Shown in pieces: positions 1-38,261 of a stretch of DNA of 38,261 nucleotides. The stretch spans positions 1 to 38,261 of the forward strand of contig CAWAPJ010000036.1 of the NCBI GenBank assembly GCA_963783885.1. The letters run 5' to 3'. The stretch is from Waddliaceae bacterium (GTDB taxonomy: Bacteria; Chlamydiota; Chlamydiia; Chlamydiales; SLFE01). The position numbers were made by a program, and so were the translations under genes. The notes beneath the pieces are model-generated. The model did no database searches. It was not told the DNA's origin and saw only the letters and a list, made by a program, of their open reading frames with translations. Positions within the stretch are counted from its first letter, which is position 1; the number at the start of each line of letters is the position of its first letter.

Positions 1-500
1 GGGATAAACTCAATGTAAGTTCCGTTCTTTTCTTTGGTGCTGCTCTTTTTCTGCTTTTTCAGCTTGCCCTGGCTGAACTCCGCTTCGATCATTTTTCCGT
101 CGCGAAAACTTTTCAAAACGAATTTTTCGGAAAGAGCGTTCACGGCTTTGGTTCCCACTCCATTTAAACCGACAGAAAACTGGAAGACATCGTCGTTGTA
201 TTTGGCACCGGTATTGATCTGACTGACGCACTCGATCGCTTTTCCAAGAGGGATTCCCCTTCCGTAATCCCTAACGGAGACTCTGCCCTCTTGATAATCG
301 ATGGCAACCTCGATCTTGCTGCCGTGATTCATGATGTATTCGTCGACGCTGTTGTCGATGATTTCCTTGACCATGACATAAATTCCGTCATCCTGATGGG
401 AACCGTCGCCCAGACGGCCGATATACATGCCGGAACGAAGCCTTATATGTTCAAGAGCGTCAAGGGTTTGAACTGCCGATTCGTCGTATTTTTTGGCCAT
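1..500 (-). CDS. parE: DNA topoisomerase IV subunit B (second GyrB paralog), 5' part; runs off the window start
   Basis: Not in the ORF track. Hand translation from ATG at 500 gives MAKKYDESAVQTLDALEHIRLRSGMYIGRLGDG...KEIIDNSVDEY...VRDYGRGIP...SVGLNGVGTKAVNALS, the GHKL ATPase motifs of the ParE-type subfamily. Confidence 0.93.
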   Translation of the reverse strand, partial: MAKKYDESAVQTLDALEHIRLRSGMYIGRLGDGSHQDDGIYVMVKEIIDNSVDEYIMNHGSKIEVAIDYQEGRVSVRDYGRGIPLGKAIECVSQINTGAKYNDDVFQFSVGLNGVGTKAVNALSEKFVLKSFRDGKMIEAEFSQGKLKKQKKSSTKEKNGTYIEFI

Positions 501-540
501 AATTGACAAATTTTATTATAATAAAAATAAAGGAGTGAAT

Positions 541-984
541 ATGGAACTCCATGCTAATAAAGATTTTAGTGATAAAAACCTTAAAAATCAAGGGAAAAAG
601 CTAACCCGTTTGTCTTCAGATGTCGATATTATGCGGGCCCGCCTCTGGAACGAGGTCGTCAATACGAGAAACCGCGTCTGCACAGAACTTAAATCCACAA
701 GTCAAATCAAGCAGTCCAAAGAGCACATCAAAAAGATCTTCTCCGACACTCAAGACTCTATCGCTCAATCTCTCAAAACCTTCAAAAAATCCCACACAAA
801 AGAAGATGTGTCGTCTCTGATCAATCAGCTTGCCGACAGGGCCGAAACCCTCCACACCGAACACTCCCCCCTTTACGACCTTGAGGGTGAGTGGAATTCG
901 GAAGATCTCAAAGAGCTGGCAGAACTTATTGACCGAAGCTGGGACAAGCTGAAAAAGTCCATCGCCCCCATCAGTCAAGACTAA
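541..984 (+). CDS. Hypothetical helical/coiled-coil protein, ~147 aa
   Basis: ATG at 541 preceded by AAGGAG; charged helical composition; no recognised domain. Confidence 0.7.
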   Translation: MELHANKDFSDKNLKNQGKKLTRLSSDVDIMRARLWNEVVNTRNRVCTELKSTSQIKQSKEHIKKIFSDTQDSIAQSLKTFKKSHTKEDVSSLINQLADRAETLHTEHSPLYDLEGEWNSEDLKELAELIDRSWDKLKKSIAPISQD

Positions 985-1012
985 AATAACTCACTCGTGT
1001 ATCGTATAAGGT

Positions 1013-2017
1013 ATGGGAAGCTCGCCATTTAAAGGCAAATCTGTGCTGATAACCGGGGGAACCGGTACTTTCGGCAAGGCTATGGCCAAAAAACTTTTGG
1101 AAGAAGACGACTTGGCCAAAGTGATTATACTCAGCCGGGACGAGTGGAAACAGTGGGAAATGAAGCAGTCCGATCCCATTTTCAATCACAAGAAAATCCG
1201 CTATTTTTTGGGCAGCATAAGGGATGTTAAACGACTGAAGCTCGCCTTTCGCGATGTTGACATCGTCATTCACGCCGCGGCTTTAAAGCAAGTGCCCGCC
1301 GCCGAATACAATCCCTCGGAGTTCATTCAGACAAACGTCATGGGGGCTATGCACATCATCGAGGCAGCCATCGACCGGAAAGTCGAAAAGGTCATCGCCC
1401 TCTCGACCGACAAATCTGTCAACCCGGTCAATCTCTACGGGGCCACCAAGCTTTGTTCGGATAAATTGATGATTGCAGCAAACGCTTACGTCGGCGATCA
1501 GCAAACGCCAAAATTCAGCATCGTTCGCTACGGAAATGTTTTGGGAAGCCGCGGAAGCATTATCCCCTTATGGAAGCAGATGATTCAAAACGGGGCCAAA
1601 TCCCTACCTGTCACAGACCCCGAAATGACCCGCTTTTGGATTCCTCTGGAAACAGCGGTTGATTTTGTATCCCGCTGTGCAGATATCATGCGGGGGGAAG
1701 AAATTTTCGTTCCGAAAATTGCCAGCGCGAAAACCACCGACCTTGTGAAAGCCCTCTCTCCAAAAATCAAAACCGAAGTGATCGGGATCCGCGAGGGGGA
1801 AAAACTCCATGAACTTCTAATCAGCCCCGAAGAAGCTAATTTTACCTTTGAGCACAGCGGCTACTACACGCTCCTGCCCCCTGTCCACGACCGCACCTTA
1901 GAAGACCGTATCGCCCGCCAGAGATACAAAGGGAAACCCGTACCCAAAAAATTTTCCTATGGGTCGGATAACAATCCCGACACATGGTCAGGGGAAGATC
2001 TTAAGAAATTTCTCTAA
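1013..2017 (+). CDS. pseB: UDP-N-acetylglucosamine 4,6-dehydratase (inverting), PseB/FlaA1 family
   Basis: TGGTGTFG Rossmann motif, SRDEWKQ, HAAALKQVPAAEYNP, STDK, NLYGATKL, RYGNVLGSRGS, MTRFW, GIREGEKLHE. Confidence 0.93.
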   Translation: MGSSPFKGKSVLITGGTGTFGKAMAKKLLEEDDLAKVIILSRDEWKQWEMKQSDPIFNHKKIRYFLGSIRDVKRLKLAFRDVDIVIHAAALKQVPAAEYNPSEFIQTNVMGAMHIIEAAIDRKVEKVIALSTDKSVNPVNLYGATKLCSDKLMIAANAYVGDQQTPKFSIVRYGNVLGSRGSIIPLWKQMIQNGAKSLPVTDPEMTRFWIPLETAVDFVSRCADIMRGEEIFVPKIASAKTTDLVKALSPKIKTEVIGIREGEKLHELLISPEEANFTFEHSGYYTLLPPVHDRTLEDRIARQRYKGKPVPKKFSYGSDNNPDTWSGEDLKKFL

Positions 2018-2070
2018 GACTTGTTATTTATTGTTTGTTATGGAATTGTGCCTTAAAAAGGAGGTTTGAT

Positions 2071-2487
2071 ATGTTGACATGCTCTCTCGAAACGCTCAAT
2101 ACATGTTCTTGTGAAAAAACCGATGCTTATCTTTATACACACACACGATCAACAAAAGAAAATGTTTTTGGATATGGTATGGTTTACAATACCTATTATA
2201 AACATTACGGGGTTATCTATATCCCAAGCGCAAAAATAGCATTGAAAGTAACTCCCGAAGAGTTTGATAAGAATGACAAAGTTAAAAAGTGGAAAGGTTG
2301 TGCTCTTGATTCGGATGCGTTACTTCAGTTTTTCAACAAAAGAGGAATGGATTTAAGCAAAAAAACACACACTTTAGTTGCCGCAGATTTGGCTGAAAAG
2401 ATCAAATCCCTTCAACCGCAGGATGATCCGTTAATCCAAAAAATAGCCAATATGTTTTTTAAATATCACTGTGATGAAAAAGCTTAG
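2071..2487 (+). CDS. Hypothetical protein, ~138 aa, AT-rich
   Basis: AGGAGG RBS before ATG 2071; ORF open to 2487. Confidence 0.7.
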   Translation: MLTCSLETLNTCSCEKTDAYLYTHTRSTKENVFGYGMVYNTYYKHYGVIYIPSAKIALKVTPEEFDKNDKVKKWKGCALDSDALLQFFNKRGMDLSKKTHTLVAADLAEKIKSLQPQDDPLIQKIANMFFKYHCDEKA

Positions 2488-2512
2488 ATAAGGAACACGC
2501 TATCCAAATGAT

Positions 2513-2922
2513 TTAGCTGTTATTTTTACTATCTTCTTGTTTAAAGTGTTTTTTTAAAAATAACTTGTATTGGGTTTCATCCTCGAATATTGCTTGTTTG
2601 GTTTCTGCTAAAACGTTTGCAATGAATTTCGATTCCTTGCTGTCGTTGCCATATTTTTTAGCTTCTAATTCGAGCAGTTGTTTAAGTTTTCTAAGAGTGA
2701 CAAGACAATTTCTTAGCGAATAAGCTGCTGCATCATAGGAACCACCCAGTCCTTCATTAGCATAATTTGGATGGAAATGATTAAATATCGCAGTCCTCTC
2801 GATTAGATTTATATTGCCATCACCTATTTTAGGAGGATTTAATTCATCCTTAAAAAATTTTTATAGCAAAAGTAGATATCTTGACTAATATCAGGGGTGA
2901 TAACATTAATTTCATTCTGCAT
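2513..2922 (-). pseudogene. Frameshifted (or -1 recoded) hypothetical gene of ~136 aa
   Basis: AGGAG RBS plus ATG at 2922; frame 0 stops at 2839 after 27 aa; the -1 frame is open from the A5T6 run (2852-2862) to TAA at 2513; total 410 nt, one short of 137 codons. Confidence 0.7.
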
Positions 2923-3099
2923 AATTAACTCCTTTTTATTAAAAAATAATAAAAAGTTATATCATTTTAAATAATTATTGTCAAAGATTTGGATTTGGGA
3001 ACGGATCCTCAATGGGTCTACCATAGAAAATCATTTCTGTATCCACATGCACATTCTCTTCCCCATAAAATGAATTATGGGAATGCATTCCGATATATT

Positions 3100-3211
3100 T
3101 CAACACCCGCTCGCTTCGCCCTCTCGAGACAAGGTGCCGCAAAGGGAGATTTGACCACTATAAATTCTCTTGACCTCCTTGTCTCGAGAGGGCGAAGCGA
3201 GCGGGTGTTGA
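3100..3211. mobile_element. Palindromic MITE-like element with 35-bp perfect inverted arms
   Basis: TCAACACCCGCTCGCTTCGCCCTCTCGAGACAAGG at 3100-3134 and its exact reverse complement at 3177-3211; GC-rich in an AT-rich context. Confidence 0.8.
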
Positions 3212-3233
3212 TAGGATACTAGACATCAGGATA

Positions 3234-5045
3234 TCAGCAAATTTTCCTGACACCGGGAATTTTAACATCGGGAAAATTGATCGAGTATCGAACCTTAGCC
3301 ATAGCCAATTCGGCGACATCCTTAAAAGCCAGAAGATAATCGGCTAATACGTCGATTTCTTTTTCATTGAACAAATCTCCCTCATTGGCCAACTCACTTT
3401 TGGGATCGGGATTATTCGCTAGACAAACATTTTTCAAAGCTTCGAAAAAGACTTCAACTTTCTTTCGATTATCGATTGGAAGATGACTGATATCGACAGC
3501 AATGACCGTTTCTTTGGCAGAGATCCATTGTTTCTCTAACTTGGAGTATTTCGCCATTCCTAAAATACAGTTTCCATTCTGAAAATAAGGGTTTTCATCC
3601 TTGCTGACTTCGCTCTCCCAAAATGCCGAACCAAGCAGGAGGGATCCTTGCGGCCCATGCTCCATTTCCTGATAATGCCGCTTTGCCAGGTAAGGACCGG
3701 GCTCCTCTAACATACAGCCTTCGTTCCTATACATATCAGCTCTCGCAATCATTCTTGAGCCGGCATCTGAAAAATTTCTTCTTTCTGGATAAAGGTGGTA
3801 GAATGTTTCCGGATCCAAACCCATCAAATCAAAAGAATCTGTCAAACGCTGAGGATTTCCCTCGACAATATCTTCTTTTATGCCCATCAAGTCCTGGTAC
3901 AGAGAATTTTCACCAGGCTGATTCGACTTTGAATAATAGCTTTGTCTCTTGCCAAAAATCACATTAAGCATCTGCATAAAATCCGTCTCGAATTGCTCTT
4001 GCACATATTTGCTGTCTTGGGGAAACTTTCCGGTTTCCGATAAAGATTTTAATATGTGTTGACGGCAATTTTCCGCACCATTCATCCATTTTTCGAAAGC
4101 TTTCCGAAAATCCTTTTTATTTTCCCTGTACATCTCTTCTAATTTTTTCATCGTGCTGTCTGAAACAGGGCGTATGGATTCAATTTTTTTTCTCCATTGA
4201 GAAAAAGACTTCCTGCTGCCATAAGCACCGGTGAGTTTCCTGATCAAATAGGCCGAGCGAAAATTCATCTCTCCTTTTTTGACTTCGTCAGCGGCAGCAA
4301 TCATAGATGATAGGGGTTTTTGAATTGGCAAACCACTCTCCTCTATGGTTTGCAATTGAATCCCGGCATGATCGTAATTCACCTTTTGACCCGTCAAAAG
4401 AATATGGGAAATGATCGGTAAAAGCTCAGCAACTTCTCTCTTTGCAGCATTTCTGATAAAAACCCGAATTTTTTGCACTCCGGGCACAGTCAAAATAATG
4501 TCACTTTGACTCTCCGGCAACCCTGAGACAACTTTTGTCCAAAAGGGCTGATTGGCAGACAATTTGCCGTATCCGTTCACCGCCAGGGTGCTTTCTTCAA
4601 TCGATCCCGCATGAAGCGACTGAGCCCGATTTTGACAAAGCGACTGCAACAATTCATTCGGACTTAAACTTAAAAATTCGATCATATGATAAATCGGATG
4701 GTCGGAAAGAAGTTCGGGATATTGATTCTGTATCACATCTCTTAGCTGCTCTTTGAGAATCTTTAAATCTTTTAAATCTTCGAGATCCAACGTCCCGTTC
4801 AAATCAAGATCCTCTTGCAAGCTTCTGGATTTGGATATAAAGTCGCTGAAAATCTTCTTGACTGAGTTATTTTTAAAGAGCCAGGCCGTATTCACCTTCG
4901 TTTCATAGGTCCATTCACCCAGTCCTTTGACAGCATCTGCGAGATCCCGGACACTGGAAGACACCTCCTCAGCACTAAAAGAGGACCGCTCAGGAATAAT
5001 CCCCTTTCCCTTGAGTGAGGGGAGTTCGCGGTCGAAAGCATTCAT
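3234..5045 (-). CDS. Large hypothetical protein (603 aa), candidate secreted effector, probably C-terminally truncated
   Basis: Long ORF with a Ser-rich N-terminus and no recognisable domain; see the finding on its reconstructed C-terminus. Confidence 0.8.
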   Translation of the reverse strand: MNAFDRELPSLKGKGIIPERSSFSAEEVSSSVRDLADAVKGLGEWTYETKVNTAWLFKNNSVKKIFSDFISKSRSLQEDLDLNGTLDLEDLKDLKILKEQLRDVIQNQYPELLSDHPIYHMIEFLSLSPNELLQSLCQNRAQSLHAGSIEESTLAVNGYGKLSANQPFWTKVVSGLPESQSDIILTVPGVQKIRVFIRNAAKREVAELLPIISHILLTGQKVNYDHAGIQLQTIEESGLPIQKPLSSMIAAADEVKKGEMNFRSAYLIRKLTGAYGSRKSFSQWRKKIESIRPVSDSTMKKLEEMYRENKKDFRKAFEKWMNGAENCRQHILKSLSETGKFPQDSKYVQEQFETDFMQMLNVIFGKRQSYYSKSNQPGENSLYQDLMGIKEDIVEGNPQRLTDSFDLMGLDPETFYHLYPERRNFSDAGSRMIARADMYRNEGCMLEEPGPYLAKRHYQEMEHGPQGSLLLGSAFWESEVSKDENPYFQNGNCILGMAKYSKLEKQWISAKETVIAVDISHLPIDNRKKVEVFFEALKNVCLANNPDPKSELANEGDLFNEKEIDVLADYLLAFKDVAELAMAKVRYSINFPDVKIPGVRKIC

Positions 5046-5088
5046 AATTTCTTGCCTTTAATTTTTAAAGCAAATATAAAGTTATGAC

Positions 5089-5745
5089 ATGAATACAATT
5101 CGTTCACTTTATTATAGCATAATAACTAAACCAGAAACATGTTGTTCAATAAATTATTTTAATAATTTACCATATGAAATTATCTTAATGATAATGAATC
5201 AGTTAGAATCTCAAGATCTCTTTAACATGCGATTAACTTCAAAAGAATGTTGCCATTTGAGCAAAGATCCATCATTGGAGAAAAAATTCTGCCTTTTGCA
5301 GTGGGTTGTGATCAACCAACACCCTTCTGTGAAGCTAATAAGCCGCCGTGAACTAAATATCAGCTACTTAAGCATTATCCACCTTGAACAATGCAGTGGA
5401 ATCCTCGGATTTATCAAAAAAAATGGAGTTCTCATAGCCGTGGAGCCATCGTGTTATGAGGATAATTCTAAACAGCTCGGCAGTAGAGGGTTTTATCTCT
5501 CCCCATTTTATCACTTTGCCAAGGGGTGGAATCAAAAGGGTAAGAACACACCCGCCTGGAATATTTTCAGGAGACTGGTAACGGGTCATCCTTGCGGACA
5601 TTTTCATTTTGAGAATAAAGAGGAAATTCCGCCGACAGGTGATTGCTGCATTCGGCTGATACCATATCCGCAAGAGCCTCAATCCAAAGAGGATGATCGT
5701 TCAGACTCTCCACAAGATCAAGACGCTCTCCTCCCAGGGCAATGA
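5089..5745 (+). CDS. F-box domain protein (eukaryotic-like effector)
   Basis: FNNLPYEIILMIMNQLESQDLFNMRLTSKECCHLSKDPSL matches the F-box consensus LPxEILxxIfxxLxxxDLxxxxxVCKxW. Confidence 0.85.
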   Translation: MNTIRSLYYSIITKPETCCSINYFNNLPYEIILMIMNQLESQDLFNMRLTSKECCHLSKDPSLEKKFCLLQWVVINQHPSVKLISRRELNISYLSIIHLEQCSGILGFIKKNGVLIAVEPSCYEDNSKQLGSRGFYLSPFYHFAKGWNQKGKNTPAWNIFRRLVTGHPCGHFHFENKEEIPPTGDCCIRLIPYPQEPQSKEDDRSDSPQDQDALLPGQ

Positions 5746-6664
5746 ATTCCTCGCGATACTCAACAGAAATTTCAAAAACCGTTTCCAGACAATCGGCAAC
5801 AAAAGCCGGACAGAAGACAAGAACTCTCGTTTTATTTTTTTTGGCTAATCTTCTCAGCACATCGGAAGTAAAAGGTTCGATCCAGGGATCCCGCCCCAAG
5901 CGGGACTGAAAACAAATCGTCGTCAATTCCTCGGGCAGATTCAAACGTTTTCTTAAAGCATCAGCTGTCGCCCGGCATTGAGCCGAATAGCAATGCTGAT
6001 TCTTTGCTGTCAGACTCTGGCAGCAGTCCTCCGACCGCAAACATTGGCTGCTGCGGTCGGCTTTCAGAAGATGTTTTTCCGGCAAGCCGTGAAAACTAAA
6101 AAGAAAATGATCGTAACTGTCCAAAGGATGTTTTTCGGCATTCAGGCAAAATGTTTCAATCATTTTAGCCTGTGCGGGATAACTATTGATGAAAGACATC
6201 TTTGGAACGGCCTGCCACTTTGAGACAATTCTCATCACTTCCTGATGGACAGATCCTGTGGAAGCCGAGGCGTATTGAGGAAACAGGGGAAGGACAATGA
6301 TCTCCGAGACATCGGCGGCTCTTAGCTCAGCGAGTCCTTTCTCTATCGAGGGATTTTGATAACGCATCGCCAATTTGACGACAAAAGACTCACCCAGTTT
6401 TTTTTGCAGAAGGGTTGCAATCCTTTTCCCATAAACGAGCAAAGGCGATCCCTCGCCAGTCCAAATATGGGCATAACTTTTCGCGGAATTGCGGTATCTT
6501 AAAGGGACGATCAAACCTCTGACAAGAAGCTGCCTCGTCATAAAAGGAACATCGATGACCCGTCTGTCTGTCAGGAATTGAATTAGGTAACGCCACACAT
6601 CTTTGGGATGAGGAGAATCGGGGGTTCCTAGATTGACAAGTAATATTCCGGATTTTTTGTGCAT
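5567..6664 (-). CDS. hemH: Ferrochelatase
   Basis: GILLVNLGTP, YLIQFLTDRRV, AMRYQNPSI, LPLFPQY, FSFHGLP, FQSRLG..PW, FVADCLET; ATG at 6664. Confidence 0.95.
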   Translation of the reverse strand: MHKKSGILLVNLGTPDSPHPKDVWRYLIQFLTDRRVIDVPFMTRQLLVRGLIVPLRYRNSAKSYAHIWTGEGSPLLVYGKRIATLLQKKLGESFVVKLAMRYQNPSIEKGLAELRAADVSEIIVLPLFPQYASASTGSVHQEVMRIVSKWQAVPKMSFINSYPAQAKMIETFCLNAEKHPLDSYDHFLFSFHGLPEKHLLKADRSSQCLRSEDCCQSLTAKNQHCYSAQCRATADALRKRLNLPEELTTICFQSRLGRDPWIEPFTSDVLRRLAKKNKTRVLVFCPAFVADCLETVFEISVEYREEFIALGGERLDLVESLNDHPLWIEALADMVSAECSNHLSAEFPLYSQNENVRKDDPLPVS

Positions 6665-6739
6665 AACTTTGGGCAAAGTCTAATAGAATTTGCGCTTTTT
6701 TACCAGTTTTTCTATAACTCTTGTTTTGGAGGAAACAGT

Positions 6740-7747
6740 ATGCGCGTCGGAGTGGTGGGGATTAACCACAGGCAAGCCAGCCTAAGACTCAGGGAACTTT
6801 TAGCCAAAACTTGTCAAAAATGGTTCGGAATTGGAAGAAATATCTTAACTAATGAAAAGTTTGTCCTCCTCTCTACCTGCAACCGGACGGAAATTTATTT
6901 TTCTTCGGAAAGCCTGGCAGAGACCCATTCCTCCATCCTCTCAATTATCCGCAAGGAGGTCTCTGAAGATTTCGATCAGCGCCTCTACTCGTTTTTCGGC
7001 ATCGACTGCTTTTATCATCTCTCCCGAGTGACTGCGGGACTCGACAGCGCAATTATTTGGGAGACCGAGATTCAGGGACAAGTGAAGGCCGCTTATGAAT
7101 CCACAACGCAGGCAATCCCTTTAACAAAAGATCTGCACTACCTGTTTCAAAAGGGGCTGAAAAACGGTAAATTGATCCGCAGCCGTTTTCAATCATCACG
7201 AGGGATGCCCGACCTCGAACACTCCCTCTTGCAAACCGCTCGGGATTTTTTTGAAGACATCGAAAGCAACCGGGTTCTTTTTGTCGGTGCTTCGGCCATC
7301 AATCTCAAAATCCTGGCCTTTTTGAAAAACAAAGGGATTCAAAATATCGCGCTTTGCAACAGAACCGAAAAACGGGGACTCTTCCATGCTAAGCGCCTAA
7401 ACATATCTTTTTTACCTTGGGACAGGCTCCATCAATGGCAACGTTTTGACTGGATCATATTCGGCACAAAATCTCCCAGACATCTTCTTACCTCAAGCTT
7501 CATGCCAAAAATTATGTCTCCAAAGCTCATCATCGACCTTTGCGTCCCGCGAAACGTCGATCCCTGCATGAACAAGCACCCATTGATCAGCTTGAGCAAC
7601 ATCGACCAAATCCACCAGACTCTCAAAATCCGCCGCCAAAAAATTTCCCACCTCACGAAAAAAGCGGAAGACCTCCTCTGCAGCGCGGTCGCAAGACAGG
7701 TCGTCAGCTTCAAAAACAAAGACAAAGTCATTCCTATTGTCGCGTAA
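6740..7747 (+). CDS. hemA: Glutamyl-tRNA reductase (short chlamydial type)
   Basis: GINH, LSTCNRTEIY, GLDS...ETEIQGQVK, DLCVPRNVD; GGAGG RBS before ATG 6740. Confidence 0.93.
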   Translation: MRVGVVGINHRQASLRLRELLAKTCQKWFGIGRNILTNEKFVLLSTCNRTEIYFSSESLAETHSSILSIIRKEVSEDFDQRLYSFFGIDCFYHLSRVTAGLDSAIIWETEIQGQVKAAYESTTQAIPLTKDLHYLFQKGLKNGKLIRSRFQSSRGMPDLEHSLLQTARDFFEDIESNRVLFVGASAINLKILAFLKNKGIQNIALCNRTEKRGLFHAKRLNISFLPWDRLHQWQRFDWIIFGTKSPRHLLTSSFMPKIMSPKLIIDLCVPRNVDPCMNKHPLISLSNIDQIHQTLKIRRQKISHLTKKAEDLLCSAVARQVVSFKNKDKVIPIVA

Positions 7748-7851
7748 TCGGTCAAGCGAGAATGGTCAGATGTCGCATTTTTTGAGGAGGGAATAGCTCC
7801 AAGCTATTGCCGACGAGAAAAATGCGGCAGATGGCGTTCGCAGCTGACCGA
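7748..7851. repeat. Imperfect palindromic element between convergent hemA and asnS
   Basis: Nested arms TCGGTCA/TGACCGA, TGTCGCATTTTT/AAAAATGCGGCA, AATAGC/GCTATT. Confidence 0.7.
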
Positions 7852-7913
7852 AGAAGTGAACAAGGCCGGTAAACCTTGAGAATTTTTCACTCTGACTTAG
7901 GCTATTTAAGTGG

Positions 7914-9317
7914 CTAAAATTCCGCTTTGCCGGGTGTGCGGGGGAAAGGAATAACGTCACGAATGTTTTCCATGCCTGTGATGTATTGGAGAAGACGCTC
8001 GAAGCCGGCGCCGAATCCCGCATGAGGAACAGACCCGTATTTGCGAAGTTCTAAGTACCACCAGTAATCCTCTTTGCTCATCTCATGCTCGGACATCTTT
8101 TTTTCGATAATATCGAGGCGCTCTTCCCTCTGGCTCCCACCTACGATCTCCCCAACTCCGGGGACCAAAACATCCATGCAGGCGACAGTTTTTTGGTCAT
8201 CATTTTCCCTCATATAAAAAGGCTTGATACGTTTTGGATAGTCGGTGAGGATAACCGGTTTTTTGAAATACTCTTCGGCAAGGTAGCGCTCGTGCTCCGA
8301 CTGTAGGTCCAGTCCCCACTTTACGGGATACTCGAACTTTTTATTGGCCTTTTCCAAAATACGAATCGCATAGGAATAGGCAGCCCTCTCAAAAGGGGTA
8401 TCGACAACATGCTTTAAACGATCCAGAACTCCTTTGGAAATGAAACGGTCAAAAAATGCCATATCCTCTTCACAATGCTCGAGCACATACTTAAAGACAT
8501 ATCTGAGATAATCTTCTGCAAGGTCCATATCGTCGGTCAGATTGGCAAAAGCCATTTCCGGTTCGATCATCCAAAATTCGGCCAAATGGCGTGAAGTATT
8601 GGAGTTTTCCGCGCGGAATGTGGGACCGAAGGTGTAAACATCGGAAAGCGCCAAAGCATAAATCTCGGCGTTGAGCTGCCCAGATACTGTCAGGTAGGCA
8701 GGCCTCTCAAAGAAATCCTGAGAAAAATCAATCTCTCCCTTTTCGGTTTTGGGAAGCTCTTGAAGATTGAGCGTGGAGACGCGGAAAAGCTCGCCGGCCC
8801 CCTCGCAATCCGAGCCTGTGATCAACGGGGTGTGAATCCACAAAAATCCTTTTTCATCGAAAAACTTGTGCGTTGCCATCGCGGCGGCGTGGCGGACGCG
8901 GGTCACAGCCCCAATGGTGTTGGTGCGTGGCCTTAAGTGGGCAATCGTGCGGAGAAACTCCAAACTGTGCCTTTTCTTCTGCAGGGGATAGGATTCCGGG
9001 TTTGCGGTGCCGATAATATTGAGGGATTTAACTTTCAGCTCGACGGCCTGTCCCTTGGCCGGACTTTCGACGATCTCGCCTGTCGCCTCGATCGAGCATC
9101 CGGTAGACACACGGCCCATGATATTGTGATAATCGGGAACTTCCTGATCCACAACGCACTGCAGGTTGCCAAGAGTCGATCCGTCGTTGACTTCGATAAA
9201 ACTGAATGTTTTCTGATTGCGAACAGTCTTGACCCACCCTTTCACAGTCACTTCTAAACCGAGGATTGATTTGACATCACCGGCCGGATGCCTTAGCTTT
9301 TTAATTCTGCTTCGCAT
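7914..9317 (-). CDS. asnS: Asparagine--tRNA ligase
   Basis: OB-fold [60 protein letters not shown]. Confidence 0.97.
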
Positions 9318-10183
9318 GCTCTACCTCTTGCTAAATCTCTTAAAAGGGCGATCTCTTTTGTCCAAAGCGGGGGGCCTCCCGGTGTTTCCAGATACTTCGG
9401 AAGGTGCCGCGTCAGAGGATGATTCATCAAAACCCGGAAACACTCAAGTCCAATTTCACCCTCACCCAAAGGCTTATGCCTGTCGACCCGGCTGCCCAAT
9501 CCTTTCATCGAGTCATTTAAATGAAACGCTTTAAGAAAATCCAAACCCACCTGCCGATCAAATTCTTTCAGAGTGTTATCCCAATCTTCTTTTGTCCGGA
9601 TGTCATAGCCGGCGGCAAATGAATGGCAGGTATCGATGCAAACGCCGATTGGAAGGCGGTCCTTAACCTTGCCCACAATGTAGCCCAATTCCTCAAAGCG
9701 GTACCCGACAGTCGACCCCTGTCCGGCCGTCGATTCCAAAATCAGCTCTGTCGGCCCGCCCGAAACAAGTTCTTCCACCTCCAAAAGACTTTCGACAATG
9801 CGGTCCAGACACTCGGTCCTGTCCTCTTTAAGGGCGGCTCCGGGATGAAAGTTGAGATAGGAAATGCCCAGAAGTAGGCATCTCTCGATCTCCTCCCGAA
9901 AAGCGCCCCTGCTCTTTTCCAAAACTTCGGGATTCGGGGCGCCTAAATTGATCAGGTAGCTGTCGTGGCACATGATCTTCTGCAGACCGGTTTCCTCGAG
10001 CGTCTTTTCCCAAAGATCCAGCTCCTTTTGGGTGAATTTCCTCCCCTTCCACTGCTTTTGATTGCTGGTGAAAAGCTGGACGGTCGCCGCACCGATCTTT
10101 TGCCCTTCCAGAAGGGCGTTGTGGACCCCTCCTGCGGCAGAGGTATGAGCCCCTATCAACAATGGATTCTCTTCGATTGACAT
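9293..10183 (-). CDS. nfo: Endonuclease IV
   Basis: [46 protein letters not shown]...DRH, ETP. Confidence 0.96.
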
Positions 10184-10209
10184 CAGGAAAAATGATAATT
10201 CAAGAGGGA

Positions 10210-11052
10210 TTACTCTTCAAGCCATTCGTTTGCCCGAGCCACCAGCTCCTCTGAAAGCTGGAGCCGCCTGCAGATCTCTATAAATTTTTTTGCGCCGCTT
10301 TGTCCAAGCCCTGTAAAATCCGGCTCGACTCCATTTTCAATAAAGTTGTAAATCACTTTAAAAGCTCTGGAATGGCAATCTTGCAAGTGAAAGTCACGCG
10401 TTTCGCCCGTTTGGCCACGAAAATATCCGCTCTGATGTTCAAGAAGCAAATCATGAAACGTATAGATGGCGCTGCCGACACGCACCCGAACATCCCGTTC
10501 ATGCCGGCAAAAAACTTTTCGGCTCGCATTGGCAATGACTCTGAGCCACCTCAGCGAATACTCATTCACCTTAGCCAATTCCTCAATTTCTCTATAAGCA
10601 ACTTGCAGGTAATTCGCAAGTATCGTGGTTTTGTGTTCCTTCTCACACCCGTAGACAAAAAGAATCGCCATCTCTATGGGATCCTCAATTTCATCTTGAT
10701 TGGTGATTAAATAGCCAAAGCGACTCTCCAAAGCCTTCCGGTTTTTTTGAACAAGAACTCCAATATCCTGCTCAAGGGCTAAGTACCTTTGCCAAACGAC
10801 ATGTTGCGGAAAAAGGGAATCAACGTGAAGCCAATTAAATAATTTTACGAGGGCGACACATCCGTGAGTGTTCTTGCGGCAGATTCTTCTGGCCTCGAGT
10901 TTAGCAATGCTTAATTCGCGCAGATTGACATTGCAAATTCGCATAGAAATATCTTGAATCCGATCGGGATCCCAGGAGGAGGACTCCCCCTCAATCCTTT
11001 TCAGACTCTGCACATCCCTTTTGTACGGAGAATTTACATGATCCAAAATCAT
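10210..11052 (-). CDS. Protein with C-terminal BTB/POZ domain (effector-like)
   Basis: DVRVRVGSAIYTFHDLLLEHQSGYFR...LQDCHSRAFKVIYNFI matches BTB; start placed at ATG 11052 to avoid overlapping murJ. Confidence 0.75.
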   Translation of the reverse strand: MILDHVNSPYKRDVQSLKRIEGESSSWDPDRIQDISMRICNVNLRELSIAKLEARRICRKNTHGCVALVKLFNWLHVDSLFPQHVVWQRYLALEQDIGVLVQKNRKALESRFGYLITNQDEIEDPIEMAILFVYGCEKEHKTTILANYLQVAYREIEELAKVNEYSLRWLRVIANASRKVFCRHERDVRVRVGSAIYTFHDLLLEHQSGYFRGQTGETRDFHLQDCHSRAFKVIYNFIENGVEPDFTGLGQSGAKKFIEICRRLQLSEELVARANEWLEE

Positions 11053-11075
11053 AAAATCGGCTACCCTGCATCCAA

Positions 11076-12374
11076 ATGCCCGACAATAACCAATCAATAA
11101 TGCGATCCGCAAGCAAATTTTTCAGCGGCACCCTGCTCAGCCGGGCAACCGGACTTTTACGCGATGCCGCCATGGCAGCGGTTTTTGGAGCCAGCCCCGA
11201 GGTAGCCGCTTTCCTTCTCGCCTTCCGCCTCTCCCATCTGGCGAGACGAATTTTCGGAGAGGGGGCGCTGCAAACAGCGTTTATCCCCCAATTTGAAGAA
11301 ATCAGGCACAAAGATCCGGAAAAAGGGAAGGAATTCTTCTGCAGCCTTGCCTCTAGCATCGCCTGCCTGCTCGTAATCTTAATTCTGGCGGCGATGGGCG
11401 CTCTGGGACTGACCCTCTCCTTATTGGATTTAAGCGAGGGAAACAGGCAGGTCGTCCAACTGACGCTGATCATGATGCCAAGCCTTTTATTTATCTGCCT
11501 CTACGGACTCAACCTCTCGTTTCTGCAATGCGAAAAGCATTACTTTGTTTCAAGCGCCGCCCCTGTCTTCTTCAATCTTGTCTGGATAGCTACTGCGGCA
11601 ACCACCCGAAATGTCACAGCTATGGCCGTCATGATCAACGCCGCCTGCCTGGCCCAATGGGCCGCAACCCTGCCCCAAACGATCAGGGCCTTGCAAAAAT
11701 TCAGCTTTCGACTCAATCCAAAAAGCATAGCCGCGTTCTACGCCCCTTTTTCCCTTTCGCTGATCGGCGTCATCGCCACGCAGATCAACAGCGCGATCGA
11801 CCCGCTCTTTGCCCGCTTTGCCGACCCCGAGGGGCCCGCTCTTCTCTGGTATGCAATCCGTCTCCAGCAGCTCCCTCTCGCCCTTATCGGCATCGCCCTT
11901 TCAAGCGCGGCTCTTCCCCCGCTATCCCGAGCGCTGGAGCAGGGCAATGACACAACTTACCGCCGCCTTCTTTTCGGTACGATGAAAAAAAATGTCCTTC
12001 TGATGATCCCCATTACTTTGGCGCTCTTCTTTTTTGGAAGGGAGATTATCGAACTTGTCTTTGGACACGGGGATTTCGGGCCCGCCGACGCAGCGAAAAC
12101 GACCCTCTGCCTTTGGGGCTATGCGCTGGGGCTTCTCCCCTCGGCGCTTATCCTGATCGCCGCCCCGGCCTTTTATGCTCAAAAAAACTACCGAATCCCG
12201 ATGCAAGGTTCTGTCCTCTCCATGCTGAGCAATCTCATTTTCAATTCAATTTTCATCTTATTTTTAGGATGGGGACCCGCCAGCGTGGCTCTCTCGACAA
12301 GCCTAAGCGCCTTCCTGAACCTGTTCTATTTGATGTATTTCCTTAAGCGATCTCCAATCTTTGCCAAAACTTAG
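11076..12374 (+). CDS. murJ: Lipid II flippase MurJ (MviN)
   Basis: SRATGLLRD, AFRLSHLARRIFGEGA...AFIP, YAIRLQQLPLALIG; multiple TM segments; lies between nfo and rpsD. Confidence 0.93.
   Translation: MPDNNQSIMRSASKFFSGTLLSRATGLLRDAAMAAVFGASPEVAAFLLAFRLSHLARRIFGEGALQTAFIPQFEEIRHKDPEKGKEFFCSLASSIACLLVILILAAMGALGLTLSLLDLSEGNRQVVQLTLIMMPSLLFICLYGLNLSFLQCEKHYFVSSAAPVFFNLVWIATAATTRNVTAMAVMINAACLAQWAATLPQTIRALQKFSFRLNPKSIAAFYAPFSLSLIGVIATQINSAIDPLFARFADPEGPALLWYAIRLQQLPLALIGIALSSAALPPLSRALEQGNDTTYRRLLFGTMKKNVLLMIPITLALFFFGREIIELVFGHGDFGPADAAKTTLCLWGYALGLLPSALILIAAPAFYAQKNYRIPMQGSVLSMLSNLIFNSIFILFLGWGPASVALSTSLSAFLNLFYLMYFLKRSPIFAKT
12354..12374 (+). repeat. att-like direct repeat copy 1 (21 bp, contains the murJ stop)
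   Basis: CCAATCTTTGCCAAAACTTAG; identical copies at 14851 and 15708. Confidence 0.9.
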
Positions 12375-12413
12375 GCGATATTGAAAAAGACGTCGTTTTG
12401 TCAGCCCAAAAGA

Positions 12414-14261
12414 TCAATCGAGAATTGATGTAGCTCCATAGAGATTCCAATGCAGGCGGTTCAACAGATCCTGCTTATTTTGATCTGATAAATCATATTG
12501 CATCCCATTTTCGCATCTGTCTATCCAATCTAAAACCTCATTTAAAGTATAATCCGAACATTTTTTATAATGCTGCCAGGCATACTGTCCCATCCTAAAA
12601 CCAACGACCCTTTCAGATTTTTCTGAATTTTTTGCCTCTTCTCTTTGGGAGGTGGTCAGCAATTCCAAAAATTCAAGCTCAGGAAATCCCTCGTTCGAAG
12701 AAGTCTCCTCGAAATCAATCAACTCTACATTAGCCTTCAGGTAAATTCCCTTTTCTAAGGTTGTATATATCCCATAGGCCAGTGAAGGGTGAATGAAGAT
12801 CTCACGAACTTCTCCTTTTTTCATTCCCTTGATTCCATATGAAAGCCCTGGTATGGTTTCGATCAAATTCAGAAATGCGGGATTTCCTCCCACTCTGGTA
12901 TCGGCCAATGCCTCTCCTTTAGGTGTATTAATCGTATAGTGAAGTTTGACTTTTGTTTGATGATTTAACATCGATCCGGAACCTTGACGTAATGTTTTGC
13001 AGTAAAGTTTTTCAGGGTAAAGGCAGCAGAAAGAGAAATCATGGCTGAGATGATCGAAAAAACATTCTGTTTCTTGAAGACGATTGAGAATTTTCGAGAA
13101 GGCCCACACCATTTCATGATGAACAATGTCCCTAATACTGCAATGAAAGGAAAGATTTGAATCCTCATCTTTCATGCCTTCAATGAAAGACTGGCGATAG
13201 TTTTTTGTCTCTTTTTTTAAATCTTTCCAAATGCTTGCTGCAACCAAAAGAGGAAGTTTAGATCGTTCCGAAGGGGTAAAAGATAATGTCCTGGGGGCAT
13301 GAGCAATATTTGGCAGTTTAATGGATTCTTGAGGATAAATTTTATCAAACACATCATTTAGAAAAGTTTTGGAGGACAACATTTTTTTGACAATGCGGTC
13401 CTGTGTTTCTTCAAGTGTCGCAATAAAATGATCGGTAGCATCATCTTCTTTTAGTCTTCCAAAGACGAATGGAGGAAAAGACCTATCGAGTTTTTCTGAA
13501 CATCGAATGAGTTGGCTTCTCAGGTCTGCTGCTTCTTCATCAAGAGACCGGTATCCAAAGCTGGGTGTTATGTCTATGATTTCTTTCGTTGAACTTTCAG
13601 TAAGCAAAAGCTGATTCTTAATATAAGGATTTATATGGCTGCCTTTGCCTTGAACCACTCGGCTTTTGAGGGGAACTTGTTCTCGAGATAAGATAGAATC
13701 AGCGATGATTTCTGATCGGCTATGATAGAGAGCATTTTGCGTACCAAACCCGAGAAGAATTCCAATCAAAACCTTGTCATATTTGAGTGTTTTAGAAAAG
13801 TCTCCTTTTGGCTGCACCAAAGCATTGCATAACGACTGGGGTGTCACTTTCGGACCTAAAACATACTGAAATAAAGGAAGATTTTCCTGAATCGTTTTTA
13901 ATAGGAGAGGTTTGTTGATAAAAAGGATATCGATCCAATTGCTGGATTTGGATTCTGATTCACAACAATGAAGAATAATATCTCCTTCAGATGCTAGCTT
14001 AAGGCGGTTTAAGAGTCGGGCTCCTTCCCGCAAGAAAACAGAGCATTGATGGTTGAAACATTCTGCATGGAAACCATCGACGAAGTGATACCCCTGATGG
14101 CACACGGGTTTTTCTCCATACAAAACATAGCCCGCTTCTGATTTTTCTATTGATGTTCGGAAAAAACCGTCCAGAATCAGATATTCTTCAACAGACAGTT
14201 CAATACTCGAACATTTTGAAGAAAGTATTATAAAATATGTGAAAATAAACAGTTTATTCAT
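12414..14261 (-). CDS. Secreted protein with an uncharacterised N-terminal region and an FKBP-type peptidyl-prolyl isomerase domain
   Basis: Signal-like N-terminus; YCKTLRQGSG...VKLHYTI...LNLIETIPGLSYGIKGMKKGEVREIFIHPSLAYG...ANVELI is an FKBP_C signature. Confidence 0.85.
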   Translation of the reverse strand: MNKLFIFTYFIILSSKCSSIELSVEEYLILDGFFRTSIEKSEAGYVLYGEKPVCHQGYHFVDGFHAECFNHQCSVFLREGARLLNRLKLASEGDIILHCCESESKSSNWIDILFINKPLLLKTIQENLPLFQYVLGPKVTPQSLCNALVQPKGDFSKTLKYDKVLIGILLGFGTQNALYHSRSEIIADSILSREQVPLKSRVVQGKGSHINPYIKNQLLLTESSTKEIIDITPSFGYRSLDEEAADLRSQLIRCSEKLDRSFPPFVFGRLKEDDATDHFIATLEETQDRIVKKMLSSKTFLNDVFDKIYPQESIKLPNIAHAPRTLSFTPSERSKLPLLVAASIWKDLKKETKNYRQSFIEGMKDEDSNLSFHCSIRDIVHHEMVWAFSKILNRLQETECFFDHLSHDFSFCCLYPEKLYCKTLRQGSGSMLNHQTKVKLHYTINTPKGEALADTRVGGNPAFLNLIETIPGLSYGIKGMKKGEVREIFIHPSLAYGIYTTLEKGIYLKANVELIDFEETSSNEGFPELEFLELLTTSQREEAKNSEKSERVVGFRMGQYAWQHYKKCSDYTLNEVLDWIDRCENGMQYDLSDQNKQDLLNRLHWNLYGATSILD

Positions 14262-14280
14262 AAATAATTATAGTTGAAAA

Positions 14281-14658
14281 CTACTCCTTTATCGAAGACT
14301 TGTTGAAGGGCTCTTCAGAGCATCGGCAGCGATAAATGCAAGAATAGTTACCACAGCCATTACAAACATAATGCATGATGCGATGCCCATTAGGACAGGC
14401 ATCTTGAGCCGAGTGGCCTAAAAATTCATCTTTTATATAAAGACCTATATTATCGGAAAACAATACCGATATTGGGATAATCTCTTCACCTTGAATCAAA
14501 TAAAGACTATTATCTACTATTAATAAATCATTGGAAGAAATATATATTCTTTCCTCAAATTCGTGTTTTGAAGGGTTAGGAGAATCGATTGCTCCTTCAA
14601 CAAGGCTTGTAAAAATTACCAATAAAACAAAAAGAAAATAACGAATAGAAATTTGCAT
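14281..14658 (-). CDS. Small secreted protein with a C-terminal six-cysteine module
   Basis: Signal peptide ending VEG-A; CPNGHRIMHYVCNGCGNYSCIYRCRC; AAGGAG RBS. Confidence 0.85.
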   Translation of the reverse strand: MQISIRYFLFVLLVIFTSLVEGAIDSPNPSKHEFEERIYISSNDLLIVDNSLYLIQGEEIIPISVLFSDNIGLYIKDEFLGHSAQDACPNGHRIMHYVCNGCGNYSCIYRCRCSEEPFNKSSIKE

Positions 14659-14740
14659 GCTTTTCTCCTTTCGAATTGCATTAAAGCTTGAAATGATTTC
14701 ACAATGTGCAAAAAAAAATCAATACTTTTATCGAAAAGGC

Positions 14741-14773
14741 CCTATCAATTTAACCTATCAGATTGACCTATCA
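14741..14773 (+). repeat. Three CCTATCA direct repeats at a 13-bp period
   Basis: Copies start at 14741, 14754 and 14767. Confidence 0.75.
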
Positions 14774-14850
14774 TACTGATAACCCACTTTATACGCCGGG
14801 TTTAGGTGTTTGTAGTCTGTTTTACTTAATTAAAACCTGAATTCAAGACG

Positions 14851-14879
14851 CCAATCTTTGCCAAAACTTAGCTATTGCA
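14851..14879 (+). repeat. att-like direct repeat copy 2 (29 bp shared with copy 3)
   Basis: CCAATCTTTGCCAAAACTTAGCTATTGCA, identical to 15708-15736. Confidence 0.9.
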
Positions 14880-14927
14880 TCTGTATGATATCTGTGATAT
14901 GTTTCCATTTTCAATGGAAACATCATA

Positions 14928-15728
14928 AATCTTGTCTGGATAGCTACTGCGGCAACCACCCGAAATGTCACAGCTATGGCCGTCATGATCAACGCCGCCT
15001 GCCTGGCCCAATGGGCCGCAACCCTACCCCAAACGATCAGGGCCTTGCAAAAATTCAGCTTTCGACTCAATCCAAAAAGCATAGCCGCGTTCTACGCCCC
15101 TTTTTCCCTTTCGCTGATCGGCGTCATCGCCACGCAGATCAACAGCGCGATCGACCCGCTCTTTGCCCGCTTTGCCGACCCCGAGGGGCCCGCTCTTCTC
15201 TGGTATGCAATCCGTCTCCAGCAGCTCCCTCTCGCCCTTATCGGCATCGCCCTTTCAAGCGCGGCTCTTCCCCCGCTATCCCGAGCGCTGGAGCAGGGCA
15301 ATGACACAACTTACCGCCGCCTTCTTTTCGGTACGATGAAAAAAAATGTCCTTCTGATGATCCCCATTACTTTGGCGCTCTTCTTTTTTGGAAGGGAGAT
15401 TATCGAACTTGTCTTTGGACACGGGGATTTCGGGCCCGCCGACGCAGCGAAAACGACCCTCTGCCTTTGGGGCTATGCGCTGGGGCTTCTCCCCTCGGCG
15501 CTTATCCTGATCGCCGCCCCGGCCTTTTATGCTCAAAAAAACTACCGAATCCCGATACAAGGTTCTGTCCTCTCCATGCTGAGCAATCTCATTTTCAATT
15601 CAATTTTCATCTTATTTTTAGGATGGGGACCCGCCAGCGTGGCTCTCTCGACAAGCCTAAGCGCCTTCCTGAACCTGTTCTATTTGATGTATTTCCTTAA
15701 GCGATCTCCAATCTTTGCCAAAACTTAG
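14928..15728 (+). pseudogene. murJ: Duplicated 3' 801 bp of murJ (5'-truncated copy)
   Basis: Matches 11574-12374 at a constant offset of 3354; differences seen at 15026 (synonymous G>A) and 15557 (G>A, M>I). Confidence 0.93.
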
Positions 15729-15736
15729 CTATTGCA
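15708..15736 (+). repeat. att-like direct repeat copy 3
   Basis: Same 29-mer as 14851-14879. Confidence 0.9.
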
Positions 15737-15767
15737 CATGTTTGTTTTTCCTATTCAGATAACGACC

Positions 15768-15821
15768 ATTATGACACCAATTCCGTTTTAGACTTGACTA
15801 TTCCGGAATTTGTGTCATAAT
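15768..15821 (+). promoter_or_regulatory. Inverted repeat (17/18) overlapping a putative sigma66 promoter of the ATPase gene
   Basis: ATTATGACACCAATTCCG / CGGAATTTGTGTCATAAT; TTGACT(15794)-N16-CATAAT(15816); ATG 7 nt after the -10 box. Confidence 0.55.
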
Positions 15822-15828
15822 AGACATT

Positions 15829-16968
15829 ATGAAAAGGAGTCTACAAAAATACATTCTTGAGGACCTGCCAAAAAAAATAGTCCTGATTAGTGGACCTAGA
15901 CAAACGGGAAAAACCACTGTTTCAAAGCAACTTTATGACGATTTTGACTACTTTAATTATGACTCAAGCGAGGATCGGTTAGCAATCCAACAAAAAAATT
16001 GGGATCGATCGAAGGAGCTTGTTATCTTCGACGAACTTCACAAGATGAAACAGTGGAAACGATGGTTGAAAGGAATATTTGATACAGAGGGCATCCCTCC
16101 TCAAATTTTAGTAACTGGAAGCGCCAAAATGGACATTCACAAAAGGGTTGGCGATTCGCTTGCAGGACGATACTTTCAATACCGCCTCCATCCCTTAGAT
16201 TTAAAAGAAGTACACCAATTTTTGGACCTAAGTATAGAAGATGGATTCGAAACTCTGTGGCATTGTAGTGGATTTCCGGAACCATTCTTAGAGGGGAGTC
16301 AAACCTTTTATAAACGCTGGCGTCAGAGTCATATTGACATTATTTTACGACAGGATTTAATCGACCTATCATCTGTTCGTGATATTGAGTCAGTACAAAC
16401 TCTTGTGCTACTCTTAAGCCAACGGGCTGGATCAACTGTTTCATATGCTAATCTTGGTCGAGACCTCGACCGTGACCCCAATACCATCAAACGATGGCTA
16501 CAGCTTCTCGAAAATCTCTACATCATTCACCGCGTCACCCCATATAGTCGCAATATTGCACGTTCATTGAAAAAAGAACCCAAATTCTATTTCTATGACC
16601 ACGCCTTGGTAGCTGATGAGGGTGCTCGTCTGGAAAATATTGTTGCAAATGCATTGAAAAAGGAATTGCATTTTCTCGAAGACACTCAAGGTATTAAAGG
16701 AGCTCTTCACTACCTTAGAACTAAAGACGGTCAGGAACTCGATTTCCTTGTTAGTCTCGATGGCAAACCCACGCATCTTATTGAAGTAAAGATGAGTAAT
16801 GGGAAACCCGCCCGAGGATTTCAGCATTTTGGTAAATTGTTTTCAGATGCGCAGCACCTCCAGGTAGTAAGGAACCTTTTGCGCAACATGTCTTTACCCA
16901 GCGGACTCTTTATTAAACAAGTAATTCCCTGGCTAGCTGAACTTTCGTTTTCAAATCTTAGACCCTGA
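15829..16968 (+). CDS. AAA+ ATPase with DUF4143 C-terminal domain (COG1373 type)
   Basis: Walker A GPRQTGKT, Walker B IFDE, VTGSA, SLAGR, GFPE, KFYFYD, ELDF...IEVK. Confidence 0.9.
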   Translation: MKRSLQKYILEDLPKKIVLISGPRQTGKTTVSKQLYDDFDYFNYDSSEDRLAIQQKNWDRSKELVIFDELHKMKQWKRWLKGIFDTEGIPPQILVTGSAKMDIHKRVGDSLAGRYFQYRLHPLDLKEVHQFLDLSIEDGFETLWHCSGFPEPFLEGSQTFYKRWRQSHIDIILRQDLIDLSSVRDIESVQTLVLLLSQRAGSTVSYANLGRDLDRDPNTIKRWLQLLENLYIIHRVTPYSRNIARSLKKEPKFYFYDHALVADEGARLENIVANALKKELHFLEDTQGIKGALHYLRTKDGQELDFLVSLDGKPTHLIEVKMSNGKPARGFQHFGKLFSDAQHLQVVRNLLRNMSLPSGLFIKQVIPWLAELSFSNLRP

Positions 16969-16974
16969 TTGCTA
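16961..16974 (+). repeat. Solo terminal-repeat fragment of the 18518-18678 element
   Basis: GACCCTGATTGCTA, identical to 18518-18531; supplies the ATPase TGA stop. Confidence 0.7.
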
Positions 16975-16994
16975 AGTTAGATGCGGCTTGAGCC

Positions 16995-18197
16995 TTATAA
17001 CTTTTTACATTCAAGTTTGATATGTAATCGCCCATCCTCAATTAGTTGTGAAAGAGGCGGGCCATGATTCGAATTACCTGTCCCGAACCATCTACCATTG
17101 CCATAATTTTTTTCCTTATAAAACGGCTGAGTAGAATGGTGGTGTTTGTTATTTCCTGTACCAAATGTCCATTTACAAGACAGATAGATCGTCTTTTTAG
17201 GAGCTTCTTTTATTGTTAAGTACACGCCATGTCCCCCAGTCGCCCTCTCTTCGATCATTATTATCCAGGTATGGCCGAACATCTGAAATTCCTCGGTTTC
17301 TTTGAGTGTTATTGTTTTATGATGAATTACATCTAAAGAAAGAGGCAAAGCAAAAGAATGGCTTGCTTTTTTTCTCGAAAAAGATACTGTCACCATTTCA
17401 GGTGGAAAACCCCGTCTTGTCTTGCTTTTTGATCCATCGATTACTTGTTTTATATAATCGACTTTTTGAAAATCATCGAGTATATCATCATTAAGAATAA
17501 GAGAAGTTTCACCTTTTCCAAAATTGTTGAACTTAACGCAATCTATCAGGCGATCGCCAAATCCCAGATCCATTTTGAGCAAATCTCCGGATTTTTGCCT
17601 CTTCTGGAGATTTTTCTTTTCCCACTTTCTAAGGATACTGTAAATTTCCGATTCGTAAAGTGGAAGATATGGTGATCGCAACAAATGGTATAGAGTGCGC
17701 GGCTTTGGATTCAAACCGAAAAGATTTTTAACATCGGAAAATCGATAAAACTCAGAGGTTAGAGAGTCTAAATAGACAATATCATCTAATATGGAGTTAG
17801 TTAATTTCTTTTCTCCAGACTCAAGTTTTTCGAGAACAGGGCCCCTCAACACATCCAGGAGCTGTTTTTCTCCGACCATGTTGGCATAGGCCATTAATTT
17901 GACCATGTCTTCAAGGTTTGAAGGCATGCATTTTTTACCATAGCGGTAGTGTAAATAAGACAGAAATGTTTTGCGGGAGACATCATTGATTTGAATGGGC
18001 TTACTGCCGGGATCTTCAGAAAATCCGCGGCTTGTCAACAATGTCGAAAAATATTCATTTTCTTTTATCAACATAATTTCATGGACAGGAATGAAGCTGC
18101 CGTCTAGTAAAAATAAGATATCGCACTTTTGCCTCTCCTCTTCTGAAGAAAAAGGAAGCGATTTCCAATCAATGGCTTCGGATTCCTTCTCGATCAT
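16995..18197 (-). CDS. BTB-BACK-MATH-like protein (putative Cullin-3 adaptor mimic)
   Basis: BTB: CDILFLLDGSFIPVHEIMLIKENEYFSTLL...INDVSRKTFLSYLHYRY. BACK: LLRSPYLPLYESEIYSILRKW...LIDCVKF. MATH-like: FQMFGHTWII...GVYL...LIEDGRLHIKLEC. Confidence 0.8.
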   Translation of the reverse strand: MIEKESEAIDWKSLPFSSEEERQKCDILFLLDGSFIPVHEIMLIKENEYFSTLLTSRGFSEDPGSKPIQINDVSRKTFLSYLHYRYGKKCMPSNLEDMVKLMAYANMVGEKQLLDVLRGPVLEKLESGEKKLTNSILDDIVYLDSLTSEFYRFSDVKNLFGLNPKPRTLYHLLRSPYLPLYESEIYSILRKWEKKNLQKRQKSGDLLKMDLGFGDRLIDCVKFNNFGKGETSLILNDDILDDFQKVDYIKQVIDGSKSKTRRGFPPEMVTVSFSRKKASHSFALPLSLDVIHHKTITLKETEEFQMFGHTWIIMIEERATGGHGVYLTIKEAPKKTIYLSCKWTFGTGNNKHHHSTQPFYKEKNYGNGRWFGTGNSNHGPPLSQLIEDGRLHIKLECKKL

Positions 18198-18699
18198 CGA
18201 CTGGATATACTGCCAATGTATTGTTTATGGGGAAGAGTATTGATTTCAAAAAAAATGTTTTGAATATCCTGATTCCGTGGAAATTCGCCTGCAATCCTCA
18301 ACAGGAAGAAAAAATGACTTTTGTTCGTTAAATCAAAATCATATTTATATCGACTAAGAACCTCATGCGCTATTTTTGAAGCTTTTTTTCTGATATCTGA
18401 ATTCTTAGCATCTTTCTTTTTAGGCGTATAAACCTTGTAGGAATCTCCAACTTTCTGTATCCAAACATTTGTTTTTTTCTCATACTGAGAATTATATTTA
18501 TTGACTATATTTTCTAGGACCCTGATTGCTACCTAAACTTGTTGTTAAAGTCTTTCGTTGGATTCAGATGCGTAGACTCGATTTGAAGGCAAGGGTTATC
18601 CCTTGCCTGATAATCGAGTCTTACGCAGATGAATTCAATGAAAGATTTTAACAACAAGTTTAGGTAGCAATCAGGGTCTAGGGATATGTTGTCTTGCAT
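18194..18699 (-). pseudogene. 113-aa ORF (probable N-terminal part of the BTB gene) interrupted by a MITE
   Basis: Removing 18518-18681 restores ATG CAA GAC AAC ATA TCC CTA GAA AAT ATA..., open for 342 nt to TGA at 18194, which overlaps the BTB ATG (ATGA). Confidence 0.75.
18518..18678. mobile_element. 161-bp fully palindromic MITE with a 3-bp TAG target-site duplication
   Basis: Termini GACCCTGATTGCTACCTAAACTTGTTGTTAAA / TTTAACAACAAGTTTAGGTAGCAATCAGGGTC; TAG at 18515-18517 and 18679-18681. Confidence 0.9.
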
Positions 18700-18723
18700 A
18701 TTTTAATCTAAAATAATTATGAG

Positions 18724-18755
18724 AAAATAAAGGGAAGCAGCTTGAGCTGCTTCCC
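18724..18755 (-). terminator. Intrinsic terminator of rpsD
   Basis: GGGAAGCAGC-4 nt loop-GCTGCTTCCC followed by TTTATTTT on the minus strand, just after the rpsD stop. Confidence 0.85.
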
Positions 18756-18765
18756 CGTTAAATTT

Positions 18766-19386
18766 TTACTTGGTGTGGGCGAGGAAGTCGCAGATTTCCG
18801 GAAGGTTGATCTCGAGAGGATAGGAGATCTGCTCAACCATAGGAACGGCAAGGAGCGTTCCGGTATACTTTTCACGGTCGAGAGAGAGGTACTCGGGCAT
18901 CTCGCCACGAGGATTATCCAGGCTCTCGGTAATGGATTTCATTTTTTGAGACTTTTCCTTGATCGACACCTGCATCCCCGGCTTCACCTGAAATGAGCGG
19001 ATGTTGACCTTTTTTCCATTCACAAGCACGTGGCCGTGGGAAATTAATTGGTGGGCCCCGAAAATCGTCGACGCAAAGCCCAGCTTGTAAACAACTGTAT
19101 CCAAACGACATTCAAGAAGCTCGGCCAGATTGTGGGCTGTCGCTCCCGCTTGCTGGGCAGCCTGCTTATAATACCGGACCAGCTGTTTCTCGGTCAGCAT
19201 CCCGTAAACGGCTTTGAGCTTCTGCTTTTCATCGAGCTGAAGTCCGAAATCCGACTTTTTGCGACGCCTGGCTCCGTGCATTCCAGGGGGGTTAGGCTTA
19301 TGGATCAAAGGGTTGCGCCTGCGCCCGAAAATGTTGACTCCGAATCGGCGGGCAACGCGGTTTTTAGCTCCTGTAAAACGACTCAT
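18766..19386 (-). CDS. rpsD: 30S ribosomal protein S4
   Basis: MSRFTG...PPGMHG...SDFGLQLDEKQKLK...LECRLD...VNGKKVNIRS; AGGAG RBS before ATG 19386. Confidence 0.97.
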   Translation of the reverse strand: MSRFTGAKNRVARRFGVNIFGRRRNPLIHKPNPPGMHGARRRKKSDFGLQLDEKQKLKAVYGMLTEKQLVRYYKQAAQQAGATAHNLAELLECRLDTVVYKLGFASTIFGAHQLISHGHVLVNGKKVNIRSFQVKPGMQVSIKEKSQKMKSITESLDNPRGEMPEYLSLDREKYTGTLLAVPMVEQISYPLEINLPEICDFLAHTK

Positions 19387-19506
19387 TATTTCTCCTGTCA
19401 TTTGATACTGTAAGGCTAAATTATTTCATAGATCACCCATTTTTTGCAACCTTGCTTGTTTAAAAACCTCCCCAGACCATAAGATAAAATTTTAAATTAC
19501 TAACTT

Positions 19507-20502
19507 ATGAACGATTTCAGATCAATCCCATGCGACCGCCCCCAGGGTCTCTTAACCATCGATCAAACAGGATCGATTGCTTACTGCAATGAGGCTGCGG
19601 CACAAATGCTGGGAAAAAACAAAGACGAGATTCTAAACCGGCAATTCGATGAGGTTTTTCAAAACCTGGATTTCGGCTTTACCTTCCGGGACGCCATAGA
19701 AGGAAGGGCGATCACCCCAAGCAAAATGAAAGGCAAGGTTCCGAATGGAAAGATTCTGGAAGTCGAGCCGACGCTTGTTCCCGATAAATCCCTGATTATC
19801 CTTATCAGAGATGTCACCCGACATCGAAGACTTGAACAAATTTCTGAAAGGAAAAGAAGGCTGGAGGATCTAGGAGAACTTGCCTCGACGATAAGCCATG
19901 AGATCCGCAACCCCCTTGGCGGAATCAAGGGATTCGCCTCGCTTCTTGAAAATGACCTTCAAGACGACCCCAAAAAACTGCGGATGGCGCAAAATATCAT
20001 CAAAGGAGCCAACGACTTAAATAACATTTTGACCCGGCTTTTAGAGTACACCCAGCCCCCTTCCCTAAAAAGGAAAAATACGGCTATTCAACCCCTTATC
20101 CTAGAGGCTGTCGATCAAATCCAAATTGCAGCGGTCACGCTAGATCTCCCAAAGCAGCCCGTGATGGCCTTCGTCGATCCCGCCCTCATCAGGCAAACCC
20201 TCGTAAATCTTCTCTTAAATGCAGCGCAAGCTATTGATAAACAAGGTACTATTACTATCTCATTGACAGAAACCGATATCAATATCAGGATAGTGATTGA
20301 GGACATAGGATGCGGAATCGAAGAGGGGGACCTGAAGAAAATATTCCGCCCCTACTTTTCCACAAAATCCGAAGCGAGCGGTTTCGGTCTTGCGGAAGTG
20401 AAAAAGACAGTCGATGCTCATCAGGGGGAAATCGAAGTGGAGTCAGAAGTGGGAAAGGGTTCAAAATTTACAGTGATCATACCGAGGGATCATGAAAATT
20501 GA
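19507..20502 (+). CDS. ctcB: PAS-domain sensor histidine kinase (chlamydial CtcB/AtoS)
   Basis: N-terminal PAS, H-box SHEIRNPLGGI, N-box NLLLNA, G1 DIGCGI, F-box IFRPYFSTK, G2 GFGL. Confidence 0.9.
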   Translation: MNDFRSIPCDRPQGLLTIDQTGSIAYCNEAAAQMLGKNKDEILNRQFDEVFQNLDFGFTFRDAIEGRAITPSKMKGKVPNGKILEVEPTLVPDKSLIILIRDVTRHRRLEQISERKRRLEDLGELASTISHEIRNPLGGIKGFASLLENDLQDDPKKLRMAQNIIKGANDLNNILTRLLEYTQPPSLKRKNTAIQPLILEAVDQIQIAAVTLDLPKQPVMAFVDPALIRQTLVNLLLNAAQAIDKQGTITISLTETDINIRIVIEDIGCGIEEGDLKKIFRPYFSTKSEASGFGLAEVKKTVDAHQGEIEVESEVGKGSKFTVIIPRDHEN

Positions 20503-21850
20503 AAAAATACTCATCGTCGACGACGATGATCTGATTCGCGATTTTTTAGTTGAAACCCTGCAAAGGCTGGGCTATAAGGCCTTTGATGCTCCCAACGGGG
20601 CAAAAGCGCTGGAAATCGTAAAAGATCATACCATCGATCTTGTCTTTACCGACATGAAAATGCCTAAGATGTCGGGCCTCGATCTTTTGAAAAAAGTTAA
20701 GGAGGTTTCTCCAAAAACAATCGTCATCGTCATCACAGCTTACGGCAGCATCGACAATGCCGTGGAGGCCATACGGCTCGGAGCTTTCAACTACATTCTT
20801 AAACCCTTTACCGCAGATACCGTCGAGGCGCTTGTAAGCAAGGCGGGAGAGCATTTTGCCCTCATCGAAGAGAATGATTTCTTAAAAGAAACCGTCATCT
20901 CCAGTTTTCCGGAACAAACTATTGGAGAGAGTCCGGAGATGAAGCAAATTTTCTCGATTGTCAAACGGATCTCTGAAAGCAATGCGAGTGTATTCATTCA
21001 CGGCGAATCGGGTACCGGCAAGGAAGTGATCGCCCACGCGATTCATAATCATTCGCATCGCTCAGGCAAACCCTTCATCAAAGTCAATTGCGCAGCGATT
21101 CCCGAAACCCTCATCGAGTCGGAATTTTTCGGTCATGAAAAAGGAGCCTTTACAGGCGCCAGCGCAAGGCGCCTCGGCCGCTTCGAGCTTGCCAATACCG
21201 GCTCGCTTCTTCTGGATGAAATCTCGGAAATTCCCCACTCCCTTCAGGCAAAGCTTTTGAGAGTCACCCAGGAAAAGGAATTTGAAAGGGTTGGAGGTAC
21301 CCACCCGATCAAAGTTGATGTCCGGCTGATATCGACGTCCAACAGAGACATACGGGAACTGATTGAAAAAAAATTCATGAGAGAAGATTTATTCTACCGC
21401 CTCAATGTCGTCCCGATCTACATTCCACCTTTAAGGGAAAGAAAGGAAGACATCATCCCTCTTAGCGAACACTTTGTGAAGCAGCTTTGCAAAGAAAACA
21501 ACAGAAAAGCCAAGCAACTGACAAACGACGCTAAGAAACTTCTTCTGGACTACTCCTGGCCGGGAAATGTGAGGGAGCTGCAAAACGTGATTGAGAGGGC
21601 CATTGTCACAATGAACCCCGAAAGCGTCAAAATTGAAGTAAAAGATATCTACATCACTGCCGACAAAACTCCGAATCCCTCCCATGATGAAAAACAACTG
21701 CTTCGGGGCATGACCTTAAAAGAACTTGAAAAACAGCTCATTATAGAAACCTTTCATTCAAGCGACAGAAACCCGGCAAAGGCGGCTAAAACGCTGGGCA
21801 TTCCAGAAAACCTGCTTTATGACAAGTTGAAAGAATACGAGCTGGAATGA
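20492..21850 (+). CDS. ctcC: Sigma-54-dependent response regulator (CtcC/AtoC)
   Basis: Receiver domain, GESGTGKE, GAFTGA, LLDEI, WPGNVREL, Fis-type HTH. Confidence 0.93.
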   Translation: MKIEKILIVDDDDLIRDFLVETLQRLGYKAFDAPNGAKALEIVKDHTIDLVFTDMKMPKMSGLDLLKKVKEVSPKTIVIVITAYGSIDNAVEAIRLGAFNYILKPFTADTVEALVSKAGEHFALIEENDFLKETVISSFPEQTIGESPEMKQIFSIVKRISESNASVFIHGESGTGKEVIAHAIHNHSHRSGKPFIKVNCAAIPETLIESEFFGHEKGAFTGASARRLGRFELANTGSLLLDEISEIPHSLQAKLLRVTQEKEFERVGGTHPIKVDVRLISTSNRDIRELIEKKFMREDLFYRLNVVPIYIPPLRERKEDIIPLSEHFVKQLCKENNRKAKQLTNDAKKLLLDYSWPGNVRELQNVIERAIVTMNPESVKIEVKDIYITADKTPNPSHDEKQLLRGMTLKELEKQLIIETFHSSDRNPAKAAKTLGIPENLLYDKLKEYELE

Positions 21851-23620
21851 TTATCGACCTAAAGCCTCTCTTATGAGGATCAAGTTAGCCTCGGCAGTCT
21901 GCCTTAAGAAGAGATACTTTTCGTCCGTCAGTTCCAAAAGCCTGATTTTTTTCTTTCTTTCATCCTCTTCGAGTTTGATGCTTTGAAAATCCCGCTGCTT
22001 CATGTGGGCGAACATGGTATTGAAAATATCCAAAACTGCGCTGTAGGCAGCCTCTTCCATCAGCTCTGTTTCCGTCAAAGCTTGCAGGCCTGTTTGCAAA
22101 GTTTGGGATATCTTTCCCTCTTCCACTTGTTTCTGGATACGGTTCCCCTCTTCAATAAGGAGGTCAAAAGCGTCGATGCACCGGCTCAGGCTCTCCTGAA
22201 GTTTGCCAGCCACAGCAAGAACCTTTTCATGAGTCACACTGGGCATGGCCGCCTGTTCGATAGCGGCGGCAATCTCTTTGTCGAAAGAATAGCGCTTTTG
22301 CAAATGCCGTTTTGCCGCTTCAGCCAAGGGAATATTCGGGATTTCCCGAAAACCAATTCCCCCTTCCGTAGAATTGATAATTGTAAGCTCGGAGTGCTCA
22401 TTGGAAAAATCCGCAAGCCAATCCGACTCCGCAATCCATTTCCACATAGTATACACTTGATTCCCGTGGATATCCTCGCGCAAAACGGCAGAGGTTTCAA
22501 AAAGTTCGGTCCCGGTGATCTGCTCTTCGGTAACATCGGGATCTTCCACAACCCCTTCCGCGTAGGATTTTAAATCGGAGTAGGCCAAGTCCATTCCCAC
22601 AAAAATAAGGGGATTGCAGCCAAGCTCCCTTGCGATATCAGTGCAAAAATTGACGACATTGTGTCCTTCATCGACAACGCTGTCAACAATTCCCAGTTCA
22701 TTTTCAATCCACTCGGCCGTATCGTAGCCTCCTGCGCCGTTGATATAGAGGCAGGGGCCGCTCAACGAACGAAATGCCTCATAGTGCATTCTTGGACGGT
22801 AGAAAAAGGGAATGCTCTTTGCCGAGTGCCCCATCATTCTGTAATACTGAGTTGGATTGGGGTCTATGCCGGCGCCAAAATGAGGAAGGATCTCTTCCTT
22901 GCAAAGGGCATTCAAGGCAGACCCTCCGGCCAAAATGAGCGCTTTGTCTTTTAAGTCATGAAGAAGATGGATATTTTTTTTCAGGGAAGGACCGGCGCCG
23001 CAAATGATGGCAGGAACGTTTTGAAATTTGCCGAAAAGCCGATTGCCGTGAAAAGAGCGGTGGAGAAGCATTAAGTTATGGTAGAAATTCCGGTAATACA
23101 CAATCCCGTATTTCATGTACTCTTCCACAATTTCATTTTTATTGGCCGATTCATAAAAGATTAGCTGTTTCAGCATCTGACAGTCATTTTCCCTGCGGTC
23201 TTGATATTCGGGAAGCGAGGCAAAAAAGATTTGCTGCTGAATGAAACTCCAGCCAAGCAAATTAAACACCGGATCTTCTTCAGAAATTTCGGAAAAGGCA
23301 AAAAGGTGAGCATGGGGGCTGAGCAGTATTTCCCGAGCTGTCTCCTGCTGCAGAAATAAGCGAATTTTTGTCGGATCATCTTCCAAAAACACAAGATGCC
23401 TGTCGGAATTTTTCTGAAGCCATTCTTTGGCAGCAAGGTAAGCCTGTCCTAAATCAATGCCGAAGATATAGAGAATGTCTTGGCCCGAAAGGGAAAGCTT
23501 TTTGAACCATTCGGCGGCATTGTAGTCAAACGGATCCGCAGGCTCGACTTCGGCAACACGAATCGCATGCTTCGGATTGCTATGTGCAAAGAGTTCTAGA
23601 TTTTTCTCGAATTGGGACAT
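21851..23620 (-). CDS. Motility-associated-factor (Maf)/DUF115 family glycosyltransferase
   Basis: PAIICGAGPSL, LGCNPLIFVGMDLAY, IINSTEGG, helical C-terminal bundle. Confidence 0.85.
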   Translation of the reverse strand: MSQFEKNLELFAHSNPKHAIRVAEVEPADPFDYNAAEWFKKLSLSGQDILYIFGIDLGQAYLAAKEWLQKNSDRHLVFLEDDPTKIRLFLQQETAREILLSPHAHLFAFSEISEEDPVFNLLGWSFIQQQIFFASLPEYQDRRENDCQMLKQLIFYESANKNEIVEEYMKYGIVYYRNFYHNLMLLHRSFHGNRLFGKFQNVPAIICGAGPSLKKNIHLLHDLKDKALILAGGSALNALCKEEILPHFGAGIDPNPTQYYRMMGHSAKSIPFFYRPRMHYEAFRSLSGPCLYINGAGGYDTAEWIENELGIVDSVVDEGHNVVNFCTDIARELGCNPLIFVGMDLAYSDLKSYAEGVVEDPDVTEEQITGTELFETSAVLREDIHGNQVYTMWKWIAESDWLADFSNEHSELTIINSTEGGIGFREIPNIPLAEAAKRHLQKRYSFDKEIAAAIEQAAMPSVTHEKVLAVAGKLQESLSRCIDAFDLLIEEGNRIQKQVEEGKISQTLQTGLQALTETELMEEAAYSAVLDIFNTMFAHMKQRDFQSIKLEEDERKKKIRLLELTDEKYLFLRQTAEANLILIREALGR

Positions 23621-24066
23621 CACATTTTCTTCCAGCCTTTGCGGAAGCTGATATGGAGAGATTTTTGACTTTTGCTTTTTTTATGTTTCCCTTTTTTGAA
23701 CATGCGCCCCCCTTTGATCTTTTTCCGGCGCTCATTTTCAATCGAAGTCGAGATGAGCTCATAATCCATATGAATTTCTTTTCTCATTCTCTCAATTCGA
23801 TCGAGGATCTGTTTGTCCTTTTCGGAAAGACGCTCGCGATTCTCGCGCATTGCTTTTGATATCTCTTCATCTGTGATTCCCTGCTCTTTTTTCGCAATCT
23901 CAAAGGCTTCTTTCATAGCTTCGACACGACTTGTAATATTGATCAAATCGGCAATATCCTGAGAAGTGGGATCGCCTTCAAGTTTTTGATCCTTCTTTTC
24001 ATCGAAGGTCTGAAGGATTTTGGAAATTTGATCCAACAAAGGCTCTAAGGGATTTTTTTCCGGCAT
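23620..24066 (-). CDS. Hypothetical coiled-coil protein with a basic tail, coupled to the maf gene
   Basis: 148-aa ORF; its TGA overlaps the maf ATG. Confidence 0.75.
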   Translation of the reverse strand: MPEKNPLEPLLDQISKILQTFDEKKDQKLEGDPTSQDIADLINITSRVEAMKEAFEIAKKEQGITDEEISKAMRENRERLSEKDKQILDRIERMRKEIHMDYELISTSIENERRKKIKGGRMFKKGKHKKSKSQKSLHISFRKGWKKM

Positions 24067-24093
24067 GTTTTTATTTTAACATGAATCCTTTAT

Positions 24094-25683
24094 ATGTTCC
24101 ATATGCGCAGTTATAAAGACCATTTAGAATCTCTTCAAAAAACTCAAAATAAACAGGTTAAAAGAAAGCCTGTCTTTCGGGCTTCCTCAATCTTTCCCGT
24201 AATACAAACAAATGAGGCTTCAAGCCGGGTTCTCTTTATGGGTTATTGGCTTCTCAAGAGGCAAATCACTCAAATTACAGGGGTTTATACGCTTAGATCC
24301 GAAAACGGCGCAGTTCTCGCCCGCTCTTCCGAGACCATAGACAATCCCAGAGTCCACACCCTGGAACTCAAAGATCAGCTCAAGCTGGCAGGACTTGACC
24401 CCGGCCAGCCTTTTCGGGGAAGCCTTGAGTGCGAATTTTACTCTTCCCTCCCGATGGTTTTTCCCTTCCCGGCTACCACTATCAACTATTACGGCCCCTA
24501 TTTCAATACCGTCGTCCACACCGCCCAAAGAGTGTACAATGACTTTGACGACATGTCTGTCAATTCCATCGCATCGGTTCCCGAATCGGGCTTCAATGTA
24601 GTTGCCAACGAGAATCAAAAGCCTTTCTTCACTTTAATCAATGGAATCGATCCTGTTCCAGGCGCTTCGATCGATATGACCTTTTACAACGCAGAAGGTG
24701 AAACCCTCAAAACAAAGCTCGGGCTTGGAACTTTAAAACCCTATGAGACCAAATGGATTTTTCCTTCCGATCATTGCGATTTGCAAACCTTTTTAAAAGG
24801 GAAACCGGGGGCCGCTAAAATTCGGTTTGACGTCTCCTGGGTGTTTCCCCGATTGATCGTCGGAAATATCCAGTCAAATCCCGAGACTCTTGCCATTACG
24901 CATTCATATTATGACTGCACCGATGCCGATGCAGAAGCCGATTATTGGCAAGAGGAGAAGCAAGGCTGGTATCCGGCAACGTTAATGATCCCCCTTATCA
25001 TAAGCAGCAATCACTTCACGAATGCCACTTTTTACCCGATTTATTCCCCCTCGAAGTTTTCCATAGACGTTGAGATCTACAATCGGGAAGGAAAGCTTCT
25101 GGGCAAAAAGGAAGCAGCCCTAAACATTGAGGCCCCTCTAAATAAATTCCAAAAGATTTTCCTTGCTGATCTTTGCGAAGAGATGGGTATCGATAGCGAC
25201 TCAAAGTTAACTGCCCGCCTCATCGCCAAAACCGAAAAAGGCAGCCGCATTCCCTCGCGCATCAAATGCGCTGTCGATATCGGAACGCTCGGCGGTCAAT
25301 TCCCCTGCAATATCTGCACTAATCTGCAGCCTTTCATCCCCTCGTGGGACAACAAGCCTTTCACATTTAAATGGTGCCCCGTGCTCGCGGGAGAGAATGG
25401 AAAAGCCTCGATCTGGATCGTCAATTCGTCCCAACACAAAAACTACACCCGCTCAGCAGAAATCGACCTGACATTTTACCGCTCCGAAGACACCGAGACA
25501 CTTCAAAGAACCGCTACACTCCCCCCGTACGGCATATCCCTCATCGAACGGGACGACGAATTGGAGCAGTTCCTTCAAGGTAACGTTGGCTGGATGACAG
25601 CCACCTCAAGCAACCCCCACATCCTGACTTACTACTTCTTTGAAAACGAATCAGGAGTCGTCGGGGGAGACCACGGCTTTTAG
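24094..25683 (+). CDS. Hypothetical protein built of four ~125-aa beta-rich repeats
   Basis: 529-aa ORF; recurring motif TLRSENG / TFYNAEG / EIYNREG / TFYRSED. Confidence 0.8.
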   Translation: MFHMRSYKDHLESLQKTQNKQVKRKPVFRASSIFPVIQTNEASSRVLFMGYWLLKRQITQITGVYTLRSENGAVLARSSETIDNPRVHTLELKDQLKLAGLDPGQPFRGSLECEFYSSLPMVFPFPATTINYYGPYFNTVVHTAQRVYNDFDDMSVNSIASVPESGFNVVANENQKPFFTLINGIDPVPGASIDMTFYNAEGETLKTKLGLGTLKPYETKWIFPSDHCDLQTFLKGKPGAAKIRFDVSWVFPRLIVGNIQSNPETLAITHSYYDCTDADAEADYWQEEKQGWYPATLMIPLIISSNHFTNATFYPIYSPSKFSIDVEIYNREGKLLGKKEAALNIEAPLNKFQKIFLADLCEEMGIDSDSKLTARLIAKTEKGSRIPSRIKCAVDIGTLGGQFPCNICTNLQPFIPSWDNKPFTFKWCPVLAGENGKASIWIVNSSQHKNYTRSAEIDLTFYRSEDTETLQRTATLPPYGISLIERDDELEQFLQGNVGWMTATSSNPHILTYYFFENESGVVGGDHGF

Positions 25684-25712
25684 CCTGGATTTTTAACTGT
25701 CAAAGTCGGGAT

Positions 25713-27128
25713 TTACCGAACGCTCTCAACACCGGGAGGCTTCCATGTGCCGTCTAAAATTGAAGGGGGGTTAGTATTCGGCCAATACATGCGCATTGTG
25801 AGCGCAAAAGGACCTTCGGGAGCGGGCAGCCAGTTGGCTTCCTTTTCTTTTCCTGGGGACTCATGCTGAAAATAGAGCGTGAGCGATCCATCTTTGTTAA
25901 ATTTCAACTTGTCCCTTGGACTCACCGTAAACTTGTTTAAGGGATTGGGATAAAACCAAAGACCATTGTCAATCGTGTACATTGTTATTGACCAGAACGC
26001 CAAAGGATTGACGGGCGGCAACTGCCCCTTGGGAAAGGTCAGTGTGTATTTATGAGCTCCTGTCAACTTTTCCCCACTGCTATCTTGCTCTGTCGTTGGA
26101 TAAACAGAAACATTGGGAAGTTGCGAGGGCCAGCCAACGGCGGCCCACACCGCACGCCGAAGGTAATCGGTTCCATAGCGGCCTCCGCTAAGAAGCACCC
26201 GCCAACCGTTGACAATCTTTCCCATCTCATACCATTTGGCCCCTATTCGTTTGAGCGCTGCCTCAGGAATTTCTGATAAAGCACTCTTCCACTTAGGATC
26301 GAGCTTGCTAAGGTCAAAAGGCTTACCCGGTATAAGACCAATCTTGGCCATGCGAGCTAGGATCGGGCCGTCTTCTGGTGCCGGCGGGGCTATGCTTCCC
26401 ATGAGCTTGGCGAGCATATTGAAATATTCCGTTGTTCCTAAGGCCAGTATCGCCGTCTGCGGCTTTTCAGTCATGCTAAAGCCCGGATTTGGGTTGACCT
26501 CAGGGGCTTTAAAAGTATAGGGCTTGCCATAAGCTGAGAGGGGAGCAACTTTGTAATTGGCCTGAAGAGCATGAACCTTGGCAAGGTCTTCTTTTGTGCC
26601 CAGGGAGTAAGTTCTGCCCAAGATAACCACATAGCGAGTCGGAAAGCTGATGTGGGTCATACCCTCCGGCACTGTCCCCTTCCAGTCAGGACCCGTGAAG
26701 AGATAGGTCATCGCTTTATCGCCGCTTGTGTTAGTGCCGACACTTTCCCTAACAATCATCCAAAGATCAACAAGCTCGAATGTAAAGAAACGATCTTTGA
26801 TCTCCGGATGGCTGAACACCTGAGGTTCGGACAAGTCAAGCCAAGCCACCGAATACAGCGTATCGGCATTTGCGGCCGAGACCCCGCGGTAATTAGCAGG
26901 AGGGTACTTCTTAACATTGAAAAATGTTCCCATAGGGGCCTTCATTTCCTCCACAGCGGCCACATTAGTCATCTGAACGCGGGTGACCTCCGATGTGATA
27001 AGCGAATAACCGTAAATGTAAGCATCCAGCGCAATCTCTTGGACTTGCTTAAGCTCAAGGTCTTGAGCAGATATTGGTACAATAAATAACGCGAAGAAGG
27101 CAAAAATTGCCTTAAGTTTTTGTGACAT
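25713..27128 (-). CDS. Exported DUF1254/DUF1214 domain protein
   Basis: Signal peptide; DAYIYGY, NADTLYSVAWLDL, YTLTFPKGQLPP...FWSITMY, NWLPAPEGPFALTMRMYWP. Confidence 0.9.
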   Translation of the reverse strand: MSQKLKAIFAFFALFIVPISAQDLELKQVQEIALDAYIYGYSLITSEVTRVQMTNVAAVEEMKAPMGTFFNVKKYPPANYRGVSAANADTLYSVAWLDLSEPQVFSHPEIKDRFFTFELVDLWMIVRESVGTNTSGDKAMTYLFTGPDWKGTVPEGMTHISFPTRYVVILGRTYSLGTKEDLAKVHALQANYKVAPLSAYGKPYTFKAPEVNPNPGFSMTEKPQTAILALGTTEYFNMLAKLMGSIAPPAPEDGPILARMAKIGLIPGKPFDLSKLDPKWKSALSEIPEAALKRIGAKWYEMGKIVNGWRVLLSGGRYGTDYLRRAVWAAVGWPSQLPNVSVYPTTEQDSSGEKLTGAHKYTLTFPKGQLPPVNPLAFWSITMYTIDNGLWFYPNPLNKFTVSPRDKLKFNKDGSLTLYFQHESPGKEKEANWLPAPEGPFALTMRMYWPNTNPPSILDGTWKPPGVESVR

Positions 27129-27242
27129 ATTCTTTCCTATTCAACTTCTCTTTAATATCATTGTTCTATCAAAATCAGGTTAAGAGGGTCAAACTTTTTT
27201 ATATAAAGAGGAAATGTCAGAGAGCGGAAGCAAGATAGCCAA

Positions 27243-27327
27243 ATGAGATTGAAAAGCTTGACGATGGGAGAATTTTCGTGGGTGTCGTCCAAAAGATCAT
27301 AGTCCTCGATATCAATTTCCCCTTCAT
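27243..27327 (-). pseudogene. Possible short fragment of a GspE/PilB-type secretion ATPase
   Basis: Translates EGEIDIEDYDLLDDTHENSPIVKLFNLI, resembling the GspE DLLxxxxxAPIIRLxNxI segment. Confidence 0.4.
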
Positions 27328-27362
27328 GGAAAATCGGCAAACAGATTGCGCAAATTTCACGA

Positions 27363-27809
27363 TTAGGTGGGAGAAATACAGGAAAGAAGATCCCCATAAG
27401 CCGGAAGACCCGAGACGTATTGATAGCTGGATTTGCTGGGGTCGTACCAGCCTGTTTTGATCTCGTTTTGATTGGCGATGGCGATAAACGGGGCCTGCAG
27501 ATAGTAGTTATATCCAACGATTTGCTGCAGCACACGGGAAGTTAAAGGAACCGCCTTGCACTCGATTACGATCAGCGGATAGAGTTCATAATCGGGATGT
27601 ATTCCCGGGACGATTGAAGCGATATCGACCCGGCAATCGGGCAAATCGGCAGTTTGAGATAAGTGGGGAAATTGACGGAGCGCTTTTTCAACAGTTAGTG
27701 AATGCGCAGGAAAACCAAGCATGTCTGTCATGAGGTTGATAAGGTTTTGCCGAACGACCTCTTCGGGAAGCTTAGCAACCCACTCTCTTCTTACCGGGCA
27801 ATAGATCAA
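27363..27809 (-). CDS. Stand-alone HsdR N-terminal-like (PD-(D/E)xK) domain protein
   Basis: CPVRREWVAKLPEEVVRQ, RVDI, IVIECKA, QQIVGYN. Confidence 0.8.
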   Translation of the reverse strand: MIYCPVRREWVAKLPEEVVRQNLINLMTDMLGFPAHSLTVEKALRQFPHLSQTADLPDCRVDIASIVPGIHPDYELYPLIVIECKAVPLTSRVLQQIVGYNYYLQAPFIAIANQNEIKTGWYDPSKSSYQYVSGLPAYGDLLSCISPT

Positions 27810-28438
27810 TATTCGGGCTCAATGATTCCAAAATTGTCATCTTTTCTGCGATAGATGACCTTAAGGCGATTGTCCTCTTCGCACTTATACACAAGGAAGA
27901 GGTCTCCCGAAAGGTCAAGACGCATCACCGCCTCATCCAACCTGAGCGTTTTCAGCGGGATCGTCTCCTGGGAAACCACTTCATGACGATAATCTTCCAT
28001 CAGCTTGCGCTGATTTTCATCTTCGATCTCGTCATTGATTTCTTCCAGCTCATCTTTATACCGCTGCACGACATTGACATTCATATCGATCATCGCAATG
28101 CTGCGGGCCTGATGTTCCACCAGTTTTTTCTTATAGCGCCGAACCTGCCTCGTTAGCTTATCGACTGCAATGTCAATTGCGGCATACATATCGTTTGCGA
28201 CGCCGTGACTGCGGATTTTAACATGATTGACCCGGACATCGATATCGCAGCGATGTTCCAGCTTTTGAATATCCATCGTGATCGTCACATCGATAATTCG
28301 ATGCGAAAAACGCTCGATCTTCGACATTTTATCAATCGCGTAGTCTTTCATCGCTTCGGTCACCGCGACATTCCGTCCGATAACGTGGATGCTGTATTCT
28401 TCGTTTTCAAATTCAATAGCTTTGGCTTTTCCTTTCAT
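27806..28438 (-). CDS. hpf: Ribosome hibernation promoting factor, long form
   Basis: GRNVAVTEAMKDYAIDK, DMYAAIDIAVDKLTRQVRRYK, C-terminal DEAVMRL...VIYRRKDDNFGIIEP. Confidence 0.92.
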   Translation of the reverse strand: MKGKAKAIEFENEEYSIHVIGRNVAVTEAMKDYAIDKMSKIERFSHRIIDVTITMDIQKLEHRCDIDVRVNHVKIRSHGVANDMYAAIDIAVDKLTRQVRRYKKKLVEHQARSIAMIDMNVNVVQRYKDELEEINDEIEDENQRKLMEDYRHEVVSQETIPLKTLRLDEAVMRLDLSGDLFLVYKCEEDNRLKVIYRRKDDNFGIIEPEY

Positions 28439-28462
28439 ATCAAAACCTCTTTTTCACAAATT

Positions 28463-29068
28463 CTACTTCATTTCGTGAATTCTCTCAACCGTATCGACAA
28501 TGGCCTGAGTCTTCGCGTCGATTTCTATGTTGACGAAGTCTCCCGCTTCTTTGAATCCGAGGGTAGTGGCTGATAAAGTTTCGGGAATCAAATGCACGGT
28601 AAATCGGTTATCGATCACCTTAACAACAGTCAAACTCGCCCCGTCAATCGCAACAAACCCTTTAGGAAGAATATACTTCATCCACTCAAAAGGGCACATC
28701 AAAGTAATAATTCTCTCATTTTGGCGCTTCTCCACCTTCTCAATCGGAGCCACTCCCCAGACATGTCCTGAAAGAACATGCCCTCCAACCTCATCTCCGA
28801 GCCTTATCGACCTTTCGATATTGACCCGCTTTCCCGCTTCAAGATCCTTAAGCGTCGTCTTGCTCAAAGTTTCGGCAATAACATCGAAATAGACAAGGCG
28901 CTCGTCAACGCGCACAACTGTGAGGCAGACGCCATCTACCGCGACGCTCGCTCCCCCGCATAGGTCCCGAATCAGATCATCCGGCAGACGAACGGCGAAT
29001 GTCAACAAATTGGGTTTAACCTCCAAAGAAGCCACCTCAAACAATCCCTTGACAATCCCTGAGAACAT
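28463..29068 (-). CDS. ribE: Riboflavin synthase (alpha chain)
   Basis: MFSGIV, SVAVDGVCLTV, VNIER, GGHVLSGHV, KGFVAIDGASLTV. Confidence 0.95.
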   Translation of the reverse strand: MFSGIVKGLFEVASLEVKPNLLTFAVRLPDDLIRDLCGGASVAVDGVCLTVVRVDERLVYFDVIAETLSKTTLKDLEAGKRVNIERSIRLGDEVGGHVLSGHVWGVAPIEKVEKRQNERIITLMCPFEWMKYILPKGFVAIDGASLTVVKVIDNRFTVHLIPETLSATTLGFKEAGDFVNIEIDAKTQAIVDTVERIHEMK

Positions 29069-29089
29069 CGCTGCCTCCTTGAAATAAAG

Positions 29090-29163
29090 CGCACCGAAAG
29101 GGACTCGAACCCCTAACCCCCTGATCCGAAGTCAGGTGCTCTATCCAATTGAGCTATCGGTGC
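29090..29163 (-). tRNA. tRNA-Arg(TCG)
   Basis: GCACCGA/TCGGTGC acceptor stem; anticodon arm CCTGA-CTTCGGA-TCAGG; GGTTCGAGTCC; CCA not encoded. Confidence 0.95.
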
Positions 29164-29224
29164 AAGCAATTATCATACAGCAAGTTTCCTTTTTGATAAA
29201 CGAAAAAGCTGGTACGCTTTTATC

Positions 29225-29905
29225 ATGACTGTGGAGAAGACCGAAGGAATTATTTTACATTCGCTGCCGTTTAGGGATTACGATCAGCTCATTAAGCTCT
29301 ATACGAAAGACAGGGGCCTTTTAAGCGTTGTTGTCAAAGCCGCCAGAAGCAAAAGAAAGGCGCTGGCATCGGCAGTCGCCCCGATTACCCGAGTGGAAGT
29401 TGTTTATAAAAGGGGGAGGGAAGACCTCCATTCGTGCCGGGAAATTTCTCCTCTCGGTTATTATCTTTTTTTACGCGAAGATATGAAAAAGCTAAGTACC
29501 GCCTGCGAATTTGCCCAAGCGGTTAAAATCTCCCAAATTGCGGAAAAGCCCTCGCCCGGGCTCTACCTGCTGCTTAAAGCGTTTATCGAAAGACTCGAAA
29601 CAACCCGACATCCGGAAGCTCTGGCAACAGCCTTACGCCTAAAAATTTTAAAACACGACGGCCTGCTCCATTTCAGTTCAAGCTGCTCGGCGTGCCAAGC
29701 CCCTCTTGGCGACCACTACTTTTATAAGGGAGAACCCTTCTGCTCTCTCCACTGCCTTCCGGGAGGAGTGCGGTTTACCAAAGAGCAATTCGATATTTTG
29801 GAGCCGATGATTCGATCCAAGCGGTTTGAACAACTTGAAGCCTGCGCCCCGCCCGATGGCCTCGCCTTAAGCGTAAAAGGTTTATTTGAATTTATTTACT
29901 TGTAG
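29225..29905 (+). CDS. recO: DNA repair protein RecO
   Basis: EGIILHSLPFRDYD...LYTKDRG OB-fold; C-terminal CSAC...CSLHC zinc motif. Confidence 0.92.
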   Translation: MTVEKTEGIILHSLPFRDYDQLIKLYTKDRGLLSVVVKAARSKRKALASAVAPITRVEVVYKRGREDLHSCREISPLGYYLFLREDMKKLSTACEFAQAVKISQIAEKPSPGLYLLLKAFIERLETTRHPEALATALRLKILKHDGLLHFSSSCSACQAPLGDHYFYKGEPFCSLHCLPGGVRFTKEQFDILEPMIRSKRFEQLEACAPPDGLALSVKGLFEFIYL

Positions 29906-29940
29906 AAAACGCGATATACGTGGATAATATTTTATCCAGC

Positions 29941-30024
29941 GCGGAAGTGGCGGAACTGGTAGACGCGCAACCTTGAGGTGGTTGTGAGGGAAACCTTGTG
30001 GGGGTTCGAGTCCCCCCTTTCGCA
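29941..30024 (+). tRNA. tRNA-Leu(GAG)
   Basis: GCGGAAG/CTTTCGC acceptor stem; CAACC-TTGAGGT-GGTTG anticodon arm; long variable arm; GGTTCGAGTCC. Confidence 0.95.
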
Positions 30025-30114
30025 TTCATAACCAAGTAATTATAAAAAAATCCCCTTATCTTTGAGCAACTTAAGTCACTCACAAATTTGTTACATATTA
30101 ACATACAGGGGGAT

Positions 30115-30234
30115 CTAGTGTCTTGTCGCAAAAGTTTTTTGTTCAAATTCTCATTCTAAGCTGCCGGGCTGAGTCGATCATCGCGACGCTTATAATGGGA
30201 ATTTGTCGAAAAAACTTTTGCGACAAGACACTAG
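30115..30234. mobile_element. Palindromic MITE (112 bp) flanked by CTAG
   Basis: CTAG-TGTCTTGTCGCAAAAGTTTTT...AAAAACTTTTGCGACAAGACA-CTAG, with inner arms CAAATTCTCATT/AATGGGAATTTG. Confidence 0.85.
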
Positions 30235-30293
30235 CGATCTTTATCATTTGCATGCCTCTTGTGCTTTTAATCTAAACCCCTTATTTTTAGGTT

Positions 30294-31079
30294 ATGAGAT
30301 GCCTATTTATCTGTACAGCAGACAGCTACGACATACCGGCTTTGTATGCTTTGCTTAAAGAGCGCTGCGACACCCAATTGGACCGGGATGTTATTCATGT
30401 TAAAATCGAAAATGACGGACATATTTTTTATTTCTCTTATGGATGCACAGTTTGCTGGGGATTGACGAAAGAGCAGGAAAAAGCTTTCATTGCCGAGTCT
30501 GATTCCACTGCCAATTTTCCTCTTAAAGAACCAGTGACCGATATTTTTTCCTACAGCCGCGGGGAAACGTCTAAAATTGTTAATGGAGAAATCGTCCTGG
30601 CAAACACCAGCTCGCTGACTTTGTTTGCAATTTCGCACGGCCTGGCTCAGTCGGTCAAACTGGACGCTTTTGAAAATCGTATTCAGAAAACCGTTGATGA
30701 TACAAAACATATTCCCGAACAAATGGCTCAATTAGGTCGAGTGGGGCTTTCCCATAATGAAATCAGGCGTAAAATGGGACAGCTTTTTATTGAAAGGAAC
30801 TCGATCAACCTCCACTTTGACATCCTGGACAAACCCGATTTCTTTTGGGAATACCCCGAGGTCGAGCCTCTCTATACGATGATTGCCACCTATCTTGACA
30901 TCGAGACCCGCGTGGAAGTTCTGAACCAGAGACTGGGAGTCATCCATGAACTCTTTGATATGCTCAATAATGAACTCAATCACAAACATTCAAGCCGGCT
31001 GGAGTGGACCATTATCATACTCATCCTGATTGAGGTGGCCATTAGCTTTTTAAAGGACGTGCTGCATGTGATCGCATGA
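30294..31079 (+). CDS. RMD1/YagE (DUF155) family protein
   Basis: [56 protein letters not shown]. Confidence 0.92.
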
Positions 31080-31309
31080 AGAGAGCAGAAAGCAGAAATA
31101 TGAAACTAATATTTATCACAATCATTCGCTTCTACAAGATTTGCATAAGCCCTATGCTCGGCCAAAACTGCCGTTTTTATCCCTCATGTTCCAGCTATAT
31201 GATTCAAGCCATAGAAAAGAAAGGGGTTTTTAAAGGAACCTGGATGGGCATCAAACGCATTTGCAAATGCCACCCATTTCACCCTGGCGGCTGCGATCCC
31301 GTGGAATAG
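31076..31309 (+). CDS. yidD: Membrane protein insertion efficiency factor (start may be 31100)
   Basis: ISP...[10 protein letters not shown]...[16 protein letters not shown]. Confidence 0.92.
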
Positions 31310-31334
31310 ATTTCTAATCCTGCTCTCTGCTCTC

Positions 31335-32405
31335 CTACGCGGGGATTTTCAAAATCTTGCCGGGTCTTAGGCTGTCGGTTTTCAGCTGATTGCACTCTTT
31401 GAGCTGATCAACTTTAACGTTGTGCTTGCGGGAAATTTTCCAAAGAGAATCCCCCTCCTGAACGACGTAAAGGAAGTCCTCATGGACTTGTTCGGGGGTT
31501 GGCTTTGGCTGATCAATTTGCTGCCTGGCCAGCTGCCAAACGCCGTCGCCTCTGGGTGTATCGAGCAGCTTCTTGGCAAATGACTCGGCCAAAGGGTGGT
31601 TTTCGCCAAGAAGATCGAAAATCTGCAGGATGGTTTCATCGTCAAGTTGGCGAAGGGCATAGTGTGTTTCAGTTTGCAGCAAGGTCTTGGCAGCTGCCCG
31701 CGACCCTTCGGAAATAAATAGCTGAAGGATTTGAAATGGTGTGGGGTAATGATGAGCTTTCGCCACGGTGGGCCAATCAACTTCAAGCATCATTCTCACC
31801 AGTTCGAGAGCCCTGATGGGCGAGAGCTTCTTCTGAAGCTCTTTAAACTCGTCTGTCATCACAAAAGCATTGACGAGGGATTTGGGAAGATTTTCCCCGC
31901 TTTGCTGCAGCCGGACAAATAAGCCTTCAGGAGAAAAAGGCCAACGCTCTGTTTTGGCAAAATGTATTATGGACAGATACTCTCTGTCTCCAAGACCGGG
32001 ATAAAGCGGAAACGACCCAAGGTGCTCCTGACCTTGAATCTTGACCATGCGCACGGGAAGATTTTGGCCTTGTAGCGCGCGATGGACATCAAAATGAAAT
32101 TTGGAAACCAGACAGGATAAAGCAATGTCTCTTTGCAGATAACCGCACTCGACAGGCTCGGTTTCTTCAAGCTTGTGGACGAGCTGCTCAAAAGGCATCT
32201 GTCTAAGAGAAAGGATCAGCCGGCCAGAAGATGTATAACCGGCAGCTGGGGGAGAAGATTTCCGGCATATAGGCAGGTCGAATGAAGGAGTTTTCAACCA
32301 GATGCTAAAAAGAAGAGTCAGGAGGCAAAAGTTGAGGATACCGCTCGCCAGCAAAAATCTGCTGAGGCGCCTCACAAGCCAGTCCCTTGTTTTTCTCTCC
32401 TTCAT
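31335..32405 (-). CDS. Membrane-anchored chlamydial protein with C-terminal LysM domain
   Basis: N-terminal TM segment; [18 protein letters not shown]...[10 protein letters not shown]. Confidence 0.9.
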
Positions 32406-34189
32406 GACAAACGCTTCTCAAGCTCATCAAGTTCATCGAGTATGCCCTGGGGAAGTTTGGAGCCGAACATTTGAAAATAAGATCTTAAACTTTCCACTTC
32501 TCCCTTCCAGGCCTCGTTGTCAATTTCAAATAGCTGATTCATTCGGCTTTCGTCAAGATCTAATCCCGATAAGTCGACAGCACCCTCATCGGGAATGATT
32601 CCGATAGGGGTCTTTTTGCCATGCTCCTTGCCATCGGTACGCTCGAACATCCACTTAAGAACACGAGAATTTTCACCAAAACCAGGCCAGATAAAATTCC
32701 CCTCCTTGTCCTTACGAAACCAGTTCACATAATAGATGCGCGGAGTTTTGTGATGAGGCACCTTTCCAACTGACAACCAGTGATTAAAGTAATCGCACAT
32801 ATGATAGCCGCAAAAAGGGAGCATAGCAAAAGGGTCATGCCGGAGTTTGCCGACAGCGCCTGAGGCCGCTGCGGTGGTTTCCGATGACACGCCGGCCCCC
32901 AAAAATGTTCCATGCTGCCAGTTATATGCCTCATAAACCAGGGGAATTACAGAGGAGCGTCTCCCGCCAAAAATAATGGCTGAAATCGGAACCCCATTGG
33001 GATTTTCCCAATCGGGATCGATAACGGGACACTGCGAGGCGTGAGCTGTGAAGCGTGAATTAGGATGTGCGGCCTTCTCTTCCGAAGCCGGAGTCCAATC
33101 CTGATTCTTCCAGCTTGTGAGATGGGCAGGCGGGGTCTTCGTCATTCCCTCCCACCACACATCACCGTCATCAGTGAGGGCGACATTGGTAAAAATGGAA
33201 TTCTTTTCTACGGTTATCATGGCATTGCGGTTTGAATCGTAGGAAGTTCCCGGCGCTACGCCGAAAAAACCGGCTTCAGGATTTATCGCATAGAGGATTC
33301 CGTCGTCGCCAAACTTCATCCACGCAATATCGTCGCCTATGGTTTCAATTTTCCAGCCGGGAATCGTGGGATTGAGCATCGCAAGATTGGTTTTGCCGCA
33401 AGCGCTTGGGAATGCGGCGGCAAAGTATTTCTTTTTCCCTTCCGGATTGGTGATTCCCAGTATGAGCATATGTTCGGCAAGCCAGCCTTCATCCCGGGCA
33501 ATTGTCGAGGCGATTCGGAGGGCAAAACATTTTTTTCCCAAAAGAGCGTTTCCTCCATAACCGCTGCCGTAAGACCAGATCTCTCTGTCTTCCGGAAAAT
33601 GAGAAATATAACGGTTTGCCGTATCGCAAGGCCAGGAGACATCTTTTTGCCCTTTTTCCAAAGGATAACCCACAGAATGCAATCCTTTGACGAAATTTCC
33701 GTCTCCTAAAGTTTCCAGCACTTCCGACCCGATTCGGGTCATGATCCGCATATTGCAAACAACGTATGCCGAATCGGTAATCTCTACGCCGATGCGGGAG
33801 ATGTGAGAACCGACCGGACCCATGCTGTATGGAACGACATACATCGTCCGCCCTTTCATGCAGCCGCGATAGTGGGGAGTAAGAATGCCTTTCATTTCTT
33901 CCGGATCCTTCCAATTATTCGTAGGACCGGCGTCATCGGAATCTTTACTGCAGATAAAGGTGCACTCTTCAACGCGGGCTACATCCTCGGGAGCGGAAAG
34001 AGCTAAAAAACTGCCCGGCCGTTTTTCCTCATTAAGCCTTGTGAATGTGCCCGATTTCACGAGTTCGGCGCACAACCTTTGGTATTCTTCTTCGCTGCCA
34101 TTGCATATATAGACCTCATCCGGCTCGCAAAGCTCCTTAACTTCGCTAATCCAGCGGGCCAATCTTCTATTTTCGATAACTTTTTTCAA
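32402..34189 (-). CDS. pckG: Phosphoenolpyruvate carboxykinase (GTP)
   Basis: [40 protein letters not shown]. Confidence 0.97.
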
Positions 34190-35283
34190 GTCATTACCCT
34201 TCGCCTTTTGAACCGATCAATATATTCAAGAGCTTTCCCTGTTCCAAGACAAACGGCGAGCATGGGATTTTGCGCCAGGATTACCGGAAGCCCCGTCTCT
34301 TTGATAAGGGCTTTGTCAAGCCCCTTCAAAAGAGCGCCTCCACCTGCAACTACCATCCCCCGCTCAACGAGATCGGCGGCAAGTTCCGGAGGACATTTCT
34401 CCAACGTGAGTTTGACGCTCTCTACGATCTGTTGAATCGGTTCGACAAGACATTCGCGAATTTCAACTGAATTGATTCTTTTTGTCACAGGGAGGCCCGC
34501 TACCTGATCACGCCCCCGCACTTCCATCTCGAGCTCGTTTTCCCCGAGAGAATAAGCGGAACCTATGGTCATTTTGATTTCTTCGGCCGTTCTGGGGCCG
34601 ATCATCAAATTATAAGTGCGCCTCATATAATTGATGATGCAGTCATCGAATTCGTCGCCGGCGATGCGAAGCGACCTAGACTCGACGATATCACCCAGGG
34701 AGATAATCGCGATTTCCGTCGTTCCTCCTCCAATATCAATGATCATATTGGCAGACGGCTCGTGGACCGGCAGGTCGACGCCAATCGCTGCGGCTATCGG
34801 CTCTTCAATCAGAATCACTTCCTGAGCGCCCGCATGAAGAGCGGAGTCTTCGACTGCCCGCTTTTCAACTCCGGTGATTCCCGAGGGAACGGCTATCAGA
34901 ATCTTGGGGCGGAAAAGGCTTCGGGAAGGGGTCACCCGTTGAATCAGAGCTTTGAGCATTCCCTCGGCAACTTCAAAGTCGGCAATAACGCCGTCTTTCA
35001 TAGGCCTTACAGCATGAATTTTACGAGGCGTCTTGCCCAGCATGGACTTGGCTTTGTGTCCAACCGCCAGCACTTCGCCTGTCTGGGTATCGACGGCAAC
35101 TACCGACGGTTCCGCTAAAACAATCCCTTTTCCTCTGACAAAAACCAACGTATTGGCAGTCCCCAGGTCGATGCCGATATCATTGGAAAAGACTCCTCGG
35201 AATTTATCGAATTTGCCGACTGTGCCAAGAGAGAGTTCCTTAATCATCGATGACAAGTGTTTCATGTTTTTTTTCGCAGTCAT
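34186..35283 (-). CDS. mreB: Actin-like protein MreB
   Basis: [35 protein letters not shown]. Confidence 0.97.
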
Positions 35284-35298
35284 AAATCCTCTATCAAA

Positions 35299-38261: not shown

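Follow-up and report, generated by a model that had tools for sequence, protein, structure and literature searches.

A repeat-flanked two-gene block at the 3′ end of murJ in a Waddliaceae bacterium looks like a recombination scar

Introduction

Integrative islands and prophages use tyrosine or serine integrases to enter the 3′ ends of tRNA, tmRNA, and protein genes. A circle bearing part of the target gene can also integrate through a Campbell-type single crossover, a route known from non-replicating plasmids and from merodiploids formed after transformation. Further, displacement of rhs C termini was reportedly described by Jackson in 2009. Orphaned 3′ ends at T6SS and Rhs effector-immunity loci are attributed to homology-facilitated illegitimate recombination (PMC5361080).

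Here, we describe the interval between murJ and rpsD in the genome of a Waddliaceae bacterium (G000). The window, i.e. the whole stretch of DNA that was analysed, is 38,261 nucleotides long (contig CAWAPJ010000036.1 of assembly GCA_963783885.1, referred to as C36). A first-pass annotation had read the 3′ end of murJ as an integration hotspot at which att-like repeats surround cargo served by an unlinked recombinase. The elements of that reading, including a 2,476-bp cassette, a 48-bp spacer, ATPase and BTB genes, and rpsD, were all confirmed in position, and the interpretation as a whole is partly supported: the variable gap and the repeat-bounded cassette are borne out, but the site-specific att mechanism is not. 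We conclude that the locus looks like a recombination scar in an insertion-tolerant gap rather than a dedicated docking site.

Results

The features of the murJ–rpsD interval are as follows (coordinates refer to the window).

11076..12374, + strand: murJ, intact, a 432-aa ORF for the lipid II flippase (Pfam MurJ, E 2.7e-87)
11574..12374, + strand: repeat copy B1, the 3′ 801 bp of functional murJ, matching 14928-15728
12354..12374, + strand: 21-mer copy 1, the last 6 codons of murJ and its TAG stop
12375..14850, no strand: cassette of 2,476 bp, GC 37% versus 54% for murJ, absent at the G001 site
12414..14261, − strand: gene for a 615-aa protein with a hydrophobic N terminus (by eye) and an FKBP-type domain at residues 433-497
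14281..14658, − strand: gene for a 125-aa Cys-rich protein with a hydrophobic N terminus
14659..14850, no strand: cassette upstream intergenic region, 33% GC
14851..14879, + strand: 29-nt orphan murJ end, i.e. 21-mer copy 2 followed by CTATTGCA
14880..14927, no strand: spacer S, 48 nt, with a perfect 11-bp hairpin at 14899-14923
14928..15728, + strand: repeat copy B2, the displaced 801-bp murJ tail, a pseudogene fragment
15708..15736, + strand: 21-mer copy 3 followed by CTATTGCA, the native junction of murJ end and downstream DNA, matching the G001 junction
15829..16968, + strand: AAA_14/DUF4143 ATPase gene, present in G001 and absent from the G002 interval
16995..18197, − strand: BTB/POZ-domain protein gene, with IS terminal-repeat sequences on its flanks
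18503..18693, no strand: MITE from the ends of a 1.15-kb DDE_Tnp_1 insertion sequence
18766..19401, − strand: rpsD, convergent with murJ

Three copies of the 21-mer (CCAATCTTTGCCAAAACTTAG) are present in the window (12354-12374, 14851-14871, and 15708-15728), a match seen in 0/100 shuffles, and a search of the 2.16-Mb genome, as proposed in the first-pass annotation, returned no copy beyond these three on C36. The sequence is the native coding end of murJ, and the murJ gene of G002 stops at the same position. As had been claimed, the cassette is bounded exactly by the first two copies (21/21 nt at 12354 and 14851). The 29-mer formed by the 21-mer and CTATTGCA is found in the genome at 14851 and 15708 only; CTATTGCA represents the first 8 nt of native DNA downstream of murJ, and the native junction in G001 differs from it by 1 nt. 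Copy 3, which had been counted as a third att-like repeat, is the end of a homologous murJ 3′ duplicate, in which 11574-12374 and 14928-15728 align over 801 bp at 99.75% identity (2 mismatches). This arrangement is not what a site-specific mechanism predicts, and the three 21-mers are merely the murJ end appearing three times. We note that the polarity of the two mismatches is the same: B1 has the G001 allele at both variable sites and agrees with G002 at the one site that was located in that genome, and B2 carries both derived substitutions, at 15026 and 15557 (two of two, a small sample). Further, B2 and the DNA downstream of it align unbroken to the G001 murJ-ATPase junction, which indicates that B2 is the native tail. 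Spacer S is unique in the genome, and no source for it or for the cassette upstream region was found in six family genomes; k-mer matches were near chance expectation. Spacer S contains an internal direct repeat besides its perfect palindrome, and a sigma-70-like site in it is directed into the cassette.

We compared the interval across three members of the genus (G000, G001, and G002). The MurJ protein is 91% identical to that of G001 and 81% identical to that of G002 at the amino acid level. The murJ–rpsD gap holds only a MITE in G002 and the ATPase and BTB genes in G001, whereas in G000 it holds the cassette block, ATPase, BTB, and MITE. The order in G001 is murJ-ATPase-BTB-rpsD, with a single 21-mer and neither cassette nor duplicate, i.e. 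an empty site. Because G001 lacks the block and G002 differs again, the content of the interval varies and the 3,354-bp block is of recent origin; its youth is also indicated by the divergence of B1 from B2 (0.25%), set against ~10-12% between G000 and G001 in this region. The block was probably gained once this lineage had separated from that of G001. The 21-mer core does not border the ATPase-BTB block, and the stop codon of the ATPase gene sits within an IS end fragment. The comparison of murJ–rpsD intervals that the first-pass annotation called for thus revealed varying content among the three genus members but no different cargo within the same core.

The cassette is a two-gene block for putatively secreted proteins. 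The 615-aa protein matched Pfam FKBP_C (E 4e-9) and, in the PDB, Mip/FKBP chains (E 1e-4 to 1e-2), and gave no usable match in a protein atlas. Its ortholog in G002 (79% aa identity) lies at another locus, beside an enoyl-CoA-hydratase-like gene and not murJ. The 125-aa protein matched no Pfam or NCBIfam family, and the gene pair is conserved, recurring in G002, G018, G029, G003, G007, and G035. Neither cassette ORF has a recombinase domain, in agreement with the description of the cargo as integrase-less, and a plasmid collection searched with the cassette DNA and proteins gave no match. A copy-and-paste origin of the cargos was rejected: a second copy of the C36 cassette is absent from the 89%-complete genome, and the cargo at C29 (see below) is a mosaic of paralogs (75-91% identity). 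The only other member of the cargo family in G000 is a pseudogenised copy at C4 15024-19172, the proteins of which are only 35-38% identical to those of C36. With respect to its host gene, the C4 copy is oriented as the C36 cassette is to murJ. An exact 24-nt repeat of the end of that gene, itself ending on TTAG, bounds the copy, and the corresponding G001 site is empty. Both cargo copies in G000 carry a stop-anchored 21-24-nt signature, at sites that are both empty in G001. No host-tail repeat was found at eight other cargo-family loci in five other genomes; two significant repeats in G029 (contig C101) represent homology between tandem cargo copies.

The site-specific reading of the locus finds little support in these sequences. 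In public metagenome and genome collections, the 21-mer was found only in G001 and in two identical Saccharibacteria-labelled stretches; the latter have no other similarity to the window and were set aside as chance hits. No other cargo bounded by the 21-mer was present in the collections searched, with three genomes available for the genus itself, which runs counter to the proposal of a cassette-accumulating site with a shared core. A recombinase acting in trans had also been proposed. The genome encodes two full PF00589 (Phage_integrase) frames of Xer-like size (297 and 305 aa) and one broken gene, all on contigs other than the 38-kb contig, which has no integrase; PF00239 gave 0 matches, and no resolvase-type (serine recombinase) gene was found in the 88.9%-complete genome. 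The weak inverted similarity reported for the cassette ends was matched by 659/2000 shuffles, i.e. chance level, and no terminal inverted repeats above chance were detected. Repeats of 21 and 24 nt do not represent a fixed short target-site duplication of the transposon type, and the resident IS5-type IS makes 3-bp duplications. We found no IntI, attI, or attC at the locus, and the only strong hairpin lies in the spacer, outside the cassette. A search for dif-like motifs with a consensus sequence returned only ATG-Lys start-codon contexts and was dropped.

Three more inserts in G000 are flanked by direct repeats of host gene ends, and these repeats are unrelated in sequence:

C4: flanking repeat 24 nt; one copy and no cargo in G001
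C19: flanking repeat ~85 nt, AbiEi/AbiEii cargo; one copy and no cargo in G001
C29: flanking repeat 164 nt, exact; one copy and no cargo in G001

The differing sequence and length of these repeats point to a generic recombination route and not to a murJ-specific att site. An orphan glgA tail lies 1.1 kb downstream of glgA. Among 1410 ORFs of G000, 25 gene-tail copies lie downstream and 9 upstream of the gene, compared with 4 downstream and 5 upstream in G001 (1.2 Mb, 736 ORFs), where 60 windows of 20 kb were each scanned separately, so that pairs straddling window edges are missed. The few downstream copies in G001 indicate that the process is not general in the genus. Repeats of 16-60 nt ending exactly on a stop codon numbered 5 in G000 (0-2 at five control offsets), and none was found in the 1.2-Mb G001 scan (0-7 at control offsets). 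Among the five, C3 is a tandem paralog, and the C19 repeat extends 5 nt beyond the stop when one mismatch is allowed. Further, TTAG followed by G at the junction occurred in 3/5 stop-anchored repeats compared with 22/1772 ORF ends; we withdrew this motif as a triple because at C19 the G already followed in the ancestral sequence and the repeat extends past the stop, leaving two cases. The abundant IS5-type IS/MITE of the genome prefers CTWAG targets, and the stop context of murJ is ACTTAG.

As assembly-independent support, we used Logan contigs of four public runs (X1-X4). An X2 contig (12345-12760) joins murJ to the cassette, contigs of X1, X2, and X3 stop exactly at 12374, and those of X3 are interrupted at 12203, which is one of two sites of difference between the repeat copies. 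Contigs over the 801-bp repeat have about twice the depth of the flanks (6.9 versus 2.3-3.7 in X2), a contig depth that is not a copy number and is only suggestive support for the duplication. The segment 14712-14945, which holds the right cassette end, the 29-mer, and the spacer, is covered by no Logan contig in any of the four runs. In an X4 contig, a different sequence is joined to the 615-aa gene at 12482.

Discussion

We consider the chances about even that the native tail of murJ was displaced by recombination of a homology-anchored or duplicative kind. On this view, the space between murJ and rpsD, two convergent genes, tolerates extra DNA, and murJ itself would have supplied the homology, with no site-specific recombinase. 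By one route (a), a sibling strain would donate a fragment or circle consisting of murJ tail, cassette, 29-nt older orphan end, and spacer, which would enter murJ through a single homologous crossover and be joined illegitimately at 11574, i.e. by homology-facilitated illegitimate recombination or a Campbell-type single crossover. By another (b), the murJ tail would first be duplicated in tandem (809 bp, with 48 nt of filler), and the cassette would then enter behind the first stop codon and duplicate 21 nt. Both routes yield the observed order and are not separable here; either would leave the upstream murJ intact and the downstream 801-bp copy as a displaced, decaying tail. Acting on the 801-bp repeats, host RecA could excise the whole block as a circle of 3,354 bp and then reinsert it. 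Homology-anchored insertion is favoured by the 801 bp of near-identical murJ that flanks the insert, far longer than any att core, by the 8 nt of native downstream DNA retained in the 29-nt orphan, as a displaced tail would, by the absence of a recombinase from the cassette and their small number in the genome, and by the intact upstream ORF, both derived substitutions being in B2. Spacer S (48 nt, palindrome) is compatible with filler, and clear microhomology at the illegitimate junction was not seen. Against it, the left edge of the cassette lies exactly on the stop codon and the repeat there is only 21 nt, and no donor with the cassette directly after a murJ stop was found in G002, six family genomes, or plasmids for route (a). 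The absence of any source for spacer S in six family genomes, the lack of contig coverage over 14712-14945, and the rarity of downstream tail copies in G001 also weigh against it. The recurrence at C4 (24 nt, also ending on TTAG) is unexpected and fits untargeted recombination poorly.

That recurrence bears on the rather unlikely alternative that the cassette is a non-autonomous mobile unit, inserted directly after the TAG stop codon with duplication of 21-24 nt of target by an enzyme whose gene lies elsewhere (either a tyrosine recombinase or an enzyme of the transposase type, cutting with a stagger of about two helical turns), the 801-bp duplicate being a separate, later event. The exact 21-nt repeat and empty G001 site, the C4 copy with its shared orientation, gene-end repeat, and TTAG end at another empty G001 site, the excess of stop-ending repeats (5 versus 0-2 at controls), and the resemblance of the ACTTAG context to the CTWAG preference of the IS5-type element would all fit such a unit. 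However, neither cassette has a recombinase in or near it in a genome with no serine and only two intact tyrosine frames, the 21- and 24-nt repeats have only their last few bases in common, the cassette ends lack terminal inverted repeats above chance, eight loci of the cargo family in five other genomes lack the host-tail repeat, and the five stop-codon cases include the C3 tandem paralog and the C19 repeat that runs 5 nt past the stop. We also know of no mobile element with 21-24-bp target duplications, which counts against this view. It is doubtful, and more so than the mobile unit as such, that the 125-aa and 615-aa pair is a new kind of integrase-less cassette that enters after the TAG of convergent genes with a 21-24-nt duplication, in which case insertion may start at breaks made by the IS5-type transposase at CTWAG sites.

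A single complex replication accident, with template switching of the MMBIR/FoSTeS type, is unlikely, although one such event would cover the short and long duplications together with a filler that has a perfect palindrome and an internal direct repeat. The fork would collapse at the murJ stop, copy the cassette from another template, return 21 nt upstream, exit after 8 bases, make 48 nt of snap-back filler, and re-enter murJ 809 nt upstream, and the duplications of 24, ~85, and 164 nt elsewhere fit restarts at variable distance. However, the 89%-complete genome offers no second cassette copy as a template, microhomology was not evident by eye at the four junctions, and to our knowledge template switching of this type is not documented in chlamydiae, which we also count against it. 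Very unlikely is an assembly artefact in which variants with and without the cassette were concatenated to give a false 801-bp duplicate and spacer. The source genome is metagenome-assembled and the right-hand junctions were unseen in the four runs, but many IS copies of 1.1-1.6 kb were resolved within contigs, indicating that 801-bp repeats are within reach of the assembly; the spacer is part of neither variant; and repeat contigs have about twice the depth of flanks and cassette in X1, X2, and X3, which mixed variants would not produce because the flanks would rise as well.

Read as homology-anchored insertion, the locus would be a clean, datable example of accessory genes entering an environmental chlamydia without dedicated mobile-element machinery. 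murJ is kept whole and its old tail displaced, and the long repeat would leave the block poised for RecA-mediated loss or spread; if excision and reinsertion by RecA occur, this would be integrase-less mobility by homology. Together with the three other inserts, G000 and G001 offer a small natural series in which to study how DNA is added at the ends of convergent genes in IS-rich symbionts. For annotation, we note that att-like repeats at gene ends need not imply a site-specific element. Should the 21-24-nt stop-anchored signature of the cargo family be more than chance, it would suggest a route of insertion that has not been described.

Integron arrays and XerCD/dif elements (IMEX) resemble the locus in that cargo lacking a recombinase occupies one chromosomal site and would be served in trans, but no IntI, attI, or attC was found here, and the 21-mer and spacer are not dif-like. 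As with integrative islands and prophages, the cargo lies between direct repeats of a gene end and a relative has the empty site; unlike them, the locus has no integrase, no reuse of the core, and no inverted core-type sites above chance, and its third repeat lies within 801 bp of homology. Campbell-type integration likewise leaves direct repeats around the insert, equal in length to the shared homology, and RecA can reverse it, but here there is no replicon or vector, and the block contains an additional 29-nt orphan and 48 nt of filler. Compared with the Rhs and T6SS orphans, the host gene encodes a housekeeping flippase rather than a polymorphic toxin, its displaced tail matches the working one at 99.75% identity and brings no new C terminus, and the cargo is unrelated to the host gene (PMC5361080). 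The shared plan is an intact upstream gene, new DNA, and the old 3′ end downstream, and successive events give a string of orphans, to which the 29-nt and 801-nt orphans described here would correspond (PMC5361080).

Organization of the murJ-rpsD interval

The window is the complete contig C36 (38,261 bp) of a 2.16-Mb genome (G000; 46 contigs, 88.9% complete). The first-pass annotation had described short repeats, a cassette, a spacer and a second 3′ copy of murJ, and we found each of these where it had been placed.

11076-12374, plus strand: intact murJ (Pfam MurJ, E 2.7e-87)
12354, 14851 and 15708 (starts): copies 1-3 of the 21-mer CCAATCTTTGCCAAAACTTAG, the terminal six codons of murJ with the TAG stop
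12375-14850: 2,476-bp cassette between copies 1 and 2, with two genes
Cassette, minus strand: 125-aa Cys-rich protein
Cassette, minus strand: 615-aa protein, weak FKBP-type domain by domain search
14880-14927: 48-nt spacer holding a perfect 11-bp hairpin, 3′ of the 29-nt orphan (copy 2 plus 8 nt)
14928-15728: 801-bp duplicate of murJ 11574-12374, two mismatches, terminating in copy 3
Contiguous 3′ of the duplicate: AAA_14/DUF4143 ATPase gene, BTB gene, MITE and rpsD (convergent)
18503-18693: MITE composed of end sequences from a 1.15-kb IS (DDE_Tnp_1 transposase, 279 aa)

None of 100 shuffles matched CCAATCTTTGCCAAAACTTAG, and a search of the rest of the 2.16-Mb genome found no copy beyond the three in C36. 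The 8 nt that extend copy 2, CTATTGCA, recur identically at copy 3. The GC content of the cassette is 37%, against 54% for murJ, and a family search assigned no family to the 125-aa protein. We note that the murJ open frame spans 438-455 aa in this genus and a few relatives and 495-585 aa in most other Chlamydiales searched; a C-terminal extension is therefore missing here. Further, a 27-nt inverted repeat at 15759-15830 (85% complementary, fold z-score -3.95), just 5′ of the ATPase start, overlaps a promoter-like site and may be an operator. At 16956-16974, the ATPase gene terminates at a stop codon that belongs to a fragment of an IS terminal repeat, which places the BTB gene between IS ends.

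The insert is absent from this interval in genus-mates and appears young

In G001, the closest relative in the genome set (88-93% DNA identity at the locus), murJ is followed directly by CTATTTCA, the ATPase gene, the BTB gene and rpsD, and its murJ-rpsD interval lacks both the cassette and the 801-bp duplicate. In G002, a second genus-mate (72-81% identity), the murJ stop occupies the same codon position, and a ~170-bp MITE lies between murJ and rpsD. The interval thus differs in all three genus members, which bears out the part of the first-pass annotation that saw a hotspot here, and comparison of the murJ ends across the genus identifies the 21-mer as native murJ sequence. The upstream 801-bp copy (B1) and the downstream duplicate (B2) diverge by 0.25%, compared with ~10-12% between G000 and G001 over the same DNA, from which we infer that the 3,354-bp block is probably much younger than the species split, barring gene conversion homogenising the copies. 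At the two variable sites, B1 carries the G001 base at both and the G002 base at one, and both substitutions, one synonymous and the other M376I, are therefore derived in B2, as fits a displaced, non-functional tail.

Support for the assembly

Because dozens of IS copies of 1.1-1.6 kb are resolved inside contigs of this assembly, an 801-bp repeat lies within its reach. We aligned Logan contigs of four public sequencing runs (X1-X4) to the locus. In X1, X2 and X3, contigs terminate precisely at 12374, marking a branch point, and one X2 contig (12345-12760) bridges the junction between murJ and the cassette; contigs of X3 are interrupted at 12203, which is one of the two positions that differ between B1 and B2. 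Depth over the repeat is about twice that of the murJ 5′ part, the cassette and the ATPase region (in X2, 6.9 compared with 2.3-3.7 elsewhere), although depth in Logan contigs is not copy number. The doubling favors two repeat copies per genome, since flank depth too would be higher if cassette-bearing and cassette-free strains were mixed. An assembly artefact retains a small probability because the right-hand junctions lack contig cover in all four runs. In one X4 contig, 171 nt of other sequence adjoin the 615-aa gene at 12482; the X4 sample therefore contains a near-identical gene as a variant or in a different context.

Tail repeats at other inserts in the genome

We scanned the last 120 nt of the 1410 G000 ORFs of at least 200 aa and found 25 copies of gene tails downstream and 9 upstream, many of them tandem paralogs. 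Three of the downstream copies flank inserts whose site is empty in G001.

C4, 15000-19196: 4.1-kb block, exact 24-nt flanking repeat taken from the 3′ end of a CN-hydrolase/GNAT gene
C19, 32939-35371: AbiEi/AbiEii-ankyrin pair, flanking repeat of ~85 nt, 81% alike
C29, 107666-112244: 4.25-kb mosaic with an ankyrin gene, exact 164-bp flanking repeat

In G001 and G002, the C19 repeat corresponds to the region where two convergent genes overlap; the C29 repeat is likewise an overlap region of two convergent genes. Both regions are single-copy in G001, and both inserts split convergent genes that formerly overlapped. A diverged tail copy of glgA (~35-44 nt) lies 1.1 kb downstream of that gene, abutting a MITE end. 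In G001, tail copies number 4 downstream and 5 upstream (736 ORFs, 1.2 Mb), and this process is not a general feature of the genus. We also observed, on G000 C5, a near-exact tandem duplication of ~1.3 kb (24714-26044 and 27571-28901; spacing 2,857 bp) that begins with tRNA-like sequence.

The pairing of the two cassette genes is conserved across scattered genomes of Chlamydiales, some of which contain several diverged paralogs. The orthologous pair in G002 (79% and 66% aa, 82% nt identity) adjoins an enoyl-CoA-hydratase-like gene rather than murJ, and in G001 the sole counterpart is a paralog with 35% identity. A search of the plasmid collection found nothing similar. The cassette contains no mobility gene and has the look of an ordinary accessory operon of chlamydiae that encodes secreted proteins. 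Within G000, the cargo family has one other member, the C4 block. It is pseudogenised, holds a 1.56-kb IS and a MITE, and is oriented to its host gene as the cassette is to murJ; its 24-nt repeat and the murJ 21-mer both end exactly on a TTAG stop. G001 carries its own copy of the C4 cassette (77-79% nt identity) 235 kb from the empty site. The 1.56-kb IS (C4 17032-18590) also occurs in at least 16 places in G001 and is listed as 100% identical between the two genomes, whose shared genes differ by ~7-12%, suggesting recent exchange between the lineages.

Five repeats of 16-60 nt in G000 terminate precisely at a stop codon, compared with 0-2 at five control offsets; the 1.2 Mb of G001 contains 0. 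Among the five, the one in C3 is a tandem paralog, another sits in C1, and that in C19 continues 5 nt beyond the stop if one mismatch is allowed. Every raw stop-anchored match in the G001 scan came from a repeat-rich gene cluster at G001 C4 ~747500-760000 (L134; period ~105 nt), each unit of which ends in the same stop context, ...GATTAATGCTTTAG. The recurring stop-codon signature in G000 merits a wider survey. G000 contains 89 terminal repeats of the 1.15-kb IS and its MITEs, with C at -4 in 85 and TTA or TAA at -3 to -1 in 31, a pattern that suggests a CTWAG target and a 3-bp duplication; the stop context of murJ is ACTTAG.

Mechanism of insertion

The first-pass annotation had proposed an att site served by a recombinase acting in trans, a reading that fared poorly. 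The 88.9%-complete genome encodes two Phage_integrase-domain frames of full length (297 and 305 aa, similar in size to Xer proteins) and one broken one, all on contigs other than C36, and no resolvase-type recombinase. In public contigs, the 21-mer occurs in G001 and, by chance, in two unrelated records, and we saw no different cargo bounded by it there, a weak test given a genus set of three genomes; the ATPase-BTB block lacks the core at its bounds. Further, the third "att" is the end of the 801-bp homology, which weighs against site-specific integration because homologous, not site-specific, recombination predicts such homology. The inverted similarity claimed for the cassette ends is at chance level (659 of 2000 shuffles score at least as high). 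That the repeats at the other inserts vary in sequence and length argues against a murJ-specific att site and favors a generic process, either homology-based or duplicative, that inserts DNA where convergent genes end. We found no host-tail repeat at 8 other cargo-family loci in five other genomes, and we consider an insertion route specific to the cassette improbable.

Most likely, either of two routes would account for the locus. DNA from a sibling strain carrying murJ tail, cassette, 29-nt orphan and spacer may have been acquired through a single crossover within murJ combined with an illegitimate join at 11574. Alternatively, a tandem duplication of 809 bp, including 48 nt of filler sequence, could have come first, and the cassette could then have inserted behind the first stop codon, duplicating 21 nt. 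In either case murJ would stay whole and its native tail would be displaced. The 801-bp repeats should permit RecA excision of a 3,354-bp circle, restoring a G001-like site; a site-specific route would instead predict a 2,497-bp circle.

Overall, we conclude that the locus is a real insertion that can be dated, lying in a variable gap between convergent gene ends and accompanied by a displaced gene tail. It is a new example of an already known kind of recombination scar, the closest described counterpart being the strings of orphaned 3′ ends found at Rhs and T6SS loci (PMC5361080).

Follow-up and report, generated by a model that had tools for sequence, protein, structure and literature searches.

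The window, that is the whole stretch of 38,261 nt that was analyzed, carries on its minus strand two ORFs separated by a gap of 19 nt, at the very positions given by a reading of the sequence alone (hereafter the sequence-only reading). Gene 1 encodes a small protein and gene 2 a large multidomain protein, and the two genes are enclosed by a direct repeat of the 3′ part of murJ (Table 1).

Table 1. Features of the two-gene locus and of its surroundings, in coordinates of the window.
Feature	Coordinates	Strand	Remarks
Direct repeat, copy 1	11574..12374	plus	last 801 nt of intact murJ (11076-12374)
Gene 2	12414..14261	minus	615-aa multidomain protein with signal-like N-terminus
Gene 2, C-terminal helical part (aa ~519-615) with conserved ..HW..Y end	12417..12707	minus	AF2 model and alignment A1
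Gene 2, FKBP domain (aa ~407-518), apparently degenerate pocket	12708..13043	minus	Pfam FKBP_C; Foldseek and VIA matches to many FKBPs
Gene 2, Mip/FkpA-like helical arm (aa ~329-406)	13044..13277	minus	
Gene 2, N-domain (aa ~22-320), alpha/beta	13302..14198	minus	apparent conserved partner of the small protein
Intergenic gap, gene 1 stop to gene 2 start	14262..14280	minus	19 nt, from the sequence
Gene 1	14281..14658	minus	125-aa small protein: signal-like N-terminus, beta domain, Cys/His module
Gene 1, Cys/His module (aa 88-113), read as a zinc-ribbon-type knot	14320..14397	minus	
Gene 1, conserved beta domain (aa ~35-80)	14419..14556	minus	
Gene 1, signal-peptide-like N-terminus (aa 1-23, ending ..VEGA)	14590..14658	minus	translation read by eye; single helix at aa 2-22 in AF2 model
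Upstream non-coding region of the cassette	14659..14850	minus	three CCTATCA repeats at 14741-14773, 13-nt period
Relic: 21-nt murJ tail and 16 nt resembling native downstream sequence	14851..14887	plus	92% identical to 15708-15744
Direct repeat, copy 2	14928..15728	plus	duplicated murJ 3′ fragment closing the insertion

Judged from dN/dS ratios (Nei-Gojobori) of 0.31 for gene 1 and 0.24 for gene 2, taken relative to the closest orthologous pair, both are under purifying selection and are real genes, not chance ORFs. This closest pair (locus L004; 79% and 66% amino acid identity) is flanked by unrelated genes. Upstream of gene 1, the CCTATCA double repeat is unique within the genome. A promoter scan of the locus returned 8 promoter-like sites against 6.6 expected, which is no better than chance, and a terminator scan found none after gene 2. 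Among 18 public runs, no RNA run was listed as carrying the locus.

The intact murJ (Pfam match, E 2.7e-87) shares with the closing fragment 801 nt that are 99.75% identical. In a genome of the same genus (G379), the cassette is absent and the single murJ is joined directly to the native downstream sequence; for this reason, positions 12375-15728 are an insertion, which is recent and in which the cassette is low in GC. Where the Logan contigs of four DNA runs overlap the window, they show the same sequence. None of them extends over the whole insertion, several bins are uncovered, and X4 record 26 extends just 21 nt into repeat copy 2, for a threshold of 31 nt; the duplicated structure is thereby neither confirmed nor contradicted. 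Two mechanisms were considered, but neither a simple att-type insertion with a 21-nt duplication nor the Campbell-type integration of a circle bearing 801 nt of murJ explains by itself the relic and the 40-nt spacer. The link of the cassette with murJ is local to this genome.

The N-terminus of the small protein is hydrophobic and signal-like in sequence. Further on, six cysteines (positions 88, 99, 102, 107, 111 and 113) follow the pattern C-x10-C-x2-C-x4-C-x3-C-x-C with a Cys-Pro start, exactly as the sequence-only reading had it. That reading had also described an acidic spacer between these two parts and proposed a pre-pro-peptide. The signal-like N-terminus and the Cys module stand, but the supposed spacer holds a beta domain (aa ~35-80) which is confidently modeled (AF2, block pLDDT 79-95), is the best-conserved part of the small-protein family and is kept in all its members. 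Since this domain is both folded and conserved, it is not a propeptide spacer, and the pre-pro-peptide is not supported.

In the alignment of 31 sequences of the gene 1 family, only three cysteines and one histidine are invariant (C88, H92, C102, C107), and position 96 is occupied by His or Cys according to the subfamily. The window protein displays eight candidate ligands within 26 residues (C88, H92, H96, C99, C102, C107, C111, C113), and the module of minimal members just four, three Cys and one His. Comparison by eye showed, within the same module layout, CPxC or CxxC knuckles instead of CPNGH in other members. The C-terminal module takes the forms CPNGH..C..C, CPxC..C-x4-CP, W-x-C-x2-C-x3-N-x6-C-x2-C or multi-CxxC, and paralogues end in CxxC-x11-CxxC with W before and N central. 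Several of these endings fit the consensus of RanBP2-type zinc fingers, a mainly eukaryotic domain. Gene 1 matched no Pfam family at E<=0.01 and none in NCBIfam or PADLOC; its C21 paralogue (L058:103-429) gave Pfam matches to Zn_Ribbon_1 (PF13240, E 3.4e-4, 20.7 bits for a cut-off of 25 bits) and to DZR (E 0.041).

The Cys/His module of gene 1 is thus probably a zinc-ribbon-type knot that would bind metal, and its eight candidate ligands would suffice for two metal sites. Metal binding is favored over disulfides because of the conserved His, the His/Cys swap and the odd number of Cys in the minimal members. A defensin-like disulfide knot, another early proposal, does not agree with this small invariant set, with the swap or with the CxxC...CxxC paralogues, and "metal-binding-like" turned out to be the best fit among the alternatives raised for gene 1. 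Zinc sites are however unusual in an oxidizing periplasm, so the cysteines could form disulfides instead.

The sole Pfam match of gene 2 is FKBP_C (PF00254, aa 433-497, E 4.1e-9, 37.1 bits for a cut-off of 21.1), and this family was matched in all 35 aligned members of the gene 2 family. In the AF2 model (mean pLDDT 89.0, pTM 0.82), the FKBP fold is present and is preceded by an N-terminal helical (dimerization) arm of Mip/FkpA type and a long connecting helix. All Foldseek and VIA matches of the full-length model cover residues ~329-523. Thus, the Mip-like FKBP domain seen in the sequence-only reading was confirmed, but the ~400 aa of unknown fold that it placed before this domain consist of an N-domain of ~300 aa and of the helical arm (~329-406). 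The C-terminal part contains helices at 537-612 in the model and the residues H604, W605 and Y608 conserved in the family alignment A1; no match was found for it.

We take the canonical FKBP pocket to comprise Y26, F36, D37, F46, I56, W59, Y82 and F99 (FKBP12 numbering). Aligned by HMMER with FK1, an active domain of wheat FKBP73, gene 2 keeps the equivalents of Y26, F46, I56 and Y82, and shows the substitutions F36 to L, D37 to A (less certain, as the alignment is gapped there), W59 to L and F99 to A; the equivalent of W59 is F in most of the family. The canonical residue set is incomplete and the pocket, by this alignment, degenerate.

The N-domain has no Pfam match in the 35 + 9 + 37 family members scanned, and no catalytic family or motif was recognized in it via Pfam, NCBIfam or PADLOC. 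Its invariant positions are mostly Gly, Pro or hydrophobic; Y45, R182 and E243 are invariant polar residues, and K51, N176 and E184 are nearly so. A catalytic Cys54 was considered and rejected, this residue being invariant in 35 close homologues but replaced by Ser, Ala or Asn in more remote members. ESM Atlas gave solely leads below 0.9 to unnamed Chlamydiota clusters. One lead below 0.9, DUF4504 (PF14953), was not confirmed: it is carried by only 13% of the members of one cluster, there were 0 matches among 37 + 9 family proteins, and its Pfam model matched none of five family-rich genomes, a weak negative since the control genomes gave no signal either.

ORFs of 250-380 aa that consist of the N-domain only adjoin small-protein genes, and short and split partner forms exist. 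From the existence of these partners and from the loss of FKBP pocket residues, the alignments indicate that the conserved partner of the small protein is the N-domain of ~300 aa and not the FKBP domain, the Mip-like arm and the FKBP domain being optional. The dedicated FKBP foldase first suggested is therefore not well supported.

Fifty chlamydial loci were collected by a profile search with the gene 2 alignment A1, a single-protein query having given no confirmed relative. A homologue of the small protein lies directly upstream of the gene 2 homologue, on the same strand, in 37 of them, 30 of which are the hand-picked seeds of the small-protein HMM and 7 of which were found independently. 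No upstream small gene was detectable in the other 13; three of these loci are at contig edges (L029, L050, L053), two are broken by mobile elements (L011, L014), and 8 are otherwise unpaired. Three pairs (C36, C4, C21) occur in the genome from which the window comes. In five genomes selected for being multi-copy, 29 of 36 small-protein matches and 29 of 32 N-domain matches were mutually adjacent (hand pairing), which leaves 7 small proteins without an N-domain neighbor (1 at a contig end) and 3 N-domains without a small protein. Order, orientation and short gaps are kept at small-protein identities of 17-66%, with long, short and split partners and in unrelated contexts. No gene family recurs beside the pair (141 flanking ORFs at 39 loci).

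Across a sample of 150 genomes of the phylum, 49 contain both families, 5 the N-domain only, 11 the small protein only and 85 neither (hand overlap). The identities of small proteins and N-domains are correlated over 22 loci (231 pairs; Pearson r = 0.835, reached by 0 of 2,000 permutations); any two neighboring genes inherited together would be expected to diverge in parallel and to co-occur, and the sampled genomes are non-independent. The two-gene cassette is real and its pairing is conserved in many environmental chlamydiae. The proposal of a conserved pair is borne out, since the lack of co-occurrence that was to refute it in the sequence-only reading is not seen.

Complex prediction for gene 1 and gene 2 gave scores of 0.54, 0.71 and 0.36 (median 0.54), and 0.00 for the best of three controls. 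The runs share at least 43% of contacts, with a partner pLDDT of at least 54. Of 157 solved complexes, 116 passed the mark used, as did 2 of 215 mismatched pairs; it was reached with a score of 0.60 or less by just 18 of the 157 solved complexes and by both passing mismatches. As custom alignments were used, this calibration holds only roughly. The prediction, which reported no interface, gives weak support to the interaction supposed in the sequence-only reading, so that the two proteins may bind each other.

A word-indexed protein search found 93 homologues of gene 2, and the N-domain profile A3 retrieved 1,567 representative clusters at E<=0.001. The N-domain is present in 54 of the 150 sampled genomes and in 40 of 90 genera, with up to 14 small-protein and 11 N-domain matches in one genome of 2.3 Mb. 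Among the 26-27 genomes sampled from the small-genome family f4, no member of either protein family turned up. The pair sits in variable regions near transposases, AbiE, Cas3, DUF4143 ATPases and BTB, F-box or ankyrin genes, and one paralogue is decayed by stop codons and an inserted element. PADLOC-DB, queried for known anti-phage defense and toxin-antitoxin components, assigned no family to the four proteins submitted (two from the window, two from the C21 pair). No description of the pair was found in the open-access full-text literature searched, including the available parts of PMC2811131 and PMC3482391. The cassette is thus apparently undescribed.

Among known systems, Mip and FkpA are close to gene 2, whose residues ~329-518 reproduce their entire unit (Legionella Mip 1fd9, E. 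coli FkpA 1q6h, P. aeruginosa FkbA 7dek and chlamydial Mip). Foldseek aligned gene 2 to full-length Mip with an E of 1.4e-8, and the gene 2 profile matched 1fd9 with an E of 4.1e-14 at profile positions 330-514. Like these proteins, gene 2 is predicted to be exported. Unlike them, it is not a stand-alone protein of ~200-270 aa but adds the ~300-aa N-domain and ~95 aa of C-terminal helices for a total of 615 aa, has replaced pocket positions and is encoded behind a dedicated small gene. An ordinary Mip is kept separately in nearly all sampled genomes (385 of 400 match profile A1, most only over ~318-520). Lipoboxes follow a well-known pattern, which the residues before the first Cys of gene 2 (..SSK-C) do not fit as read by eye, so that no lipobox was assigned. 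Chlamydial Mip is a lipoprotein, according to the title of a reference cited in PMC2811131.

The small-protein family shares with zinc ribbons and RanBP2 fingers two short knuckles and four Cys/His ligands within ~20-26 residues. In gene 1, however, no Pfam match is found, the first knuckle is C-x3-H, there are eight candidate ligands in 26 residues, and the module stands behind a beta domain on a protein predicted to be exported by Sec.

A periplasmic foldase and its client are encoded in one operon in the case of the lipase-specific foldase Lif and its lipase. An exported client encoded together with a private exported helper makes this a working analogy, not a homology, the Pfam match of gene 2 being limited to FKBP_C; also, our family is multi-copy, its helper is six times the size of the client and the helper core is without fold match. 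In SurA, PpiD and trigger factor, PPIase activity is dispensable for chaperoning. The PPIase domain of gene 2 likewise lies between non-PPIase parts of a compact protein, and its degenerate pocket suggests the parallel; trigger factor chains are weak, FKBP-only matches to gene 2. In Chlamydiaceae, OmcA and OmcB are the small and the large cysteine-rich envelope proteins. The window resembles their genes in that a small Cys-rich exported gene lies beside the gene of an exported protein of ~60 kDa in a chlamydial genome, but neither of our proteins has a Pfam match to those families and the Cys/His pattern is zinc-ribbon-like.

Our preferred reading, which we put forward tentatively, is that the locus represents one copy of a mobile two-gene cassette encoding a specific pair of exported carrier (or chaperone) and cargo. 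Both proteins, given their signal-like N-termini, would be exported by Sec and would work specifically with each other. Once in the periplasm, the small protein would be held at its constant beta domain by the N-domain of its cognate partner, to which the Mip-like unit would add a holdase or scaffold role rather than a prolyl isomerase catalysis that is obligatory. The functional tip, either displayed or released, would be the variable zinc knot. Here, we infer the carrier-cargo direction as well as export, metal binding and physical binding. Several observations weigh against this carrier-cargo reading. One dedicated chaperone of 600 aa per client of 100 aa, up to 14 times per genome, appears extravagant, and small genes are missing from 13 of the 50 loci, with orphans of both kinds. 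Also, many pairs do without the FKBP unit, whose pocket is degenerate, so that chaperoning is in no way linked to the N-domain as such.

The tight pairwise co-divergence suits enzyme-inhibitor or toxin-immunity pairs at least equally well. The N-domain could then be an exported enzyme, e.g., an envelope- or host-directed hydrolase, and the small protein its periplasmic inhibitor, both evolving together. The correlation of identities (r = 0.835, 0 of 2,000 permutations), the many paralogous pairs per genome, the variable regions with transposases and defense genes, the recent insertion, the decay of one paralogue and the size relation of a small neutralizer to a large effector are all consistent with such a pair, and the invariant and nearly invariant polar residues of the N-domain could make an active site. 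Nevertheless, Pfam, NCBIfam and PADLOC revealed no catalytic family or motif there, the invariant positions are chiefly Gly, Pro and hydrophobic, Cys54 is replaced in distant members, both proteins bear signal peptides, the architecture is fixed with no swappable C-terminal toxin, and it is the small protein that varies, not the large one; we regard an enzyme with its inhibitor as rather unlikely. The small protein could also be a secreted host-directed factor, with the large one as periplasmic pilot, its zinc-finger-like tip acting in the reducing cytosol or inclusion of the amoeba after Sec export and release. The paralogue endings which fit the RanBP2-type consensus, the eukaryote-like BTB, F-box and ankyrin-kinase genes often found nearby, the stability of a zinc site in a reducing host compartment and the variable tips, suggestive of diversifying target recognition, point this way. 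But nothing shows secretion past the periplasm, the module in the window has no Pfam zinc-finger match and that of the paralogue is below cut-off, so we consider a host-directed factor unlikely; it overlaps with the carrier-cargo reading, from which it differs by the destination alone.

The two proteins may instead be structural components of a disulfide-cross-linked outer membrane complex, like OmcA/OmcB with Mip, the cysteines being cross-links or perhaps a zinc redox switch. This would agree with the gene layout of the cysteine-rich envelope genes of Chlamydiaceae, with the predicted export of both proteins, with their many extra non-conserved cysteines, and with the absence from the 26-27 sampled f4 genomes if envelope make-up is lineage-specific. 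The lack of Pfam matches to chlamydial cysteine-rich envelope families at E<=0.01, the better fit of metal to the ligand His, the His/Cys swap and the odd Cys count, and a patchy, multi-copy and mobile spread that is unusual for core envelope parts make it quite improbable. That the adjacency is meaningless, two unrelated exported genes merely travelling together, would accommodate the weak complex prediction and the orphans of both kinds, but we give it hardly any credence in view of the order, orientation and short gaps kept at 17-66% identity across the phylum and of the co-occurrence counts (49/5/11/85). More speculatively, and with a rather small chance of being right, the cassette may be a diversifying exported two-component system, of a new kind for obligate intracellular bacteria, in which interchangeable zinc-knot tips on a constant beta handle would recognize or attack changing targets, either host factors or competing bacteria in the amoeba, and the co-evolving N-domain partner matched to each tip would neutralize, carry or present it. 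Such a system would gain copies, change location and decay as polymorphic toxin-immunity modules do. As a variant, the Cys/His knot would be a zinc/disulfide redox switch tied to the reduced-to-oxidized envelope transition of the chlamydial developmental cycle.

Being widespread, multi-copy and without Pfam, NCBIfam or PADLOC family, apart from its FKBP_C domain, the pair counts, for environmental chlamydiae, among the larger families of exported genes that lack an explanation, and the cassette behaves as accessory, mobile DNA amid host-interaction and defense genes. Mip proteins are virulence-associated chaperones. If the two proteins bind, they would provide a tractable model for how a zinc-knot protein is served by a periplasmic partner of its own, and an unusual Mip derivative would gain a function. 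Should the variable tips be aimed at the cells of hosts or rivals, the cassette would represent, for intracellular bacteria, a diversifying system of a new class.

The small-protein gene (gene 1) and its large partner gene (gene 2), together the cassette, were both found as ORFs on the same minus strand with a 19-nt gap, and this observation confirmed the two-gene layout described in the sequence-only reading. The G+C content of the cassette segment is 36-39%, vs. 46-54% in the flanks. The nearest orthologous pair, in locus L004 from a MAG labelled Waddliaceae, showed 82% nucleotide identity over window 12439-14670. With dN/dS values against L004 of 0.31 (gene 1) and 0.24 (gene 2), both are maintained coding genes. 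The motif CCTATCA occurs three times with a 13-nt period at window 14741-14773, in the non-coding stretch upstream of gene 1, and the double repeat has no other occurrence in the 2.16-Mb assembly. These repeats could be a candidate binding site for a regulator.

Coordinates of the cassette, of its surroundings and of related pairs (window positions unless a genome, contig or locus is named; G000 is the window's own genome)
Feature	Position	Strand	Description
Gene 1 ORF	14281..14658	minus	125 aa
Gene 2 ORF	12414..14261	minus	615 aa
Intergenic gap, gene 1 to gene 2	14262-14280	minus	19 nt
murJ 3' copy, upstream, in intact murJ	11574-12374		801 nt
Cassette within insertion			2,476 nt
Relic, murJ tail and downstream sequence	14851-14887		37 nt, 92% identical to native
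Unrelated spacer after relic, before second murJ copy			40 nt
Second murJ 3' copy	14928-15728		801 nt from the murJ 3' end, 99.75% identity with the upstream copy
ATPase gene near insertion	15829-16968		DUF4143/AAA_14
BTB/POZ-domain gene near insertion	16995-18197		eukaryote-like
ORF near insertion	10210-11112		300 aa, no family
Decayed paralogous pair	L002 = G000:C4:14233-18561, and L003		large gene with stop codons and ~1.4-kb insertion
Short-form divergent pair	L058 (G000:C21) 103-429, 426-1202		108-aa signal-peptide protein, 258-aa N-domain-only protein; 4-nt overlap
Split gene 2, examples	G239:C9:26549-28368; G072:C4:645-2449; G090:C1:953135-954963		N-domain ORF ~310 aa, Mip-like open frame ~300-430 aa

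A genome of the same genus, G379, aligns contiguously to window 9300-12374 and 14947-18200, and carries a single murJ with the native downstream sequence directly after it. Because G379 is contiguous across this region with only one murJ, window 12375-15728 (3,354 nt) is an insertion. Its layout, including the relic, fits no single simple event. In public metagenomes, contigs that agree fully with the window join the end of murJ to the cassette, and the end of the repeat to the native downstream sequence; none of them alone was found to span the whole insertion. ATPase genes similar to the one near the insertion are also neighbours of the pair in L037, AAA-type ATPase genes of other kinds flank it in L005 and L015, and the same-genus genome has part of the ATPase gene a second time, at 92% identity.

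The gene 1 product has a hydrophobic, signal-like N-terminus with VEGA at its end, and its cysteines at 88, 99, 102, 107, 111 and 113, toward the C-terminus, match the module C-x10-C-x2-C-x4-C-x3-C-x-C, starting Cys-Pro, as it had been read from the sequence. Searches with gene 1 against Pfam, NCBIfam and PADLOC gave no match, and no solved structure resembling its model was found. The region before the module, previously taken for the acidic spacer of a pre-pro-peptide, is in the model and the alignment a folded beta domain that is kept family-wide (five short strands at aa 37-76, pLDDT 79-95 for the block), which argues against a pre-pro-peptide. In the alignment of 31 small proteins, C88, H92, C102 and C107 are invariant, the start Met aside, and G91 is nearly so; minimal members retain just these C, H, C and C of the module. 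The same beta domain carries CPxC-x8/9-C-x4-CP in L070, L071, L072 and L063, several CxxC pairs in L061, L066, L069 and L073, and W-x-C-x2-C-x3-N-x6-C-x2-C in L058, L059 and L065, the last of which fits the RanBP2-type zinc-finger consensus. The invariant His, the odd number of Cys in several mature minimal members, the position of H96, which is Cys in other subfamilies, and the two-knuckle variants point to probable metal binding rather than to a disulfide knot. The eight candidate ligands of the window copy (six Cys, two His) are sufficient for two sites. By sequence logic the small protein resembles a zinc ribbon, yet it matches no curated model; the paralogous L058 protein reached E 3.4e-4 and 20.7 bits against Pfam Zn_Ribbon_1, below the 25-bit cut-off.

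Gene 2 also starts with a signal-like stretch. Its sole Pfam match is FKBP_C (aa 433-497, E 4.1e-9), and NCBIfam gave weak FKBP-type matches far under their cut-offs. The AlphaFold2 model, built on a 35-sequence alignment (mean pLDDT 89.0, pTM 0.82), contains a complete Mip/FkpA-type unit at about 329-518, with helical arm, long helix and FKBP domain. The model matched full-length Legionella Mip in Foldseek (E 1.4e-8), and the family profile matched Mip 1fd9 at profile positions 330-514 (E 4.1e-14). This unit is the only recognised part of the pair. It shares the fold of FKBPs and the architecture of Mip, but its pocket is not canonical, no lipoprotein signal is seen, and it is not a stand-alone protein of Mip/FkpA size. 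Aligned by HMMER with an active FKBP domain from a plant, the domain retains the counterparts of Y26, F46, I56 and Y82 (FKBP12 numbering), and has L for F36, A for D37, L for W59 and A for F99; judged from these changes its pocket is degenerate and its isomerase activity doubtful. Ahead of the unit the model places an alpha/beta N-domain of about 300 aa, and behind it a helical part of about 95 aa that closes in a conserved HW..Y pattern. Neither of the two is covered by any structural or sequence match, the N-domain having been searched within whole gene 2. Of the ~400 aa of unknown fold in the sequence-only reading, about 300 aa are this unmatched N-domain, and the stretch at about 329-406 is the Mip/FkpA-type arm.

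The whole gene 2 profile matches 385 of 400 genomes, mostly at just profile positions ~318-520 (E 1e-15 to 1e-34); matches so limited are ordinary Mip, present in almost every genome. The N-domain profile found many ORFs of 250-380 aa without FKBP, likewise behind small-protein genes. Split forms, in which an N-domain ORF is at once followed by a Mip-like ORF, recur (e.g., in G239, G386, G072, G023, G253 and G245), and show that the window's fusion is one among several arrangements of gene 2. The conserved partner of the small protein is therefore the N-domain and not the FKBP domain. The N-domain family is large: a limit of E<=0.001 yields 1,567 representative clusters, and one of E<=1e-30 yields 366.

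Homologues of the two genes co-occur, the test that the sequence-only reading had proposed. The gene 2 profile, scanned over one genome per species, gave 50 loci, nearly all in MAGs labelled chlamydial and a few labelled Verrucomicrobia or plain "bacterium". At 37 of them an HMM detected a small-protein homologue immediately upstream in the same orientation, 7 of these being non-seed loci (the 32 seeds were picked by eye from upstream ORFs, 30 of them within the 50 loci). The other 13 were at contig edges (L029, L050, L053), disrupted by mobile elements (L011, L014) or neither (8 loci). In five genomes chosen for being multi-copy, a biased choice, and paired by hand, 29 of 36 small-protein matches and 29 of 32 N-domain matches are neighbours, one pair being divergent. 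Among genomes sampled evenly over the phylum, 54/150 genomes and 40/90 genera matched the N-domain profile at E<=1e-10, and 60/151 genomes matched the small-protein profile at E<=1e-4. Counted by hand over 150 genomes, 49 have both, 5 the N-domain alone, 11 the small protein alone and 85 neither, figures that are descriptive and not a test statistic, since relatedness makes the genomes non-independent. In family f4, whose genomes measure 1.0-1.3 Mb, the 26-27 sampled members gave no match to either family. The 141 flanking ORFs from 39 loci showed nothing recurrent; genes often seen near pairs are those for transposases, AbiE, Cas3, DUF4143 ATPases and BTB, F-box and ankyrin proteins.

Three pairs are present in the window's own genome. 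On contig C4 the small gene looks intact (L002:1095-1469), and the ~1.4 kb splitting the large gene holds two ORFs, one of 135 aa on the opposite strand and one of 314 aa with a transposase-like reading; the large gene continues with its C-terminal part in L003. An inverted repeat upstream of this small gene (L002 ~797-825 / 933-960, arms of ~28 nt, ~110 nt apart) looks like a MITE or a hairpin. The 108-aa protein on C21 ends in W-x-C-x2-C-x3-N-x6-C-x2-C. Elsewhere, two loci have extra small-protein paralogues at a distance of a few kb from their main pair (L009:8005-8460, L036:181-618), and on MAG contig JAAKFR010000049.1 (L028, L035) a few kb separate two pairs.

Any reading must cover two predicted exported proteins, strict pairing, multiplication, mobility and decay. 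Adjacency without meaning is very improbable. Identities of the small proteins and of their large partners correlate at r = 0.835 (22 loci, 231 pairs), a value reached in 0 of 2,000 permutations; the pair is inherited and duplicated as a unit, although adjacent genes would correlate likewise without binding. Complex prediction for gene 1 with gene 2 lends weak support to binding: it scored 0.54, 0.71 and 0.36 (best of three controls, 0.00), with contact agreement of at least 43% and partner pLDDT of at least 54, under a mark passed by 116/157 solved complexes and 2/215 mismatches, 18 of the 157 and both passing mismatches lying at or below 0.60; the alignments were custom-made, so this calibration holds approximately. 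A disulfide-linked structural pair of the envelope is improbable. The invariant residues of the N-domain are mainly Gly, Pro and hydrophobic, with Y45, R182 and E243 polar and K51, N176 and E184 nearly invariant. They show no evident catalytic signature, and Cys54 is not retained in distant members. A pair of enzyme or toxin and cognate inhibitor, the second-ranked reading, seems unlikely. The original idea of an FKBP foldase isomerising the Cys-Pro bond is weakened, because the Pro is not conserved, the FKBP domain is dispensable and the pocket is degenerate.

We tentatively prefer a private carrier or chaperone with a small cargo. The small protein would combine a constant handle, the beta domain, with a variable, putative zinc-knot tip, and the large protein a conserved N-domain with an optional fusion to a Mip-type chaperone unit of degenerate pocket; the N-domain, aided by the Mip unit, would carry the small protein. 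A variant of this carrier reading, in which a host-directed small factor is served by a periplasmic pilot, is rather unlikely. No description of the pair was found in the open-access full-text literature. In the source databases the small protein is called "hypothetical", and the large one either "hypothetical" or "FKBP-type peptidyl-prolyl cis-trans isomerase". We therefore rate the core pair, a beta-plus-zinc-knot protein and an N-domain protein with a putative interaction, as an undescribed kind of system.
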